A stretch of DNA of 60,680 bases from Thermoplasmata archaeon (GTDB lineage Archaea; Thermoplasmatota; Thermoplasmata; Lutacidiplasmatales; UBA184). Each line of letters begins with the position of its first letter. Position 1 is the first letter of the stretch. This document shows positions 1-60,680 of this stretch, one piece after another. The notes under the pieces are model-generated. The model saw only the letters and a list, made by a program, of their open reading frames with translations, had not been told where the DNA came from and did not search any database. The stretch covers positions 1-60,680 of the forward strand of contig JAGWLG010000020.1 of NCBI GenBank assembly GCA_028864975.1, in the 5' to 3' direction. Made by a program: the position numbers and the translations under genes.

Positions 1-138
1 CAGGCTGGAGACCGTAAGCCCCCCGAATGTCCGGAAGTGCTCTGCCGAGACCTTCCCGGTTCCGACCGCGCGCTGCGCGAACTCGCGCGTGCCCTCCTCC
101 GTCGCATGCCCCGCGACCTCCCTCCCGGTGTTCGACAT
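1..138 (-). CDS. Aldo/keto reductase family protein, N-terminal part (runs off window edge)
   Basis: Not in ORF track. Manual translation from ATG at 138: MSNTGREVAGHATEEGTREFAQRAVGTGKVSAEHFRTFGGLTVSSL. This matches the 'G.AT.EGT...HFR...L.VSS(I/L)G.GT' N-terminus of a common AKR subfamily. Starts 13 nt after the stop of the upstream gene. Confidence 0.7.
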   Translation of the reverse strand, partial: MSNTGREVAGHATEEGTREFAQRAVGTGKVSAEHFRTFGGLTVSSL

Positions 139-151
139 CGTATCCGCGACC

Positions 152-3100
152 TCAGATCGGAACCTGCCCCCCGGAGAGGATCGGACCTTCCGGGGAGCGA
201 GGAGGCGCCCCGCAGCGCTCCAAGAGCGCGTTCGCCTCCGCACGAAGCTCGGCGCCCTTCGCTCGGTCGCCGTAGGAGTCCTCCCAGACCGACAGCTGCT
301 CTTTCGCCCGGGCCTCCGCGAGGGCGTTCTGCACCGTCAAGGCCGCTTCCAGCGCCCGGTCGAGCTCGGTCCGGGCCTTCTCCCGTTCGCCCAAAAGGGT
401 CAGGAGATGGGCCCGCAACCGATGCACGTCCGGTCGCGCTCCGACCTCGAACTCCCCCAGATGCTCCGGCAGTTGGTCCAGGAGCGTGAGCGCTTCCCGA
501 GGATGCCCTTCGCGCCCGAGGAGCTCGGCCCGGCGTAGGTCGATCAAGTTCTGGAAGGGCTTGGACCCCATCCTCACGGCGAGCTCCCGCGCCTTCTCCA
601 AGGCTGCCCGCGACTCGTCGAGGCGACCTTCGGCCGCTAGCACCTCGCTCTGCACGAAGTTCCCCAGGCAGGAGGGCGTGGGAAGATCGAAACGTTGGGC
701 GAGCTCCAAGGCCTCCTGCGCCCACTTCCCGGCCTCCCGAGCGTCCCCCATGTCGAGCAGGACCTGGGCCACCGAGAGCGCGTAGGTCGCCACCCAAGGG
801 ATGCTTCCGATCTCCCGGAGGATGCGGACCGCGTCCATGTACGCCTTGCGCGCCGCGGGAAGGTCGCCCAGGAGGTGGAAGAGCCGGCCCTCGTAGTTCA
901 ACGACGCGGCGAGGAAGATGGGAAGCTCCTGCGCGGCCGCGTAGGTGCGAGCGCTCGCGAGCACCTCCTGGGCCTCGTCCCAGCGCCGCAGACCGAGGAG
1001 GGCTTCGGACATGTTGATGTACGTACGGGAGCGCTGGATAGGATCGCCCTCCTCTCCCAAGAGCTCCATCGCTTCGCGACCTCGAGCGAGGGCCCCCTCC
1101 AGCTGTTCGCCGGCGAGGAGCATCACCGTCTCGGTGCTCGCGAGGTGGCCACGAACCCAGGTCGGAAGCTGCTCCTCGGTGCGTTCGAGCTCCGGTCCGA
1201 GGGCCGCATACCCTTCCAAGGTCTCCGCCGGCGCCAGGAACATGTTCACGTCGAGGATCCCCAGCTCGGCCTCGATCCTGAGGTCGTCGGGCAAGGGGGT
1301 CGACAAGAACTTGCGGATCATCCGCAGCACTGGAGGATAGACCCCCTGGATGAGCAGGCGGATCGCCAAGGGCCGAAGCTCGGCCAAACGTTCCTGGGCG
1401 TTCTCCACGGTGGGCGAGCGCCCCGACTCGAGCCAGTCCCAGTACATCTCCACCAGGTTGCCCGCCTGGGCTTGCATGGCCCGCTCGAGCGCCTTGCGCA
1501 CCCAGCCGTCGGCCAAGGGATGGTCGCCCGCCTCGTGGTAGAGGCGCGCGATGGTCCCGACGTCCTCCGGTCGGTGCTCCGCCCACCACCGGGCTAGCAC
1601 CGCCGCACGTTGCCCGCGTCGCGACGCAGTCGCTCTTCCCCCGGCGACCTCCCACACCAATGGATGGCCGAACGCCCAGCGACCCTCGCCCACGGGGATC
1701 AACAGACGGGAGCGCTCGGCCAGCCCCTGTGCACGGCGGTCCAGCTCCTCCTGGGGTCGGCCCAGGGCCGAAGCGAGCGGCTCGAGGTCGAACTCGCTCC
1801 CCACGACAGCGGCGGCATCCAGGAGTTCCGCATCCTCGGGCGCAAGGCGGTCGAGCCGTTGGCCGAGTAGCTCGTGGAGCGACGGAAGCGCGGGGGCTGG
1901 CGGTTCCACGAGTCCCTCCGGTGGCCGCGGCTCCTCCGAGGACCGAGCCGGCTCGGAGGCGCTAGGGGGGCCGCGGGCAACAGGTTGAACGGTGAGATGC
2001 CCGCCGGAGCGATGGATCCATCCTGAGTCCTCCATCTCGTGGACGAGCTCCAGGACATGGTACGGGTTCCCTCCGCTCCTTCGGAGAAGCGAGGCGAGGA
2101 GCTGAGGTCGTCCCTCGGCCGCCAGAGGGGCCCCGAGCGCCTTCTCGATGAGCCGTCCGGCCTCCTCTTCCCGTAGTCCGTGCAGCGAGATACGCTGTAC
2201 TCGCCCTTCCCTCTCCAAGTGGTCCAGCATCTCGCCCAACGGGGATGGAGGGGCATCCTTCGGAGGGTCCGCGTCCTCCTCCCGCATCGCGCCCACGAGG
2301 AGCAGCGGCAGGTCCTGCAGGTTCCGGGCCAAGAAGTGGAAGGCGACCAAGGACTCCGGGTCGGCCCAGTGAAGATCGTCGACGATGAGGAAGAGCGGAG
2401 AGCGGCGAGCTTCCCGTTCCAGCGTCTCCAGATATCTCAGGAGGGTCGTGGCCTGGGCCTCGCCGGAGCGCTCCCGGGGGTTCGAAGGGGGGCGGGTCCG
2501 ATGGCCGTCCTCGCCCCCGGGACTTGCAGTTCGCTCGACCTCCCCCTCCGCCTCCAAGAGGGAGAGCTGGCGCTGGTCGAACGCCGCGGGGTTGAGAGAG
2601 ACGAGCAAGTGTCCCTCATGGCTCTCGGCCACGTCGCGCAGGAACTGGACCATCCGTAGAACGGTCAGGAAGTTGTTCTGACTGACCAGGTATTCCAGTC
2701 CCGAAAGACCGACGACCATCTCGCGCCCGCTCTTGAGATGAGCCTCGAGCCGGGAGACCAGGAGGTCCATCTGGGCGGGAGGGTAGGCGCCGTCCTCTCC
2801 GACCCTTGAGAGCCAGAGCATCCGGGTCTTCTCGGCCAGTTCGGGATGCCTTTCCTTGAGCTGCGAGGGCCGGTCCCGCGTGACCAAGAGGGGCGTGCCT
2901 GGACCCGGGGAGGAGAGGAGGCGCGCGATCAGGCGCCGGGGACGGTCCTCCTCGAGAAGGAGGACCGAAGGGTTGGCGGAGGATCCCTCTCCAGGTCCAC
3001 CATCCTCGGGGACGGTGCCGCCCTGGGTCAAGCGGACCATGATCTGCTCGAAGGGGAAGAACGGGGCGTGCGACTCCCGCAAGCAGTGCCCCCAGAGGAC

Positions 3101-3376
3101 CCGGGTCCCCTCCTCCTCCGCGCGGTGCTGGACCGACCGGAGCAGCCGGGTCTTCCCCATCCCTCCCAGACCCGAGAGGACGACGCACGTCCCCCGGCCC
3201 TTCCGCGCCTCCTGGACCGCTTGCAACAGGGCGCTGAACTCCCGCTCACGTCCGACGAACGGCGTGGACGCCGACGTCAAGGGCTGGACAGGAGACAGCG
3301 GGCGAGCAGCGACCAACTTGCCCACCGGGAGGATGTCGGCGTCTATATGGGTCGCGTGGGCCGGGGGATCGCCCAA
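152..3376 (-). CDS. STAND-like AAA ATPase with inserted DUF835 domain and C-terminal TPR-like repeats
   Basis: FVGRERE, Walker A GLGGMGKT (aa 69-76), Walker B LIVDDLHWAD, GGNPY motif and helical TPR-like C-terminus. aa ~136-280 resemble DUF835 (LLVTR..P, WLSR, GLEYLV..N.F..VLRMVQFLRD, LLVSLNP). Start (TTG) uncertain. Confidence 0.85.
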   Translation of the reverse strand: MGDPPAHATHIDADILPVGKLVAARPLSPVQPLTSASTPFVGREREFSALLQAVQEARKGRGTCVVLSGLGGMGKTRLLRSVQHRAEEEGTRVLWGHCLRESHAPFFPFEQIMVRLTQGGTVPEDGGPGEGSSANPSVLLLEEDRPRRLIARLLSSPGPGTPLLVTRDRPSQLKERHPELAEKTRMLWLSRVGEDGAYPPAQMDLLVSRLEAHLKSGREMVVGLSGLEYLVSQNNFLTVLRMVQFLRDVAESHEGHLLVSLNPAAFDQRQLSLLEAEGEVERTASPGGEDGHRTRPPSNPRERSGEAQATTLLRYLETLEREARRSPLFLIVDDLHWADPESLVAFHFLARNLQDLPLLLVGAMREEDADPPKDAPPSPLGEMLDHLEREGRVQRISLHGLREEEAGRLIEKALGAPLAAEGRPQLLASLLRRSGGNPYHVLELVHEMEDSGWIHRSGGHLTVQPVARGPPSASEPARSSEEPRPPEGLVEPPAPALPSLHELLGQRLDRLAPEDAELLDAAAVVGSEFDLEPLASALGRPQEELDRRAQGLAERSRLLIPVGEGRWAFGHPLVWEVAGGRATASRRGQRAAVLARWWAEHRPEDVGTIARLYHEAGDHPLADGWVRKALERAMQAQAGNLVEMYWDWLESGRSPTVENAQERLAELRPLAIRLLIQGVYPPVLRMIRKFLSTPLPDDLRIEAELGILDVNMFLAPAETLEGYAALGPELERTEEQLPTWVRGHLASTETVMLLAGEQLEGALARGREAMELLGEEGDPIQRSRTYINMSEALLGLRRWDEAQEVLASARTYAAAQELPIFLAASLNYEGRLFHLLGDLPAARKAYMDAVRILREIGSIPWVATYALSVAQVLLDMGDAREAGKWAQEALELAQRFDLPTPSCLGNFVQSEVLAAEGRLDESRAALEKARELAVRMGSKPFQNLIDLRRAELLGREGHPREALTLLDQLPEHLGEFEVGARPDVHRLRAHLLTLLGEREKARTELDRALEAALTVQNALAEARAKEQLSVWEDSYGDRAKGAELRAEANALLERCGAPPRSPEGPILSGGQVPI

Positions 3377-3557
3377 GCCGCCCGTACCATTATCGTCCCG
3401 TTGCCACTCCTGCGTTCGGGATGCCCCGACGGAAGTACGGCAGGATGCAGAAGCCGATCCCTCCGGTCAACCCTGAGAAGTGCCGTTTCTGCCGGTTGAA
3501 ACGGCCATGTCCCCTTCACGGGAAGAGCGCGAAGGAGAACCCGTCGTTCCCCGAGCG

Positions 3558-5177
3558 CTAACGGGTTCGACCGGGGATCCGGTCCTGGAACCTGCGCAGC
3601 AGTTCGGGCGCGATCTCATCGCGCAGCTCGTGGATCCTCGCGTGGGCGCGCGCCCGTACCTCGAGGACCATCGGGCGAAGTTTGCGCCTCGACCCGGCCC
3701 TACCCCGCTGGGGCGGCGGTGGGAGCCCCGCAGGGAGGACGATACGCTCGACCACGCGGCGGCCGACCTCGTCCCCGGCTCTCTCGAGCGCCTCGGTCAC
3801 TTCCGGCACGAAGAGCTCCGCGTGGTCCCGGAGGAGCTTGGACCAGCGGAAGCGAGCCTTCTGCCAGCGGTAGACCGAGACCGGATAGACCCCCTCGTAC
3901 AGGAGCCCGCCGTCCTCGCGACCGGCGGGAGGCTTACGTTCACGCACCGTGCTCTCGAAACGCGTTCCCGGGAGGGGAACGGCGATCGAGATGGAGTACT
4001 CCTCGGGGCTGAACCGACGGAAGAGCTGCAACGTCCGCTCGATGTCGTCCAACGTCTCCTCCGGATACCCTAGCATCAGGAACCAGTACTGCTGGACCCC
4101 GTGGGCACGCAGGGCGGAAGCACACCGCTCGATCTGGGAGAGGCGGGTCCCGCGGTTCATCGCGTCGAGCATCTTCTGGCTGCCCGACTCGACCCCGAGG
4201 AAGACCCGATGAAGGCCGGCCTCGGCCATCTTGGGTAGGAGCTGAGGTTTGAGGAGGTCGACCCGAGAAAGGCACTCGAACCGCATCCCGAGATCCGCCG
4301 CGACCATCCCGTCCAGGAACTTCTCTGTCCAGGACCTTTGGATGCCGAAGACATCGTCGCAGACACGGACGTAGTCGACACCGTAGCGCTGCTGGAGGAG
4401 CCGAAGCTCGCGCAGAACGTTCTCGACCGAGCGTTGCCGGTAGGTCCGACCGAAGGTCGGTTTCGAGCACCATGAACAATCGAACGGGCACCCTCGAGAG
4501 GTCAGGACGGCCATACGTCGCGACCCCGTGGACCGTTGCCACCGCGAGAGATACGACTCCATATCCACCAGGTCCCAGGCGGGTAGCGGAAGCTGGTCCA
4601 GGTCCCGGACCAAGGGCCGAGGCGGGCCCCGCACCATCGCGCCCTCCTGCAGGAACGCGACCCCCGGGATCCCGAACAGGGACCGGGAATCGTTCACGGC
4701 GGCTGCGACGTCGAGGATGGTAGTCTCCCCCTCGCCGGTCCCGACTGCGTCGAACCCCCCCTGCAGGTAGGCGAGAGGTCGACTGCTGGCGTCCGGCCCT
4801 CCGGCGATGGAGAAGGTCGCGTGAGAGCGTGCGAGTCGGGCCAAGGCCAGGGCCCGTGGGAACGTCAGGGTCTTGGTGTGGACCCCGAGCAGCGCCGGAG
4901 AGAACGAGCGGAGAGCGCGGCGCACCGGCTCGATCCCTCGCTCGAACGTGAGGTCGACGATCTTCACCTCGTGCCCCTCCTGGCGGAGGTAGGCCGCAAC
5001 GGAGAGCAGCCCCAACGACGGATACTGTTCGTCCCTCTTCCGCTCCATGGGGTCCTCCCGGCGGACGTACGGGTCGACCAGCAGCACACGCGCTCGGAAG
5101 GACCCCCCGTAGGCCCTCGCTCGGACGGGGGCCGAGGCGTCGCCGCGCGACGGTGAACGGGGATGCGTGGCGGCCAT
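3558..5177 (-). CDS. Cobalamin-binding radical SAM protein
   Basis: VLLVDP...YPSLGLLSVAAYL B12-binding domain, CxxxCxxC (GCPFDCSWC), GVESGSQ motif. Start set at ATG 5177 (Met24 of the track ORF). Confidence 0.9.
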   Translation of the reverse strand: MAATHPRSPSRGDASAPVRARAYGGSFRARVLLVDPYVRREDPMERKRDEQYPSLGLLSVAAYLRQEGHEVKIVDLTFERGIEPVRRALRSFSPALLGVHTKTLTFPRALALARLARSHATFSIAGGPDASSRPLAYLQGGFDAVGTGEGETTILDVAAAVNDSRSLFGIPGVAFLQEGAMVRGPPRPLVRDLDQLPLPAWDLVDMESYLSRWQRSTGSRRMAVLTSRGCPFDCSWCSKPTFGRTYRQRSVENVLRELRLLQQRYGVDYVRVCDDVFGIQRSWTEKFLDGMVAADLGMRFECLSRVDLLKPQLLPKMAEAGLHRVFLGVESGSQKMLDAMNRGTRLSQIERCASALRAHGVQQYWFLMLGYPEETLDDIERTLQLFRRFSPEEYSISIAVPLPGTRFESTVRERKPPAGREDGGLLYEGVYPVSVYRWQKARFRWSKLLRDHAELFVPEVTEALERAGDEVGRRVVERIVLPAGLPPPPQRGRAGSRRKLRPMVLEVRARAHARIHELRDEIAPELLRRFQDRIPGRTR

Positions 5178-5294
5178 GCTCCTGCAGGCTGGTGTACGTC
5201 CTGCCGACCTACTTGGACCCTTCCTTCCCCCTCCTTCCTCGTTCAACCTAGGTCAGCCACTTCATCCAATCGCTTGGAAGCAGTGAGACGGCAC

Positions 5295-5507
5295 TCACGT
5301 CTCCGCCGGTCCCAGGATCTCCCCCACCCCCAGCGCCCACCCCCCGAGCACGTTCTCGACCGGCCCTTCTCCATCGATTACGCGGTCCAGCTCATCGACC
5401 TGCTCCTCCCTCTTTTCACGCGAGGCGTTGACCCGATGCCTCAGCCCCGCCCGGGGCAACGCTTCGATTCGCCGCTCCAACTCCTCCGGGTCCTGCCGCG
5501 CGAACAC
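5295..5507 (-). CDS. Possible small hypothetical protein
   Basis: 70-aa ORF with strongly GC-rich third positions that fills an otherwise empty gap. No recognisable domain; GTG start. Confidence 0.3.
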   Translation of the reverse strand: MFARQDPEELERRIEALPRAGLRHRVNASREKREEQVDELDRVIDGEGPVENVLGGWALGVGEILGPAET

Positions 5508-5576
5508 CTGCCACAGGCGTAGCTCATGTGCGCTGACCCGAGGTGATTATGTACGACCGGAGGACGGGCTACCAGG

Positions 5577-8500
5577 ATGTGGTCGCGGCATCTGCCCCCC
5601 CGACGGGCGGTTCCCACCCTCGTGCTGCTAGGGATCGTCGTGCTGCTGCTCCTTCCCAGCCCGGGACCACCCGGAGGGCCGCCAGCCGCCCATCGTCGAT
5701 CGGAAGGGTCAGCGTCAGGACACTATGGAGGCACTGGAGGCGCCCCGCCACCGCGGCGGAACGTCACCTTTACGGGCGACCTGGTGAGCGATTTCGGCTC
5801 CCCCTACTACGTCAACACGAACGCGTCCTCCTGGGGCGCGCTCAACAACCTTAGCGCGGTGTTCGCCGCCTACAATGCGACGGAGCTCTTTCTGGGGTTC
5901 GACGAAGTGGTCACGGCGAACTCCTTGATGGTCTTCGTCGGGAACGGAGAGTCGGCGGGGGGGCTGGGGACCTACAACGTGAGCGCTCTCAACGCGTGGG
6001 GGAGGGCGATCCGCTTCAGCTCGGCCGTGGCGGACCTCGTCGGGGTCTATTTCGGGTCGACGAACGCGAACCGGTCCGGCTCCGGTGCGTTCCAGGTGCT
6101 GACGCCCCCCTCCCAGAGCAACTCCACCCCCGCTGTGCGGACCATCTCGTCCTCTTCCGACTTCAATGGCGCTGGCGACTCGGCCGAGTTCGCCCTTCCG
6201 CTCTCGTCGCTCCTTCCCGTGAACCTCAACACCCACGCCAATCTCACGTTGAGCGCGTTCGTGGTGGGAAACTCGGGGGCATGGGTAGGTACCGGCATCC
6301 CCTACCTGCAGGCTGGGCGCTATGACGCCGGGGGCTCGCAGCCCACGTTCCTCGTCAACGACACGCTGGAGCTCCCCATATCGGGGGCGGCGATAGCGCC
6401 ACCCCGCCCCATCGACGTCTCGATCATCTTCAACGACCACCAGCCCCTCTACCAGATTGCCGGGGCGAGCGACTACAACCTTCCCTGGACCGCGGCCCAT
6501 GCCACGGCCGAGTACATCGAGCAACCCCTCCTCCTGCAGGAGTTCCCGACGGTGAACATCACCTACGAACTCTCTGGCTCGTTGCTCTACCAGCTCCAGA
6601 ACATCTCCCAGGACCCGACCTACAACGATTCGTTCGAGGAAGCCGCCTGGGTCCCCTGGTCCGAGCTCAACACTACTCAGAACGCGACGCTCCGAGGGCA
6701 GCTCGAAGCCGACTGGTTCAGTGTCCCCCCCTACGTCTACGCGTTTCCCGAGCCCGCCTCTTCCCGCTACCAGCAGTTGGAGTCCTCATGGGCCTCGGGC
6801 ACGCCGCTCACCGCTTCCCAGTATGAGGACGCCAAGGTGCTCTGGTTCCTCTTCGAGATCTCGACGGACCTTGTGGAGGGAAGGATCGGTGCAGGCTGGA
6901 CCTCGTCGACCATCTGGGGACTGCACAACCAGACCTATTTCTCGGACAAGGACCTGCGGACCGTGCTCACGTACTCGAAATGGCTGACGGGACAGGTGGT
7001 CCCGGCGTTCCGGTCGGCGCGGCTCGGGAACCCCTCGGGCAGCGACAACACCGAGCTGTTCACCAGTCCGTTCTACCATCCTTTGACCCCTCTGTTGCTC
7101 ACGAACTCGATCTCCGGGCCTTCGGGGTCGATCTTGAAGGGGGACTATTCCACCGACGTCCAGGCCCAGATGAACTTGAGCCGCGACCAGTTCGACCAGT
7201 TCTTCGGGGCCTATCCCGAAGGGCTCTACGCTTCGGAGGCCGCGGTCTCCGAGGCGATGGTGGAACCCATCGCCCGGTCGGGCGCGCGTTGGACCGTGAC
7301 CGACGAGTGGACCCTGCAACAGTCCGGCGTCCCTGCGAAGGCGTACGGCGACTCGGGATGGAGCGTCGCTTCGCTCGAGTCGCTCTACTCGCCGTACGTG
7401 GTCGCGGGAGCGAACGGCACGAGCACGGTCATGCTCTTCCGAGACGCGCCGCTGTCGAACGCCTGGGCCTTCAACTACGGCAACCTTCCCACCTCGACCG
7501 CCATCGCGGACATCGTGAACTACCTCAAGGGGGTGAACGGGACCCTCCCCGTGGGAGACCACCCCAACACCCTGGTGACCCTCATGCTCGATGGCGAGAA
7601 CTGGCAGTTCATGTCGCCCTTCGCGGACGATGGGATCCCGTTCCTTCGAGGGCTCTACCGTGCCCTCGCGGACAACGCGAGCTACTTCCACACGGTCACG
7701 CCCTCGCAATTCCTGAACGGCATCGCCCAGGACGGGGTCGCGCTACCCTCGCTCGGGTCCGTGGCCACAGGGAGCTGGAACCAGGCGAGCGGGAGCGCAG
7801 CACCGCTCCAGTCGAACCCCTCCCTGACGCAGTGGTCGGGCTACAACACCCAGAACTGGATGTGGGTCGCCCTGGATCGAGCGCGCGGGAAGGTGCTCGC
7901 CTTCCAGCAGGCACATGGGCTCCTTCAGCTCTCGAACCTGAGCTCCTTCGAGTCCAACCTGACCGCGTCGACCCCGGAGGGGAACATGACGCGCGCTTGG
8001 TACGGGATCTACAACGCGGAGGGGAGCGACTGGTTCTTCCAGATGGCTCCCTGGACGATCTCCAGCGCCAACACGGTGCCCTTCAACGAGACCTTCCAAG
8101 GAGACCTGGCCTACGCGCTCTCCCAACTGAACCTCACGGCGCCTCCTCCCCCTCCTCCTCCATCGCCCCACTTCCATCTGACCTTCCTGGCGTCGCCCTC
8201 CCTGTGCGGTCCGGTGGCGTTCAACGGTAGCAGCTGGGCCGATGGCGCCATGGGGAACTTCCTCCGTGGGAACTACTCCGCGCTCACCGCCGGTTGCTCG
8301 GGCTACACCTTCCGCAACTGGACCTACACGGGCGGCGTGAGCGTCGGTACCCCCGACCAGCCCACCATCCTCGTCGGGGTCCGAGGGAACGGCACGCTTC
8401 AAGCGAACTACGTACCCGTGATCCCCCCGCCAGCCCCGACCTACCATCTCCAGCTGCTCGCTGCCCCGGCCAGCTGCGGACCCATCGTGTTCAACGGAAC

Positions 8501-8906
8501 TTCCTACGGCAGCGGAGCGGTGGCTACGCTGCACCGTGGGAACTTTTCCGCCGTCGCCCCCTCTTGCACGGGCTACCAGTTCCAGGCATGGACGGCGACC
8601 GGTCAGGTCCAGGTCGTGACCCAGTCCGCGACGGCTACGGTGACGCTCTCGGGTAACGGGACCCTGAACGCTACGTACGCCGAGGTCGCTCCGAGCCCGT
8701 CGCCTTCGCCTTCCCCTTCTCCGTCTCCGAGCCCGAGCGGCTCGCCCAGCACGCTCGCGTTCCTCGTGGTGGTCGGGCTCGGGCTCGAGGTCGCGGTCGC
8801 CACCGTGGCCCTCCTCCTGTACCTCCGCCGCCGGAGGTCATCTCTTGGCCCTCCCCCGAAGGGTGGCACAGGCCCAGACGGCGCCGAAGACCCGCCGCAC
8901 GCCTAA
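5577..8906 (+). CDS. Secreted, membrane-anchored glycoside hydrolase family 57 (amylopullulanase-like)
   Basis: Signal peptide; GH57 motifs DHQPLY, SPFYHPLTPL, ASE (nucleophile region), LDGEN (acid/base) and AEGSDWFF; two Cys-containing beta repeats; (SP)n linker; TM helix followed by RRRR. Confidence 0.9.
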   Translation: MWSRHLPPRRAVPTLVLLGIVVLLLLPSPGPPGGPPAAHRRSEGSASGHYGGTGGAPPPRRNVTFTGDLVSDFGSPYYVNTNASSWGALNNLSAVFAAYNATELFLGFDEVVTANSLMVFVGNGESAGGLGTYNVSALNAWGRAIRFSSAVADLVGVYFGSTNANRSGSGAFQVLTPPSQSNSTPAVRTISSSSDFNGAGDSAEFALPLSSLLPVNLNTHANLTLSAFVVGNSGAWVGTGIPYLQAGRYDAGGSQPTFLVNDTLELPISGAAIAPPRPIDVSIIFNDHQPLYQIAGASDYNLPWTAAHATAEYIEQPLLLQEFPTVNITYELSGSLLYQLQNISQDPTYNDSFEEAAWVPWSELNTTQNATLRGQLEADWFSVPPYVYAFPEPASSRYQQLESSWASGTPLTASQYEDAKVLWFLFEISTDLVEGRIGAGWTSSTIWGLHNQTYFSDKDLRTVLTYSKWLTGQVVPAFRSARLGNPSGSDNTELFTSPFYHPLTPLLLTNSISGPSGSILKGDYSTDVQAQMNLSRDQFDQFFGAYPEGLYASEAAVSEAMVEPIARSGARWTVTDEWTLQQSGVPAKAYGDSGWSVASLESLYSPYVVAGANGTSTVMLFRDAPLSNAWAFNYGNLPTSTAIADIVNYLKGVNGTLPVGDHPNTLVTLMLDGENWQFMSPFADDGIPFLRGLYRALADNASYFHTVTPSQFLNGIAQDGVALPSLGSVATGSWNQASGSAAPLQSNPSLTQWSGYNTQNWMWVALDRARGKVLAFQQAHGLLQLSNLSSFESNLTASTPEGNMTRAWYGIYNAEGSDWFFQMAPWTISSANTVPFNETFQGDLAYALSQLNLTAPPPPPPPSPHFHLTFLASPSLCGPVAFNGSSWADGAMGNFLRGNYSALTAGCSGYTFRNWTYTGGVSVGTPDQPTILVGVRGNGTLQANYVPVIPPPAPTYHLQLLAAPASCGPIVFNGTSYGSGAVATLHRGNFSAVAPSCTGYQFQAWTATGQVQVVTQSATATVTLSGNGTLNATYAEVAPSPSPSPSPSPSPSPSGSPSTLAFLVVVGLGLEVAVATVALLLYLRRRRSSLGPPPKGGTGPDGAEDPPHA
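8691..8750 (+). repeat. Ser-Pro dipeptide repeat linker
   Basis: ccgagcccgtcgccttcgccttccccttctccgtctccgagcccgagc encodes PSPSPSPSPSPSPSPS just before the TM anchor. Confidence 0.9.
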
Positions 8907-9103
8907 GGGCGCGCGAGCACGGTCCGCTTCCGCGCCCGTCCCCCGGAGAGCGCCCCGACCGGACAGTAGGGGACGCACCAACCGCAGTCGGTGCAGTTCG
9001 GCAGGACCTTGAGCTCCTGCTCGGTCATGTCCAAGGCGTCCGGGGGGCAGACCCCGACACAGAGCCCGCAGAGGCAGCACGCCTCGGCGTTGACCCGGAT
9101 CAT
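8903..9103 (-). CDS. 2[4Fe-4S] ferredoxin
   Basis: 66 aa from ATG 9103 with two CxxCxxCxxxCP motifs (CCLCGLCVGVCP; CTDCGWCVPYCP). Overlaps the stop of the U-type scaffold gene. Confidence 0.9.
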   Translation of the reverse strand: MIRVNAEACCLCGLCVGVCPPDALDMTEQELKVLPNCTDCGWCVPYCPVGALSGGRARKRTVLARP

Positions 9104-9555
9104 GCGGGGTTCCCGGCGCTCGGTGCGGAGGCAGCCCCCGCCTCGGCCTCCCCGCCCCCGTCGGACGTGTCGAGCGGGGTATCGGTGGCCCCCAGAGCAT
9201 TCGCGAGGGCCTTGAGCGAGGTCAGCGCGCACTTGATCCGAACCGGGGAGAGCGGGATCGCGAGCATCTTCTCCACGTCCTGGCGATGCGTCTTCGACAC
9301 CTGGGCGAGGGGCTGACCCTTGATCTTGGAGGTCAGCATTGAAGCGCTGGCCACCGATATGGCGCAGCCGTCGCCGTTGAACTTCACGTCCTGGATGGTC
9401 TTCTTCGCCCCGTCCAGAGAGAGCTCCACCGTGATCCGGTCGCCACAGAGCGGGTTGTTCTCGCTGCCCGTCAGGTCCGGGTGGTCGAGATGGCCGAAGT
9501 TCCGCGGCCGCTTGTAGTGGTCCAGGATCCGTTCCTGGTACATGTCCCACGCCAT
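9100..9555 (-). CDS. U-type Fe-S scaffold / sulfur transfer protein (IscU/SufU family)
   Basis: YQERILDHY..PRNFG, NPLCGD, GCAISVASASM, RIKCA; Cys37, Cys64 and Cys109. Confidence 0.93.
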   Translation of the reverse strand: MAWDMYQERILDHYKRPRNFGHLDHPDLTGSENNPLCGDRITVELSLDGAKKTIQDVKFNGDGCAISVASASMLTSKIKGQPLAQVSKTHRQDVEKMLAIPLSPVRIKCALTSLKALANALGATDTPLDTSDGGGEAEAGAASAPSAGNPA

Positions 9556-9603
9556 TGGATCGACCTCGAGGGCTCCTTACCTGCGACAACAGCACCGACC
9601 GGA

Positions 9604-9649
9604 CTTAAAAGCTGAGGGCCGGCATCCTCCTCAGCAGCGGTGCTTATAT
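9604..9649. promoter_or_regulatory. Divergent promoter: two TATA-like boxes flanking a 7-bp inverted repeat
   Basis: CTTAAAA (9604-9610, reads TTTTAAG on minus) and TTATAT (9644-9649, ~24 nt before sufD ATG 9673) flank GCTGAGG-N11-CCTCAGC (9611-9635). Confidence 0.5.
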
Positions 9650-9672
9650 CGCCTGGCCGCTCGAGAAACCCG

Positions 9673-11082
9673 ATGGCCAGCGGCGTCGTCGCTCCTTCGG
9701 ACTGGTTCACCGAGCGCCAGGTCCGAGAGGTGGGGTCCTCGCTCTCCGATCCCGTCTCCGTGACCGCCCATCGGAACGAGGCGTTCCAGGTGTTCCGACG
9801 GCTCCCGGTCGAGCTCAACCCGCTCTATCGCCAATACGCCTACTACGGTGGCGTGGACCTGCGTCACCTCGACCCCGCGGGCCAGGGGAACAAGGTCCGC
9901 CCCCCGACCCCCGATGAGCGCTCCATCCTCGTGGTCCACGATGCCGCAGGGTCGCACGTTCAGGTCCCGGACGAGCTCCGCTCCGCAGGAGTTCAGCTCG
10001 AGGTGGTCCCGGAGCTCCTCCGCGGCGCCCATGCTGAGCCGTTCCTTCGCGCCGGAGAACCGCTCGCCGAGAAGTTCATCGCGCTCAACTCCGCGTTGCT
10101 GAATCGCGGGGTCTATCTGGAGGTCCCTGACGACCTCTCCGCCCCGGTCCGGGTCAAGGATGTGACCGTCCTGTCGCGACCGAACGAAGCCCTCCTCGTT
10201 CGCCGCGTCGTGCGCGCAGGGAAGGGGACCCGGGTCTGCTACAGTGAGGAGCTCTACTCCACACAGGCCTCCGCGGACCAGCGCCTCTATTCCTCCGCTG
10301 TCCACGCCACCACAGGACCCGGCGCCCAGTTGGTCTATCTCACGGTCCACGCCCCCGATGCGAACGCCGTGGCGTTCTATTCACGGGAGGCGGCGACGGG
10401 GAAGGACTCCCGGCTGGGGTGGGTGTGGTCCGGCTTCGGCGGGATGCGCACGAACTACCGCAACATCACCCACCTCGCGAATCCCGGCTCGGAGGCGGAC
10501 GACCTCCAGACCGTCTACGGTGACGGCGAGTCGGCCTTCAACAATTACGTGGAGATCACCCACGACAGGGACGCGACGAAGGGACAGTCCATCACCCGTG
10601 GGGTCTTCAAGGACCACTCCCGGGGAACCTCCCGGGGGATGATGCGGATCCTCCCGAAGACCCAGAAGGTCGTCTCCTACCTCTCGGAGCACGGCATGCT
10701 CCTCTCGCGGACCGCCCGATGCGAGACCGCCCCCGACCTCGAGATCCTTTCGTCGATGGACGTCAAGGCGACCCACTCTTCCTCCGTCGCCCCGATCGAC
10801 CAGGAGAAGATCTTCTACCTGGAGAGCCGAGGCATCGAACGGAAGGAAGCGACCCGGATGATCACCGAGGGCTTCCTCTCTCATGTTCTGGACCGAGCTC
10901 CGGTCACCGGTTTACGTGAGGTCCTGTACCCCATCGTGGACGCGCGGTGGAACGGCAGGGCCGTGGTCTGGGCCCCGGAGGGCCCGCTCCCCGACCTTCC
11001 CCCTCTGGGCATCGTCGGTTGGGGCGAACTGGGCGACTGGCGGATGGATACGAAGCTCCGTGACACCGCGGGTCGAGCCTGA
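9673..11082 (+). CDS. sufD: Fe-S cluster assembly protein SufD
   Basis: SufBD beta-helix signature; C-terminal P.LEI...DVKATHSSSVAPID.EKIFYLESRGI...EA.RMI..GF. Start set at ATG 9673. Confidence 0.88.
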   Translation: MASGVVAPSDWFTERQVREVGSSLSDPVSVTAHRNEAFQVFRRLPVELNPLYRQYAYYGGVDLRHLDPAGQGNKVRPPTPDERSILVVHDAAGSHVQVPDELRSAGVQLEVVPELLRGAHAEPFLRAGEPLAEKFIALNSALLNRGVYLEVPDDLSAPVRVKDVTVLSRPNEALLVRRVVRAGKGTRVCYSEELYSTQASADQRLYSSAVHATTGPGAQLVYLTVHAPDANAVAFYSREAATGKDSRLGWVWSGFGGMRTNYRNITHLANPGSEADDLQTVYGDGESAFNNYVEITHDRDATKGQSITRGVFKDHSRGTSRGMMRILPKTQKVVSYLSEHGMLLSRTARCETAPDLEILSSMDVKATHSSSVAPIDQEKIFYLESRGIERKEATRMITEGFLSHVLDRAPVTGLREVLYPIVDARWNGRAVVWAPEGPLPDLPPLGIVGWGELGDWRMDTKLRDTAGRA

Positions 11083-11088
11083 GCTCCT

Positions 11089-12807
11089 TCACAGAAGCCG
11101 CTCGAACCTGACCTCGACCCTGGTTACGGGCGCATGAGCTGCGCTCTCAGGTCCATCACCGGACGGTCCCCGTAGGCCGCCGGTTCCGAGGATCCTCGCC
11201 GATTCTGGCTCGTCCGCGAGTCGCCAGATACCTCGAGGGGCCCGAGAGAGCGCGAGCCGACGGCAGTGTCGAAAGAACTGCACGCCCAGGATGAGGGTCA
11301 CCGGGACGAAGATGATCATCCCGAGAACCAGCCAGAAGTCGAGGCCGACACAAACGGGAGCGTAGTTGACGGCCGCATCGCTCGCTGCAGGCTGTGGATA
11401 CGAGATCGCCTGCTCGCCGGTTCCGCCGAAGGCCTCGATCTGGCTGGACCGATTGTCCCACCAGACCGCCGCGGGCGAGAGCACCGTGGGGTAACCCCCC
11501 GACGAGAACGTCTGGGAGTCGTAGGTCGCCCAGTTCCCGTTGGCGAACGACGCGGCCTCTGTCCCGGAGAAGAGCCAGGACCCTGCCCCGGTCCCGCTCG
11601 GAAGGAAGTACATCGGCCAAAGGGGGGACGAGATCCCCGCGTAGTTGCTGCGCTGGCTCCAGTTGCCTTGGGCGAAGCGCCACATGTCCGAGACCGGTTC
11701 GGAGCCCTGAAGGTAAGAGTACCCGTCAGAACCGAGCTCGTTCGCACGAAGGTACCCTCCTACGAGGAGGAGCCCGAGACCCGGCACGAATCCCTCGGCC
11801 GCAAACCCCCGGCCGATGGGGTTCGGTGGGCCCACGATGGCTTCACGATGCCACGCTCCCGCACGGAACTCCCAGGTATCCCCGAGCGGAGTGCCGAAAC
11901 TGGGACTGGAACCGAACGTCCCGAACCCCCCGAAGAGGACGACCGACCCTTCCTGGGGGTCGAACACCGCGACGGCTCCCACCCGAGGAGAGGGAGCGGA
12001 GAGGCCGGAGAGATCGAGCTCCGTCCAAAGACCGCGGTGGAAGAGCCACGTGTCGCCGAACAGCGCTGAGCCGTCCGAGCCCCCAAACAGTAGGACGGAG
12101 TGGTCCGCGGGGTCGTCCGCGATCGCCGCTCCATAGCGTGGGGCGGGAGCCTCGGGGGGGTCGAGGACCGTCCAGCCGTACGGTCCCAGCTCCCAGGAGT
12201 CGTTGAGCACCGTCGACCCCGTGCCTTGCAGGCCCCCGAACATCAGGGAGACGTTGTCGGCGGAGTCGTAGGTCGCGGCCGAGAGAGCGCGGGGGGCGGG
12301 GCCGTTGACGGGTGAGCGAACGAAGCCCTGGGTCGCCCCGCTGAACGTCCAGGTCGTCTGTTGCGGTTCGCCCACGACATAGGAAGGGGAGTAGCCCCCC
12401 ATGTCCGTCGGCCCCTCGTAGCCGCAGGGACGCCCCAGCCCGCCGAGCAACGAGGCCACTACCAGGAGTCCTAGCACGAACGAGGAGGTCACGAACCCGG
12501 CGCCGGTCGGGCCGCGTCGCTCCCGGGGTGGGTGGCTCAGGCCCGAGAGCAGGAGCACCATGCCCAACAGAAAGAGGATGATGCCGAGGACGAGCCCGAA
12601 GTACGTGAACGCGAGGACCATTCCGAAGAAGACCAGCAACAAGCCCCCCACGACCCGGCCCGGGTGGTCCTCACGGAGCGGGCGAGGCGGGTCGCACAAT
12701 GGGGGTGTCCAGCTCACAGGGACCTCCTCGGGAGCGTCGGGGTCGGGGAACCAACGGGTCGGGTCCTGAGGGAACGGGTCCGACGACGGCGGTCCGTGGG
12801 CCTCCAT
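11089..12807 (-). CDS. Membrane protein with Kelch-type beta-propeller
   Basis: From ATG 12807: three N-terminal TM segments, repeated 'LFGG...GDTW.F' Kelch blades and a C-terminal TM helix. Confidence 0.8.
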   Translation of the reverse strand: MEAHGPPSSDPFPQDPTRWFPDPDAPEEVPVSWTPPLCDPPRPLREDHPGRVVGGLLLVFFGMVLAFTYFGLVLGIILFLLGMVLLLSGLSHPPRERRGPTGAGFVTSSFVLGLLVVASLLGGLGRPCGYEGPTDMGGYSPSYVVGEPQQTTWTFSGATQGFVRSPVNGPAPRALSAATYDSADNVSLMFGGLQGTGSTVLNDSWELGPYGWTVLDPPEAPAPRYGAAIADDPADHSVLLFGGSDGSALFGDTWLFHRGLWTELDLSGLSAPSPRVGAVAVFDPQEGSVVLFGGFGTFGSSPSFGTPLGDTWEFRAGAWHREAIVGPPNPIGRGFAAEGFVPGLGLLLVGGYLRANELGSDGYSYLQGSEPVSDMWRFAQGNWSQRSNYAGISSPLWPMYFLPSGTGAGSWLFSGTEAASFANGNWATYDSQTFSSGGYPTVLSPAAVWWDNRSSQIEAFGGTGEQAISYPQPAASDAAVNYAPVCVGLDFWLVLGMIIFVPVTLILGVQFFRHCRRLALSRAPRGIWRLADEPESARILGTGGLRGPSGDGPESAAHAPVTRVEVRFERLL

Positions 12808-13061
12808 AGGAGCTCCATTGGGGTCGCCCCTGAGAGAGAACCCGTTCTGAGCTCCATCAACGGTTCTGCAACTCGACGGCAGCCGATTGTACACCGTGCT
12901 AGACCATATCCAGGGCGGTCGAAGTGACCTTCGAGCTCCGATCCCCTCAGTGGGCTGTGGCCGTCGACCGGCGTGGGACGTGGTCCACGGCGTGGCCATG
13001 TACCCCGCTCGGTCAGTTCTCTTGACGAACGCTGAGGGATGTAACGTCCGCTGCGTCCGCC

Positions 13062-13523
13062 CCGCTGGTGGCGCTCAGCTTTGCTGGCCTTCTGCTCGTC
13101 TCCTTGGTGCTTCGAAAGTTCTTCTGCACCCGTCAGGTCGCCTACCTCTACTAGGGCCTCGGACTTCAAGTCCGCTGGTCGCGCCGTACCTGTTCAGTGC
13201 GTCAAGCGGTTCCTTGAGAACACCTCGAGGATGCGGCCAGCGGCCACCCTCCTCACCTGCGACCGCGAACCGACCACGTCGACGAGAGCCTGGGCCTCAC
13301 CCTCGACCGAAACGCGAACTGCGCCGCGCGCTTGGGGGAGTCCACCTACTCGTTCGAGGGGTTCGTCAGCGAGCCCATCCCTGCCACGCTCTTCGTCCTC
13401 CGGCTCGTCGTCCATCGCCACGGGTGCCGCCTCCACCACGGGACGAACCACTCCCCTTCATCTAGGGGGTCAACCTCCTGCTTCCCAAGGCACAGATGGC
13501 GAGCGGTCCCGCGGTCCCCCTAG
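13062..13523 (+). pseudogene. Probable decayed gene remnant
   Basis: One frame with coding-like GC3 and a hydrophobic stretch (LVALSFAGLLLVSLVLRK), broken by in-frame TAG (13152) and TGA (13215). No family recognised. Confidence 0.3.
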
Positions 13524-14038
13524 GGGCCTGGATGAACCTCGTTCTCCAGTCCGGTGCCCTCGTGCTGCTCTTGATCGGGTTGGTCTTGGCCATCCGAGCC
13601 CATCGAGCTATCGCTGAGGGGAAGGCGGAGGCGGAGAGACATGTGAACCGACACATGAACATCATGACCACGGCGATCCTGCTCTCGGGAGCTGGGCTCC
13701 TGCTCTGGATGCTACCCAGCTTCTACCTCGGATGGTACTACCAGAAGGGAGGCCTCGGTTGGGGCACAGGCGGGTGGCAATCCTACGTCTACCAGTACCA
13801 GTCCAGCGTGCCCCTCACCCATGGGTGGCTTATCGTGATCCACGTGGCCCTAGGGAGCGTCGCGGCCATCCTGGGGGTCTACCTCGTCCTCCGCATGCGA
13901 TGGAGCGGGTTTCCCGAGGCGCTCAAGGTGAGGAACTTCCGTGCCGTGATGATCACGACCTGGATCGTTTGGTTCAGCAACGTGCTCGTCGGCTACCTCG
14001 TCTTCTACTATTTCGCCTACACCCAGACCTACCCGTAG
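13496..14038 (+). CDS. DUF420-like membrane protein
   Basis: Four TM helices with His in helix 2 (RHMNIM) and helix 3 (IHVALG), the DUF420 pattern. Confidence 0.65.
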   Translation: MASGPAVPLGAWMNLVLQSGALVLLLIGLVLAIRAHRAIAEGKAEAERHVNRHMNIMTTAILLSGAGLLLWMLPSFYLGWYYQKGGLGWGTGGWQSYVYQYQSSVPLTHGWLIVIHVALGSVAAILGVYLVLRMRWSGFPEALKVRNFRAVMITTWIVWFSNVLVGYLVFYYFAYTQTYP

Positions 14039-14203
14039 CCTCGGCCTCTCGCCAATTTCGACGAAGCTCGAACCTCCGCCCCGGGCCCCGCCTGTGACGG
14101 AAGTCGAAGCGGTACCACCTGTGTACTTGTTTTGGTTGACCGTCGTCTCCTGACGGCTCCGAGTACGCCTTCCGCCGGGCCCATAACTGTACATCCGGGA
14201 ACG

Positions 14204-15638
14204 ACATAGCTCCCTGCTCGAGGGAGAGATGACCTCTTGGGCAGTCCCTGTCCTATGGGCGCCGGAGAGCACGGACGACGAGGTGGTCGTCTCCAGGCGG
14301 AAGCTCGGCGAGCTCGAGAAGGAGATGGAACGCCTTCGGGAGAAGGCCAAGAAGCTCGAGACGGAGAGCGAGGACCTCCGTCGCCAGCTCGCTGTCCACG
14401 TCAACCCCAACGTCCCCCCGAGCGTGCGGAACCCCGCCCTGGGCTTCGCTCGAGCCCGACCGCTCGTTCCCACCGAGGATCGGAGGAAGCCGGGGCCCAA
14501 GCCCGGCCATCCCGGAACCACGCGGGCGCCCCTGGTCCCGGACCGAAAGGTCTCCCTGACCGCCGACACCTGTGGCCATTGCCACGGCCACCGGTTGCAC
14601 AGGACCGGCGTGGACACCCAGCAGGAGGTGGAGCTGCCACCGCCGAGGAAGGCGGTGGTGACGGAGTACGACATCGGGGTCTGCCGCTGCCTCGACTGCG
14701 GGGAGGAGGTGAGAGCCACCCTTCAGAGTGAACGTGAACCCTCGGGCTATGGCCCCCAACTCCAGACCGAGGCGGTCCTCGGGAAGACCGAGGAGCGGCT
14801 ACCCTATCGGAAGCTAGAGACGCTCTTCGTTCGGCAGGGGCTCCCGATGAGCCTCGCCACGCACCAGGGGCTGGTCTGGGCGGCAAGCGATTCGCTCGGG
14901 GGAACCTGCGAGGAGATTCTCGAGCGGGTCCTGGAGGCGACGGTGGTGTACGCGGACGAGACCAGCTTCCGCGTGGGCGGGGAGAAGTGGTGGCTGTGAA
15001 CCTTCACCACCTTAGAGGACACGCTCCTGGTGCTCCGTCCCAGCCGGGGAGAGGATGCCGTCCATGAGGTCCTGGGCGAGGGGTTCCCGGGAAGGGTGGT
15101 GGTGTGCGATGGATGGAAAGCCTACCCCCACGAGGGGTGGGTCCTGCAGCGATGCTGGGCCCATCTCCTTCGAGTGGCGAAGGCGTGGGCGGAGGTCAGT
15201 CCGAGAGCGCAGGAACTATACGCGGCGCTGTGCGAACTCTATGCGCGGTTGACGAAGGGGTTGGAAAGCGCAGGCCTGAGGGCACGCGCGCATCGGCTCA
15301 CCCTGGGCGAGAGGTCCCTCGAAGGGCTGGTGGAGCGGTTTGGGAAGAGCTGGGCCGGTGGCGTGAGGAAGGTCATGACCTACCTCACGAACGGGATGCC
15401 GTGGTGGCTGACGTTCCTGAAACGGCCGGGGGTGGAACTCACCAACAACCGAGGTGAGCGCTCCCTACGAGAGGCGGTGGTGATTCGGAAGGTTGTAGGC
15501 GCCCTCAGGAACGAGAGAGGTGCCGAAGCTCTCGCTCGACACTTGAGCGTGCTCGGGACCTGGAAGCTGCGTCGGCTGGACCCGGCACGAGAGCTCTAGA
15601 CAACCCTCAGCCGTGGGTCGCTCCTGTCGGAGCTATAC
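14204..15638 (+). mobile_element. IS66-family insertion sequence (single-ORF, ISBst12-like), degenerate
   Basis: Contains the transposase frame 14229-15599. Candidate inverted-repeat cores are ATAGCTCC (14206-14213) and GGAGCTAT (15629-15636). No target duplication found, so ends are tentative. Confidence 0.75.
14229..15599 (+). pseudogene. IS66 transposase interrupted by in-frame TGA
   Basis: Coiled coil, PG.KPGHPG, zinc finger (CGHC...CLDC), YADET, VCDGW..Y and TNN..ER.LR..V..RK. Track ORFs 14229-14999 and 15030-15599 share a frame, separated only by TGA 14997-14999 (KWWL*TFTT). Confidence 0.9.
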
Positions 15639-15779
15639 ACGTCGGTCGCGCCTAACGGTGGCCTTGTGGATCGTGGCGGTGATCTCCGGGGTCTTGACCA
15701 TCTTCCATGCGATCACGATGGCGTCGTCCTGACCGGGGCGCCACAACACATATCTGGCCGCGGAGCCCGGGGGGCCCCG

Positions 15780-17366
15780 ATGGCGCTCCCCTTCCCGCTC
15801 CTCGACGCGCATCTCGTCTTCCGCGGAACCCCTCTCCCCGCTCAGCCCCGAGAGAGGCTCGAGCGTTATGCGAAGTTCGTGAGCTCGGAACTGGAGCCGG
15901 TCACTTTTGAGGTGGACCGCAGAGCACGTCCGTACCTCGCCCACCACGACACCCTCGGCGGCGATCCCGAGGAGGTCGTTCTGAATCCCGCGCACAGGGC
16001 CGCGCTCTCCAAGATCTACGCGAGCGGGCTCAGCACCGGCGCCGTAGAGGGACGCCACCCCTGGTGGGAGACGTTCGCCCTCGGTTACCTGACGACCGAC
16101 GTCGGGTGCTTCTGTTCGGCCACCGTGACGATGGCCACCGCGTTCTCGCTCGCCAAGTACGGTTCGGAAGAGCTCAAGGCGAGATTCCTGCCCGCCCTTC
16201 TCGAGGGGGGCGGGGCCCGACAAGGTGCCACCTGGGCGACCGAGGCCCAGGGTGGTTCCGACCTCGGAGCGAACCGCGCCCGAGCGGTGCCCGCGGGAAG
16301 CGACGGCAAGTACACCATCACCGGGGAGAAGTACTTCTGCAGCAACGTAGGGGCGTCCTACGCGGTGGTGACGGCTCGCCCCGAGGGTGCGCCGGAGGGC
16401 CCGAAGGGGATCCGACTCTTCTTCGCTCCTTCGCGACGCGAGGACGGACGACCGAACTGGCGGATCCGTCGCCTGAAGGACAAGATGGGCACGGTCTCCG
16501 TCCCGACCGGGGAGGTCTCGCTGATCGATAGCGAGGCCTACCTCCTCGGGACCCATGAGGAGAGGCTCTATCCGACGATGGAGATGCTCAACGTCTCTCG
16601 GGTCTGCAACTCGATCGGAAGCGCAGGAGTGCTCGCACGCGCCCTTCAGGTGGCGATGGAGCATGCCCGTGCCCGTGAGGCCTTTGGCAAGAGGCTCATC
16701 GACCACCCCCTGATGGCCGTCGACCTTGCCCGGTTGGCCATGGAGGCCTCCACGGCCGCCCTCCTGGCGTTCGACCCCGCGTTCTCCTTCGACGAGGTGT
16801 GGAAGGACCGTCCCCCCAAGTCGGATGCGGCGCTCCTCTTCCGGCTCGCCACGCACGCCGCCAAGCTCGCGACCGCGGACCAAGCCGTCCGAGGGACCTA
16901 CAGCGCCCTCGAGGTCCTGGGAGGTCCCGGGTACCTGGAAGAGTTCCCCCTCGCGAAGCTCGTCCGGGACGCGATGGTCACCCCGGTGTGGGAAGGCGGC
17001 TCGAACCGCCAGGCCCTAGATGCCTGGGAGGTGTCGACCCGTTCGCACCCGGAGAAGGCCTGGCACGAAGAGGCCAAGAAGGCTGCCGGGGCCGCTCGTT
17101 CGGATGCGGTGAAGAGCTTCCTCGAACGTCGCATCGGGGCCGTCGCCAGCCCCGGGCACGGAGAGGTCTCCGCGAAGTCCCGGCTGATGGCGATCGCCGA
17201 GATGCGACAAATGACCCTGCTCCAGCGTCTGGCCCACTCGAGCGCCGAGCCCGCCGACCGGGCTAGGGCGGAGGCGACGGCCGAGATCTTCGCGTTGGTT
17301 CGGGACGGAGGGCCGGGAACGGACATCCCGGTGATAACGGCCCTCTCCGTGCTCGGGGCCTCGTGA
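15780..17366 (+). CDS. Acyl-CoA dehydrogenase family protein (AidB-like)
   Basis: ATEAQGGSDLG, GEKYFCSN, RLKDKMG, LNVSRV.NS, VWEGGSN. Start set at ATG 15780. Confidence 0.88.
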   Translation: MALPFPLLDAHLVFRGTPLPAQPRERLERYAKFVSSELEPVTFEVDRRARPYLAHHDTLGGDPEEVVLNPAHRAALSKIYASGLSTGAVEGRHPWWETFALGYLTTDVGCFCSATVTMATAFSLAKYGSEELKARFLPALLEGGGARQGATWATEAQGGSDLGANRARAVPAGSDGKYTITGEKYFCSNVGASYAVVTARPEGAPEGPKGIRLFFAPSRREDGRPNWRIRRLKDKMGTVSVPTGEVSLIDSEAYLLGTHEERLYPTMEMLNVSRVCNSIGSAGVLARALQVAMEHARAREAFGKRLIDHPLMAVDLARLAMEASTAALLAFDPAFSFDEVWKDRPPKSDAALLFRLATHAAKLATADQAVRGTYSALEVLGGPGYLEEFPLAKLVRDAMVTPVWEGGSNRQALDAWEVSTRSHPEKAWHEEAKKAAGAARSDAVKSFLERRIGAVASPGHGEVSAKSRLMAIAEMRQMTLLQRLAHSSAEPADRARAEATAEIFALVRDGGPGTDIPVITALSVLGAS

Positions 17367-17533
17367 CGCCAGCGCCCGAACTGGAGGGGAGCTTGCCCCC
17401 CTTGCTTGCCCCAACCAAGGAAGGAGCGAGCGTCGCGGAAGGTCCGGTCTCCGATCCCTTCGTGCTGCGGTTATTGTAGGGGCCATGCGATTCCGCGGGC
17501 CCCGGAGTTTCCGGTGCACGCCGTTGTGAGAGC

Positions 17534-20500
17534 ATGAGAGGTGGATACCTGACCGAAGGGCTCGCCGGAGCGCTTCTCGTGGTCCTGGTGGTCACCTCTG
17601 CGGCCAGCACGCTCTCCACGCCCTGGTCTCCTGAGACCCAACGTGCCCCCGCGGTGAACTCCTCCCCCAATCCCCCCTTTCACGCACCGGCCCAGGGGGG
17701 GAGCCTTCCGACCGCCCTTCTCAGTCCTGCTGCGACCCCAACCTCCAGCTCCGCGCCGAACGTGTCGAGGAGCCTCGTGCTGTTCAACGGCACCAGCATG
17801 TCTGGTAATGTGCTCCCTCCGAACGACGCATCGCCGTACGCTCTCGCCCTCGACCCCTCGACCTCGACGCTTTGGGTCGTCGGTGAGTACTTGGGTGTGC
17901 TCGACGAGGTCTCCGGGACCCCAGCGAAGGTCTCCCGAGCGATCTCGATCCCAAGCGGCAGCCTCCAGGTCGCCTACGTTCCCTCGACCGCGGACGTTTA
18001 CGTCACGGGGGGCGCCAGCGGGAACCTGACCGCGGTGAGCGCGACGACCGGGGCCGTGGTCCAGAGCTTCCACCTGGGCACCTACCTGGATGGGGTCCTC
18101 TACGTTCCTTCGACGACAGAGCTCTACATCACCGACCAGCAAGCCAACCAGCTCCTGGTCTTCGATCCCAGCTCGCAGAGCGTCGTGGCGACGGTCGGCG
18201 TGGGGACGCTCCCCGGAGCCCTCGCTTGGGACCCGCTCAACGGGCTCGTCTACGTTGCTGACTCCGGCTCCGGGCAGCTCTCGGTCGTGAACACGACCAC
18301 GAACGTGCTCCAGTTCACGATCCCCGTGGGGAGTTCGCCCTCGGCCGTGGCGTACGACGCGGTCCCGCAGCTCGTGGCGGTCGCGAACTCACTTTCGAAC
18401 AACCTGACCCTCGTCGACGCCAAGACCCAGAGCGTGGTCGCGAACCCCCACGTCGGGACCGGGCCTGATGGGATCGCGGCCTACCCGCCGAACGGGAACC
18501 TCTACGTCAGCGACAGCGGCTCGAACAACCTCACGGTGGTCAACGCGACGACGCGTGCGGTGATGGGGTCCCTCCCCGCTGGGCGTTCGCCCGCGGGCCT
18601 TCTCTACGACTCCTCCGATCACGTCCTGTACGCTGCGAACGTGCGATCAGGGAACCTCTCGGAGATCGCCCTGCCCTCCGGGAAGGTTGTCGGAGAGGTC
18701 GTCACCGGTAGCAATCCGATCAACGACGCGGTCGACCCGATCAACGGCGACCTCTACATCACCGACGACCGGAGCGACCGTGTATGGGTCGCCGTGCCGT
18801 CGAACCTCTCCCTGTTGAGCTCGGTCAAAGTGGGAGGAGAGCCTCAGGGCGTCGCGGTCGACCCGCGCACGAACCGGATCTTCGTAGCGGACTCCTACCC
18901 CACCGTCTACGACGCGGAAGGAGGTGTGAGCGTGATCGACGGGGGAACGGGCGCCCTGCTCGCGACGCTTCCCGCGGGAAAGATACCGGTCGGGGTCATC
19001 GACGACCCTTCCACTGGGGAGGTCTACGTCACGGACGCCCAGGGGAACAACGTGACGGTCATCAACGCGACCACGCTGCGGTCCGTCGCGTCGGTGAGCG
19101 TGGGGGCCTATCCCTTCGGAGGAACGTGGGATGTGGATACGGGCCAGGTATGGGTCGTCGACTCGACCTCGGGGTCCGTCTCGGTGATCGACCCCGTCTC
19201 CCACCAGGTAGTGGGAACGGTCAACGTCCAGGCGGCCCCGAACGCGGCAGCCTACGATCCTTTGGTGCGCGAGGTCTTCGTCGCCAACTCCGGCAGCGAC
19301 ACGGTGAGCGTGGTCAACGGTAGCTCTCTCGCGGTCGTCGCGACGGTCACGGTCGGGACGGGACCGAGCTCGGTCTCGGTGGACACCACGAACGGGTTCG
19401 TCGAGACGAGCGTGGAGAACCAGAACTCGGTGGCCGTGCTCAACGCCAGAACGCGTAGCGTCAGCAGTACGTATGCGGTGGGGGTTTCCCCCGCAGGGAA
19501 CGCCTTCGATCCCGCCCAGGGCGCCTTCTTCACCTCGAACCAGGACTCCGGGACCGTCTCCTATTCGGGGCTGCTCGCCGCGCTCAGCTTCCAGGCATCG
19601 CCGAACCCCGTGACCCTGGGACAGCGCACGACCCTTTCCCTTTCCGTCCCCGACGGGGCCGCGATCGTAAGCTACCGGTACTTGGGTCTGCCCATGGGCT
19701 GCATCTCCACGAATGCCTCGACGCTCAGTTGCACCCCTTCGGCCGCGGGCTCGGCCGACGTCACGGTCAACTTCTGGGACGATCTTGGGAAGAGCGGGAC
19801 CGCATCCCTCACCCTCGTCGTCAATGGGCCGCTTGTCGCGGGAGCCTTCGCGTATCCCGCACGGTTCACCCAGGGGCACTGGACGACCCTCGACCTCAAC
19901 AGCTCGGGGGGAACGAGCCCGCTCCTCAGGGTGGGTCTGACCGGCCTCCCCGCGACGGTGAGTTGTGGGGCGACCTCGATCGCGCGGAGCGAGCTGGTCC
20001 CCTGCACCGCTTCCGCACCCGGAAACTACACCGCGCAGGTCTGGGTCCAGGACTCCGGGGGCGCGAACGCGAGCGCGTCCACGAACCTCACGGTCGAACC
20101 GAGCCTCCTGCTCAGCACCATGTCGGCCTCCCCGTCGCTCCTGGGTCAAGGTGCCCTCACCCGAATCGTTGTCGCCGCCTACCGGGGCACGAGCCCCTAC
20201 ACCTACTCGTACCGCGGACTTCCGAGCGGATGCACGACGCAGAACACTTCGGTCCTGTCCTGTCGTCCTCAGGCTTCTGGGAACTTCACTATCGGAGTGA
20301 CGGTGAGCGACCTCTCCGGGGATGAGGCCAACGCCTCCGTCCTGCTCCGCGTCTATGCCCCGGTCTCGATCGTGTCGTTCGAGGCTTCCCCTTCGAGCAT
20401 CACCCTGGGAGGCTCGACCATCTACTCGGTGAGCGTAACGGGGGGCCTGACCCCGTACACGTTCGTCTACCGTAGTCTCCCTGTGGGGTGCACGTCCTCG

Positions 20501-20836
20501 AACACCAGCTCGCTGGACTGCACGCCGACCCAGGAGGGAACGACGATGTCGAGCGTCGAGGTGATGGACGCCGCGGGGGGGGAGGCCTGGAGAACCCTGA
20601 ACCTAACGGTCGTGCCGCCATCTCCCCTCGGTAGGGGCGGGAACGACCCGTACCTCTACGTGGGAGTCGGCGCGGCGATCTTGGCCGTTGCGGCGGTCGT
20701 GCTGGTCCTTCTGCTACGACGGCGACGACCGAGCGACCCCACGACCGCGGGCCCGCAGGAGCCCTGGAAGGCCCCTGCTCAGGAGTACTTTCCCCCGGGC
20801 TCCCCACCCTCGGGATACGGGCCACCAGGACCGTGA
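17534..20836 (+). CDS. Surface protein with YVTN/YncE beta-propeller repeats, Ig-like repeats and C-terminal membrane anchor
   Basis: Signal peptide; many 'P.G.A.DP..G.LYV.DSGS..V.VI' blades; four Cys-pair Ig-like repeats; TM helix followed by RRRR and a Pro/Gly tail. Confidence 0.9.
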   Translation: MRGGYLTEGLAGALLVVLVVTSAASTLSTPWSPETQRAPAVNSSPNPPFHAPAQGGSLPTALLSPAATPTSSSAPNVSRSLVLFNGTSMSGNVLPPNDASPYALALDPSTSTLWVVGEYLGVLDEVSGTPAKVSRAISIPSGSLQVAYVPSTADVYVTGGASGNLTAVSATTGAVVQSFHLGTYLDGVLYVPSTTELYITDQQANQLLVFDPSSQSVVATVGVGTLPGALAWDPLNGLVYVADSGSGQLSVVNTTTNVLQFTIPVGSSPSAVAYDAVPQLVAVANSLSNNLTLVDAKTQSVVANPHVGTGPDGIAAYPPNGNLYVSDSGSNNLTVVNATTRAVMGSLPAGRSPAGLLYDSSDHVLYAANVRSGNLSEIALPSGKVVGEVVTGSNPINDAVDPINGDLYITDDRSDRVWVAVPSNLSLLSSVKVGGEPQGVAVDPRTNRIFVADSYPTVYDAEGGVSVIDGGTGALLATLPAGKIPVGVIDDPSTGEVYVTDAQGNNVTVINATTLRSVASVSVGAYPFGGTWDVDTGQVWVVDSTSGSVSVIDPVSHQVVGTVNVQAAPNAAAYDPLVREVFVANSGSDTVSVVNGSSLAVVATVTVGTGPSSVSVDTTNGFVETSVENQNSVAVLNARTRSVSSTYAVGVSPAGNAFDPAQGAFFTSNQDSGTVSYSGLLAALSFQASPNPVTLGQRTTLSLSVPDGAAIVSYRYLGLPMGCISTNASTLSCTPSAAGSADVTVNFWDDLGKSGTASLTLVVNGPLVAGAFAYPARFTQGHWTTLDLNSSGGTSPLLRVGLTGLPATVSCGATSIARSELVPCTASAPGNYTAQVWVQDSGGANASASTNLTVEPSLLLSTMSASPSLLGQGALTRIVVAAYRGTSPYTYSYRGLPSGCTTQNTSVLSCRPQASGNFTIGVTVSDLSGDEANASVLLRVYAPVSIVSFEASPSSITLGGSTIYSVSVTGGLTPYTFVYRSLPVGCTSSNTSSLDCTPTQEGTTMSSVEVMDAAGGEAWRTLNLTVVPPSPLGRGGNDPYLYVGVGAAILAVAAVVLVLLLRRRRPSDPTTAGPQEPWKAPAQEYFPPGSPPSGYGPPGP

Positions 20837-20937
20837 TCCCTGAAGGCGTCAAAGAAGCGTGAAGTAGCTTCGTTCCATCAAGGGTCGACCGCGTGCGGCA
20901 CTTGGCCGCGCGACCGTGTCCGTAGGAACAGGAGGAC

Positions 20938-21393
20938 ATGATGCCCGTCGATATCTCGCTCAAGCGAACCCCCGCGTACCGCGTGGCCACGCTCAAATGG
21001 AGCGGACCCTGGAACGAACGAAGGACCCAATCCCAGTTCGAGCGGGTCGCAAGGTGGACCCATGCCCAGGGAGCGAGGACGGGAGCGTGGATCTTTCTCG
21101 AGATGGGAGAGAACCGATGGCAGGCCTGCGTGCAGGTCGCAGGGAGCGTGCGGGGCGACGGGTCGGTCCGCGTCCGCTCGTTGCCCGCGGAGCAGGTGGC
21201 GAGCGTCCTCTTCGACCCCGACCAGGTCTCCCCTCGAGTGGTCTACCATGGGCTTGCGGACTGGGCACGGTGGCGCAAGAAGGAGAAGGAGATCCGGGGG
21301 ACCAAGGGCTTCCGGGAGGTCTATCGGGCGAACCCGTGGAAGGACCCGCGAGCCTGGGCACGGACGGAGGTCCAGCTCCTGCTTCGGAAGTAG
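20938..21393 (+). CDS. GyrI-like small-molecule-binding protein
   Basis: ISLKRTPAYRVA....GPW, P.QV, REVY...P...RTEVQ. AGGAGG RBS upstream. Confidence 0.8.
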   Translation: MMPVDISLKRTPAYRVATLKWSGPWNERRTQSQFERVARWTHAQGARTGAWIFLEMGENRWQACVQVAGSVRGDGSVRVRSLPAEQVASVLFDPDQVSPRVVYHGLADWARWRKKEKEIRGTKGFREVYRANPWKDPRAWARTEVQLLLRK

Positions 21394-21456
21394 GTGCGAC
21401 CTCCACGGAGACTGGGTCGCTCGGTCGTGCGCGCGCAGCATCGAGGGGTGACGGAG

Positions 21457-21789
21457 ATGGGAGAACGTTGGACGGTGGTGGGGGTGCTCGGGCTGAACCT
21501 GGGGCTCGGGTTCCTCGCCGGGGCGGTCGTCGAGGACCTGAGCGTCCCCTCGGCGGCCTTCCTCGCGGTCTCGACCGCGGTCATCTTTGGTCTGGGGATC
21601 GCCTTCTTGGAAGGCCCCTCGCTGATCCTCAGCATCGCTCTTCCCCGGCGGATCACCCGGATGTGGGTGAGAAACTCCCTTCAGGCCGGCGGACCCTTCC
21701 TCGCCTTCGTGGGGTACGTGGCCGCGTACGGCCTGCTCCTCCACCCCCCGTTCTCGTTCTCGTGGCCCTGGATCGTCCGTCACGCCTAG
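21457..21789 (+). CDS. Hypothetical membrane protein
   Basis: About 110 aa with three hydrophobic segments. Start set at ATG 21457. Confidence 0.6.
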   Translation: MGERWTVVGVLGLNLGLGFLAGAVVEDLSVPSAAFLAVSTAVIFGLGIAFLEGPSLILSIALPRRITRMWVRNSLQAGGPFLAFVGYVAAYGLLLHPPFSFSWPWIVRHA

Positions 21790-21869
21790 GGGGGAGCTCG
21801 CTCCGTTTCTCGAAGGTGGTTCATCCTAGAGAAGGAACATCTACCTTGATGGGTAGCGAACGCTGAGCC

Positions 21870-22313
21870 ATGTCGATGGACACTCGCGCACCGTCGCCCT
21901 TCGCCCCTCAGCCCGCCCGGTCCAACGCCCCTGCTGGCTACAGCCAGGCGGCCGCCGCCGCGGCCTATGGTCAAGGGTACGGGACCCCGGGGTACGACCC
22001 CGCCTATCCGGCGACCCCCGCCTTCGCGGGAGGCACCAGCGATGCGGAGATCGTCGAAGCGAAGAAGACCCACTCACGCGGGACGTGGATCTACCTGGTA
22101 GGCTGGATCGCGATCGCGGTGTCGCTTCCGTTGATGTTCGCGTCCATCGGCCTTGCGATCTCGAACGGTTCTCTCGGGTCGACGGCCCAGGCCCTGCTCT
22201 TGACAGGGCTGGGGATGCTCGCCGCCGGCATGGCGGTGCGAGGGGCCGGCTTCTCGCTCATGATGAAAGCGGACTTCACGGTCCGTGCTCACGCGTGGCT
22301 CGGTCAAAGGTAA
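21870..22313 (+). CDS. Hypothetical membrane protein
   Basis: Ala/Pro/Tyr-rich N-terminus followed by two TM helices. Confidence 0.65.
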   Translation: MSMDTRAPSPFAPQPARSNAPAGYSQAAAAAAYGQGYGTPGYDPAYPATPAFAGGTSDAEIVEAKKTHSRGTWIYLVGWIAIAVSLPLMFASIGLAISNGSLGSTAQALLLTGLGMLAAGMAVRGAGFSLMMKADFTVRAHAWLGQR

Positions 22314-22358
22314 GCTGGCCGACATCTCGCCCCCGCAGGGGGGTGCCAGGATCGCTCC

Positions 22359-25049
22359 TTACTTCCAGCCGTTCCCGGGGTAGTAGGAGGGCTCCGCGTA
22401 ACAACGGGCGGGCAGCTGACGAGGAGGAGGAGAGACCAGACCCCGTCGTCCCCCCTCCGTGGCGAGGTAGACGGCACCGGCGAGGAGGAGGATGGTCACG
22501 ATGGGGAGCAGCAGGTAGGCGACCGAGTCCGGCCCGCTGAAGATCGAGACGCTGAAGGTGATCGACCCACCACCGGCGCCCACCCTGCCGGTCTGGCCGC
22601 CCACGATGACCGACTGGTTCGAGGAGACGTTCGTCTGGAAGTGGTCGAGCACCCACACCGTTACGGTGTACGTGGCGCCGGCTCGGTAGGCATGCGTCGT
22701 GGTGTTGGTCGTGGTGGGTACGACGGCGCTGCCGTCCCCAAAGTCCCACGTGAAGGCGTAGGGAGGATCACCGCCGGAGACCGTGACACCGTAGCCTGCG
22801 GTCGCCCCCACCCCGGGCGATCCCGGAACCCTGGGCTTGTTCACGACGAGCGACGGCCATACGGTCAAGTTCAGGCTCTTCGATCGGGTCTGCCCGTCGG
22901 CGGGAGCATCCAAGACCCGGAAGGTCACCATGAACGTCCCATTGCCCGTGTACGTATGGGTCGGCGTCGGGGCGTACACCAGGGGCGAGCCGTCCCCGAA
23001 GTTCCAGCTGTAGTTGAACGGTGATTGCCCCCCGGTGAGGTTCTCCGAGAAAGTCGTCGTGAAGGGGGCATCCCCTGCAGTTGAGGCGGCGGAGACCGAG
23101 AGGCTCATCGGCCCCGCCCGGACCGTGATGGGGACCGTGTAGTTCCCCGTGTGGCCCGCGGTATCGGTCGCCGTCAGGGTCACGGGGAAGACGCCTCCCA
23201 CCACGTAGGTGTGCGAGGGGCTTGGCGCCCCCGAGGTCCCACCGTCTCCGAACTTCCATGATAGCGTGTACGGGGGAGCTCCTCCGGCGACGTTGGACGT
23301 GAAAGAGACGTTCAGAGGGGCCGTTCCCGAGGTCGACGAGGCGGTGAACGCGACCGCGACACTACCCTTGGGGGCCTTGACCTGGACCGTGGTGTTCGCC
23401 GAGGCCACGATGTTCACGCCGTCGACCACCGTGACCTTGGCCGAGTAGCTCCCGGCCCCCGCGTACACGTGGGTCGGGTCGGGGGTCGTGCTGGTCCCCC
23501 CATCTCCGAAGGTCCACGCGTAGGTCACCGGTGCCGTCCCCCCCGTCTCGTTCGCCCAGAAGGAGGTGACGTTCCCCGTGCCCCCGATGGCCGGGGAAGC
23601 GGCCACGGTCACGGCGGGAAGAGCCGAGATGTCGACCTGAGGGGACACCGTTTGGCTCACGGACTGACCATACGAATCAGTGACGTTCATGGTCGCCGTG
23701 TACCCCGCGCTCGGGGAGGAGTAGGTATGGCTCGCGTTCGCCGTTGTAGCCGTTCCTCCGTCGCCGAACCTCCACCCGATCGCGTAGGGGGTCTGGCCGC
23801 CCGAGATGGTCGAGCTGAACGTCACCACCTGCCCGACGTCGGTCGCGGTGGGGGTCGCGCTGACCGAGGCCGTCAGCGTGGTCCCGAGCGCCCAGGTGTC
23901 CGCGACATCGCTCGAGTTGGTCGACCCGCCGTACATGATCGGAAGGCCCCCGCCGGGGGGGGCGGCCGCCATCGTCCCGTCGCGGGGGGTCGGGTTCGTC
24001 GTGGGATAGAGCTGGGTCCAGTTCCCCCCCGAGAAGCTGTAGGTGCTCCCCAGGTCCCCCCCAGCCTGGTTCCCCTGGGTCAGGATGATGGTGTGCGTCG
24101 CGGAGTCCCAGAACATCACTCCGTTGGCGAGGGCGGGGGGAGAGGTCGTCGGGTTGAGCTGGAACCACTGGCCGCCTTTGAAGGCCCAGGTGTCCCCGAG
24201 GACGTTGTTGCCGTTGTAGCCCCCGAACAGGATGACCTCGTTCGTCGCGGGGTCGAAGGCCATCCCTTGAGCCTCGCGAACGGAGGGAGAGGTGGAAGGG
24301 GAGAGCACCTTCCAGCCTCCCGCGGCCGTGTAGACCGCGGTCTGCTGGGAGTAGTCGGTCGATCCGCACGCCGAATTGCTCGGGTTGAGGATGTCGATGT
24401 TGAACAGCGTGCATCCCCCGAAGAGGACGGCTTCGGAGTCGGCGGGGTCATCGGACATCCCACCCGCCAACACCGACGTGGGGAGCGTCCCTGAGACCTG
24501 GGTCCACGTGCCCTGCGCGTAGGTCCAGGAGTCTCCCATGTTGCAGGTGTCGGAAGCGAGGTTGATGCCGGTGCATCCGCCGAACATCACTACGCGAGAG
24601 TCCGCACTGTCGTAGGCGAGCGCAGGCTCGGCGCGTCCCGCGGGCGAGCAAGAGCTGCAGACCTGGTTCCACCCTCCCGATGTCGAGTACGTCCACGTGT
24701 CCCCGTCGGCGCTCGTCCCCCCGTTCTCGCCCCCGAACAGCACGGCATAGCTATCGCCGCTATCCCACGTCATCGACGAGTACGCACGCGCTGTGGGGGC
24801 CTTCCCCGCACGCGCGGTGAGGTCGATCCAGGTGGGAGAGCCCGTTTGGGGCAACGGGTGGGGGTTGGAAGTCGACCCTTTCAGGGACGGGACCGAGAGG
24901 GAGAGCGGGGCACCCGCCGCGGGGGGCGAGAGGTGCCCGATTCCCGCGAACAACGCAGGAACCGCCGAGGGAGCTGCGAGGAGGAGGACCAAGGCGAGCA
25001 CGCTCACCGGTCCCAGATAGGCCCAGGGGCCCCGCGCGGGCGAACGCAC
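22359..25049 (-). CDS. Surface protein: Kelch propeller plus about five PKD domains, C-terminal TM anchor
   Basis: Signal-peptide-like region from GTG 25049; Kelch blades (VLFGG...GDTW); repeated PKD 'W.FGDG...P.HTY'; C-terminal TM helix. The upstream part of the track ORF overlaps the next gene and is considered spurious. Confidence 0.88.
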   Translation of the reverse strand: MRSPARGPWAYLGPVSVLALVLLLAAPSAVPALFAGIGHLSPPAAGAPLSLSVPSLKGSTSNPHPLPQTGSPTWIDLTARAGKAPTARAYSSMTWDSGDSYAVLFGGENGGTSADGDTWTYSTSGGWNQVCSSCSPAGRAEPALAYDSADSRVVMFGGCTGINLASDTCNMGDSWTYAQGTWTQVSGTLPTSVLAGGMSDDPADSEAVLFGGCTLFNIDILNPSNSACGSTDYSQQTAVYTAAGGWKVLSPSTSPSVREAQGMAFDPATNEVILFGGYNGNNVLGDTWAFKGGQWFQLNPTTSPPALANGVMFWDSATHTIILTQGNQAGGDLGSTYSFSGGNWTQLYPTTNPTPRDGTMAAAPPGGGLPIMYGGSTNSSDVADTWALGTTLTASVSATPTATDVGQVVTFSSTISGGQTPYAIGWRFGDGGTATTANASHTYSSPSAGYTATMNVTDSYGQSVSQTVSPQVDISALPAVTVAASPAIGGTGNVTSFWANETGGTAPVTYAWTFGDGGTSTTPDPTHVYAGAGSYSAKVTVVDGVNIVASANTTVQVKAPKGSVAVAFTASSTSGTAPLNVSFTSNVAGGAPPYTLSWKFGDGGTSGAPSPSHTYVVGGVFPVTLTATDTAGHTGNYTVPITVRAGPMSLSVSAASTAGDAPFTTTFSENLTGGQSPFNYSWNFGDGSPLVYAPTPTHTYTGNGTFMVTFRVLDAPADGQTRSKSLNLTVWPSLVVNKPRVPGSPGVGATAGYGVTVSGGDPPYAFTWDFGDGSAVVPTTTNTTTHAYRAGATYTVTVWVLDHFQTNVSSNQSVIVGGQTGRVGAGGGSITFSVSIFSGPDSVAYLLLPIVTILLLAGAVYLATEGGRRGLVSPPPRQLPARCYAEPSYYPGNGWK

Positions 25050-25208
25050 GTTCTGGGAGCCGCCTGACTTGCTATTATGCCTTCGGCGGAGCGCACGCTC
25101 CCGGGCGGCCGTTCGAGATTCGTCACTCCTCGGGCCGGAGGGGGCTGACCCCCGCGACGGGCGCTCCGGAAGACCTTTGGAGGGGGCCGCCTTCCCCCGT
25201 CGGAGACG

Positions 25209-27443
25209 ATGGAGCAGCCTCTCGATCCTCGCGAGGGGCCGCTCTCGGCGGGGATCCGAGAGGTCCTGGACCGGTTGGAGGAAGGGTCGGGCTCGCTGCT
25301 GCTCGTCTCCGGCGGCGACGCCGCCACGCGCGAGGAGCATCTGCGGTCGATCGAACGCGAGGCCCGCGACCGACGGCTCAAGGTCGAGCGGCTCCGGGCG
25401 TCCACCTTCGACCAAGAGGTCCCCTTCGGAGCCCTCTTGGGTTGGCTCGCGGGCATGGTCCCGCTCGCCCGGCAGGCCCCAGAAGAAGAACGCGCCGCCT
25501 GGATCCCCTCGATCGCTCTCGCGGGACTGCGTGCCCTCGACCGGCCGGAAGACGGCGAGGCCGTCTCATCGGGCGCGGGGCCCCCCGACCCCCGCCCTTC
25601 GGAGGACGACCTGCCTCCGGTCCCGCCCGAGGAGATGCGGGTGGGAGTGCTGGGGCTCGTCGAATCGATGGTGCGTCAGCGGAGGAGCGTTGTCGCGGTC
25701 TCGGGTGCGGAGCACCTCGACCCGTCGAGCCGGGAGTGGCTCCTCCGTCTCGTGCCCGCGCTGGAGGCGCTCCCCCTGGTCATGGTCCTGGAGTTCTCCG
25801 AGGAGGGGGACGATCTCACCTTCTGGCGGACCGGCGAAGGACGAAAGGGCCGGACCTGGCACCGCCTGCCGACCCCCGAGCGGCCTTCGAGCCCCCAAGG
25901 GCCGGTCCCCTCCTCGGCCCGAACGCTCCCCCTCGACCCCCTCAGGATAATTGGCGGCGTGACGGTCGCGGGGCCGGACGCCCGCCTGGAGCTCCTCGCC
26001 GAGGTCCTCGGCATGTCACGAGAGAAACTGCGGAGCGAGCTCCGACGTCAGGTCTCGGAGGGTTGGCTCGTTGAGGACCCTCCGGGATGGGCGCCCGCGC
26101 GACGCCCCCTCGGTGAGGCGGCCCTCCGCGCGCTGGGGCCCGCGGCCGTGGCGCGATTGCATCACGCCCTCGCCGAGGCCCTGGAGCGGTCGAACCCCCA
26201 ACCCCGGGGCAAGCTGCTCTTCCGGATCGGGGAGCACTGGGAGCAGGCAGGAGTGCTCTCACCAGGGGTCGAACGTCTGATCGAGTCGGCCCACGAGTGC
26301 GAGCGCTGGGGCGCTCTCGAAGAGGGCGAACGCCGCTTCCAGAGGGCGCTCCTCCTCGCCCAGAACGATCCGAGCGAGCGAGGACGGCGGCAGGAGGAGA
26401 AGGTGTATGACCAGTTGGCGAGCTTGCGTCTCCGTTCGGAGAGCCCCGAAAAGGCGACCGAGGCCCTTCGGCGGGCGCTCGGGCTCGCCCAAGCACGGGG
26501 AGCCCCCGCGCGGGAGTGGGCCACGTACGTGGCCGGGATCGCCAACGCGGAGATCTCCTTGGGGGCCGACCCCGGGCCGGAGCTCACCTCCGCCCTCGCC
26601 CGGGTCGGAGATCGGTCGCCGGAAGCGGAGGCGGTCCTCCTGCGAGCCCACTCCCTCTACCTCAGCACCCGTGGTCGACCTCAGGAGGCGGTCGAGGTCG
26701 GGGAGCGGGCATGCGAGCTCGCGGAGCGCACCCAGGCGGCGGGGTTGAAGGTCCGTTGCCGTTCGACGGTCGCCAACGCGTACCTCTTCAGCGGTCAGAG
26801 CCCCGAACGGGCACGGCTGCATCTGCTCCGCGCGCTCCAGTTCCGACGATCGATCCAGGGAACCCCGGACCAGACCCTCTTGATCGACGCGCTCGACCGC
26901 CTGGCCTTGGTCGAGTTCAACCTGCGCAACTACCGGGCCGCCTTCCAGCGAGGGGAGGAGACGTTGCGGGAAGGACGACGGCTGGGCTCGCGGACGTCCG
27001 TGATGCACCTTCTGGGGAACGTGGGGGAGTATGCCTGCGCCGCTCAGGCGTACGACCGTGCGGCCGAGCTCACCCTGGAACTTCGGACGCTTTGCGACCG
27101 TTTCGGGACCCCTCCCGCTGACGACAACCGCCTGCAGTTGCTCCTGGTAGAGGCAGCGGTCGCCGCCGGTCGAGGCGACCTCAAGCTCGCCCGCGAGCGA
27201 CTGGACGAACTGGTCGCGGCGGCGGAGAAGGGGGGCGTTCGCTACTTCCTCGCTCAGGGCCTCGTGGCGCAGGCCGTCCTGGCCGATCGTGCGGGGGACC
27301 TCTCCCTGCTTCGGAGCTTCCTGCGCCGCCTGCGGAAGGAAGGGCTCTCGAAGACCCTCGGGGCCGAGAACCGTGCCCAGCTCGACGCGCTGGAGGCGAA
27401 GTCCCGGAACGTATCTCCCGGTCCGGGAGGCGCGAAGCGGTAG
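25209..27443 (+). CDS. Degenerate (likely inactive) STAND-like NTPase-TPR protein
   Basis: Colinear with the 152-3376 protein, but Walker A position reads SGGDAATR and Walker B position reads VSGAEHLD. TPR-like C-terminus. Confidence 0.7.
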   Translation: MEQPLDPREGPLSAGIREVLDRLEEGSGSLLLVSGGDAATREEHLRSIEREARDRRLKVERLRASTFDQEVPFGALLGWLAGMVPLARQAPEEERAAWIPSIALAGLRALDRPEDGEAVSSGAGPPDPRPSEDDLPPVPPEEMRVGVLGLVESMVRQRRSVVAVSGAEHLDPSSREWLLRLVPALEALPLVMVLEFSEEGDDLTFWRTGEGRKGRTWHRLPTPERPSSPQGPVPSSARTLPLDPLRIIGGVTVAGPDARLELLAEVLGMSREKLRSELRRQVSEGWLVEDPPGWAPARRPLGEAALRALGPAAVARLHHALAEALERSNPQPRGKLLFRIGEHWEQAGVLSPGVERLIESAHECERWGALEEGERRFQRALLLAQNDPSERGRRQEEKVYDQLASLRLRSESPEKATEALRRALGLAQARGAPAREWATYVAGIANAEISLGADPGPELTSALARVGDRSPEAEAVLLRAHSLYLSTRGRPQEAVEVGERACELAERTQAAGLKVRCRSTVANAYLFSGQSPERARLHLLRALQFRRSIQGTPDQTLLIDALDRLALVEFNLRNYRAAFQRGEETLREGRRLGSRTSVMHLLGNVGEYACAAQAYDRAAELTLELRTLCDRFGTPPADDNRLQLLLVEAAVAAGRGDLKLARERLDELVAAAEKGGVRYFLAQGLVAQAVLADRAGDLSLLRSFLRRLRKEGLSKTLGAENRAQLDALEAKSRNVSPGPGGAKR

Positions 27444-27527
27444 GCGTGCTACGGAAGAGGGGGGCAGATCAGCCCCCGCGAACCAGCGGCCAGAAGGAGG
27501 GGTCGAATCGAGGCTGGACGGGTATCG

Positions 27528-28943
27528 CTACCCGACCGCGCCGGTCATCTCCAGTTGGATCAGGCGGTTCAACTCGAGCGCGTAGTCGACGGGCAGCTCC
27601 TTCGCGAACTCCGCCAGGAACCCCATCAGGATCAGGTGGATCGCGTCCGACTCGTTGAGCCCGCGGCTCATGAGATAGAAGATCTGCTCCTCCCCGATCT
27701 TCCCCACGACTGCCTCGTGGGTGATGGTCACGTCCTCGTACTCGTGGACCTCGTTGTACGGGTACGTGTCCGACCGGGAGATCGCGTCGGGCAGCAGCGC
27801 GTCGCAACGAACCGCGGACTTCGACCCCGTCGCGCCACGGGCGACGTGCAGCAGCCCGCGGTAGGAGGTTCTCCCTCCGCGTATCGCGATCGACTTGCCG
27901 ATGATCTTGCTCGAGGTCTCCGGGGCCGAGTGGACCGCCTTCGCCCCGGAGTCGATGATCTGGCCCTCGCTGGCGAAAGCCACGGAGAGCATGTCGCCCC
28001 GGGCGCCGCGACCCTTGAGGTAGACGGAGGGATACTTCATCGTCACCTTGCTCCCGAGGTTCCCGTCGACCCACTCGACGAGAGAGTTCTCGAAGGCATG
28101 CGCCCGCTTCGTGACCAGATTGTAGACGTTCTTCGACCAGTTCTGGACGGTCGTGTACCGGATCTTGGCATCCGCCTCAGCGATGACCTCCACCACCGCG
28201 GCATGGAGCGAGTTCTCCGAGTAGACGGGTGCCGTGCAACCCTCGATGTAGTGGACCTTCGCGCCCTTGTCGGCGATGATGAGCGTCCGCTCGAACTGCC
28301 CTACGGACTTCGCGTTGATCCGGAAGTAGGCCTGGAGAGGGATCCCCGCGTCGACCCCGGGGGGGATGTAGACAAAGCTGCCCCCCGACCAGACGGCGCT
28401 GTTGAGCGCAGAGAACTTGTTGTCGTTGTACGGAACGATCTTCCCGAAGTACTTGCGCAGGATGTCGGGGTGCTCACGGACCGCGGTGTCCGTGTCGCAG
28501 AAGATGACGCCCTTCTTCGCGAGGTCATCGCGGATCTTGTGGTAGACGGTCCCGCTGTCGTACTGGGCCCCGACCCCCGCGAAGTACTCTCGCTCCGCCT
28601 TGGGGATGCCCAAGCGGTCGAAGGTGTTCTTGATGTCCGGGGGCAGGTCCTCCCATCGCTTCTTGGTGTCGCCCTCGGCGAGCGGGTTCGCGTAGTAGGT
28701 GTAGGCGTCGAAGTCCAGGTCCGAGAGGTCCGGACCCCAATCGGGCATGGGCCGCTGGAGGAAATGCTCGTACGCCCGCAGTCGGTACTCGAGCATCCAG
28801 GAGGGCTCGTGCTTGAGGTCGGAGATCTGACGGATGATGTCGCGCGAGAGCCCCTTCGCGGTCCGTACCTTGTAGGTCTCGGGGTCCTTGAAATCGTATC
28901 GGGTGTAGTCGAGGGGGGTGATCTCGGCAGCGTTCTGAGCCAT
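27528..28943 (-). CDS. sufB: Fe-S cluster assembly protein SufB
   Basis: From ATG 28943 (GGAGG RBS 7 nt upstream): GVGAQYDS, NKFSALNSAVWSGGSF, GQFERTLI, HYIEGCTAP, SLHAAVVE, HEA.VGKI.EEQIFYLMSRG. Confidence 0.96.
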   Translation of the reverse strand: MAQNAAEITPLDYTRYDFKDPETYKVRTAKGLSRDIIRQISDLKHEPSWMLEYRLRAYEHFLQRPMPDWGPDLSDLDFDAYTYYANPLAEGDTKKRWEDLPPDIKNTFDRLGIPKAEREYFAGVGAQYDSGTVYHKIRDDLAKKGVIFCDTDTAVREHPDILRKYFGKIVPYNDNKFSALNSAVWSGGSFVYIPPGVDAGIPLQAYFRINAKSVGQFERTLIIADKGAKVHYIEGCTAPVYSENSLHAAVVEVIAEADAKIRYTTVQNWSKNVYNLVTKRAHAFENSLVEWVDGNLGSKVTMKYPSVYLKGRGARGDMLSVAFASEGQIIDSGAKAVHSAPETSSKIIGKSIAIRGGRTSYRGLLHVARGATGSKSAVRCDALLPDAISRSDTYPYNEVHEYEDVTITHEAVVGKIGEEQIFYLMSRGLNESDAIHLILMGFLAEFAKELPVDYALELNRLIQLEMTGAVG

Positions 28944-28950
28944 GGTCGGA

Positions 28951-28993
28951 CCTCCCTTGGTCAACAAATTAGAACACCATTCAGTATTTAATT
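28951..28993 (-). promoter_or_regulatory. Internal sufB promoter/RBS region
   Basis: AT-rich island in a high-GC genome. ATTAAATA TATA-like box (28985-28992, minus), GGAGG (28951-28955) and AATTA-N17-TAATT (28967-28993). Confidence 0.5.
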
Positions 28994-29044
28994 CATCGGT
29001 AGCGATTGCGCCGACATAGCTCGCGGCATGGACAGGGCCCCGCC

Positions 29045-30394
29045 TCAGCGCCCGAGGATCTGTTGCACCTTCGTCAGCGCCTCGACCAGACGGGTCGTGT
29101 CCTCCCGGTCGTTGTAGAGATAGTAGCTCGCCCGGGTCAGCGCTGGAACCCCGTAGCGCTTCATCACCAACTGAGCGCAGTGATGGCCGGCACGGACCGC
29201 CACCCCCTCGGCGTCGAGCAGGGTCGCGATATCGTGGGGGTGGATCCCCTTCAGCGAGAAGGAGAGGACCGCTTCTCGGTCGCGCCCCACGGGGGGGCCG
29301 TAGATCGTGAGGGCCTCGCCCAGGGCCGCCTTCAGCCGCTTCTCCGCGTCGAGCAAGAGCTCGTGCTCGAAGGACCGAAGCTCGTCCCACCCCACCCGAG
29401 ATAGGTAGTCGAGCGCGCGTGAGAGCACGACGGCGCCCGCCACGTTCGGGGTCCCGGCCTCGAACTTGAGGGGGGGGTCCTTGTAGGTGATGTCCGCCTT
29501 GTCCACCTCCCGGATCATCTCGCCTCCTCCCATGTAGGGCGGGAGCTTCCGAAGGACCTCCTTCTTCCCCCAGAGGACACCGATGCCCGTCGGTCCCAGG
29601 ACCTTGTGGCCAGAGAACGCCAGCAGGTCGACCCCCATCTCCTGGACGTCGATCGGGAGATGCGGGGCTCCCTGCGCCGCGTCGAGGAGCACGAGCGCAC
29701 CCGCATCGTGCGCGCGCTCGGTGAGCTCGCGGACGGGGTTCACGGTCCCCAGGACGTTCGAAACGTGGGTGAAGGTGAAGAGCTTCGTTCCGCGCGCGAG
29801 GAGGCGGTCGAGGTCCTCCCCGCGGAGCCGACCGTCGTCGGTCAGGCCCACGAAGTCGAGCTGGACCCCCGGGTGTTGGCGCAGGAGGTGCCAAGGGACG
29901 ATGTTCGAGTGATGCTCCATCTCCGTCGACACGACCCGATCGCCTCGAGCGAGGCCGCCGCGGGCAAGGGCGCCTGCGACCAGGTTGATCGCCTCGGTCG
30001 TTCCTCGGAGGAAGACCACCTCCTCGGGGTCCTTCGCGTGGAGGAACTGCGCGACCCTCGCCCGGGCCTTCTCGTAGGCCTCGGTCGCCTCTTCCGATAG
30101 CGCGTAGACCCCGCGATGGACGTTCGCGTTGAGCGTCTCGTAGAACTCCCGCTCCGCGTCGATGACCGAGCGGGGCTTCTGACTGGTGGCGGCCGAGTCC
30201 AAGTAGGTCAGCGGGCGCCCGTGGAACGACCGCTCGAGGATCGGGAAGTCCTTTCGGCACCCGTGGAGACCCCGTTCGCTCAGTTCGGGTCGGCGGGGGA
30301 CGGTCCTTGCCTCCGAGGGGGAAGCTCGCGCACGCGGGCTTCGTGGCGCTGGCCTCCCGGAGGCAGGAGCCGTGGCCGCCGCCGCACGGACCAT
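29045..30394 (-). CDS. sufS: Cysteine desulfurase, SufS family
   Basis: YLDSAATSQKP, ANVHRG, EHHSNIVPW, FSGHK (PLP Lys), FEAGTPN, RAGHHCAQ (catalytic Cys). Confidence 0.96.
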   Translation of the reverse strand: MVRAAAATAPASGRPAPRSPRARASPSEARTVPRRPELSERGLHGCRKDFPILERSFHGRPLTYLDSAATSQKPRSVIDAEREFYETLNANVHRGVYALSEEATEAYEKARARVAQFLHAKDPEEVVFLRGTTEAINLVAGALARGGLARGDRVVSTEMEHHSNIVPWHLLRQHPGVQLDFVGLTDDGRLRGEDLDRLLARGTKLFTFTHVSNVLGTVNPVRELTERAHDAGALVLLDAAQGAPHLPIDVQEMGVDLLAFSGHKVLGPTGIGVLWGKKEVLRKLPPYMGGGEMIREVDKADITYKDPPLKFEAGTPNVAGAVVLSRALDYLSRVGWDELRSFEHELLLDAEKRLKAALGEALTIYGPPVGRDREAVLSFSLKGIHPHDIATLLDAEGVAVRAGHHCAQLVMKRYGVPALTRASYYLYNDREDTTRLVEALTKVQQILGR

Positions 30395-30404
30395 GCGTGC
30401 CCCC

Positions 30405-31190
30405 TCACGCCTTTGTGGGTTGCGCGGCGGCCTGTCCGACCTTGACCCAGTCGTAGCCCTTCGCCTCGAGCTGCTCGGCGAGCTCTCGGCCCCCGGACAA
30501 CGCGACGACGCCGTCCACCATGACGTAGACGCGGTCCGGCCGCGCGTACTTCAGGATGCGCTGGTAATGCGTGATGACCAGGATCCCCCGGTCGGGTCCG
30601 CGAAGCTTGTCCACCGTCTCCCCCACCTGCTTCACGGCGTCGATGTCGAGCCCACTGTCCGGCTCGTCGAGGATCGCGAACCGGGGGTCGAGCGTCGCCA
30701 TCTGGAGCACCTCGGTGCGTTTCTTCTCCCCGCCGGAGAACCCCTCGTTCAGCGGGCGCTTGACGAAGGAGGCGTCGAGACCGAGCAAGGCGAGGTTGCG
30801 GTCCAGCTGCGCTTGGAACTGGTCCGTGTCCACTTCCTCCGCCTTGCGGGTCTGGGTGAACGAGGTCCACAGGAACTTCGAGAGCGTCACTCCCGAGACC
30901 TCGACGGGGTACTGGAAACCCAGGAAGAGCCCGGCCCGAGCGCGCTTATCGGGCGAGAGCTTGAGCAGGTCGATGTCGTCGAGGTGCGCTTCCCCCGCGG
31001 TGATGGTGTACTTCGGGTGGCCCGCGAGCGCGTAGGCGAGCGTGCTCTTCCCGGACCCGTTGGGGCCCATCAGCGCGACGAGCTCGCCGGTCCGGAGCGT
31101 CAGGTTGACCCCCTTGAGGATCTCCTTGCCTCCGACCGTCGTGTGGAGGTTCTTCACGGTGAGCACATGGCCGGGTGCGGTCGCTGCCAT
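30405..31190 (-). CDS. sufC: Fe-S cluster assembly ATPase SufC
   Basis: GPNGSGKST, FLGFQYP.E..GV, NEGFSGGEKKR, LDEPDSGLDIDA, ITHY. Start set at ATG 31190. Confidence 0.96.
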   Translation of the reverse strand: MAATAPGHVLTVKNLHTTVGGKEILKGVNLTLRTGELVALMGPNGSGKSTLAYALAGHPKYTITAGEAHLDDIDLLKLSPDKRARAGLFLGFQYPVEVSGVTLSKFLWTSFTQTRKAEEVDTDQFQAQLDRNLALLGLDASFVKRPLNEGFSGGEKKRTEVLQMATLDPRFAILDEPDSGLDIDAVKQVGETVDKLRGPDRGILVITHYQRILKYARPDRVYVMVDGVVALSGGRELAEQLEAKGYDWVKVGQAAAQPTKA

Positions 31191-31317
31191 TGTCCCGGTC
31201 GACGCAGCCCACCTCGTATATAAGTGCCAATCGGTGCCTAAATCCCGTCGTTCCATATACCTGGGGAGCATCCACCCCTACGCGGGAGGCGCTCCGGACC
31301 GAGAGCTCTGAGCCACG

Positions 31318-31989
31318 ATGGGCGCGGCCGAGATGCTCCTGGGCGAGGGCACCAAGTCGAAGATCCTGGACGAGCTCAACGAGGGACCTCGAACGGCCCG
31401 GGAGCTCGCGAAGAAGCTGGGGATCCAGGAGAGCGCGGTGCGTATGCACCTGGAGCGGCTCTCGGAGCGCGGCATCGTCTCGCCGCACTTCAGCCGGGAG
31501 GGGGTGGGAAGGCCTCGGAAGCGCTACGGGCTCACCTCCGAAGGCTTCGAGCTCTTTCCGCGGCGCTACGAGCTCATGGTGGACTCCGTCATCCAGGCGG
31601 TCCTCGAGAAGGAAGGAGAACCGTACCTCGCGGCGCTCTTCGTGCGCGCCGCTGACCGCTTCGCGGAGCGGCTGGTCGAGGACTTCCCGCAGCTCCGGAC
31701 CCCGCCTTCCGACCCCGAACGAAGGCTTCGCCTCGTCGCCCGCGTGCTCGATTCGATTGGTCAAAAGGCCGAGGTCGTGCGCGACGCGAAGGGTCCACGC
31801 CTCGTCCGAAGGAACTGCATCTTTCGCGGAAGCGCGCTCGCCCACTCGAACCTCATCTGCGAGGTGTTCGACCGTCGGCTGTTGCAGAAGTTGCTCGGTG
31901 GGGGTTCGGTCGACCTGCTCAGCTCGGTGCCGCGGGGCGCGGCCGCGTGCAGTCATCTGATCCAGCTCACCTCGGCGGCTGCCGAGTGA
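31318..31989 (+). CDS. SufR-like HTH transcriptional regulator with C-terminal Cys cluster
   Basis: N-terminal wHTH (ELAKKLGI..SAVRMHL..L, GRP.KRY.LT), FP.RY motif and C-terminal C-x13-C...C. Divergent from sufC. Confidence 0.85.
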   Translation: MGAAEMLLGEGTKSKILDELNEGPRTARELAKKLGIQESAVRMHLERLSERGIVSPHFSREGVGRPRKRYGLTSEGFELFPRRYELMVDSVIQAVLEKEGEPYLAALFVRAADRFAERLVEDFPQLRTPPSDPERRLRLVARVLDSIGQKAEVVRDAKGPRLVRRNCIFRGSALAHSNLICEVFDRRLLQKLLGGGSVDLLSSVPRGAAACSHLIQLTSAAAE

Positions 31990-32047
31990 GCGGCGAGGTC
32001 CCCGCGGACCCGGGGGACCCAGCCCGCGCAAGGTCGGGACCACATCC

Positions 32048-33076
32048 ATGAACGAAGGAGTCGCCACCGAACCCACGAGCCGCCCAGGTCGGACGGCCGG
32101 AGGGCCCGAGAGCTCCTCGCTGAGCCCCACCTTTGGGCAGCCGCACGGGAACATCGCCTCCCGGATCGGGAACACCCCGCTGCTCCGTCTTCGCCGAGTG
32201 GCTGCCGCCCTCCCCAAGGGGGTTGAGCTGTGGGCGAAGGCGGAGTTCCTCAATCCGGGAGGTTCGGTCAAGGACCGCACGGCGCTCTCGATCGTCGAGA
32301 GCGGGATCGCCGAAGGGAAGTTCGGGCGGGGGAAGGTCCTTCTGGACGCATCCTCGGGGAACACCGGGATCGCCTACGCCTTCCTGGGGGCGATGTGGGG
32401 ATTTCCCGTCGAGATCGTGCTCCCTCGCAACGCCAGCGTCGAACGGCTGCGGAGGCTCCAGGCCTACGGTGCCCGGCTCACGTTCTCGGACCGGGTCGAG
32501 GGGACCGATGGCGCACAGCGCTTGGCCAAGGAACTCGCGGCGAGCCACCCTTCCCTCTACTGGTACCCCGACCAGTACAACCATCCCGCCAATCCGCTCG
32601 CCCACTACCGCACCACGGGACCGGAGATCTGGCGGGATTCGTGCGGCCTCGTGACCCACTTCGTGGCCGGGATCGGCACGGGAGGCACCATTACGGGCGT
32701 CGGCCGCTTCCTGAAGGAGCGCTCGCCCCATCTCCAGGTCGCGGGCGTGGAGCCCGCGACCGCTCTGCATGGGATCGAGGGGTTGAAGCACCTCGCGACC
32801 GCCCTCCGTCCGGGGGTCTTCGACGAGCGGGGGGTGGACACCCGTCTCAGTGTCGAGACCGAGGATGCCCAGGTCATGACCCGGAGGCTCGCCCGGGAGG
32901 AAGGGCTCTTCGTCGGGACCTCCTCGGGGGCTGCGGTCCACGCGGCGATCGAGTACGGACGAAAGCTCGAGCGAGGTGTCGTGGTCACCATCCTGCCCGA
33001 CGGCGGCGACCGTTACACGCGAGAGAAGTACTGGGAGGAAGGGTCGGAGGGCCGTGAGCGCGGCAGCGTCCCATGA
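32048..33076 (+). CDS. PLP-dependent cysteine synthase family protein (CysM-like)
   Basis: IGNTPL, K.EFLNPGGSVKDR (PLP Lys), SSGNTG, QYN..ANP..HY.TTG.EI, GIGTGGT, G.SSGA, PDGGDRY. Confidence 0.92.
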   Translation: MNEGVATEPTSRPGRTAGGPESSSLSPTFGQPHGNIASRIGNTPLLRLRRVAAALPKGVELWAKAEFLNPGGSVKDRTALSIVESGIAEGKFGRGKVLLDASSGNTGIAYAFLGAMWGFPVEIVLPRNASVERLRRLQAYGARLTFSDRVEGTDGAQRLAKELAASHPSLYWYPDQYNHPANPLAHYRTTGPEIWRDSCGLVTHFVAGIGTGGTITGVGRFLKERSPHLQVAGVEPATALHGIEGLKHLATALRPGVFDERGVDTRLSVETEDAQVMTRRLAREEGLFVGTSSGAAVHAAIEYGRKLERGVVVTILPDGGDRYTREKYWEEGSEGRERGSVP

Positions 33077-33540
33077 GCGCCGGGGTCGCACCCGCCTTCG
33101 ACGAGGTCGAGCTTAGCGCCGCCGATGACGACAAGGTCCGCTCTCACGGCCGGTCGACATACCCCGAGGAGGCCTGCGGAATGCTGGTGGGCCCCGCCCC
33201 TGCTCCAGGAGAGCGGGTTCGGCGCATCGTCGAGGTGCGTTCGGCACCCAACCGCCGGGGCGAGGACCGGGAGCACCGCTTCCTCATCCCCGCCGAGGAG
33301 CTTCGGTCGGTCGAGCGGTCGATCTCGGGAACAGGTCTCGAGGTCGTGGGGTTCTACCACTCGCACCCTGACCACCCTCCGGAACCGAGCCCTTTCGACC
33401 GGGACCACGCCTGGCCCTGGTACGCCTATCTCGTCCTCCGGGTGGTGGAAGGGGGCGCGCAGGAGCTGAACGCGTTCGAGCTCGACCCGGAACGCCGGGT
33501 TTTTCAACCCCGACGGCTGAGGGTCGTGCCGGTAACGTGA
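33073..33540 (+). CDS. JAMM/MPN+ metalloprotease (M67, Mec-like)
   Basis: YPEEACG and complete HSHPDHPPEPSPFD (HxHx7Sx2D). ATGA overlap with cysteine synthase. Confidence 0.93.
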   Translation: MSAGVAPAFDEVELSAADDDKVRSHGRSTYPEEACGMLVGPAPAPGERVRRIVEVRSAPNRRGEDREHRFLIPAEELRSVERSISGTGLEVVGFYHSHPDHPPEPSPFDRDHAWPWYAYLVLRVVEGGAQELNAFELDPERRVFQPRRLRVVPVT

Positions 33541-33589
33541 GTAACCGGAGCGAGCGGAAGGGTCCACGCCAGAGGAGAGAGAAGACAGC

Positions 33590-35077
33590 ATGAGCGTCGA
33601 AGTTCGGGTACCCACGGCGTTGCGCAATCTGACCGGTGGGTCCGCGACCCTCACCTCCGAGGGGCACACCGTCGGGGCCGTGCTCGAGGAGCTAGCGAGC
33701 ACGCACGCGGGTCTCAAGAGGCACCTGTTCACCGAGGACGGGAAGGTCCGCAACTTCGTCTCGATCTACCTCAACGACGAGGACGTTCGTTACCTCCAGC
33801 GCGAGGCCACGCCGGTCCGCGCCGGCGACGTGCTCTCGATCGTGCCGTCGATCGCGGGAGGGACCCCCGGTGCGGTCGCCTATCCTTCGCTATCTCGTCT
33901 CCGCGGGACCTCGGGCACCGGCGGTGCACCGACCCCGCCCCGCGCGCTCACGCCCGAGCAGATGAAGCGCTACAGCCGGCACTTGATCCTCCCGGAAGTG
34001 GGGCTCTCGGGGCAACGGAAGCTCCTCGACTCGAAGGTCCTCATTGTGGGAGCCGGGGGGCTCGGGAGCCCGCTCGCCCTCTATCTGGCCGCGGCGGGCG
34101 TGGGCACGCTCGGCATGGTCGACTTCGATGTCGTCGACGCCTCCAACCTCCAGCGACAGGTCCTCTATGGGACGAAGGACATCGGCACCGCGAAGCTCGA
34201 GGCCGCGAAGCGACGGCTTCAGGACCTCAACCCGGACGTGAAGGTCGCGCCTCACGAGGTGCGACTTTCGAGCGAGAACGCCCTCGACCTGGTCTCGCGC
34301 TACGACGTCGTGGTCGACGGGACCGACAACTTTCCGACCCGCTACCTGGTGAACGACGCGTCGGTCCTGCTCAAGAAGCCGAACGTCTACGGGTCCATCT
34401 ACCGGTTCGAGGGGCAGGTCTCCGTCTTCGATGCTCGGAAAGGGCCTTGCTATCGCTGCCTCTACCAGGAACCCCCTCCTCCCGGCCTGGTCCCTTCGTG
34501 TGCGGAGGGAGGCGTGCTCGGGGTCCTTCCGGGGATTGTCGGGAGCCTTCAGGCGGTGGAGACGCTCAAGGTGCTGCTCGGGAAGGGCGACACGCTCGTG
34601 GGCCGTCTCCTGCTCTTTGACGCCATGGGGTTGCGGTTCCGCGAGCTCAAGGTCCGCAAGAACCCCGACTGCGCCCTCTGTGGCCCGAACGCCACGCAGA
34701 AGGGGCTCATCGACTACGAGCAGTTCTGCGGGATCGGGAAGGAGACGGAGGAGGTCACCGGGCACGAGATCGACCCGGAGGAGCTGAAGACGAAGCTCGA
34801 CCATGGCGAAGCGCTCATCCTTGTGGACGTGCGGGAGCCTGGCGAGTTCGAGATCGCGCACCTCCAAGGCGCGAAGCTCATCCCGCGGGCGTCGCTCCCG
34901 GAACGGCTTGGGGAGCTCTCCACCGCGGACGACCTTGTCGTCTACTGCAAGATGGGGGGCCGCAGCGCGCAAGCGACGAAGTTCCTTCTGGAGATGGGCT
35001 TCCAGAAAGTGCGCAATCTCAAGGGTGGGATCGACGCGTGGTCGGAGCGGATCGACCCTTCCCTTCCACGGTACTGA
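33590..35077 (+). CDS. Fusion: MoaD/ThiS-like ubiquitin-fold carrier + MoeB/E1 adenylyltransferase + rhodanese
   Basis: aa 1-91 ubiquitin fold ending VPSIAGG; E1 motifs RYSRH, GAGGLG, DFD.VD.SNLQRQ, CYRC, CAEGGV, CALC; rhodanese LVDVRE..E and VYCKMGGRS. Confidence 0.93.
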   Translation: MSVEVRVPTALRNLTGGSATLTSEGHTVGAVLEELASTHAGLKRHLFTEDGKVRNFVSIYLNDEDVRYLQREATPVRAGDVLSIVPSIAGGTPGAVAYPSLSRLRGTSGTGGAPTPPRALTPEQMKRYSRHLILPEVGLSGQRKLLDSKVLIVGAGGLGSPLALYLAAAGVGTLGMVDFDVVDASNLQRQVLYGTKDIGTAKLEAAKRRLQDLNPDVKVAPHEVRLSSENALDLVSRYDVVVDGTDNFPTRYLVNDASVLLKKPNVYGSIYRFEGQVSVFDARKGPCYRCLYQEPPPPGLVPSCAEGGVLGVLPGIVGSLQAVETLKVLLGKGDTLVGRLLLFDAMGLRFRELKVRKNPDCALCGPNATQKGLIDYEQFCGIGKETEEVTGHEIDPEELKTKLDHGEALILVDVREPGEFEIAHLQGAKLIPRASLPERLGELSTADDLVVYCKMGGRSAQATKFLLEMGFQKVRNLKGGIDAWSERIDPSLPRY

Positions 35078-35083
35078 GCGCAG

Positions 35084-35145
35084 GAAGGGCCAGTGCCCTT
35101 CGATAACCTCCGGGTTCGTCACCGGCGGTGAACGACCGGGTTATC
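35084..35145 (+). terminator. Two tandem stem-loops after the E1 fusion gene
   Basis: GAAGGGC-cagt-GCCCTTC (35084-35101) and an imperfect hairpin bounded by GATAACC (35102-35108) and GGTTATC (35139-35145). Confidence 0.35.
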
Positions 35146-35209
35146 CACCTCTTCGCCGTGAATGGGAGGACCGCCCTGGACCTCTTAGGTTGGGCGGTAA
35201 GGGTTCCTC

Positions 35210-35839
35210 ATGTCCGAGATAGGTTCGTCCCCACCGGGTTCACCTCTCTCGGCGGGACCCGCCCCGCCGCTCCGTCCGCCGCCATCCCAAGGTCGCAGGA
35301 AGAAGTTGGGGATCGTCGTAGGTGTCGTGGTGGTGATCGCCTCTGTCGGTCTCGCGGGCGCCTGGTACATGGGTCTTTTTGCAGGGTCCGGGACCGTCGC
35401 GATGTACATCCACGACGCGCCCTGCGTCTGCACTCACGTCTACGTCACCTTCACCCAGGTCCAAGTGCACAAGGCCAACGGGACCATGATGGGCAGCGGC
35501 GGATGGTTCGTGATCAGTAGCTCGGCCCAGACCTGGGACCTGCTCCGGTTGAACGGGAGCGCTTTGGAAACGCTCCTTGCGTCCGCGAACGTCCCTGCGG
35601 GCCACTACACCATGGTCCAGCTGACCGTGCAGAACGTGACCGTCGACACGGTCGCGGGGGCCTCGATCGTGGCGGAGGTTCCGAACTCCTCGGTCCACAT
35701 CGAGGGGCCCTTCGACATCACCGCGGGGTCGACCACGACGCTCACGCTCGACGTGAACCTGGGCACGAGCCTGCACGTCAACGCGAACGGGACCGCGGTG
35801 TTCACCCCGAACATCGCATTGGTCGTGGGCAGTCGGTAG
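35210..35839 (+). CDS. DUF4382-like membrane-anchored protein
   Basis: N-terminal TM helix, then 'VAMYIHDAP....HVYVTF..VQVH...W......DLL.L...L.S.NVPAG.YT.V.L'. Confidence 0.75.
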   Translation: MSEIGSSPPGSPLSAGPAPPLRPPPSQGRRKKLGIVVGVVVVIASVGLAGAWYMGLFAGSGTVAMYIHDAPCVCTHVYVTFTQVQVHKANGTMMGSGGWFVISSSAQTWDLLRLNGSALETLLASANVPAGHYTMVQLTVQNVTVDTVAGASIVAEVPNSSVHIEGPFDITAGSTTTLTLDVNLGTSLHVNANGTAVFTPNIALVVGSR

Positions 35840-35971
35840 ACCGCCGTTTTCGCTACCCGCGCCACGCCGGGAGGGGGGATCGCGACCCCGTCGTGCCCCT
35901 CTCGAGCTTCCGGGGACGGGAACCCGTTCTTTTCCAAGCGTTTAAGTCCCTTCGGACCGTAGCACGCCCAG

Positions 35972-37882
35972 ATGAGGACGGGGAAAACGCGCCCCCGGGG
36001 GAGGGCGCGCATCGTCCCGCTCGGGCTCACCGGCCTCCTTCTCATCGTCCTGCTCGCCCCCTTCTCCCTCGCGACGGCCCTCCCGTTCCGACCCTCAGCG
36101 ACAGGACATCCCGCCATCGTCGACCAGAACTCCGGTGGAGCCCAGCTGCCCTGTACCGCCGCCTCGAACGTCTCGGGGTTTGCCTACTGCATCCGGGCGA
36201 TCAACGGCGCCGGCGGGCCTGCGAACCAAACCGTCACGGCGGACAACTCCACGGCCGCCTCGGCCATGGTTCTGTCCCTGGCCTCGACCCCGAAGCTGGA
36301 GTTCATGTGGTATTGCGGAGCCCCGACGTGGACGCACGTATCCCAGGTCCTGTTCACCATGAGCATCCTGGGGGCCGAGGTCATCCACGACCCGGTGTCG
36401 ATCTACGGACCTCCGTCCAACAACTACTCGGTGTGCTATTCCGGTCTGCCGCTCACGAACCGAACGCAGATCCAGCCCCTGCAGACCTTGGAGACCTGGT
36501 CGTGGGCCCTCTCCGGCGTCTTCCTGGGATCGGTCTCCTTCTACGACGACCACGGACAGCTTCTGGGCAACGCGACGACGTTCTACGTGAAGGTCCTCCC
36601 TGTCTACCCGCCGTTCACGGTCTTCACGATCCCGTTGATGCTCGTCGCGGTCTACGAGCTCTACCAGACCGTACGCGACCTGAGAGACCTGCAGCGTGCG
36701 AGGCCGAAGGGTCTCCGGAAGCAGGCCGCCCCTGCGGCCGCCCCGTCCACCGCTCGGGCGGCTCCCGCACCCACTGCACCCGCTCCAGTAGCAGCCCCTG
36801 TCGCGGCTCCGCCAGTGCCTCGACCCGTGCCAGCCACCCCAGCCCCGACGCCGGCCCCCTCCTGGTCCCCCCCGCCTGCCGCCGTGGCACCCGCGGTCGC
36901 CGCTCCTGCGACGGCCCCTGCGCCCGCGGTGTTCCAGACCCCGACCTCAGCGTCCCCGCCCCCGAGCCCTCCGATGACCTACGCGCCCGCGGCCTCACCC
37001 ACGCCGTCGGCGGCTTCCCCCCCTGCGGCGCGCCCCGCGGCTGGGTCGACCCCGCCCCCAACACCTACCCCAACACCTACCCCGACACCCTACTACCCGC
37101 CCACCCCGATCTCTTCTCCTCCGGTCGCGACACCGGCGGTCCCACCCGTTACTCCCCCGACGGTTCCTTCCACGCCCCCGGTAGCTGTCGCACCCCGGCC
37201 GACGACCGCCGAGCCCCGAACCTATCCCTCGACTCCTCCTACACCGGCGATATCTGGCGCTCCCCCGCCGACCCCGGTATGGGGGACCCCCTCGCCCCCC
37301 GCGGCCCCGCCGATGGCACCCCCGGTCGCTCCGATCCCCTCTTCAGGTTCTCCGTACGCGGCGCCCTCGCCGGCCACTCCACCCGCCTATGCCCCGCCAG
37401 GTCCCCCTCCGGCAGCGCCCCCTAGCTACGCTCCTCCTCAAGCTGCGCCACCCCCCGTTGCGACCCCGCCCTCGCCGCCCAGCGCTCCTCCGCCGACGTT
37501 TGCTCCTGCCCCTGCGGCGCCCAAGCCCTCGAAGTGGTGGAAGCGGGGAGCCACGCCACCTCCGGCGGCGCCCCCGGCGCAGGTTCCACCACCTGCCGCT
37601 CCACCTCCGGTCTCGGCCCCACCGCCCTCCACCCCTCCCCCGGCTATCCCTCCATCGCCGCAGACTTCTCCCGCGCCGTTCCCCCCGCAGCCCAGCCCGC
37701 CACCCGTGAGCGGCTCGCCTCCTGCGCCTCCCGCCCCGCCGTTTGGCGGAGGGGCCTGGGGATACTTGCCTGCCCTTCCCGCGACGCCACCTGGGTCACC
37801 CCCACCTCCTCTTCCCGGGGCCCCCCCGACCCCGGATCCTAAAGCGAAGCGGCCCACGGACGGTCCTGGAGGCCAGAGCTGA
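35972..37882 (+). CDS. Single-pass membrane protein with very long Pro/Ala/Thr-rich C-terminal tail
   Basis: Signal peptide, ~190-aa Cys-containing ectodomain, TM helix (PFTVFTIPLMLVAVY), then ~370 aa of low-complexity proline-rich sequence. Confidence 0.75.
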   Translation: MRTGKTRPRGRARIVPLGLTGLLLIVLLAPFSLATALPFRPSATGHPAIVDQNSGGAQLPCTAASNVSGFAYCIRAINGAGGPANQTVTADNSTAASAMVLSLASTPKLEFMWYCGAPTWTHVSQVLFTMSILGAEVIHDPVSIYGPPSNNYSVCYSGLPLTNRTQIQPLQTLETWSWALSGVFLGSVSFYDDHGQLLGNATTFYVKVLPVYPPFTVFTIPLMLVAVYELYQTVRDLRDLQRARPKGLRKQAAPAAAPSTARAAPAPTAPAPVAAPVAAPPVPRPVPATPAPTPAPSWSPPPAAVAPAVAAPATAPAPAVFQTPTSASPPPSPPMTYAPAASPTPSAASPPAARPAAGSTPPPTPTPTPTPTPYYPPTPISSPPVATPAVPPVTPPTVPSTPPVAVAPRPTTAEPRTYPSTPPTPAISGAPPPTPVWGTPSPPAAPPMAPPVAPIPSSGSPYAAPSPATPPAYAPPGPPPAAPPSYAPPQAAPPPVATPPSPPSAPPPTFAPAPAAPKPSKWWKRGATPPPAAPPAQVPPPAAPPPVSAPPPSTPPPAIPPSPQTSPAPFPPQPSPPPVSGSPPAPPAPPFGGGAWGYLPALPATPPGSPPPPLPGAPPTPDPKAKRPTDGPGGQS

Positions 37883-38874
37883 TGGCCGACGAATCCGAGA
37901 GCGCCCCCGCTAAGTTGGTGGTCGCCCGCAACGTCGCCGGCAGCGGCGTGGTCCTTGGGATCGCCAGCGGGCTCCTCCTGTGGCTCGGAGGGTACGTGGG
38001 CCCGATCCTGTTCATTCCCTTCGTCATCCTCGGAGCGGTCCTTGGCGGGGTCCTCTTCGGGATCCCGGCCTATGCGTTCGAGCGGAAGGTCATGAGGGAA
38101 CGCAGGCAGGCTGCCGACGAGGCAGCTGCGCGGAAGGCCGAAGAAGCGGCCCAGGCGCGGGCACGACAGGCCGCGGCGAGCCCGGCCGCGGCCGCTCCTG
38201 CCGCCGCACCGGTGGTCGTCTTCGTTGGAGGGGCCTCCGGTGCCTACGCGGCGGCCCAGCCCTCCGTGGTCGGCGTGCCGGGTTACGGCGGGCAGGCGGC
38301 GGGCGCCGCCGCGGGCGCCTCGAGCTGGACCCCGATGGGGAGTGCGCCGACGGCGGCCTCTCCGTCCTCCTCGTCGACCCCTTCGTCCGCCCCAGCCAAG
38401 AAGGAGCCCCCCGTGTGGCCGCTCCAAGAACCGCTCTGCATCCTCGAGACCGGTCGCGAGAAGGACGCCTGGGAGGCTGCGCGTGCGCTCAACCTGCCCC
38501 CGGAGAAGGTGATCGGGTTCACGACCTTCCCGCCCGAGGAAATCGCGAAGGAGTTCGGCCTCCCGATCCCCGCCCTGCACAAGGTCTCGCGCGTGGAAGC
38601 CGAGGCGAACGTGGACCCGGGGGACCTCGAGCGGATCGGAAACTTCATCGAGCGCCACTTGGATGGCGGCGAGGGGCGCGTGGTCGTCCTCCCCTCCGTC
38701 GAGAACCTGGTCGAGGCCGGGAACGTGCGGAACGTCCGACGGTTGCTCGAGGTGGTCCGAGACCTGGCCCAGGGGTCCCATGGCTCGATGCTCGTGACCC
38801 TCGACCCGGTCTCCCTGCCGGAAGCCCACGTGACGCTCCTGGAGCGTGGCGCGTTCAAGATCGAACGGTCCTAG
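37882..38874 (+). CDS. Membrane-anchored DUF835 domain protein
   Basis: Two N-terminal TM helices, Ala/Pro linker and DUF835-like C-terminus (VDPGDLE, VVLPSVENLV, LLEVVRD, LVTLDP.SL......LLER). TGATG overlap with the upstream gene. Confidence 0.82.
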   Translation: MADESESAPAKLVVARNVAGSGVVLGIASGLLLWLGGYVGPILFIPFVILGAVLGGVLFGIPAYAFERKVMRERRQAADEAAARKAEEAAQARARQAAASPAAAAPAAAPVVVFVGGASGAYAAAQPSVVGVPGYGGQAAGAAAGASSWTPMGSAPTAASPSSSSTPSSAPAKKEPPVWPLQEPLCILETGREKDAWEAARALNLPPEKVIGFTTFPPEEIAKEFGLPIPALHKVSRVEAEANVDPGDLERIGNFIERHLDGGEGRVVVLPSVENLVEAGNVRNVRRLLEVVRDLAQGSHGSMLVTLDPVSLPEAHVTLLERGAFKIERS

Positions 38875-38998
38875 GGCCCTCGCGATTTGCGGTGTGGCCT
38901 CACGAAATACGCAGTCGCCTCTACTTCTGAGGCGCTCGACGCGTACCTTCGACCCTCCGGCTTATGGCCCACGGAAAAGGTCCGCCGCCAGGTCCACC

Positions 38999-41641
38999 AT
39001 GCGCGGCGCGACCCTGGCGCTTTCTGCGTTCGTCCTGCTGCTCCTGATCGTGGGGGCCACGGCCCCCGGCACGTCGACCCGAGGGTCCCCCGCCGCACAG
39101 AGTTCGCCTGTCACCGTTGCCCCTCCTTCGTCGCTAGGCGCGTCTCCGCTGTACACTCCCGTCTTCCCCAGCCCGATCCGTCACGTGATCATCGTGTACC
39201 TGGAGAACGAGGAGGCTTCCAGCGTGCTCGGAACGGGCGCCTACGAGACCCACCTCGCCTACCACTACGCCTACGCGAACCAGTACTACGCGACGACCCA
39301 CCCCTCGGCGCCCAACTACCTCTCGGCCACCTCTGGCAGTTACTTCAATCAGTCCGGGAGCGACGCGTACAACATCTGGAAGTCGATCAACATCGCCGAC
39401 CTCGTCCAGAACGCGGGGGAGACGTGGGGCGGGTTCGATGAGAGCATGACCGCACCGTGCAGCGTGAACGACAGCTACCCTTACGCGGTGAAGCACAACC
39501 CGCTCACCTACTACGCCGACATCATCTACAACCACGCCAGCCGGTGCAATCCCAACGACCTCGACTTCAACGCCTGGAACTCGGATGTGTCGGCGGGGAC
39601 GGTCCCCAACTACGCGTTCATCAGCCCCAACCTCCTGGACGACGGGCACGACACCGGGGTCTCCTACGCCGACAACTGGCTCTCCGGTTGGCTCGCGCCG
39701 CTCATCAACAACACGGCGCTCTTCTCGACGAGCGTGTTCTTCATCACCTACGACGAGGGCTCTTCCAACAACGGGTACAACGGGACCGCCGGCGGGAACG
39801 TCTTCATGACCGCGGTGAGCCCGTACTCGCACTTTGGGTACTGGTCGCAGAAGCAGTACTCGCACTGGAACCTGCTCACGACCTCCGAGTGGTTGCTCGG
39901 CCTCACCGGCCACACCTACCACAACGACAACTGGACCCAATGGCCTCCGATGAAGGACCTCTTCTCCTTCCCGGCCCCAGGGCACCCCCCGTCGCACTAC
40001 GTCCTCCAGGGGACCGTAGGGGGAACCGGGGGGTCGCCCATCTCGGGCGCGACCGTTTCGACCACCCTCGGGAACACGTCGACCACGGCATCGAACGGCA
40101 CCTACCGGTTCTACCTGCTGAACGGCTCCTACACGCTCACCGCTTCGGCCCCCGGCTACACGAGCCAGACCCAAGGGGCGACCGTGGCGGGGGCGTCCCA
40201 GACCTTGGACTTCAATCTGACCGCCTCGGGAGGGCCGCGGACCTACCTCGTGTCGGGGACGGTCCAGGCGAACTATCCTTCCACCTCCGCGCTCGCTGGA
40301 GCCTCGGTCTTCGTTAATGCGACCGGAGGGAGCGGGTCCTACACCGCGACGTCCTCCGGGATCGGGACCTTCGAGCTCAATCTGACGAACGGGAGCTACA
40401 CGGTGGTCGCGACCCACCCCTACGACGCGTCCGCCACCAGCACCCTGACGATCTCGGGAGGGCCGTCCTCGGCCACCCTCACGTTGACCCCACGCCCCCT
40501 TTCGATCACGGTCTCGAGCTCCGTCCCCTCCATCTATGTAGGGAACACCGGCCGCCTCACGGTGAGCGCGACGATGCCGAGCGGGGCCCCCGCCACCGGC
40601 GCGGTCCTGTCGCTCAGCTCCACGCCCCTTTCGCTCCCGTTCTCCCCGGCGACTTTGCTGACCGTTCCGGCGAACGGGACCGGGTTCGTCTCGTTCGTCG
40701 CACCCACCACGAGCTCGAGCACCCTCGTGACCGTGACCGCGAGCGTCGCGAGCGGTTCGAACTACCCTGGTTCGGGGACCGGGACGGTCACAGTGGTCCC
40801 GAGCGGCACCGTCCTCCCAGCGACCGTGAGCGGTGTCGTGTTCAATGCGACCTCCCACGCGGTGATCTCTGGGGCGAGCGTGGTCGTGAGCGTTCAGTCT
40901 TCCGGGGCCCTCGTCCAGACCCTGACGACCAGCACTTTGGGCGCCTTCACGGCGAGCGGTCTCGCGCCAGGGACCTACACCTTCCAGGCGTCCGATGCGG
41001 GGTACTACCCCGCGGAACGCAACGTCAGCGCCGCCGCGGGCTCCAACCTCCCGAACAACGACCTGAACCTCACCCCCCAGGTTCGGGGGTCCCAGGGGGG
41101 CAGCCCCTCGGTCACGGTCTCGGCGAACCCGACGAGCGGGACGGCTCCGCTCTCCGTCACCTTCTCCGGCGCTGCGACCGGGGGCACCCCGCCGTACACG
41201 TTCGCCTGGTCCTTCGGCGACACGGCGACGAGCACGCTCCAGGACCCGACCCACACCTATGGGGTCGGGACGTTCACCGCTACGTTGTCGGTCACCGATG
41301 CCCAGGGCAGGACCGGCCGCGGGAGCGTGGGGGTCACGGTAACGAGCGGAAGCGGTCCGACCTCTACGCCGAGCGCCGGCCCGCTGTCGTGGCTCACCTC
41401 GAACCCGCTCCTCCTCCTCGCCGTGCTCGCCACCGTTGCGGCCGTGGCTGCGTTCATCGCCCTCGCGGTGCGCAGGCGCAGGTCTCCTCCGAACGAGGGC
41501 ATGACGGCGTGGGAAGGAGCCGGCCCTGTGAGCGCGGACCCTGGAACCGCGACAACCTACGCGCCCTACCCTGGCGAGCCTGTGAATCCGGGGCCGCCCC
41601 CCGGCAGAGGTTCCTTCGGGTCCTACCCTGGTCAACGGTAG
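38999..41641 (+). CDS. Secreted anchored acid phosphatase/phosphoesterase (AcpA-like) with Ig-like/PKD stalk
   Basis: From ATG 38999: signal peptide, HVIIVYLEN, THPSAPNY (catalytic Ser region), KHNP, PNLLDDGHD, ITYDEG; carboxypeptidase-regulatory-like repeats; PKD; TM helix followed by RRRR. Confidence 0.88.
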   Translation: MRGATLALSAFVLLLLIVGATAPGTSTRGSPAAQSSPVTVAPPSSLGASPLYTPVFPSPIRHVIIVYLENEEASSVLGTGAYETHLAYHYAYANQYYATTHPSAPNYLSATSGSYFNQSGSDAYNIWKSINIADLVQNAGETWGGFDESMTAPCSVNDSYPYAVKHNPLTYYADIIYNHASRCNPNDLDFNAWNSDVSAGTVPNYAFISPNLLDDGHDTGVSYADNWLSGWLAPLINNTALFSTSVFFITYDEGSSNNGYNGTAGGNVFMTAVSPYSHFGYWSQKQYSHWNLLTTSEWLLGLTGHTYHNDNWTQWPPMKDLFSFPAPGHPPSHYVLQGTVGGTGGSPISGATVSTTLGNTSTTASNGTYRFYLLNGSYTLTASAPGYTSQTQGATVAGASQTLDFNLTASGGPRTYLVSGTVQANYPSTSALAGASVFVNATGGSGSYTATSSGIGTFELNLTNGSYTVVATHPYDASATSTLTISGGPSSATLTLTPRPLSITVSSSVPSIYVGNTGRLTVSATMPSGAPATGAVLSLSSTPLSLPFSPATLLTVPANGTGFVSFVAPTTSSSTLVTVTASVASGSNYPGSGTGTVTVVPSGTVLPATVSGVVFNATSHAVISGASVVVSVQSSGALVQTLTTSTLGAFTASGLAPGTYTFQASDAGYYPAERNVSAAAGSNLPNNDLNLTPQVRGSQGGSPSVTVSANPTSGTAPLSVTFSGAATGGTPPYTFAWSFGDTATSTLQDPTHTYGVGTFTATLSVTDAQGRTGRGSVGVTVTSGSGPTSTPSAGPLSWLTSNPLLLLAVLATVAAVAAFIALAVRRRRSPPNEGMTAWEGAGPVSADPGTATTYAPYPGEPVNPGPPPGRGSFGSYPGQR

Positions 41642-41716
41642 GGACCGAGGGGCAGGCCCTTTCGCCCTCGTTCCGCAGCTCCCATCTCCGGAGCGGGGCC
41701 GACCGTCGGCATCCAC

Positions 41717-44700
41717 TTGAGCTCCGACACTTGCCTTCGACAGGAGGTCGGCCTCCTGAGCGAACCCCGTCTGGTCTCCTGGCCCCTGGGCACCCTCGAC
41801 CGAGGCCCCTACGTGGACCGCTGTCGTGAGGTCCTGCGAGCCGGAGGGAGCCGCCCGCTCCCGTCCCCGCAGGTGACTCGAGGGGGGAGCCTCAAGGATC
41901 CGCGAAGCGGAGTGAGGTCCTGCCTCTACCTCTGCGGCACGGAGCGTCTCGCCCGAGGGGTGCGCGAGGAGCTCGCCGCGAGGTCGGGCGGAGTGGTCTT
42001 CGAAGGGAGCGTCGCAACGCTGGACGCGGTGCTCGAGAGCTACACCCTCCCGGCCGAGCGGGTACCCGACGAGGAGTTCCGCCTTCGTCTGTGGGCCGAG
42101 CTTCGCCGACAGGACTCCGCCCAGGTCTCGGGGGGAACGCTCGGTTTCGTGAATGCCCTTGCCGAGGCTTGGAGCGTCCTCTGTCGGGAGGGGCGCTATG
42201 AGGGGGAGCCGTGGGAGGACCCGGCGCTCTCGCCTCTGCTCGCACCCCTCCATCGGGTCAGAGAGCAGCTTCAGAAAGAAGGTCGCAAGGAGAAGGCCTC
42301 GCTGCTGCGAGAGCTCCCCCACAGGGTGCTCGAGCGGCCGGTCCGGCTCGAGTGCCTCGTGGTGGAGGGGTTCGAAGGGTTTCCGCCCCTTCTTTCGGCG
42401 ATCATCGACGCGCTCGCCTCGGGAGCGGGCGAGTGCTGGGTCCTGACCGAGGGTGAGACCTTGCACCCCCCACACTGGGAAGTCCCCCGGGAAGGCCCCT
42501 CGGCGCTCCCTCCGGGTCGCCGGGGGAGCGGCCCGACCCCGCGGGCGGTCCCTGCCACCGTCCTGGGGGCGTGGGCTCGGGCGAGCGCCGTACCGGAGGT
42601 CCCCACGCCGCTTCCGAAGGTCCGACTTCTCTCCCACCTCGCGGGGGAGCGCGAGGAGACGGAGGCGTTTGCGAGGGAGGCGAGGAGGATCCTCGAGGCG
42701 GAGCCCACGGCGAGCGTCGTCGTCGCCGTCCCAGCTCTGCCCACCTACGCCCCTCGCATCCGGGAGACCTTCCCCAGGTACGGGCTGCGCCCCCAGGTCC
42801 GGCTCCCCCCCGCGCTCCTCGCGTCCTCGGGCGCCCAGCCGGTCCGTCGGCTGCTCGAGCTCGTTCGCGACGACCTTCCTCACGCGAGCATGATGGAGCT
42901 GCTCGAGGACTTGGAGGCCTTAGGGACCCTGGAGAAGTTCTTCGGTGCGGGGACGCGGGCCGGTCCGATCGACCGGCGGACCCGTGAGGCCCGCGCCGTC
43001 GCCGGAGCCGAGGCGTTCACGAGACAGCTCTCCGAGCACGCGACCGAGCTCCGGCAAGAGGGGGACCAGGAGGAGGCGGAAGCGTTCGACCGCATGGCCG
43101 CGGGGTTCGGGAGGCTTCTCGAGGTGCTCGCTCCCCTCAAGGGTACGCGAACTCCCTCGGAGTTCCTGGCGATCCTTCGGACCATCCACACGAGCCTGGG
43201 CTATCCTTCGGGTCCGGGGACGGGCGGACCCGTGGCCGTTCTCGACGGGCTGGAGGAGCTCTTCCGATCGTTGGAGAGGTCCCGGCCGGACTGGACCTTC
43301 GGAGACCTTGCCCAGCTCCTCGAGGTCGCGCTCGCGATCACCTCGGGGAGGGAGCGGGCCCCCCTCCCGGGGATCCTGGTCACGGGACTCCACGACGCGG
43401 GGCTTCTCGATGCGGACCATGTGCTCCTGGGCGGGCTCTCCGAGAACCTGGTCCCCGCGGACCGCCCGAGCCCGCTCATCCCGGCGGCGTCCCGAGCACG
43501 CGCGGGTCTCCCGGGAGGGGAAGAACTGGTGCAACGGGAGCGCGTCCGCCTCGCCCGCGTCCTCGCACGCGCCCGCGTGAGCGTGGTCCTCTCCTACCCC
43601 TCACGGAGCGGCGAGAGCGAAGTGCTTCCCTCGCTGCTCCTGAACGACCTCCTCGCCTGCTCGAGCCCCGTATTGGTCGCGAACGGAGCGTCGCCGGGGA
43701 CGAGCGGCCCCGCCTGCTCCTTGGAAGAGGCCCAGGTCCTGGTCGGCAGGACCCTCGGCGCCGCTCCCGCGGGTCCTGCTGGGGAGCTCACGCCCCCAGA
43801 TGGTCTTCGAGACGAGCTCCAGGGTCCTCGCTCGGCATCCTGGGCCGCGATGCTCCGAGGGATGTCCGTCGAGCGCGAGCGCCGGCGGGCACCTCGGGGG
43901 AGCCCTTGGGATGGGCCTCGAGGAGAAGTCGCGTCGCGCGAGCTGGCCCGACGGCGGTTCCCTGCGGGGCGATTCACCGTCCACGACGTCCAGGACTACT
44001 TGCACTGCCCGTACCGGTTCTACCTCGAGAGGGTGCTCGGGCTCGAGGCCCCGGAGGAAGTGAGCGATGAGGTCGACCGGGCCGACCTCGGGAGCAAGGT
44101 GCATCGAGCGCTCTTCGAGATGCTGGGCTCGCTCCGGGGCCCAGACCACAAGCTCTTACCGTTCACCCAGGAGGCGTTCCACGAGAAGGCTCCGGAACTG
44201 CATCGGAACCTTTCCGAGTTCCTCGGGCGCATCCGCCCGCGCTCCCCCGATGTCGAGAGCGTCGAGCGTCGGCTGCTGGGACCCCCGGGAGCTCCCGAAC
44301 AGGGAGCGCTCCACTCCTTTCTGCGCCACCTCCTGACCGACGCCGAGGGGGTCCGCGTCGCGTACCTGGAGCTCCCTTTCGACGACCGGGTGCCTCGCGA
44401 CCCCGCCCAGGTCGACCCCGGTCTCCGCCTGCCCCCGCTGCCCTTGGGTGAGGTGGACGGCGTGTCGCCGAGGCTCGTGGGGAGGATCGACCGCGTCGGG
44501 TTCTCTCGGCACCGACCCGCCGGGCTGGTCATCGATGACTACAAGACCGGTAGGGGACGTCCCAAGGACCAGGACTCGGCGCGCGATCAGGTCCCACAGG
44601 GTCGTGAGCTCCAGCTCCCGCTCTACATGGCGGCCGCGCTCTACGGCCTCCGTCCCACGGACCCGTCGGCCTTCCCGTACGGGATGCGGTTCGTCTGGCT

Positions 44701-44971
44701 CTCTTCGGCCTTGGAGTCCGGCTTCGTCCCGTTCCTGGCCTTCCCCCAGAAGGAGAAGGACGAGCCACGACAGCTCCAGCGGGGCATCGCGCTTGTCGAG
44801 CTCGCGGTCCGTCACGCCTCCACGGCAGCCCGAGGGGTCCTCGAGGGACGATTCCCCGTCAACGGCCGCTTCCACCACCCCGACGGAGGCTGTGCCTTCG
44901 CATCCTATTGCGAGCACGCGCGGGGGTGCCGGTTCAGCCGTCCACGGTTCGCAGGACAGGGAGCACCATGA
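41717..44971 (+). CDS. AddB-like inactive-helicase/PD-(D/E)XK nuclease subunit
   Basis: DYLHCPYRFYLERVLGL, GRIDRV, IDDYKTG, LQLPLY and a C-terminal Cys triad. ATGA overlap with the AddA-like gene. Start uncertain. Confidence 0.85.
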   Translation: MSSDTCLRQEVGLLSEPRLVSWPLGTLDRGPYVDRCREVLRAGGSRPLPSPQVTRGGSLKDPRSGVRSCLYLCGTERLARGVREELAARSGGVVFEGSVATLDAVLESYTLPAERVPDEEFRLRLWAELRRQDSAQVSGGTLGFVNALAEAWSVLCREGRYEGEPWEDPALSPLLAPLHRVREQLQKEGRKEKASLLRELPHRVLERPVRLECLVVEGFEGFPPLLSAIIDALASGAGECWVLTEGETLHPPHWEVPREGPSALPPGRRGSGPTPRAVPATVLGAWARASAVPEVPTPLPKVRLLSHLAGEREETEAFAREARRILEAEPTASVVVAVPALPTYAPRIRETFPRYGLRPQVRLPPALLASSGAQPVRRLLELVRDDLPHASMMELLEDLEALGTLEKFFGAGTRAGPIDRRTREARAVAGAEAFTRQLSEHATELRQEGDQEEAEAFDRMAAGFGRLLEVLAPLKGTRTPSEFLAILRTIHTSLGYPSGPGTGGPVAVLDGLEELFRSLERSRPDWTFGDLAQLLEVALAITSGRERAPLPGILVTGLHDAGLLDADHVLLGGLSENLVPADRPSPLIPAASRARAGLPGGEELVQRERVRLARVLARARVSVVLSYPSRSGESEVLPSLLLNDLLACSSPVLVANGASPGTSGPACSLEEAQVLVGRTLGAAPAGPAGELTPPDGLRDELQGPRSASWAAMLRGMSVERERRRAPRGSPWDGPRGEVASRELARRRFPAGRFTVHDVQDYLHCPYRFYLERVLGLEAPEEVSDEVDRADLGSKVHRALFEMLGSLRGPDHKLLPFTQEAFHEKAPELHRNLSEFLGRIRPRSPDVESVERRLLGPPGAPEQGALHSFLRHLLTDAEGVRVAYLELPFDDRVPRDPAQVDPGLRLPPLPLGEVDGVSPRLVGRIDRVGFSRHRPAGLVIDDYKTGRGRPKDQDSARDQVPQGRELQLPLYMAAALYGLRPTDPSAFPYGMRFVWLSSALESGFVPFLAFPQKEKDEPRQLQRGIALVELAVRHASTAARGVLEGRFPVNGRFHHPDGGCAFASYCEHARGCRFSRPRFAGQGAP

Positions 44972-47900
44972 GCGGCCCAGCCCCACCTTCGGGCCATCCT
45001 CGCCCCAGGTCCGTTCTTGTGCCTGCACCCGAGTCGGCCCCCCCGCCCGCTCCTGCTGTTCCCCTACCGCCGCCCCCTCCGCCTCCTCCCCCGCCAGGGC
45101 AGTTCCCGCCACCGCCCCCACCGCCTCCGGATCATGACCCCCAAGTCCTTGTTGTGGACCTCACCTCGGACGTGCTCCTGACAGCCTCCGCGGGCACCGG
45201 GAAGACCCACGCCCTGGTCGGCCGCTTCTTGGCCGCCATCAGCGATCCCCGAGAACCGGGAGGCCACCCAGCAGCTCAGGTCCCCACGACGGTGGCGATC
45301 ACCTTCAACATCGCCGCTGCGGCCGAGATGCGGAAGCGCGTCGAGCGCGCCATGAGGCACACCGCCACCGAGGGGTCCACCGGGTCCGCCCAGAGGCGCT
45401 CCTGGGAGAAGGTCCTCGATGTCCTGGACGCCGCCCGAATCTCCACGATCCATGCGTTCTGTGCGTCGCTCCTCCGCGAGCACCCGCTCGAGGCCCGGAC
45501 CATCGCCGGAGTGACCCCGGGGTTCGAGATCCTCGATGGGCCCGAGGCTGCGGTCCGATGGGACGAGGCGGTGCGAGCGACCTGGGTCCGATTGCAGCGA
45601 GAGCGGGGCGAGCTCTGGGACTCCTACCTTGACCTCTCGAGCGAGTTCGGAGGACGCGAGCTCGCGACTGCGCTTCGGGAACTGCAGGAACATCGCTTCC
45701 TGGTCACCCCTTCCTCCCTACGGACTCGGCCCCCCGCGAACGCTCCCGCGCCAGCCCGTCCTTTCCCCGCGACCTTCCTTCCGCGTCTGGCCGACCTGTG
45801 GGAGCAGGTCCAACGGGAGTATGCTCAGCTCAAGCGCGAGCGTGGGGCGCTCGACTTCGACGACCTCGAGGAGACCGCGCTCCTTCTCGTGTCCGATCCT
45901 GACATGGGAGACCGGATACGAGCGGGCATCCGACACCTGCTCGTGGACGAGTTCCAGGACGTCAGCCCTCGGCAGTTGAGATTGCTGTTGCTCCTGCGGG
46001 GTCGGGAACCTCCCGGGCGACGGGCCCTCTTCGCGGTCGGCGACCCGAAACAGTCCATCTACGCTTTCCGGGGGGCCCGCGGCGCGCTCCGAGAGCTTCG
46101 CACTGCCCTCCCGGGGCTCAAGCAAGCTCGCCTCGAGCGGACCCGGAGGTTCCGCGACCCCCTGGCGAGCTTCGTGAACCACCTCTCCTCCAGCCTGCTC
46201 CCTTCCGAAGCGATCGACGGCCCCTATACGCCCATCCTCCCTGCCGATCCTCTGGCAGCGACAGCTCCGTCCCCGACCGGGGTCGAGGTGGTCTGGCTGG
46301 AAGGCCGAGCGCGGGCGACGCCTTCGATCCCCCGCGACGAGGTTCGCCGCCAACTGGAAAGCAAGTTCATCGACCCCACCCTCCCCGGGCCGGTCGCGTC
46401 CGAGGAGTCGCTGGAACGCTCCGAGGCGGCGTTCATCGCCACCTGGGTCGAGGAGGTCCTCCGTCAAGGGAGGCGGGTGGGTTCATGGCGCCCGGGGGAC
46501 GGGAAGGAGGACCACGCGCTGGCCCCAGGGGACATCGCCGTGCTGCTCTCCTACCGGAGGCACCAGGAGGAGTACGTGGCCGCGCTCCGCGCTCGCGGCC
46601 TGAAGGTCGTGACGCATCCCGGGGCCGGCTTCCACGACCGTCCGGAAGTGCTGGATGTCCTGAACCTCCTCGCGGTCCTTGCGCGAGAGGGCGACGAGGT
46701 CGCGCTCTACGCGTTGCTCCGCTCCCCCATCTTCGGATGCTCCGACGAAGAGATCGCCACGTGGTTCCTTCCGTTCTCCACCACTCCACCGCTATCCGAC
46801 GCCCTGGCGCGGCGCGCCCGCGACGAGCCTTCCTCCCGGGCCGCCGAGGTCTCCGGATGCCTCGAGCGATGGCGTGCGCGTCGTTCGAACTCCGCACCTT
46901 CCGAGCTGCTACGGGACATCCTGGAGGAGGTCGGGGCGTGGGGGGTCTGGGCCGACGACGGCCGGGGGGGCCGTGCGGTGGCCAATATCGAGAAGCTCCT
47001 CGACATCGTCCGCGGCCTCCCGGGCGCCGGGGTCGTAGGCCTCAGCGCGATCCACCAACACCTTCTGGAACTGAGCGAGCGGGAGAGGGACGAGCCCGAA
47101 GCTGGGGTGGAACTCGCCCGCGACGCGATCAACGTGATGACCGTCCACGCCGCCAAGGGGCTCGAGTTCCCGGTGGTCATCGTGCCAGGGCTGCAACGCC
47201 AGTGGACCCGCCCGGGAGGTCCGCTCTTGGTCTCGCTGACGGGAGAGGTGGCGCTCGCCCCTCGAGACGCTTCGGACGAGGTGGACAGCCCCGAGACCGG
47301 CGAGAAGGATGAACTGCTCGCGGCGTACGAGCGGGTCAAGGGCGACCTCGCGCGTGACGAGGAGCACGAGGCCCGGCGGCTCCTCTACGTGGCCGTGACC
47401 CGGGCGAGGGAGCAGATCCTGCTCACGTGCGTTCAGCGACGCTCGAGCTCCGGGGTTCCTCTTTCCTCGACGCGCGAGCCGTGGCGCCGATGGGTGGACG
47501 AGGCTTTCCACCTCGACACGGGGGTGCTTCCTCTCGCGACCCCGGAAGGGTGGAGGCTCCTCCGCCGGCCCGCGCCCACGGTGCCCGAGGTCGAGCCCAC
47601 GGCGGGAGCAGGAGCGGGACCGACATCCACGTCGGGCGAGCCTGTACCCCTCGCGCTCTTGCCGCCCGGACGGCTCTTGAGGGGAGGCGGACGGGCCACG
47701 TTCACGATCTCCGAGCTAGACCAGATGCGTCAATGCGAGGCCCGGTGGTGGGACGCAAGGTCCTCGCCGTTGGAGGAAGGGCCCCAGGACTTGAGCGAGG
47801 GACAGGCGCGCCCGTCCGCGACGACCCTTGGAGCGCGCTCCTCAGCTGCGATCGATCCCGCACGACTGGGTTCGATGCTGCATGGCATCCTCGCGGAGGT

Positions 47901-48468
47901 CCCCTCGGGGGAGGAGGAGGGGCTGAGGCTGGCGCTCCAACGAGAGACCACTCCGCTACTCCCCGTGGGGGCGCCGCGCGACCAGCTCGTTGAGGCCCTG
48001 ATGTCGGACCTCAAGTGGACGTTCCAACAGGATGCGGGAACCCCGGGGGGGCCACCGCTCCGGGAAGAGCCCTTCCTCCTGCTGGTGGACAACACCGTGC
48101 TCCGCGGTCGGGCCGACGCCCTGTTCCTGGGGGAGGGGATCCCGATGGTCGAAGACTACAAGTTCGGCCCCAGCGACCCGGGCGGGGCCCGACGACAAGC
48201 GGGGGACTTCGACTTCCAGCTCGCTTGCTATGCGCTGGCCGTGCGCCGCGGACGTCGGCCCGTCCATGTTCGCCTCACCTTCCCCCGGGCCCGGACTGCG
48301 GCGGTGCGAGAGCTCTCGCCGCTGGAGCTGGACGAGTTCCACGCCTCCCTCCGCGAGCTGGTCGCCAAGGCCCTGCGGGTCATCGATGGCGAGGTGGCTC
48401 CGTCTCCGTGCTCGAACCCTGCCTGCCCGACCTGCTCGCAAAACGCTCGGAGCGAAGCCGCAGGCTAG
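44968..48468 (+). CDS. AddA-like UvrD-family helicase-nuclease
   Basis: ASAGTGKT, STIHAFC..LL, VDEFQD, VGDPKQSIYAFRGA, TVHAAKGLEF, LYVAVTRA; nuclease GRADAL, EDYKF, FQLACY. Start set at ATG 44968. Confidence 0.9.
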   Translation: MSGPAPPSGHPRPRSVLVPAPESAPPPAPAVPLPPPPPPPPPPGQFPPPPPPPPDHDPQVLVVDLTSDVLLTASAGTGKTHALVGRFLAAISDPREPGGHPAAQVPTTVAITFNIAAAAEMRKRVERAMRHTATEGSTGSAQRRSWEKVLDVLDAARISTIHAFCASLLREHPLEARTIAGVTPGFEILDGPEAAVRWDEAVRATWVRLQRERGELWDSYLDLSSEFGGRELATALRELQEHRFLVTPSSLRTRPPANAPAPARPFPATFLPRLADLWEQVQREYAQLKRERGALDFDDLEETALLLVSDPDMGDRIRAGIRHLLVDEFQDVSPRQLRLLLLLRGREPPGRRALFAVGDPKQSIYAFRGARGALRELRTALPGLKQARLERTRRFRDPLASFVNHLSSSLLPSEAIDGPYTPILPADPLAATAPSPTGVEVVWLEGRARATPSIPRDEVRRQLESKFIDPTLPGPVASEESLERSEAAFIATWVEEVLRQGRRVGSWRPGDGKEDHALAPGDIAVLLSYRRHQEEYVAALRARGLKVVTHPGAGFHDRPEVLDVLNLLAVLAREGDEVALYALLRSPIFGCSDEEIATWFLPFSTTPPLSDALARRARDEPSSRAAEVSGCLERWRARRSNSAPSELLRDILEEVGAWGVWADDGRGGRAVANIEKLLDIVRGLPGAGVVGLSAIHQHLLELSERERDEPEAGVELARDAINVMTVHAAKGLEFPVVIVPGLQRQWTRPGGPLLVSLTGEVALAPRDASDEVDSPETGEKDELLAAYERVKGDLARDEEHEARRLLYVAVTRAREQILLTCVQRRSSSGVPLSSTREPWRRWVDEAFHLDTGVLPLATPEGWRLLRRPAPTVPEVEPTAGAGAGPTSTSGEPVPLALLPPGRLLRGGGRATFTISELDQMRQCEARWWDARSSPLEEGPQDLSEGQARPSATTLGARSSAAIDPARLGSMLHGILAEVPSGEEEGLRLALQRETTPLLPVGAPRDQLVEALMSDLKWTFQQDAGTPGGPPLREEPFLLLVDNTVLRGRADALFLGEGIPMVEDYKFGPSDPGGARRQAGDFDFQLACYALAVRRGRRPVHVRLTFPRARTAAVRELSPLELDEFHASLRELVAKALRVIDGEVAPSPCSNPACPTCSQNARSEAAG

Positions 48469-49157
48469 CCTGAGACGATCCCGGAATCCGTCAGGCGGAA
48501 GGTCGCGATGCCCCCATCGGGCACCGAGCGATGCTTCAGGAGCACAGCCCGACGCCAGCCCTCTCGGGCGCGCTCCAACCGCACGATCGTCTTCGCCACG
48601 TGATTGAGGAAGGAGCCACCGATGGGTTCGAACTGCCGTGTCTCGACGTCACGCCAGACCTGGTTCGTGATCAGGATGGGGATCGAGCAGTCGAGCCCTG
48701 CGTGAAGAAGGTCCGCCATCTGCGCCGAGAGGGATTGTCGGGCGGCGCCTTCCTCGTCGGTCCCCATCTGGAGACGGTAGAGAAGCGTCGCGGAGTCGAC
48801 GACCACGAGCCCGATCCGTTTCTCCTTCTCCACGGCCAGCGCCGAGGCCCGCTCCACCGCCCGTTCCTGTTCCTCGAGCGTCTTCGGGGAAGTGAGGAGG
48901 AGGCGACGGACCACGTGGGAGAGGTCCCCTCCTTGGCCCTGCGCGATCTGCGCGAGACGGTCGAGCGAGAGACCTTCGGTGTCCACGTAGACGACCCACC
49001 GGTCCGAGAGCGCGACGCGGGCGGTCAACCACAGGCACAGGTTGGACTTCCCGGTCCCCCCTTCGCCGAACAGCTCGGTGATGGCACCCTCCTCGAGACC
49101 CCCGCGAAGTAAGGCATCCAGCGACCGGATGCCCGTGGGAAGACGACCCTCTGCCAC
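48465..49157 (-). CDS. radB: DNA repair and recombination protein RadB
   Basis: Short RecA-fold protein with no N-terminal domain: PTG..SLD.LL.GG, GEGGTGKS, YVDTEG, VVDSAT..YR, ITNQV, basic patch KHRS. Confidence 0.93.
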   Translation of the reverse strand: MAEGRLPTGIRSLDALLRGGLEEGAITELFGEGGTGKSNLCLWLTARVALSDRWVVYVDTEGLSLDRLAQIAQGQGGDLSHVVRRLLLTSPKTLEEQERAVERASALAVEKEKRIGLVVVDSATLLYRLQMGTDEEGAARQSLSAQMADLLHAGLDCSIPILITNQVWRDVETRQFEPIGGSFLNHVAKTIVRLERAREGWRRAVLLKHRSVPDGGIATFRLTDSGIVSG

Positions 49158-49247
49158 CGGCGCGTGGGACGCGACGTGGGCGATAAGGGCGACGTCGGGA
49201 GGCCTTGCCCCGGAGTCGGCCCGGTCCGAGTAGTTGCTCGAGCGAGG

Positions 49248-52200
49248 CTACCGTCTCCCGCCGAACGGGTCGGGAGCAACCTCATCGATTGGTCGGTCCG
49301 GGGACGGAGCCTTCTTCGCCGGGGGCGGCGAAAAGGCGGAGGCCGGAGGGGGAGCAGCCGCGGTCCAGGGCGCCGGTGTCGGTTCGATCGGGGCATCGAC
49401 CGGTAGTGTGGTGGGGGCGGCGGGTGGTGGGGCGGCCACCGGGCGAGGTGCGCCGTACCCTGGAGGTGGGGCCCCTGGAGCCACTCCGGGGCCTGCCCCT
49501 CCTCCCGCCATCATCGGCGTCGGGGCATAGGCAGCATCCCAGCTCCCCTCCGGGGACTGCCCGCCGGCAGGAGGAGCACGCCGTCGGCGGCCGGAGACGA
49601 TCGCCGCGACCACGGCGACGGCGAGCAACACGAAGAGGACGAGGAGCACCCAGAGCGGCATGGGGCCTACCATCGAGCCGAAGAACCCTGGTCCGGTGCT
49701 ACTGGGGGACCCAGCGGAGTTCACGACAAGGGAGATCGAGGTCGAGAAGGTGTGGCCGGCGTTGTCGTCCACGGTCAACGCGACCGTGAACGTTCCCGAT
49801 GCGGCGTAGGTGTGGGTGGGGCTCGCCCCCGTTCCCGTTACCCCGTCCCCGAAGCTCCAGCTGTAGACGTAGGGGGCGGTCCCTCCGGAGGCCCCCGCGG
49901 TAAAGGTGACGAGCTGCCCCGCTGTGGCGGGACTCGGGGAGGCCGAAGGCGTCGCGGTCAGCGTCCCCTGCCCGGTGGACTGAACGGTCACCGCCGGGGT
50001 GGAGGCGCTGGTGGAACCGGACGCGGTGTCCGTGACCGCGACGCTCGGGTGGAAGGTCCCCGCGGTGCTGAAGGTATGCTGAGGGCTCGCTCCGGTACCG
50101 CTGTTGCCGTCACCGAAGGTCCAGGCGTAGCTGTAGGCGGGGGTTCCTCCTGAGCACGAGGCCGAGAACGAGACGGCGAGGGGCGCCGACCCTGTGGTCG
50201 GCGTCGCGGTCGCGGTGCAGGTCAGTGGGCCGCTGACAGGGCTCACGCTCAGCGAGGCGGAAGACGCGGTCGCGGAGAGGCCGTTCTTGTCCGTGAAGCT
50301 CACGGACACCGTGTAGGTCCCCGAGGCCGTGGGCGTGCAGGAGTAGGTCGCTCCCGAGGATGCCGTGCATCCGAGGCTCGACGAGGAGGGGGTCCAGGCA
50401 TAGGACCCAGGTCCCGACCCCGTGCTCGTCGGGCTCTCCGTGAAGAGGACCGCCTGGCCCACCTGGGGGCTCGCCGGCGAGGGGGTTGGGGCGGTCAGGG
50501 CCGGCCGAGGGCTGACCACGTAGGATGCCGAGGCCGTGCTGCCGGTCCCCCCGTTCGAATCGGTGACCTTGAGGGTCACGACGTAGCTCCCAGCGGAAGT
50601 GGGGGAGCAGGTGACCGAGAGGGTCGTGCTGGCGCCGCAACCGAGCCCCGAGGCCGGGGCGGTGCTCCAACCGTACGACGGGCTGCCCGAGCCCGCCGAG
50701 GTCAGCGTCGAAGAGAACGTGACCGACTGGGACACATCCACCGACGCCACCCCGGGGGTCGGCACCGACACCGAGGGGACGGGAGAGACCGTGTACGAGG
50801 CGAGGCTCGCGCTTCCGGAGTTCCCGGCAGAGTCGGTGACAGTGACCGCGACGGAGTAGGTCGCCGCGACCGTGGGGGTGCAGGAGACCGAGCTGGACGT
50901 GGAGGAGGCACAGCCAAGCCCGCTCGCCGGCGAGTAGGTCCACGCAAAGACGTACCCGGTCCCCGAGCCTCCGGAGGGGCTCGTGGTGAAGCTGACCAGC
51001 TGCCCGGTGTCGACGGACGAGGGAGAGGGCGAGGGGGTGGTCACGCTGGGGTTCCCACCGGTCACCGTGATCGTGAAGGACGTGTTGGACCCCCATCCAC
51101 CATTGGAGTCCTTCACCATGGCGGTGGCCGCGTAGGCGCCGGCCGCGGATGGCGTGCAGCTCATCGTCGTCGTCGTGGAGGCCGTGCACCCGAGGCCGGT
51201 CGCAGGGGAGGTGGACCACGAGTAGGTGTCGCCCCCAGAACCCGGGAGCCCGGCGGACGTGGTGATCGTGAGGGAGCTACCCACGGCGACCGGGTTGGGT
51301 GATGCCGTGGGGATGGCCACCGTCGGGTCCGCGAAAACGGTGAAGGGGCTCGAGGTGGCCGAGGCGGTCGCGCCCAGACTGTCGGTGACCGTGACCGACA
51401 CGGAGTAGATGCTGGAGGCTGTCGGCGAGCAACTGACCGTGCTCGTGGTGGAGGGGACGCACCCCAAGCCCGTCGCCGGGACGGTGCTCCAAGCGAAGGA
51501 GGAATAGGTCCCGCTCCCCCCGGAGGCGGTGGTCGAGAAGGTGACGCTGCCCCCCGCGTCGGCGCTGGATACGTTTCCCGTTGGGGCGGTGGTCGAGAGC
51601 CCGCCTCCCGATCCACCAACGGTGAAGCTGTAGGCCGTGACGTTCTCGCCCCGCTGGTCGGTCTGGGTATTGCTGAGGGGGGTCCAGGCGGTGCCGAAGA
51701 AGCTCCCCTGGGCGGAGGCGACGGCGTTCACGTAGAACGAGAGCGTCCCCGTCGCGGTCGGGGTCCAGGCGACGACCAGCTGGTAGGTTGTCGAGCCCGG
51801 CCAACCGGTCGCTCCGGCCGTGATGATCGGGTAGGTCGTGGTCGTCGTGCAGAGGCCGTAGCACCCCGCGAGGGTCGACCCGGTCCCGGTCACCACCGGG
51901 GCGTTCGGCGTCGTATGGCTCACTACGCTGAGCTCGGAGAGCGCGGGGTTCGACGGGAAGGAGAGAGAGACGTTCTCCCCGCTCGCCGCGACGCTCGCCG
52001 AGTTGGAGACGTTGATGAAGATGTTCTCGGTCCCCCCGGCGGAGATCGAGGCCTTGTACCCGACGTTCACGATGGTCGGCGCCGGGTTCGCCGGGAGGAC
52101 GGGCGCGGCCGTCAAGGACTGGACGATGCAGTCGTTGGCCGAGTTCGACCACTCAGGCTGGAGGAAGAACCCGTGTCCTCCCTGGACGAAGTCCACCTGG

Positions 52201-53222
52201 TCCTGGTAGACCGTGGACCCCGCCGGCCAGACCCAGGCGCAGATGTCCCCAATCTCCCAGCCGCTGGCTGACCGCCAACCGCCCGCTCCCGGGTCCGTGA
52301 TGCTCTCCATGAACTCGTGGGAAGTTACGCTGAGCTCCCAGTCCGCGGTCTGGTCCCCGCTCGGACCGTAGGGGTAGACCGAGTCCGCCCAGGCCGAGCA
52401 GTTGTTGATCTGCTCCGCGACGTCGGGCATCATCGCGTAAGGGGTTCCGCTGCTGAGCTCCCCGTGGTAGGCGCAGTAGCTCGTGAAGGTGCACGAGCCC
52501 CCGTTGCACTCCCAGACATGTAGGGGCGTGAACATGAAGTACTGAACGTTCGCGCCCGTCGGCAGACCCTTCGAGGAGATCACGCTGTTGATCTGCGACT
52601 GGATCTGAGCGTCCGAGAGCGGGTTCGCTTGTCCGCATCCCCCGCAAGGGTAGGCGTTCGTGTCGATGATCGCCTCCTTGAACGTGACGGTCTTGCCAGG
52701 AGCACCGCTGCCATCGGTGTACTGCTGGGCGATGTCGATCCACGCGCTGTTCGAGGTGTTGAGGAAGAACGCCTCGATCGTGTGGATGTAGGCTGCCGTG
52801 GTCGGACTGAGCGCACTCGGGTCGTGCGAGGCGTCGTCGAACCCGTAGCCCTTCGGGTCCCAGAAGATGGCGTAGACCGAAGGGTTGTGCATCACCGCGC
52901 CGCCTCCATAGCTGAGGGGGCCACAGCCGGTCTGGGGATTGCAGGTCTGAGAGGGTAGCGCCGGGATCGCGGCCCGGGGGGGGTTGAGGGTGGCCGTTCG
53001 GGAGGGGAAGAAGTGGGTCCCGGGGGCCGCGGGAACCCCCCGCCCAGCGGGGGAAATCGCAACGTTCCCCGACGGGTGCGGCAACGCCTGCACGGTCGAC
53101 GGAGCGAGGACCGCGTGGTCGACCCCCGGCGAAGAGACCATCAGGAACGCTATCCCGAGGCCGACGAGGGCGAAGCTGGCGAGGGTCAGCGCGCGCCGTT
53201 GGTCACGTGGCCTTGCGTCCAT
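49248..53222 (-). CDS. Large surface protein: EXORDIUM/Phi-1-like N-terminal domain, Cys-stapled Ig-like and PKD repeats, TM anchor
   Basis: From ATG 53222: signal anchor; LSYGGG.VM.NP..Y.IFW, YCAYHG, SHEFMESITDP, GWEIGDIC; about five GLGC...SC.PT repeats; two PKD domains; TM helix, RRRR and Pro tail. Confidence 0.8.
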   Translation of the reverse strand: MDARPRDQRRALTLASFALVGLGIAFLMVSSPGVDHAVLAPSTVQALPHPSGNVAISPAGRGVPAAPGTHFFPSRTATLNPPRAAIPALPSQTCNPQTGCGPLSYGGGAVMHNPSVYAIFWDPKGYGFDDASHDPSALSPTTAAYIHTIEAFFLNTSNSAWIDIAQQYTDGSGAPGKTVTFKEAIIDTNAYPCGGCGQANPLSDAQIQSQINSVISSKGLPTGANVQYFMFTPLHVWECNGGSCTFTSYCAYHGELSSGTPYAMMPDVAEQINNCSAWADSVYPYGPSGDQTADWELSVTSHEFMESITDPGAGGWRSASGWEIGDICAWVWPAGSTVYQDQVDFVQGGHGFFLQPEWSNSANDCIVQSLTAAPVLPANPAPTIVNVGYKASISAGGTENIFINVSNSASVAASGENVSLSFPSNPALSELSVVSHTTPNAPVVTGTGSTLAGCYGLCTTTTTYPIITAGATGWPGSTTYQLVVAWTPTATGTLSFYVNAVASAQGSFFGTAWTPLSNTQTDQRGENVTAYSFTVGGSGGGLSTTAPTGNVSSADAGGSVTFSTTASGGSGTYSSFAWSTVPATGLGCVPSTTSTVSCSPTASSIYSVSVTVTDSLGATASATSSPFTVFADPTVAIPTASPNPVAVGSSLTITTSAGLPGSGGDTYSWSTSPATGLGCTASTTTTMSCTPSAAGAYAATAMVKDSNGGWGSNTSFTITVTGGNPSVTTPSPSPSSVDTGQLVSFTTSPSGGSGTGYVFAWTYSPASGLGCASSTSSSVSCTPTVAATYSVAVTVTDSAGNSGSASLASYTVSPVPSVSVPTPGVASVDVSQSVTFSSTLTSAGSGSPSYGWSTAPASGLGCGASTTLSVTCSPTSAGSYVVTLKVTDSNGGTGSTASASYVVSPRPALTAPTPSPASPQVGQAVLFTESPTSTGSGPGSYAWTPSSSSLGCTASSGATYSCTPTASGTYTVSVSFTDKNGLSATASSASLSVSPVSGPLTCTATATPTTGSAPLAVSFSASCSGGTPAYSYAWTFGDGNSGTGASPQHTFSTAGTFHPSVAVTDTASGSTSASTPAVTVQSTGQGTLTATPSASPSPATAGQLVTFTAGASGGTAPYVYSWSFGDGVTGTGASPTHTYAASGTFTVALTVDDNAGHTFSTSISLVVNSAGSPSSTGPGFFGSMVGPMPLWVLLVLFVLLAVAVVAAIVSGRRRRAPPAGGQSPEGSWDAAYAPTPMMAGGGAGPGVAPGAPPPGYGAPRPVAAPPPAAPTTLPVDAPIEPTPAPWTAAAPPPASAFSPPPAKKAPSPDRPIDEVAPDPFGGRR

Positions 53223-53389
53223 GGGATCCGATCCGAGGGGAGCTGTGTCGAACCGTGGTACGCCCACGATAAGCGTTTCGAAAGTGGGTACGCTGACGAA
53301 GAAGCAGGTGTATAGCCGCCTACGAGGCGGAGCGAGGGGCGGGAGCGACCACGGACGAGGGTCGCGGCCGGTGCGCCGAACACTACGGT

Positions 53390-53524
53390 TCAGCGCGCTT
53401 TGAGGACCTTCTTGACGTTGGGGTGTTCCTTGTAGAAGATCTTCCCGCCGCAGTTGTCGCAGCGGACCCCGAACAGGTTCGCGTCCGAGGGGAGCGGCTC
53501 GTGGCAGCGGATGCAGCGGAACAT
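53390..53524 (-). CDS. rpoP: DNA-directed RNA polymerase subunit P (Rpo12)
   Basis: Not in ORF track. Manual translation: MFRCIRCHEPLPSDANLFGVRCDNCGGKIFYKEHPNVKKVLKAR. Zinc ribbon in its canonical position after rpl37ae. Confidence 0.92.
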   Translation of the reverse strand: MFRCIRCHEPLPSDANLFGVRCDNCGGKIFYKEHPNVKKVLKAR

Positions 53525-53532
53525 GGGACCCT

Positions 53533-53850
53533 CTACGGCGACGCGGCGCCCTTAACCTTTCCCTTGCCACCGGTCGCCGAGGCCGAGGAGGGCAGAGCGC
53601 TCTCCTCCTCGACACGGAAGATGGAGGGCGCGGGACGGAACGCGTAAGCGTCCGAGGCGAAGGTCCGCTCGCAGCGAGAGCAGCGCCAGAGCCCCGAGCC
53701 GATCCGGCGGACGGAGACCGTCGAGCACTTGGGGCAGCTGTAGGTCGCGATGCGGCCCCGTTCCACTTCCTGCGTGCGTCGCCGGATGCGGATGCCGTAG
53801 CGCGGACCCATCCAGCCGGTGATCCCGACCTTCTTCGTCCGCTTCGACAT
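53533..53850 (-). CDS. rpl37ae: 50S ribosomal protein L37Ae (eL43)
   Basis: KRTKKVGI.G..G.RYG, CPKC, GLWRCSRC zinc finger. Confidence 0.95.
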   Translation of the reverse strand: MSKRTKKVGITGWMGPRYGIRIRRRTQEVERGRIATYSCPKCSTVSVRRIGSGLWRCSRCERTFASDAYAFRPAPSIFRVEEESALPSSASATGGKGKVKGAASP

Positions 53851-53877
53851 GGCCTCCCCCCGCCCCCGTTCCCGTTC

Positions 53878-54657
53878 TTAGAGCTTGCGGATGATCTCTC
53901 TCAAGCGGTCACCGTGCGCAAAGGCCCGGTCCACGAGATCGGTCACGTCCTGGGGAGAGAACGCCCCGACCTTCCCCTTCTGCATGGCGACGACGTTGCC
54001 GACCTCGTCCGTCGCGATGGTGAGGCGGCCCTGGCAGGCGACCTCCTCCTCGCGCGTCGGGTCGACCACGATCGCATCGCCGAGACGGACGAAGGTGGAC
54101 TCGATCGGCACGTGCTTGGGGTTGAGCGCCCGGTCCTCTCCCACTTCGAACTTCTTCGACGGCACGTTCGTATGGGTGAGTGCCGCAGAAGCGGCGAGCA
54201 TGGCCGTGTCGATCAGGTTCCCCCCGTGGTCCAGCACGTGGCAGTCGACGTAGAGGACCCAGGCCTTCTCCCCGGGCGTGATGCACAGGCTCGCCAGGTC
54301 CACCATGTCCGCCGCGCGGATCGCGCGGTCCACGACCCGGGACGTCTCGATCGCTTCGACCGTGGGAGGTCCCGGCTCGAACATCGGGGAGGAGAGCGGG
54401 ACCAGCTCCGCGTTCGTCGTGAGGACGCCCGCGTTGGGGGTGTCGGGGAAGGGTTTGCCGACCTCCACTTTGATCCCCGAGAGCACCTTCGTGTTCCCGA
54501 TCTGCGCGAGCGCACTGCCGTCGGCGCTGGCGACGTAGCCCAGCTGGACCTTCACGGGGCGCATCTCGTCGAGCGCCCGCCCATCGAGCCGGTTCCCCTT
54601 CTTGGCGAGGTCCAGCACGTGGGTGGTCATGATCTCGGCGGCGACCTCCCCGCTCAT
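53878..54657 (-). CDS. rrp42: Exosome complex component Rrp42
   Basis: RLDGR..DE.R, ADGSA, PFPDTP..G, FEPGPP...IE.SRVVDRAIR, LCI.PGEKAW. Confidence 0.96.
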   Translation of the reverse strand: MSGEVAAEIMTTHVLDLAKKGNRLDGRALDEMRPVKVQLGYVASADGSALAQIGNTKVLSGIKVEVGKPFPDTPNAGVLTTNAELVPLSSPMFEPGPPTVEAIETSRVVDRAIRAADMVDLASLCITPGEKAWVLYVDCHVLDHGGNLIDTAMLAASAALTHTNVPSKKFEVGEDRALNPKHVPIESTFVRLGDAIVVDPTREEEVACQGRLTIATDEVGNVVAMQKGKVGAFSPQDVTDLVDRAFAHGDRLREIIRKL

Positions 54658-55421
54658 GCCGGCACCTCCGGAACGGCGGCGGCGGCCGGGGTGCTCACCG
54701 CGTAGCGGTCGCGCAACGCCTGCTTCTGCACCTCGTAGATCTTCTTGCAGCCGATGACGCCCAGGTCGAGCGCTTTCTTCAGCTCGTCCCGGTTCATGTG
54801 GCCCTCCATCTGCAGCAGCACGAGCCGGCCGCTGCGGGGGACCATCGCCATGGGGAGGTCCGCCTCTCCATAGTTGTCCTCCTCCTTCTTGAGGTCAAGG
54901 ACGACGGTGTTGGCCACCTTGCCCACGGCGACCGCCGGGACCAGGTCGACCATCGGGATACCGGCGTCGGCGAGCGCGACGGAGGCCGCGACAACGCCTG
55001 CGCACCGCGTCCCCGCGTTCGCCTGGAGGACCTCGATGTAGATGTCGATGGACGTCCGGGGGAACTCCTCGACGAAGAGGACCGACTCGAACGCCTCGGC
55101 GATCACCTTGCTGATCTCCTGCGAACGGCGGTCGAGGCCGGGGCGCTTCCGCTCATCGACGGAGAAGGCCGCCATGTTGTAGCGGCACTGGACCACGGCC
55201 TTCGTGGTCTGCTGAAGGTGGCGCGGGTGGACCTCGCGAGGCCCGTAGACCGCGGCCATGACCTTGTTGTCGCCCCATTCGACGAACGCGCTCCCGTCGG
55301 CCTGCGCTAGCGGCCCCGCCTCGATACGAAGCGGTCGCAGGTCCTCGAGCCCCCGGCCGTCGATGCGGCGACCGTTGGCGTCCAGGAGCTGCGGGACATC
55401 CTTGGCTCCGATGCTACCCAT
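54654..55421 (-). CDS. rrp41: Exosome complex exonuclease Rrp41
   Basis: RIDGR, ADGSA..EWG, GPREVHPRH, RYNMA.FSV.ERKRPG..RRS.EISK, VLQANAGTR, DL.KEEDNYG.AD. Start set at ATG 55421. Confidence 0.96.
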   Translation of the reverse strand: MGSIGAKDVPQLLDANGRRIDGRGLEDLRPLRIEAGPLAQADGSAFVEWGDNKVMAAVYGPREVHPRHLQQTTKAVVQCRYNMAAFSVDERKRPGLDRRSQEISKVIAEAFESVLFVEEFPRTSIDIYIEVLQANAGTRCAGVVAASVALADAGIPMVDLVPAVAVGKVANTVVLDLKKEEDNYGEADLPMAMVPRSGRLVLLQMEGHMNRDELKKALDLGVIGCKKIYEVQKQALRDRYAVSTPAAAAVPEVPA

Positions 55422-56619
55422 GTTGGCTCTCCTCCTCGAACTCTTGTCCATCCGTGTACATTGTTGGACCTTGAACATCGCCCTTCGGCGGTCGGGGAGG
55501 AGAACCGTCGTGGACCTCGTCGTCCGAGCTGGCGGGGCCCCACTGGGGGGATTCCCGCTCCTGGCGTGGCGGGCTCTTGCGACCCACCTGGCGGTCCAGC
55601 AGGTCCTTCACCCGGTCGGTGAGCCCGACCCGCTGTCCCTCCTCGTCGATCAGGGCGAGGACCTCGCGGACCCGACGGATCTGCTGGTCGTTCCCCTCAA
55701 TCCACACGCGACCGTTCTGCCCGACCACGAGTCGGGCCCCGGTCTCCTGCTGGATCATTTGGATCATGCTGCCGGACTTCCCGATGACCCGGGGGACCTT
55801 GGTGGGGGACACCTCAGAAATGTACCCTCCCTCGAGCTTGCCCAGGCCCGGGCCGTTCATCGAGACCCCGATCCGTTGCGATTCGTCCGTCCCCTCCACC
55901 CGGACCAATACGGTCTCCCCGGGGCGAAGATACTCCCCGCACTCCCCGTACTCCATCTGCCAGGGGGTGCCGGTCATGTGGAGCGGGGTGAAGTGCGGGG
56001 CACGGATGTCGAGGAGCCAGTAGGTGGCGCCGACGGCTTGGATGACCCCGACCACGAGGTCGTCGCGCTGCGGAAGGTAGCGGCCCGTGAGCGGGATCAC
56101 CCGCATGAACGGAGGTCGAGGGGAGAGGAGCCCCATGAGGCTCGCGTACATCTTCCCGTCCTCCCGAGAGCGGTAGGTCCCGAAACCGGGCTTGAGCCCG
56201 GAAGCGGCGATCTCCTCTCCCGGCAGGACCAGGACGCGCTCGCCGCCGCCCCCGCCGCCACCCCGACCCCCCATCGGGCGTCGCTCGTGACCGGCCTTGG
56301 GGCCGAAGTACCGTCGCTCTCCCCCGCGGGGAGGGCCATCGCCACGTCCCCTGGGGCCACCGCCTCGGTCGCGGCCACGGTCCCGACCACGGTCTCGGTC
56401 GCGCCCGCCGCCACCGCCACGATCCTCTCCTCGCGGGGGGCCATCACTACGTCGTTCCCGGAACCGACCGCCACCTCGGCCGCGCCGGTCCTCCCAGCGT
56501 CCTCCCTCGCGTCCCCCGCGGTCCTGACCGCGGTCCCTGTCCCGGGAGCGACCATCGTTGTCGCGCTCGGAAGAGGGAGCGTCGTCCTCTCCCATCTCGA
56601 TCTTGAGCGGGGCGCCCAC
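55414..56619 (-). CDS. rrp4: Exosome RNA-binding subunit Rrp4 with long RG/RD-rich N-terminal extension
   Basis: VLPGE.I, IPL.G.Y.P...D.V.G (S1 domain), P.KVPRVIGKSGSMI and GQNGRVW (KH domain). The first ~125 aa are low complexity. Start could be GTG 56619 or ATG 56595. Confidence 0.93.
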   Translation of the reverse strand: MGAPLKIEMGEDDAPSSERDNDGRSRDRDRGQDRGGREGGRWEDRRGRGGGRFRERRSDGPPRGEDRGGGGGRDRDRGRDRGRDRGGGPRGRGDGPPRGGERRYFGPKAGHERRPMGGRGGGGGGGERVLVLPGEEIAASGLKPGFGTYRSREDGKMYASLMGLLSPRPPFMRVIPLTGRYLPQRDDLVVGVIQAVGATYWLLDIRAPHFTPLHMTGTPWQMEYGECGEYLRPGETVLVRVEGTDESQRIGVSMNGPGLGKLEGGYISEVSPTKVPRVIGKSGSMIQMIQQETGARLVVGQNGRVWIEGNDQQIRRVREVLALIDEEGQRVGLTDRVKDLLDRQVGRKSPPRQERESPQWGPASSDDEVHDGSPPRPPKGDVQGPTMYTDGQEFEEESQHG

Positions 56620-56629
56620 CCTCGGGGAC

Positions 56630-57352
56630 CTATTTAACCATCGCGCTCTCGATCTGCCCCTTAGCGCGCGCGTTGAGGCGTTCCAAGAATTCCGTCTGGA
56701 TGCCCCCGGGGATCTCGACGACGGCGCTCCAGCCCCCGTCCGAGAGCCACTCTTCGGTGACCAATCGGGCCGAGGCCTTGATCTCGCCGATGACCTTGGG
56801 ATAGTACTGCCCGGGGACCCGGAGCTTGAGCTTCACGTGCTCGAGGCGGATCGGTAGGAGCGGCCGCAGCCGGGCCAACACCTCCTCGACCTGCGCCTCG
56901 ACGGAGCGGAACGGGTCCACGTGGTACTTCGCCTCGTCCATCGCCGCCGCGATGCGCGCGGGAGGGTGCGGGGCGTTCGTCTGCGGGTTGATCGCGTTCC
57001 GCGAGATGTAGTCCACGATCTGCTTGCGTTTCGCTTCGACCATCGCTCGGCGCTGGTCCGTCGTGACCTGGACCTCGCCCTTGCGGATGATCTCCTTCGC
57101 GATCGCGTAGACGTCCGAGGTGTGGAACTGCTTCTCGAGGAACTCGCTCGAGATCTTGTCCCCCTTCTTCGCGTCCTTGTAGATCTGGTCCTGAGGGAGG
57201 TGCTCCCTTAGGTCCAGGTCCTTGCCGTCCTTCAGGGCCTGGACGGCGGCGGGGTCGACCAGGACCTCGAAGTGGTTCCCCCCGATCACGAGCCGGGCGA
57301 CGACCGCATCGGCCGCCTCTCGTCGCCGCTTCTCACGGCCCGGTTGCATCAT
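56630..57352 (-). CDS. Ribosome maturation factor SBDS/Sdo1
   Basis: VVARL...[43 protein letters not shown]. Confidence 0.96.
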
Positions 57353-57385
57353 GGGAGGTTGGGGGGGAGCCGACCTCCGTCCAGT

Positions 57386-58132
57386 TCAACCTTTCGACCC
57401 CTTCTCTTTCGGGGCCAGACGGGAGACGTACTTCTGGATCTGCTCGCTGTTCAGCCGAGTGAAGCCCTTGTCCTTCTGGATGGTGCACATCTCGACGGAG
57501 TTGAGGTTCGAGGGGTCCTCCATCGATTGCTGAAGTCCTTCGAGCGCCAGGAGCGCCGCGGCCTCGATGTCCATCCCGGTCTGGTATTTCTGTTCGAAGA
57601 GCTCCATCACCGGCGTGCGGTTCCCGCCGATCGAGGAGGCCTTGAAGGAGGTCAGGGAACCCGAGGGGTCGGTCTCGAAGAGGTGCACGCCCGTGTCGTC
57701 GTACCCACCGATGAGGAGGGCGGTCCCGAAGGGGCGGACCCCTCCATACTGCGTATACTGTTGCTTGTAGTCGCAGATCCGGCGCACCAGGACCTCGAGA
57801 GAGATGGGCTCGGCGTAGGTGACACGGTTGATCTGGGAGGCCAGGCGAGCGTAGTCGACGAGCACGCGCGCGTCGGCCACCAGACCTGCGGTCGCGGCTC
57901 CGATGTGTTCATCGATCTGGTGGATCTTCTCGACGCTGGAGGCCTCCGCCAGCTTCGGGTTGGGGATGCGTCGGTCGGCGACGAGCACGACCCCGTCCTT
58001 CGCGACGACCCCGGCCGTGGCCGTGCCGCGGCGGACCGACTCTCGAGCGTACTCGACCTGGAACAGTCGGCCGTCGGGGGAGAAGACGGTGATCGCGCGG
58101 TCGTAGGCCATCTGGCCCGGTTGCATCTCCAT
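57386..58132 (-). CDS. psmA: Proteasome subunit alpha
   Basis: YDRAITVFSPDGRLFQVEYARE, SGLVADAR-like GLVADAR, YTQYGGVRPFG.ALLIGG. Confidence 0.97.
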   Translation of the reverse strand: MEMQPGQMAYDRAITVFSPDGRLFQVEYARESVRRGTATAGVVAKDGVVLVADRRIPNPKLAEASSVEKIHQIDEHIGAATAGLVADARVLVDYARLASQINRVTYAEPISLEVLVRRICDYKQQYTQYGGVRPFGTALLIGGYDDTGVHLFETDPSGSLTSFKASSIGGNRTPVMELFEQKYQTGMDIEAAALLALEGLQQSMEDPSNLNSVEMCTIQKDKGFTRLNSEQIQKYVSRLAPKEKGSKG

Positions 58133-58170
58133 GAGGAAGCGCTCCTGCGGGGCGCGGCACCATCCCCCTG

Positions 58171-58177
58171 TTTATAA
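58171..58177 (-). promoter_or_regulatory. TATA box for the psmA-exosome superoperon
   Basis: TTATAAA on the minus strand ~40 nt upstream of psmA ATG, in otherwise GC-rich DNA. Confidence 0.65.
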
Positions 58178-58391
58178 GGACTTGTGGAAGCGCAGGCTCG
58201 TCACGTTCGCAAGGTCGTAGGCGAGCACTCTTGGCGGGCCGGACCGCGAGCGGCGGGTGAGGCCAAGCGGCGAGTGCGCGCCGGCCCCCACGAGAAGGCC
58301 CCCCTTGCTCCGCGGCCCGTCCCACTCCCGAGCCGCGGGGTTCTGTGGACACGTGCAAGCTTTTTTCCACCGCACCGGTCCGTACCCCGGC

Positions 58392-60503
58392 ATGGCGGGA
58401 AAGACCTCGGCGCTGCCCGCCCATCGGCTCTCGAAGGCGACCTCCGCGTATCTTCGGAGCGCGGCCGAACAGGGGATCGAGTGGTACCCGTGGGGGGAGG
58501 AGCCGTTCCGGGTGGCGAAGGCGACGGGCCGCCCGATCCTGCTCGACATCGGCGCGGCCTGGTGCCACTGGTGCCACGTGATGGACGAAGGGACCTACAG
58601 CGACGAAGAGGTTGCGCGTCTCGTCAATCTGCACTTCGTCGCCGTGAAGGTCGACCGCGACGAGAACCCGGAGGTCGACCGCCGCTACCAGAAGCAGGTC
58701 CAGGCGGTCTCGGGCGAGGGAGGCTGGCCGCTCACGGCCTTCCTGACCCCGCAGGGGGAGACCTTCCTGGGCGGCACCTACTTCCCGCCGACCGACGGCC
58801 ACGGGCGGCCGGGGTTCCGGAGCGTGTTGAACGAGGTCGCTCGGCTCTGGCGAGAGGAGCGGCCGCAGCTTCGCGAGCAGGCCGAAGCGGTGTCTCAGGG
58901 GCTCCGCTCGGGGGAGGAGCGCGCTTCACCGGCCGGAGTGGACCTCTCGTCCTTCGTCGAGCACACCGTCTCCAGCGCCTTGGAGCGGTACGACCCCGCA
59001 CATGGGGGCTTCGGAGGAGCCCCCAAGTTCCCTCACCCCACGGGGATCGAACTCCTGCTGGACTTCGCGGCCCGACGTTCGGACCCCCGGGCCTCGGAGG
59101 CCGCTCGGCTCACCCTCCTCCACATGGTCGATGGGGGACTGTACGACCAGCTCGGAGGAGGCTTCCATCGATACTCCGTCGACGACGCGTGGCACGTCCC
59201 CCACTTCGAGAAGATGGCGGTCGACAACGCCCATCTCTTGACGTGCTACGTCGCGGGATGGGAGGCCTTTCACGAGCCGCGCTTTCGCGAGGTGATCGAA
59301 GGGACCGTCGACTGGGTCCTCGGGACCCTCGGCCGCGATCCTCGGGGAGGGTTCGCCGCGAGCCAGGACGCCGACAACGCCCCGGGGGATGACGGCGGGT
59401 ACTTCACCTGGTCCTCCCGCGAGCTGCGAGGGCTGCTCTCTGCGGAGGAGTTCCGCGCCGCGCGTTGGACCTTCGGCCTCGACGGTGACGCGCGCATGCC
59501 GCACGAGCCTTCGCAGAACGTCCTGCAGCGGCTCTTCGGACCCACCGAGGTCGCGGAGCACCTCAAGTGCTCGCCCGAGCAGGCGCAGGCATGGACCCGG
59601 AGCGCCATCGCGAAGATGCGAACGGTGCGCTCGAGCCGACCTGAACCCCTCGTCGACCCCGCCCTCTACGCCTCGTTGAACGGTCTCCTCATCGGAGCCC
59701 TCGCGCTCGCCTCACGCGCGCTCGGAGACCCGCGTCCGCTCGAAGCGGCGCGCAAGGCCGCGGACCGGTTCCTTCGAGAGGCGTACGAACCGTCGCGGGG
59801 TGTCGCCCACCACCTAAGCGCCAGCGGAGCCGAGGGGTGGGGCCTGTTGGAGGACCAGAGCGAGTTCGCGCTCGGCCTCCTCCGGCTCGCGGAGGTCTCG
59901 GCGGATGGGAGGTACCTTGAGAGCGCCCGGTCGTTGCTGGACCTGGCGCTCCAGGAGTTCCGCCCGGAACCCGAAGGCTTGCTTCGTGACCTCTCCCCAC
60001 GACTCTACGACGGGCCGAAGGTGGGGGCATGGGAGGCGGCGAACTTCCCCCTCGAGGACGCCCCCCATCTCTCGGCGAACGCGGCGACCGCGCTCGCGCT
60101 CCTCCACCTCTCCGCCCTCCTCGGCGAACCGGGGGAGGACGCCCGTACCGCGTCCCTGCTCGGCGCCATGGCGACGAGGCTCCGACACGCGGGGCTCTTC
60201 GGCGCCGGAGCGGCCCTCGCCGCGGGGATCCATCTCCAGCCCGCCGTGCGCGTGGTGGTCGAAGGGACCGGAGGAGAGGCGGAAGAGCTCTGGAAGGCCG
60301 CGGTCGAAACCTACCATCCTCGAAAGGTCCTCTTCCGGGGGGCTCCACGGGCCCCCTTCGTCCTTCCAGAAGAGGCGGCGCAAGCGAGCGGATCGAACAC
60401 CAAGGCACGAGCCCTCCTCTGCCGAGGTACCTCCTGTCAGCCTCCGATGACGACCGGCGAGGAAGTACGGACGGCCCTGCGTGAGGAATCGCGGGGAAGC
60501 TAA
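58392..60503 (+). CDS. Thioredoxin-domain protein, YyaL/SPATA20 (DUF255) family
   Basis: S.YL, W..W.EE.F, WCHWCHVM, KVDR.E.P.VD..Y, GGWPLT.FLTP, GGF..APKFP, YD..GGGF.RYS.D..W.VPHFEKM..DN. Start set at ATG 58392. Confidence 0.93.
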   Translation: MAGKTSALPAHRLSKATSAYLRSAAEQGIEWYPWGEEPFRVAKATGRPILLDIGAAWCHWCHVMDEGTYSDEEVARLVNLHFVAVKVDRDENPEVDRRYQKQVQAVSGEGGWPLTAFLTPQGETFLGGTYFPPTDGHGRPGFRSVLNEVARLWREERPQLREQAEAVSQGLRSGEERASPAGVDLSSFVEHTVSSALERYDPAHGGFGGAPKFPHPTGIELLLDFAARRSDPRASEAARLTLLHMVDGGLYDQLGGGFHRYSVDDAWHVPHFEKMAVDNAHLLTCYVAGWEAFHEPRFREVIEGTVDWVLGTLGRDPRGGFAASQDADNAPGDDGGYFTWSSRELRGLLSAEEFRAARWTFGLDGDARMPHEPSQNVLQRLFGPTEVAEHLKCSPEQAQAWTRSAIAKMRTVRSSRPEPLVDPALYASLNGLLIGALALASRALGDPRPLEAARKAADRFLREAYEPSRGVAHHLSASGAEGWGLLEDQSEFALGLLRLAEVSADGRYLESARSLLDLALQEFRPEPEGLLRDLSPRLYDGPKVGAWEAANFPLEDAPHLSANAATALALLHLSALLGEPGEDARTASLLGAMATRLRHAGLFGAGAALAAGIHLQPAVRVVVEGTGGEAEELWKAAVETYHPRKVLFRGAPRAPFVLPEEAAQASGSNTKARALLCRGTSCQPPMTTGEEVRTALREESRGS

Positions 60504-60680
60504 CGGCAGCACCCCACGCGGTCGCGACCTTCAGGAGCCAAGACCCCTGGGAAGTCCTCCGCGAATTGAGTTGACCCCCTCGCGGGGCCTCGCGGAGGTC
60601 CGCCTGAGCTCGCTACCGCTCGCCTGGTCGCTCCGCTCCCGGACCCTCTCCTTGTTGGAAGGATGGGCGGACCCTTCCAT

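Follow-up and report, generated by a model that had tools for sequence, protein, structure and literature searches.

Organization of the Locus

What ties a putative module for carrier-based cysteine synthesis to the genes for iron-sulfur (Fe-S) cluster assembly in an archaeon? The question is raised by a locus within a stretch of 60,680 nucleotides (hereinafter, the window) from a member of the class Thermoplasmata, on a contig that also carries the Rrp4, Rrp41 and Rrp42 exosome genes as well as those for SBDS, the proteasome alpha subunit and RadB. Four genes run in one direction on the plus strand, and divergently from them, sufC, sufS and sufB are encoded on the minus strand:

31318-31989, plus strand: SufR-like (COG2345-type) winged HTH (wHTH) regulator with a putative [4Fe-4S] site (ArsR-type HTH, invariant motifs, hhalign)
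32048-33076, plus strand: CysM-like PLP-dependent cysteine synthase (PALP family, TIGR01138)
33073-33540, plus strand: JAMM/MPN+ metalloprotease, Mec-like (Prok-JAB, motif)
33590-35077, plus strand: Ubl-E1-rhodanese fusion, 495 aa (ThiS, ThiF and Rhodanese)
33590-33862, plus strand: ubiquitin-fold sulfur-carrier domain of the fusion (CysO/ThiS-like), ending in Gly-Gly91 (ThiS, residues 5-91)
33863-35077, plus strand: linker, E1 adenylyltransferase (MoeZ/MoeB-like) and C-terminal rhodanese domain of the fusion (ThiF, Rhodanese)
31191-31317, unstranded: divergent control region of 127 bp, between the sufC and regulator starts
30405-31190, minus strand: sufC, Fe-S assembly ATPase (TIGR01978)
29045-30394, minus strand: sufS, cysteine desulfurase (TIGR01979)
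27528-28943, minus strand: sufB, Fe-S scaffold (TIGR01980)
28966-28993, minus strand: promoter/operator-like element 5' of sufB (conserved in relatives, PWM)

The regulator and synthase genes are separated by 58 nt, the synthase and JAMM genes overlap by 4 nt (ATGA), and the JAMM gene is followed after 49 nt by the fusion; the first-pass annotation had described precisely this order, with the overlap and gaps under 60 nt, and had placed sufC-sufS-sufB back-to-back with it across approximately 130 bp, which on measurement are 127 bp. Sixteen further genomes of the host family share the arrangement gene for gene, which is more than chance would give. The three suf genes score above the respective NCBIfam cut-offs (sufC, 320 bits versus 213; sufS, 549 versus 475; sufB, 680 versus 346). 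For sufC, the sequence and a comparison with relatives point to the in-frame ATG at 31190 as the start codon, and GGGAGG precedes the sufB ATG at 28943. The window also contains, at a distance of 17 kb, a SufD-like gene and sufU, and a search for a SufU/SufE-type partner of the SUF system found no SufE.

The Predicted Cysteine Module

Protein-thiocarboxylate cysteine synthesis was reportedly described by Burns et al. in 2005 for the CysO-CysM-Mec+ system of Mycobacterium tuberculosis. The claim that all four functions of that pathway (CysM, CysO, Mec and MoeZR) have counterparts in the archaeal locus holds, and their active-site motifs are intact. The synthase belongs to the PALP family (237 bits) and retains the PLP-binding Lys75 within the SVKDR motif, but scores 342 bits with the cysM model TIGR01138, below the equivalog cut-off of 394. 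Its best PDB matches are the enterobacterial CysM (239 bits) and M. tuberculosis CysM (193 bits); it is no nearer to the latter than to other CysM proteins, and the residue aligned with Arg210 of Escherichia coli CysM is Lys. The protease (Prok-JAB, 75 bits) has a complete JAMM motif (E32, H96-x-H98...S106..D109), and its best solved relative is 2KCQ.

In the fusion protein, the Ubl domain (ThiS, 51 bits) ends in AGG91 and is followed by ThiF (287 bits) and Rhodanese (76 bits) domains, whereas the MoeZ model NF005902 gives 489 bits versus the equivalog cut-off of 647. The E1 portion contains GxGxxG (154-159), two CxxC motifs (287-290 and 361-364) and the loop Cys304, and the rhodanese domain contains the active Cys453 in CKMGGR; both CxxC motifs, Cys304 and Cys453 are present in 93 of 93 fusions. 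In all 93 full-length fusions, AGG is followed by a linker of 11-44 aa, so Gly-Gly91 is an internal site and not a free carrier terminus; the unfused carrier of genome G022 ends in AGG followed by a stop codon. Cleavage of the fused MoaX in M. tuberculosis provides a precedent for the release of such a carrier (PMC4326299).

The locus thus resembles the M. tuberculosis system in its clustered genes for a PLP synthase, a GG-ending carrier, a JAMM protease and a rhodanese-bearing E1, and in the adjacency of a regulator that is probably redox-responsive: mec-cysO-cysM is under redox control, and the redox-responsive AosR adjoins the operon (PMC8280819). It differs in that the carrier is the N-terminus of the E1 and would have to be released, the operon includes the E1 gene (M. 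tuberculosis moeZ is unlinked to its operon), the adjacent regulator is of the SufR-like type as opposed to AosR/SigH, and there is a physical link to suf. With the Haloferax SAMP/UbaA/HvJAMM1 system, it shares an archaeal host, a JAMM protease and, probably, a single E1 for several ubiquitin-fold proteins, but the E1 clade is bacterial-type and all scores are below the NCBIfam cut-offs (UbaA, 350 versus 450 bits; SAMP1, 53.7 versus 60; desampylase, 76.7 versus 130).

In the 3.6-Mb, 89.6%-complete genome, neither cysE (serine acetyltransferase) nor an assimilatory sulfite reductase gene was found, and the module CysM is the sole CysK/M-type gene apart from one CBS-like gene. The fusion is also the sole E1/ThiF-family gene of this genome, which encodes three further ThiS/MoaD-fold proteins, one of them following a ThrC-like gene beside homoserine dehydrogenase.

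The SufR-Like Regulator

Judging from full-length homology and conserved motifs, the regulator is a full-length member of the SufR-like (COG2345) family, in agreement with the SufR-type assignment made at first pass. Its N-terminal winged HTH (HTH_5, E 2e-11) retains the R-x-H of the recognition helix, and the residues invariant in 14 orthologs comprise R42 and H44 of this motif, G64-R65-P66 (the central GRP AT-hook), C167, C181, D185 and C211, with cysteine spacings of 13 and 29 compared to 12 and 27 in M. tuberculosis SufR. Lu et al. define the SufR-like family by R-x-H, GRP and three-Cys motifs, and the same 2025 preprint already notes archaeal SufR homologs upstream of suf operons (bioRxiv 10.64898/2025.12.26.696629). 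In hhalign comparisons, residues 12-212 (196 columns) match a bacterial SufR-like protein whose gene heads sufC with a probability of 99.3% (E 1e-20), the first and third Cys being aligned, and a second bacterial protein is matched at 98.7%; in both reference proteins, the match to the SufR model spans the full length. Some of the orthologs are labelled 'suf operon transcriptional repressor' by JGI, and the AF2 model of the regulator has a pLDDT of 82.5.

The likeness to the [4Fe-4S] repressors of cyanobacteria, Mycobacterium and Streptomyces thus extends to the R-x-H wHTH, the GRP AT-hook, the three cysteines of the C-terminal domain and the proximity to suf. However, the NCBIfam SufR model TIGR02702 yields only 38 bits, for the N-terminal part alone, versus a cut-off of 179, so by this measure the regulator is not an equivalog of cyanobacterial SufR. 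Furthermore, the fourth ligand of the family, Glu or another metal-binding residue three positions past the second Cys, is not seen as Glu at its usual position: at this site, where the local alignment is ambiguous, the sequence is C-E-V-F-D, with Phe at +3 from the second Cys and the invariant Asp185 at +4, and in Sysuiplasma-type orthologs, Cys is found at +3. In M. tuberculosis SufR, the E195D substitution abolishes the cluster (bioRxiv 10.64898/2025.12.26.696629). The archaeal protein probably senses via a [4Fe-4S] cluster. Bacterial SufR genes head sufBDCS, whereas this one leads into the cysteine module and has suf on its other side.

Promoter Elements

The divergent region contains, at 31217-31243, a conserved element, TATATAAG-N14(..GGTG..)-TAAAT, shared by 17 of 20 related intergenic regions and located, within the host family, 24-33 nt from the sufC start codon; under a PWM trained on relatives, this site (29.3 bits) is the top match in the genome. 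The element upstream of sufB, which consists of a TTAAATA tract, approximately 13 nt containing GGTG, and TAATTT, was detected in all 16 family members examined and, with only relatives in the training set, scores 32.3 bits, the runner-up in the 3.6-Mb genome scoring 16.6; it is among only four sites in the window with 7/7 A/T. The TATA box of sufC is 26 nt from the start codon, which suggests a leaderless mRNA, and a second conserved A/T tract lies 14 bp beyond this box. Within the cluster, strong TATA-like tracts are confined to the divergent region and the sequence before sufB, and no A/T tracts were found in the two internal gaps of the four-gene run; therefore, the four genes are predicted to be co-transcribed.

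Similarly to SufR sites, the candidate site has a short GTG-containing core with A/T tracts on its flanks but, unlike the bacterial sites, it encompasses an archaeal TATA box. Elsewhere in the genome, four unrelated genes also carry the composite pattern, and the conserved elements may simply represent TATA boxes with proximal promoter elements. We infer co-regulation by one regulator solely from the shared promoter architecture.

Distribution and Origin of the Module

The full arrangement is retained in five of the seven genera of the host family (g1, g2, g4, g6 and g7). Genus g5 keeps the regulator, E1 and suf together and has lost both CysM and JAMM; in g3, the regulator, suf and module are all unlinked; and genome G274 also lacks the linkage between the module and suf. 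The relatives in these synteny counts are not independent samples. The first-pass annotation made the coupling contingent on a survey of synteny among relatives, and the linkage persists in most genera and breaks down in a minority of relatives, completely so in g3. The suf coupling in an archaeon had also been singled out as matching no described system. It is indeed kept in most relatives but is not confined to them, recurring in four more Thermoplasmata families (f10, f24, f27 and f29) in at least three other gene orders, frequently sufS-sufU-cysM-JAMM-E1 (sufS-sufU is immediately upstream of the module in f24, f27 and f29), as well as in Acidobacteriota, where the module is coupled with IscR/iscSUA/sufBCDS.

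About 75 of 80 bacterial loci, most of them from Acidobacteriota, and more than 30 archaeal loci have the cysM-JAMM-Ubl/E1 order. In 17 of 56 bacterial loci (about 30%), iscS-like genes directly follow the E1 (iscR-iscS-iscU); 13 of these 17 include an Rrf2 regulator, and four run on into sufBCDS. The E1 is 54-61% identical to its bacterial counterparts and belongs to a bacterial-type clade distinct from the UbaA-like E1s of neighboring Thermoplasmata families. The archaeal copies of the module nest among the bacterial ones, so lateral exchange with bacteria, considered plausible at first pass, is well supported.

Proposed Mechanism and Alternatives

The analysis establishes which genes are present, that their motifs are intact, their homologies, and the conservation of both synteny and promoter elements, whereas we infer cluster binding, repression, co-transcription, carrier cleavage, the substrates and the direction of sulfur flow. 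On balance, we lean toward interpreting the locus as a divergon for iron-sulfur metabolism in which a SufR-like repressor controls both suf and a carrier-based cysteine module. A single transcript of four genes would begin with the regulator, which is separated from the divergent sufC-sufS(-sufB) by 127 bp. When loaded with the cluster, the regulator would bind the divergent region via the HTH and the GRP AT-hook and silence the genes on either side; if Fe-S shortage or oxidative damage removed the cluster, suf and the module downstream of the regulator would be induced jointly. By homology and context, the module most likely builds cysteine on a protein carrier. The carrier is the N-terminal part of its own E1; cleavage after Gly-Gly91, for which the neighboring JAMM protease is the likeliest candidate, would release it, its freed C-terminus would be adenylated by the E1, and the adenylated end would be converted to a thiocarboxylate by the persulfide on Cys453 of the rhodanese domain. 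The CysM-like enzyme would then add the thiocarboxylate to an activated serine, probably O-phosphoserine given that no serine acetyltransferase gene was found, and JAMM would free the cysteine for consumption by SufS. This last step, the supply of cysteine to SufS proposed in the first-pass annotation, is one possible reading; a relay from SufS to the rhodanese domain fits at least as well because the fusion is the sole E1 and stays with the regulator and suf in g5, where CysM and JAMM are lost. Were SufS the source of the rhodanese sulfur, making cysteine would amount to a futile cycle.

Such a relay can be expanded into a distinct explanation, which we regard as possible but rather unlikely: SufS, with SufU, would pass persulfide to the rhodanese domain, and the E1 would load several carriers (destined for molybdopterin, for the thiolation of tRNA and for a ThrC-like homocysteine route), CysM and JAMM being sulfur-recapturing accessories and not the cause of the linkage. 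In eukaryotes, Nfs1 hands persulfide to Uba4/MOCS3. The single E1 alongside three further ThiS/MoaD-fold genes, one following the ThrC-like gene, is compatible with a hub of this kind, as are the retention of regulator-(Ubl)-E1 beside suf in g5, the sufS-sufU pair directly upstream of the module in three families, the iscS-like genes after the bacterial E1, and the M. tuberculosis MoeZR, which serves both the Moco and cysteine carriers (PMC3227635). Nevertheless, CysM and JAMM remain with the E1 in the great majority of loci, archaeal as well as bacterial, it is the CysM-adjacent carrier that is fused to the E1, and a cysteine-to-cysteine relay brings no gain.

It is improbable that CysM operates independently of the carrier, using free sulfide or converting thiosulfate to S-sulfocysteine, as E. 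coli CysM does, with Ubl, E1 and JAMM engaged in other thiolation or in sampylation-like conjugation. The higher score of the sulfide/thiosulfate-using enterobacterial CysM compared to M. tuberculosis CysM points in this direction, as does the sub-threshold similarity of E1, Ubl and JAMM to the haloarchaeal UbaA, SAMP1 and desampylase models; against it, those models all score below their cut-offs, the strict cysM-JAMM-Ubl/E1 order in the bacterial and archaeal loci argues for one pathway, and CysM and JAMM were lost jointly in g5. Less probable still is linkage without function, whereby a laterally acquired module landed beside suf in an ancestor and stayed by inertia, the regulator controlling suf only. 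A single acquisition of the archaeal E1s is possible, monophyly of f1 and the Sysuiplasma-like family not being rejected (AU p = 0.54), and g3 and G274 are unlinked; however, the module stays in or beside suf in at least four different gene orders, bacteria show a similar isc/suf link under a different regulator, and in the host family, the module is on the same strand downstream of the regulator, with internal gaps devoid of promoter-like tracts.

Every part of the divergon that we favor is of a known kind, and the module is common to soil bacteria. Bacterial operons of 'ThiS/MoaD + E1-rhodanese + JAB + cysteine synthase' were described by Iyer, Burroughs and Aravind in 2006 (Table 1, row 4c; PMC1779556), with no link to Fe-S assembly ('Fe-S' and 'SufE' do not appear in the text) and no archaeal case. 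The gene set here is identical, in the order common to most bacterial loci, but the module is behind a SufR-like gene and beside suf. The repeated linkage of this module to Fe-S assembly genes seems to have no description in the literature searched. Coupling of the module to Fe-S assembly is well supported by the linkage to suf in most genera of the host family and in other families, and by the bacterial isc loci.

Gene composition of the divergent suf locus

The locus comprises two arms facing away from a shared promoter region, and a second suf locus lies in the window 17 kb from sufB.

Genes of the divergent locus and of the second suf locus
31318-31989, plus strand: ArsR-type winged-helix regulator, 223 aa (domain search)
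32048-33076, plus strand: CysM-like PLP enzyme, 342 aa (cysM TIGR01138 is the best-scoring model: 342 bits, under the equivalog cut-off)
33073-33540, plus strand: Prok-JAB/JAMM protease, 155 aa (ATGA overlap with the synthase)
33590-35077, plus strand: Ubl-E1-rhodanese fusion, 495 aa (ThiS-fold carrier, residues 5-91; ThiF/MoeB-type E1, 128-362; rhodanese, 396-486)
30405-31190, minus strand: sufC (above the NCBIfam cut-off)
29045-30394, minus strand: sufS (above the NCBIfam cut-off)
27528-28943, minus strand: sufB (above the NCBIfam cut-off)
9193-9553, minus strand: sufU (NifU_N, 102 bits)
9684-11082, plus strand: sufD-like gene, divergent from sufU (161 bits)

The arrangement described in the first-pass annotation, a regulator-headed cysteine operon back-to-back with sufCSB, is confirmed as written with respect to gene order and spacings (58, -4 and 49 nt from the regulator to the fusion). 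The catalytic motifs of the plus-strand enzymes are all intact. The divergent region is 127 bp long, taking the in-frame ATG at 31190 as the sufC start. The archaeal host is likewise correct: the same contig encodes Rrp4-Rrp41-Rrp42, SBDS, proteasome alpha and RadB. In the CysM-like enzyme, the position of CysM Arg210/Arg220 is occupied by Lys; no substrate is predicted from it, as the count of this position across homologues was unreliable. The initial ~35 residues of this ORF (32048-32150) are a low-complexity Pro/Ser/Gly/Thr stretch that is unmatched in most relatives, whose alignments start at residues 31-40. Seven nucleotides past the E1 stop codon there is a 7-bp stem with a 4-nt loop (35084-35101; GAAGGGC CAGT GCCCTTC) and no T-run; downstream of the fusion, a DUF4382 gene starts at 35210. 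Within the 130-bp spacer of the second suf locus are an inverted repeat, GCTGAGG...CCTCAGC, and a pair of TATA-like tracts.

The regulator and the promoter elements

Four features define SufR-like proteins of COG2345 (Lu et al., bioRxiv 10.64898/2025.12.26.696629): a recognition helix with R-x-H, a GRP AT-hook, three cysteines (C179, C192 and C220 in Mycobacterium tuberculosis SufR) and a glutamate at +3 from the second cysteine. The regulator has the helix, the AT-hook and the three cysteines, and in an alignment of 14 orthologues R42, H44, G64-R65-P66, C167, C181, D185 and C211 are invariant. Around the expected glutamate, where the local alignment is ambiguous, the host family has Phe at +3 and the invariant Asp at +4, and the Sysuiplasma-type orthologues have Cys at +3. 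By hhalign, residues 12-212 of the orthologue profile match a SufR-like protein from Chloroflexota whose gene heads sufC (99.3%, E 1e-20); a second bacterial SufR-like protein is matched at 98.7%. The NCBIfam model of cyanobacterial SufR gives just 38 bits, and equivalence to that family is rejected on score. Both the AF2 model of the regulator (pLDDT 82.5; Foldseek) and its sequence profile retrieve only generic winged-helix matches from a PDB set that contains no SufR structure. In our reading, the regulator, with a putative cluster site, belongs to the SufR-like family and is not the cyanobacterial equivalog. The location of a SufR homologue upstream of suf in an archaeon is not new because archaeal homologues directly upstream of suf operons have already been reported (bioRxiv 10.64898/2025.12.26.696629).

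The window has 68% G+C, and seven consecutive A/T occur at four places only, two of them inside the cluster (31217 and 28985-28993). In the divergent region, TATATAAG is located 26 nt from the ATG of sufC, which makes a leaderless sufC mRNA probable, and TAAAT comes 14 bp further on. Of 20 related intergenic regions, 17 have this bipartite element, and the copy in the window is the top match of the genome (29.3 bits) to a position weight matrix (PWM) built from the relatives. The element upstream of sufB (TTAAATA, ~13 nt with GGTG, TAATTT) recurs in each of the 16 relatives examined and is the top genomic match of its own PWM, with 32.3 bits versus 16.6 for the runner-up. The two internal gaps of the plus-strand operon contain no A/T tract, which fits a single plus-strand transcript.

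When the whole genome was scanned with the two PWMs, the only matches outside the two sites of the cluster were weak ones to the divergent-region PWM, in the promoters of a ZIP metal transporter (G000:C64:26933, L153 2534-2565; 17.2 bits, with CAC-N6-GTG between the A/T tracts) and of a tandem-rhodanese sulfurtransferase (G000:C15:29936, L154 2537-2568; 13.7 bits). The functions of both would suit a SufR regulon. A relaxed composite pattern is also present at four unrelated genes of the genome; the proteasome promoter has no similar one. Because of these weak matches and unrelated occurrences, no regulon beyond the cluster is claimed, and the conserved bases between the A/T tracts may be either an operator or ordinary promoter parts.

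Conservation of the linkage in archaea and bacteria

In genera g1, g2, g4, g6 and g7 of the host family, sufB-sufS-sufC divergent from regulator-cysM-JAMM-E1 is retained, except that cysM is lost in one g4 genome (G021) and an insertion of ~6.3 kb separates the regulator from cysM in one g6 genome (G018; L058 6051-12348). Genus g5 lacks CysM in all six genomes and JAMM at the locus; two of the three genomes examined still have suf divergent from regulator-(Ubl)-E1, the carrier being either absent or not fused. In g3, the regulator, suf and cysM-JAMM-E1 occupy three separate sites, and cysM is preceded by a bipartite A/T promoter of its own. The first-pass annotation had named separation from suf in relatives as evidence against the coupling; such separation therefore exists in a minority of relatives (g3). 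In one genome (G022), the carrier is a separate ORF with an AGG-stop end just before a Ubl-less E1 (L067 4242-4499, minus strand), at a locus with neither JAMM nor cysM, an example of the module occurring naturally unfused. In several relatives, SufB yields two half-matches ~1 kb apart within one ~830-aa open frame (L055 2211-4688; L067 8113-10584; G020:C45:61598-64066; G015:C42:16778-19246), most simply interpreted as an intein; sufB of the window is uninterrupted.

Among 301 sampled genomes of the class, fusion-type E1 is found in 5 of 33 families; this tally and that of a CBS-like gene, universal in the host family, take in two unpublished genomes (G044 and G237), and no conclusion rests on either.

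Gene orders in other Thermoplasmata families (<->, divergent)
f10 (Sysuiplasma-like): SufR-like <-> sufC-sufU-cysM-E1-sufB-sufD-Rieske-sufS-JAMM
f24: sufB-sufC <-> Cys-rich double-HTH regulator-sufC'-sufS-sufU-cysM-JAMM-E1
f27: sufB-sufC-sufD-sufU-...-sufS-sufU-cysM-JAMM-E1, single strand
f29: sufS-cysM-JAMM-E1 in one genome; in another, no suf genes within 7.7 kb of the module

At the f24 loci (L184:4374-5153 and L183:3112-5049, both plus strand), the place of the SufR-like gene is occupied by the gene of a 258-259-aa protein that has CxxC/CPC motifs and a pair of HTH_3 modules; in one f24 genome, two ferritin-like genes lie between it and sufC'-sufS-sufU-cysM-JAMM-E1.

In bacteria, where this operon type was catalogued in 2006 (PMC1779556, row 4c), cysM-JAMM-Ubl/E1-Rhd is found in the same order in ~75 of the best 80 loci, mostly from Acidobacteriota. 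An iscS-like gene lies directly 3' of E1 in 17 of the 56 loci with enough flank, accompanied by an Rrf2 regulator in 13 of the 17, by nifU/iscA in many and by a sufBCDS continuation in four; the loci counted are kin, not independent samples. Thus, genes for cysteine desulfurase and Fe-S assembly recur as linked neighbours of the module, in at least four gene orders and with three kinds of regulators, and the coupling is not peculiar to the archaeon. No paper linking the module to Fe-S assembly genes was found in open-access text.

Origin of the module

In a FastTree phylogeny of E1, with UbaA-like E1s from neighbouring Thermoplasmata as the root, the host family forms one clade (support 96) within the bacterial radiation. 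Separate acquisition by the host family and the Sysuiplasma-like lineage, as in this topology, is dropped because a single archaeal clade including Sysuiplasma is not rejected (AU test, p = 0.54). The lateral acquisition from bacteria proposed at first pass is favoured: the patchy distribution in archaea versus the wide one in bacteria favours transfer from bacteria to archaea.

Possible functions of the coupled system

Carrier-based cysteine chemistry is established in M. tuberculosis. We lean slightly toward a scheme in which the SufR-like repressor would govern both arms, the plus arm would build cysteine on the carrier, and SufS would use up that cysteine. The carrier would first have to be cut from E1 after Gly91, given that AGG and a variable linker are kept in 93 of 93 full-length fusions and that the sole unfused carrier has an AGG-stop end. 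MoaX (PMC4326299) is a precedent for a fused carrier that needs cleavage. AosR (PMC8280819), a redox regulator, is located beside mec-cysO-cysM, whereas the regulator here is SufR-like.

Searches of the genome, which is 89.6% complete, returned no cysE, no assimilatory sulfite reductase and no SufE; the fusion is the sole ThiF-family gene there. Besides the fusion, there are three more ThiS/MoaD-fold genes. One of these (ThiS/SAMP-like, 80 aa) sits between a ThrC-like PLP gene and homoserine dehydrogenase (contig C35, L011:5870-8785); this locus is a candidate for a carrier-dependent homocysteine/methionine route, for which the window's single E1 would be needed. Another ThiS-fold gene is close by on the opposite strand (L011:4646-4903).

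The main rival, a sulfur relay from SufS/SufU to the rhodanese that supplies every carrier of the cell, would account for the fusion being the only E1, for the g5 loci in which E1 is kept beside suf without CysM and JAMM, and for sufS-sufU lying next to cysM, but under it cysteine synthesis would run in a circle; we regard it as possible, on the doubtful side. It and carrier-based cysteine synthesis are not mutually exclusive. Still more tentatively, and rather improbably as a whole, Suf and the ubiquitin-like thiocarboxylate system might, both in these archaea and in Acidobacteriota, act as a single regulated unit for sulfur trafficking: persulfide from SufS/SufU (or IscS/IscU) would pass to the rhodanese domain of E1, the JAMM protease would free the self-encoded carrier, CysM would turn unused or salvaged sulfur back into cysteine, and the archaeal SufR would close both promoters with its AT-hooks laid on the TATA box itself. 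The eukaryotic counterpart of such a relay is Nfs1-Uba4/MOCS3. If true, the unit would be its prokaryotic counterpart, and SufR on the TATA box would be the first described mechanism for an archaeal Fe-S-sensing repressor.

To our knowledge, how the supply of cysteine and sulfur is matched to Fe-S assembly is poorly understood beyond a handful of model bacteria, and for archaea there is hardly any understanding of it. The SUF genes and the carrier-based route to cysteine stay tied across several archaeal families despite differing gene orders, and they are tied again in soil bacteria, where the regulator is another; this is a genomic signature of functional partnership. The locus, which comprises seven enzymes, two promoters and a single regulator, is a compact, testable system that could inform Fe-S sensing in archaea, show where the sulfur of protein thiocarboxylates comes from, and show how a carrier encoded within its own E1 is processed.

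Follow-up and report, generated by a model that had tools for sequence, protein, structure and literature searches.

Adenylation by an E1 enzyme requires a free C-terminal carboxylate. Within the window, by which we mean the whole stretch of 60,680 nucleotides of Thermoplasmata DNA that was analysed, there is a gene in which a ubiquitin-like sulfur carrier is joined in frame to its own E1 and a rhodanese domain, with the Gly-Gly end of the carrier lying inside the chain. How could such a carrier be activated, and in which pathway would it function? We think it likely, from the sequences of the genes and their arrangement, that the locus encodes a cysteine pathway of the CysO/CysM/Mec/MoeZ type, in which the JAMM protease of the operon cuts after GG and later frees cysteine.

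The fusion gene and its operon

The gene occupies 33590..35077 on the + strand, an open frame of 495 codons without an internal stop that encodes a protein of 495 aa and 53.3 kDa. Three Pfam domains are found in the order ThiS (PF02597; aa 5-91, E = 2e-13, with the end of the profile falling at Gly91), ThiF (aa 128-362, E = 1e-85) and Rhodanese (aa 396-486, E = 4e-21). AlphaFold2, given an alignment of 45 fused homologues, models each of the three domains with confidence (mean pLDDT 81.6, pTM 0.70). The original prediction of a ubiquitin-like domain ending in GG and continuing with no stop through a linker of ~30 aa into an E1 agrees with both the frame and the Pfam assignments.

The N-terminal domain (aa 1-91; 33590..33862, + strand) is a CysO-like beta-grasp sulfur carrier, modelled with pLDDT values of 84-94. 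Its best matches in the PDB are M. tuberculosis CysO (3dwg_C, E = 3e-17) and 4n6e_B (E = 4e-17), a second actinobacterial CysO-like chain, and both chains stop at the position aligned with Gly91. The domain ends in SIAGG (aa 87-91), with Gly90-Gly91 encoded by nt 33857-33862, and the codons that follow are ACC CCC GGT (Thr-Pro-Gly). Gly-Gly is present at this position in 45/45 aligned fused homologues and at all 91 loci described below. As encoded, the last glycine has no free carboxylate, the chain running for 404 residues past GG. Since E1 adenylates only a free carboxylate, the encoded chain could function as a carrier only once cleaved behind Gly91, and it appears that a free C-terminal glycine is attainable solely through proteolysis of the fusion. 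We infer that the fused domain is a CysO-type carrier, for which a thiocarboxylate and a carrier-cysteine adduct are predicted. If released, the carrier would have a computed mass of 9.6-9.7 kDa.

Between the carrier and the E1 lies a linker of sequence TPGAVAYPSLSRLRGTSGTGGAPTPPRAL (aa 92-120; 33863..33949, + strand), rich in G, P, S, T and A. The pLDDT falls below 50 at residues 89-114, comprising the GG and most of the linker; the region is thus predicted by the model to be disordered, which would suit a protease, and the predicted scissile bond is Gly91|Thr92. The first ~12 residues of the linker are conserved within the Thermoplasmata clade only. Among fused homologues GG and the RYSRH motif of the E1 are 10 to 45 residues apart, and the sequence between them is poorly conserved. 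A rule requiring a small residue at P1′ was considered and rejected; S, A, T or V is found there in 69 of the 75 fused proteins, with Pro at P2′ in 35 of the 75, and in standalone relatives Arg is the most frequent residue.

The adenylation domain (33950..34744, + strand) is of the MoeZ/MoeB type, with Uba4 (6yub_A, E = 3e-62), ThiF and MoeB among its PDB matches. Of the NCBIfam MoeZ/MoeB models, MoeB PRK08762 alone scores above its cut-off (485.9 bits vs 449), the scores for MoeZ PRK07878 (488.8 bits vs 647) and PRK07411 (510.9 bits vs 633) being lower than required. The arginine finger lies in RYSRH (aa 127-131) and the nucleotide-binding motif is GAGGLG (aa 154-159); zinc would be held by the cysteine pairs C287/C290 (CYRC, aa 287-290) and C361/C364 (CALC, aa 361-364), and Cys304, within SCAEGG, is the cross-over loop cysteine. 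All these residues are invariant in the 45 fused homologues, as are Cys453 and Arg458 of the rhodanese domain (34775..35047, + strand; PF00581), which lie in the loop CKMGGR. An internal start at Met125, just before RYSRH, was examined as a source of free E1 and discarded. Homologues have L, I or V at this position, the E1s of split genes begin 15-25 residues further upstream with a 'MAT' start of their own, and the GG of the carrier would stay blocked anyway.

The fusion is the last of four genes on the + strand, in the order ArsR-type regulator, cysM, JAMM, fusion. At the head of the operon the winged-helix regulator (31318..31989, + strand; Pfam HTH_5, E = 2e-11) has a cysteine-bearing C-terminal part, and its gene is divergent from sufC/sufS/sufB-like genes. 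The same type of regulator precedes the split carrier gene in G022, a relative from the sister genus g5. Next is a CysM-type cysteine synthase (32048..33076, + strand; Pfam PALP, E = 4e-70), a PLP enzyme of fold-type II with the Schiff-base lysine in SVKDR (aa 73-77) and a second motif SGNTG (aa 103-107). It scores 341.6 bits with the NCBIfam cysM model TIGR01138, below the cut-off of 394.2. Its best PDB matches are enterobacterial CysM (E = 7e-70), with M. tuberculosis CysM (3dwg_A) at E = 6e-56, indicating that it is nearer to the E. coli and Salmonella enzymes than to the mycobacterial O-phosphoserine enzyme; its use of a carrier is a prediction.

The JAMM gene was expected next door, and it indeed lies directly upstream of the fusion (33073..33540, + strand; Pfam Prok-JAB, E = 6e-21), its start overlapping the cysM stop (ATGA) and a spacer of 49 nt separating it from the fusion gene. 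It encodes a Mec-like MPN+ metalloprotease with 2kcq_A as best PDB match (E = 5e-27) and an intact metal site, formed by EEACG (aa 32-36) and HSHPDHPPEPSPFD (aa 96-109; HSH-x7-S-xx-D). The catalytic motifs are complete in the operon proteins examined, and the domain order of the fusion is confirmed. With CysO proteins as the best relatives of the carrier, and cysM and JAMM upstream, the locus reads as a cysM-mec-cysO::moeZ operon. By analogy, the presence of cysM, of which the original prediction made no mention, would fix the pathway as thiocarboxylate-dependent cysteine synthesis, in which the JAMM would then have a Mec-type role in releasing cysteine. Hydrolysis of CysO-Cys by Mec was reportedly described by Burns et al. 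in 2005.

Distribution of the fusion, and extensions beyond the Gly-Gly

The genome is a metagenome-assembled bin (3.6 Mb, 89.6% complete, with the operon on contig C75), and with 124 contigs it might be asked whether a genuine stop or frameshift behind GG has been overlooked. The same open frame is, however, present in three other independently assembled genomes of the genus at 85-86% identity, and 75 loci across phyla read through GG in frame, with linkers that differ in length and are always in frame. The chance of an assembly or sequencing artefact is therefore negligible, and this early worry can be set aside. Carrier and E1 are spanned by one match in 21 of the 24 other genomes of the family that were searched.

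The fusion is widespread. Searching a protein collection with residues 1-125 of the fusion gave 309 proteins of fused length, at least 120 of which contain ThiS and ThiF (120 of the 120 listed), mostly together with a rhodanese domain. A scan of species-representative genomes gave >500 relatives, and the best 80 of these are from Thermoplasmata, Acidobacteriota, Gemmatimonadota, Chloroflexota, Bacteroidota and others. We analysed 91 loci from two domains of life, 75 of them fused and 16 split. The internal GG, which the original prediction had made a test of homologues, is invariant in all 75 fused loci. An arrangement of cysM, JAMM and carrier-E1-rhodanese, in this order and on one strand, is found repeatedly among the 91 loci, and cysM and JAMM precede or adjoin the fusion in 74/75 fused loci. 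Taking all 91 together, 88 have the JAMM gene on the same strand, and in 86 it is no more than 300 nt away. At one fused locus, from Omnitrophota, cysM is present and no JAMM is detectable alongside.

In a FastTree phylogeny of 70 fused proteins, 16 from Thermoplasmata group together with good support, and two further archaeal proteins fall as a pair among the bacterial sequences. Transfer of the fusion between domains of life is likely from these sequences. The tree is unrooted and so does not give the direction of donation; in same-order relatives that do not belong to the family the E1 is of the ordinary kind and lacks a rhodanese domain, and PMC11237513 suggests transfer from Acidobacteria, with identity >55%. 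A bacterial origin of the Thermoplasmata fusions is thus plausible.

The split loci are informative about what follows the GG. In 16/16 of their carriers there are residues after GG, forming tails of 1-12 aa, and in most of these loci one stop codon separates the carrier from the E1, which follows in the same frame from a start of its own. The fused and split genes are therefore one mutation apart. The 120 nearest short relatives from the protein collection include 7 that are pieces of fused genes. The other 113 are standalone carriers, and a single one of them terminates at GG; tails are short (1-3 residues) in 62 and longer in 50. As far as can be judged from sequence comparison, extension past GG is the rule in this carrier clade, with the E1 fusion as its extreme form. 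This differs from actinobacterial CysO, which is untailed. Bacterial relatives have recurrent Cys-rich 'RCICS' tails; the neighbours of one such locus (L082) were searched for enzymes acting on the tail, and nothing telling was found there.

Genus g5 provides a further comparison. Three of its genomes (G022, G012 and G017) have an unfused E1-rhodanese; the operon-type JAMM and cysM were not found in these three, and each retains a different JAMM paralogue. In G022 the carrier ends exactly at GG-TGA, two bases before the E1 start. Since cysM was lost together with the JAMM, the two roles of the protease are inseparable in g5, and this is a single evolutionary event.

A proposed pathway and the probable identity of the protease

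The following course of events is proposed. The 53-kDa precursor would be translated with the CysO-like carrier N-terminal to its own E1-rhodanese. The operon JAMM would then hydrolyse the Gly91-Thr92 bond within the disordered linker, generating a carrier of ~9.6 kDa with a C-terminal GG and an E1-rhodanese of ~43.6 kDa starting with TPGAV. Such a cut would leave the carrier ending ...IVPSIAGG, and the N-terminal semi-tryptic peptide of the E1 would be TPGAVAYPSLSR. The carboxylate of GG could now be adenylated by the E1 and converted to a thiocarboxylate by means of a persulfide on Cys453 of the rhodanese. CysM would add the sulfur of the carrier to activated serine, and an S-to-N shift would give carrier-GG-Cys. 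Finally the same JAMM would cut after GG once more, releasing cysteine and recycling the carrier. Maturation and product release would therefore be one reaction, the hydrolysis of a peptide bond after GG, and in a graded series of C-terminal extensions within the carrier clade the fusion would be the longest.

The operon JAMM is the likely cutter in view of the tails on the split carriers, the generality of such tails, and the GG-stop found in g5 where the operon JAMM is missing. Release of the carrier by the adjacent JAMM, as originally predicted, is thus consistent with the comparative data (invariant GG, adjacency of the JAMM, tails and g5). The 1:1 carrier:E1 stoichiometry and the proteolytic on-switch of that prediction are conjectural. 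The main rival to a dual-role JAMM is that another protease matures the fusion, leaving Mec-type cysteine release as the sole function of the operon enzyme. The second JAMM paralogue of this genome (Prok-JAB, contig C119) could be that cutter, and a second Prok-JAB gene is present in all four g5 relatives searched. A Mec role by itself would explain the adjacency of the JAMM equally well, for M. tuberculosis has retained Mec with a CysO that ends at GG; in the solved chains too, CysO ends at GG and needs no trimming. Moreover, the Omnitrophota fusion (L069) has no JAMM next to it. Yet the two reactions are chemically identical, each a cut after GG, and the JAMM is adjacent not only to nearly all the fused genes (74/75) but to the tailed split carriers (14/16). 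In G022, which has the other paralogue and no operon JAMM, the carrier is untailed. We consider maturation by another protease unlikely.

It is less likely again that the fusion is never cut, with the ubiquitin-like domain serving the E1 in regulation or docking and CysM using free sulfide. An invariant GG beside a freely varying linker fits a carrier and not a docking domain, and the fused and split forms interconvert via one in-frame stop codon. Passages of PMC1779556 do interpret Ubl-ThiF fusions in this manner where they co-occur with a separate ThiS, and the CysM here is closest to enterobacterial CysM that uses sulfide or thiosulfate; in the present operon, however, there is no separate CysO-like gene, and the fused domain is itself the CysO homologue. 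We think it very improbable that the released domain functions mainly in proteasome-linked protein tagging in the manner of SAMP or Urm1 in place of sulfur transfer. SAMPs and Urm1 do both jobs, and the fusion gives weak matches to the NCBIfam SAMP1 and UbaA models, but these are below the curated cut-offs (53.7 vs 60 bits and 349.8 vs 450 bits, respectively). Proteasome or E2-like genes are not conserved partners of the fusion loci, the conserved partner being cysM. The suggestion of sampylation- or urmylation-like tagging in the original prediction is accordingly unsupported, and the psmA gene to which it pointed is present in the window as a proteasome-family gene (57479-58036, - strand) that lies ~22 kb away and is not linked to the operon.

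Relation to known systems, and a single E1 in the genome

Returning to the cysteine pathway with a dual-role JAMM, its closest counterpart is the M. tuberculosis CysO/CysM/Mec+/MoeZR system, which has the same four activities. In both, the carrier, synthase and hydrolase are encoded in one operon, and the E1 is probably shared with MoaD. The differences are that here the E1 is inside the operon with the carrier fused to it in frame, whereas the CysO of M. tuberculosis terminates at GG, with moeZ located elsewhere, and that the present host is an archaeon.

Trimming of carriers by a JAMM of their own gene cluster is known for QbsE (GG-CF), which is processed by QbsD, and for HcyS-Ala, processed by HcyD; the partner of QbsE is QbsC, an E1-rhodanese. 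The tails of QbsE and HcyS are 1-2 residues in length, whereas in the present gene the E1 itself makes up a 'tail' of 404 residues. Eukaryotic Uba4-Urm1 shares with the present system the E1 and rhodanese architecture and the thiocarboxylate chemistry, but Urm1 is encoded by its own gene, requires no processing and is directed to tRNA thiolation.

Linear fusions of ubiquitin-like proteins are cut after GG by JAMM proteases, as in the cleavage of Deinococcus MoaD-MoaE by DRJAMM (PMC8832034) and of SAMP fusions, including the SAMP1-MoaE system, by HvJAMM1 (PMC4443979). For the fused MoaX of M. tuberculosis cleavage is needed for activity (PMC4326299). In MoaD-MoaE, MoaX and SAMP1-MoaE the carrier is thus made fused to an enzyme and a cut at GG is required, the protease being a JAMM where this has been tested. 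The fusion partner in these cases is MoaE, the downstream sulfur acceptor, whereas here it is the activating E1.

Both the operon type and the archaeal fusion family are already published. Iyer, Burroughs and Aravind (2006; PMC1779556) list, as operon type 4c, ThiS/MoaD with E1-rhodanese, JAB and cysteine synthase. This is the gene set found here, and the taxa overlap (Solibacter, Chloroflexus, Salinibacter); the type 4c table gives the E1-rhodanese fusion only, and makes no mention of a carrier fused in front. The same article contains the proposal that JAB cuts ubiquitin-like domains fused to other proteins. In a 2024 study ('Fusion/fission protein family identification in Archaea', PMC11237513), the moaD-moeBR clusters 356.2 and 356.3 from uncultured Euryarchaeota are the same fusion of carrier, MoeB and rhodanese. 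The passage concerned files it under molybdenum cofactor synthesis, and the cysM/JAMM context and the need for cleavage do not appear in that passage. The carrier-E1-rhodanese layout is therefore a common, already catalogued variant of a known pathway. What is new is that tails after GG are usual in the nearest unfused relatives, that fused and split genes differ by one in-frame stop, that fission in g5 accompanies loss of JAMM and cysM, and that this genome has a single E1.

In the literature we found no experimental study of any carrier-E1 fusion. Confirmation of the cut would give the first demonstrated example of an E1 synthesized in a single polypeptide with its ubiquitin-like partner, and would show a Mec-type JAMM to be both maturase and product-releasing enzyme. 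With the principle predicted in 2006 and shown for MoaD-MoaE, this would extend our understanding and not change it.

A search of the genome (89.6% complete) with PF00899 gave the fusion as the only match, with no other E1 of the ThiF family. There are three other ThiS-family carriers, all ending exactly in GG. One is a MoaD adjoining MoaE (contig C104), another (contig C35) is flanked by genes for a ThrC-like PLP enzyme and homoserine dehydrogenase, and the third adjoins a BNR-repeat protein. The arrangement on contig C35 resembles the MetM/MetO homocysteine route listed in PMC13759103. Since no other ThiF-family E1 was found, the E1 of the fusion probably also serves MoaD and the MetO-like carrier as a general carrier-activating enzyme, by analogy with mycobacterial MoeZR, which serves both CysO and MoaD (PMC3227635). 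The genome, having a single E1 and three free carriers beside the fused one, offers a clean test bed.

A bolder reading, which we put forward tentatively and hold to be rather doubtful, is that synthesis as a precursor is the rule, making the operon JAMM an obligatory maturase whose one cut gates all the thiocarboxylate pathways of the cell. Were this true, molybdopterin synthesis via MoaD and that of homocysteine via the MetM/MetO-like pair would also be gated, and sulfur metabolism would be controlled at this cut in a zymogen-like way. The RCICS tails of the bacterial relatives might on the same reading be a further function released by the same cut.

The family is present in hundreds of soil Acidobacteriota, Gemmatimonadota and Thermoplasmata, pointing to carrier-dependent synthesis of cysteine as a common process in soils.

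Linker start and unfused relatives

The carrier GG of the fusion is followed by a linker, and within the Thermoplasmata clade these linkers open with a conserved stretch, [ST]PGAVAYP[SA][LM]S[RK]L, that lies at residues 92-104 of the fusion (33863-33900 in the window). The stretch is predicted to be disordered and may serve in recognition or docking; the linkers of bacterial fusions lack it.

The E1-rhodanese is unfused in G022 (L101:758-2929), G012 and G017, three genomes of one sister genus in the same family as our archaeon. In none of the three did we find the operon JAMM or cysM. Within G022 the regulator, and then a carrier ending exactly in GG-TGA, still precede the E1. Fission has occurred naturally in this genus, together with loss of the protease.

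A separate association of protease and carrier is seen in P0140, a protein of 235 amino acids, where a Prok-JAB domain lies N-terminal to a CysO-like carrier with a two-residue tail, in one chain. It is a further fusion tying the protease to the CysO-like carrier family.

Cysteine-rich tails of standalone carriers

Among the 113 nearest standalone CysO-like carriers, 17 have the pentapeptide RCICS after GG as their C-terminal end, and these are found chiefly in Terriglobia/Acidobacteriota. Examples are P0135, P0137, P0148, P0150, P0174, P0175 and P0208, with others besides. In a further eight of the 113 the tail is also cysteine-rich but differs in sequence, for example CCCCL or CCCPSSR. RCICS is a conserved motif. 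At locus L082 the RCICS-tailed carrier (7001-7300) lies within a standard cysM-JAMM-E1 operon, and inspection of its neighbors revealed no gene near the carrier evidently able to modify the tail.

Activating enzyme and carriers across the genome

In a search of the whole genome (89.6% complete), the fusion was the sole ThiF-family E1 found. There are three free carriers, comprising a MoaD adjoining MoaE on contig C104 and two on contig C35, and beyond the operon JAMM there are two JAMM-like matches, on contigs C119 and C2. One of the C35 carriers, a ThiS-family protein of 92 amino acids ending in GG, lies between a ThrC-like PLP enzyme and a homoserine dehydrogenase in consecutive genes (L004:47-2962), a row that resembles the carrier-dependent homocysteine route MetM/MetO of Streptomyces. 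This carrier would rely on the fused E1 for its activation.

Neighboring genes in the window

Divergent from the regulator heading the cysteine operon are Suf-type Fe-S assembly genes (27528-31271, -), an arrangement also present in G022. They include a SufB/D-like gene within that interval, a SufS-like class V aminotransferase (29045-30394, -) and a SufC-like ABC ATPase (30405-31271, -). Directly downstream of the fusion, a DUF4382 protein with a hydrophobic segment at its N-terminus (35210-35839, +; Pfam E = 6e-24) has no evident tie to the operon. The original prediction placed psmA in the same window; the gene meant is a proteasome-family one at 57479-58036 (-), separated from the fusion by 22 kb. 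The genome has four matches to the proteasome family in all, this gene included.
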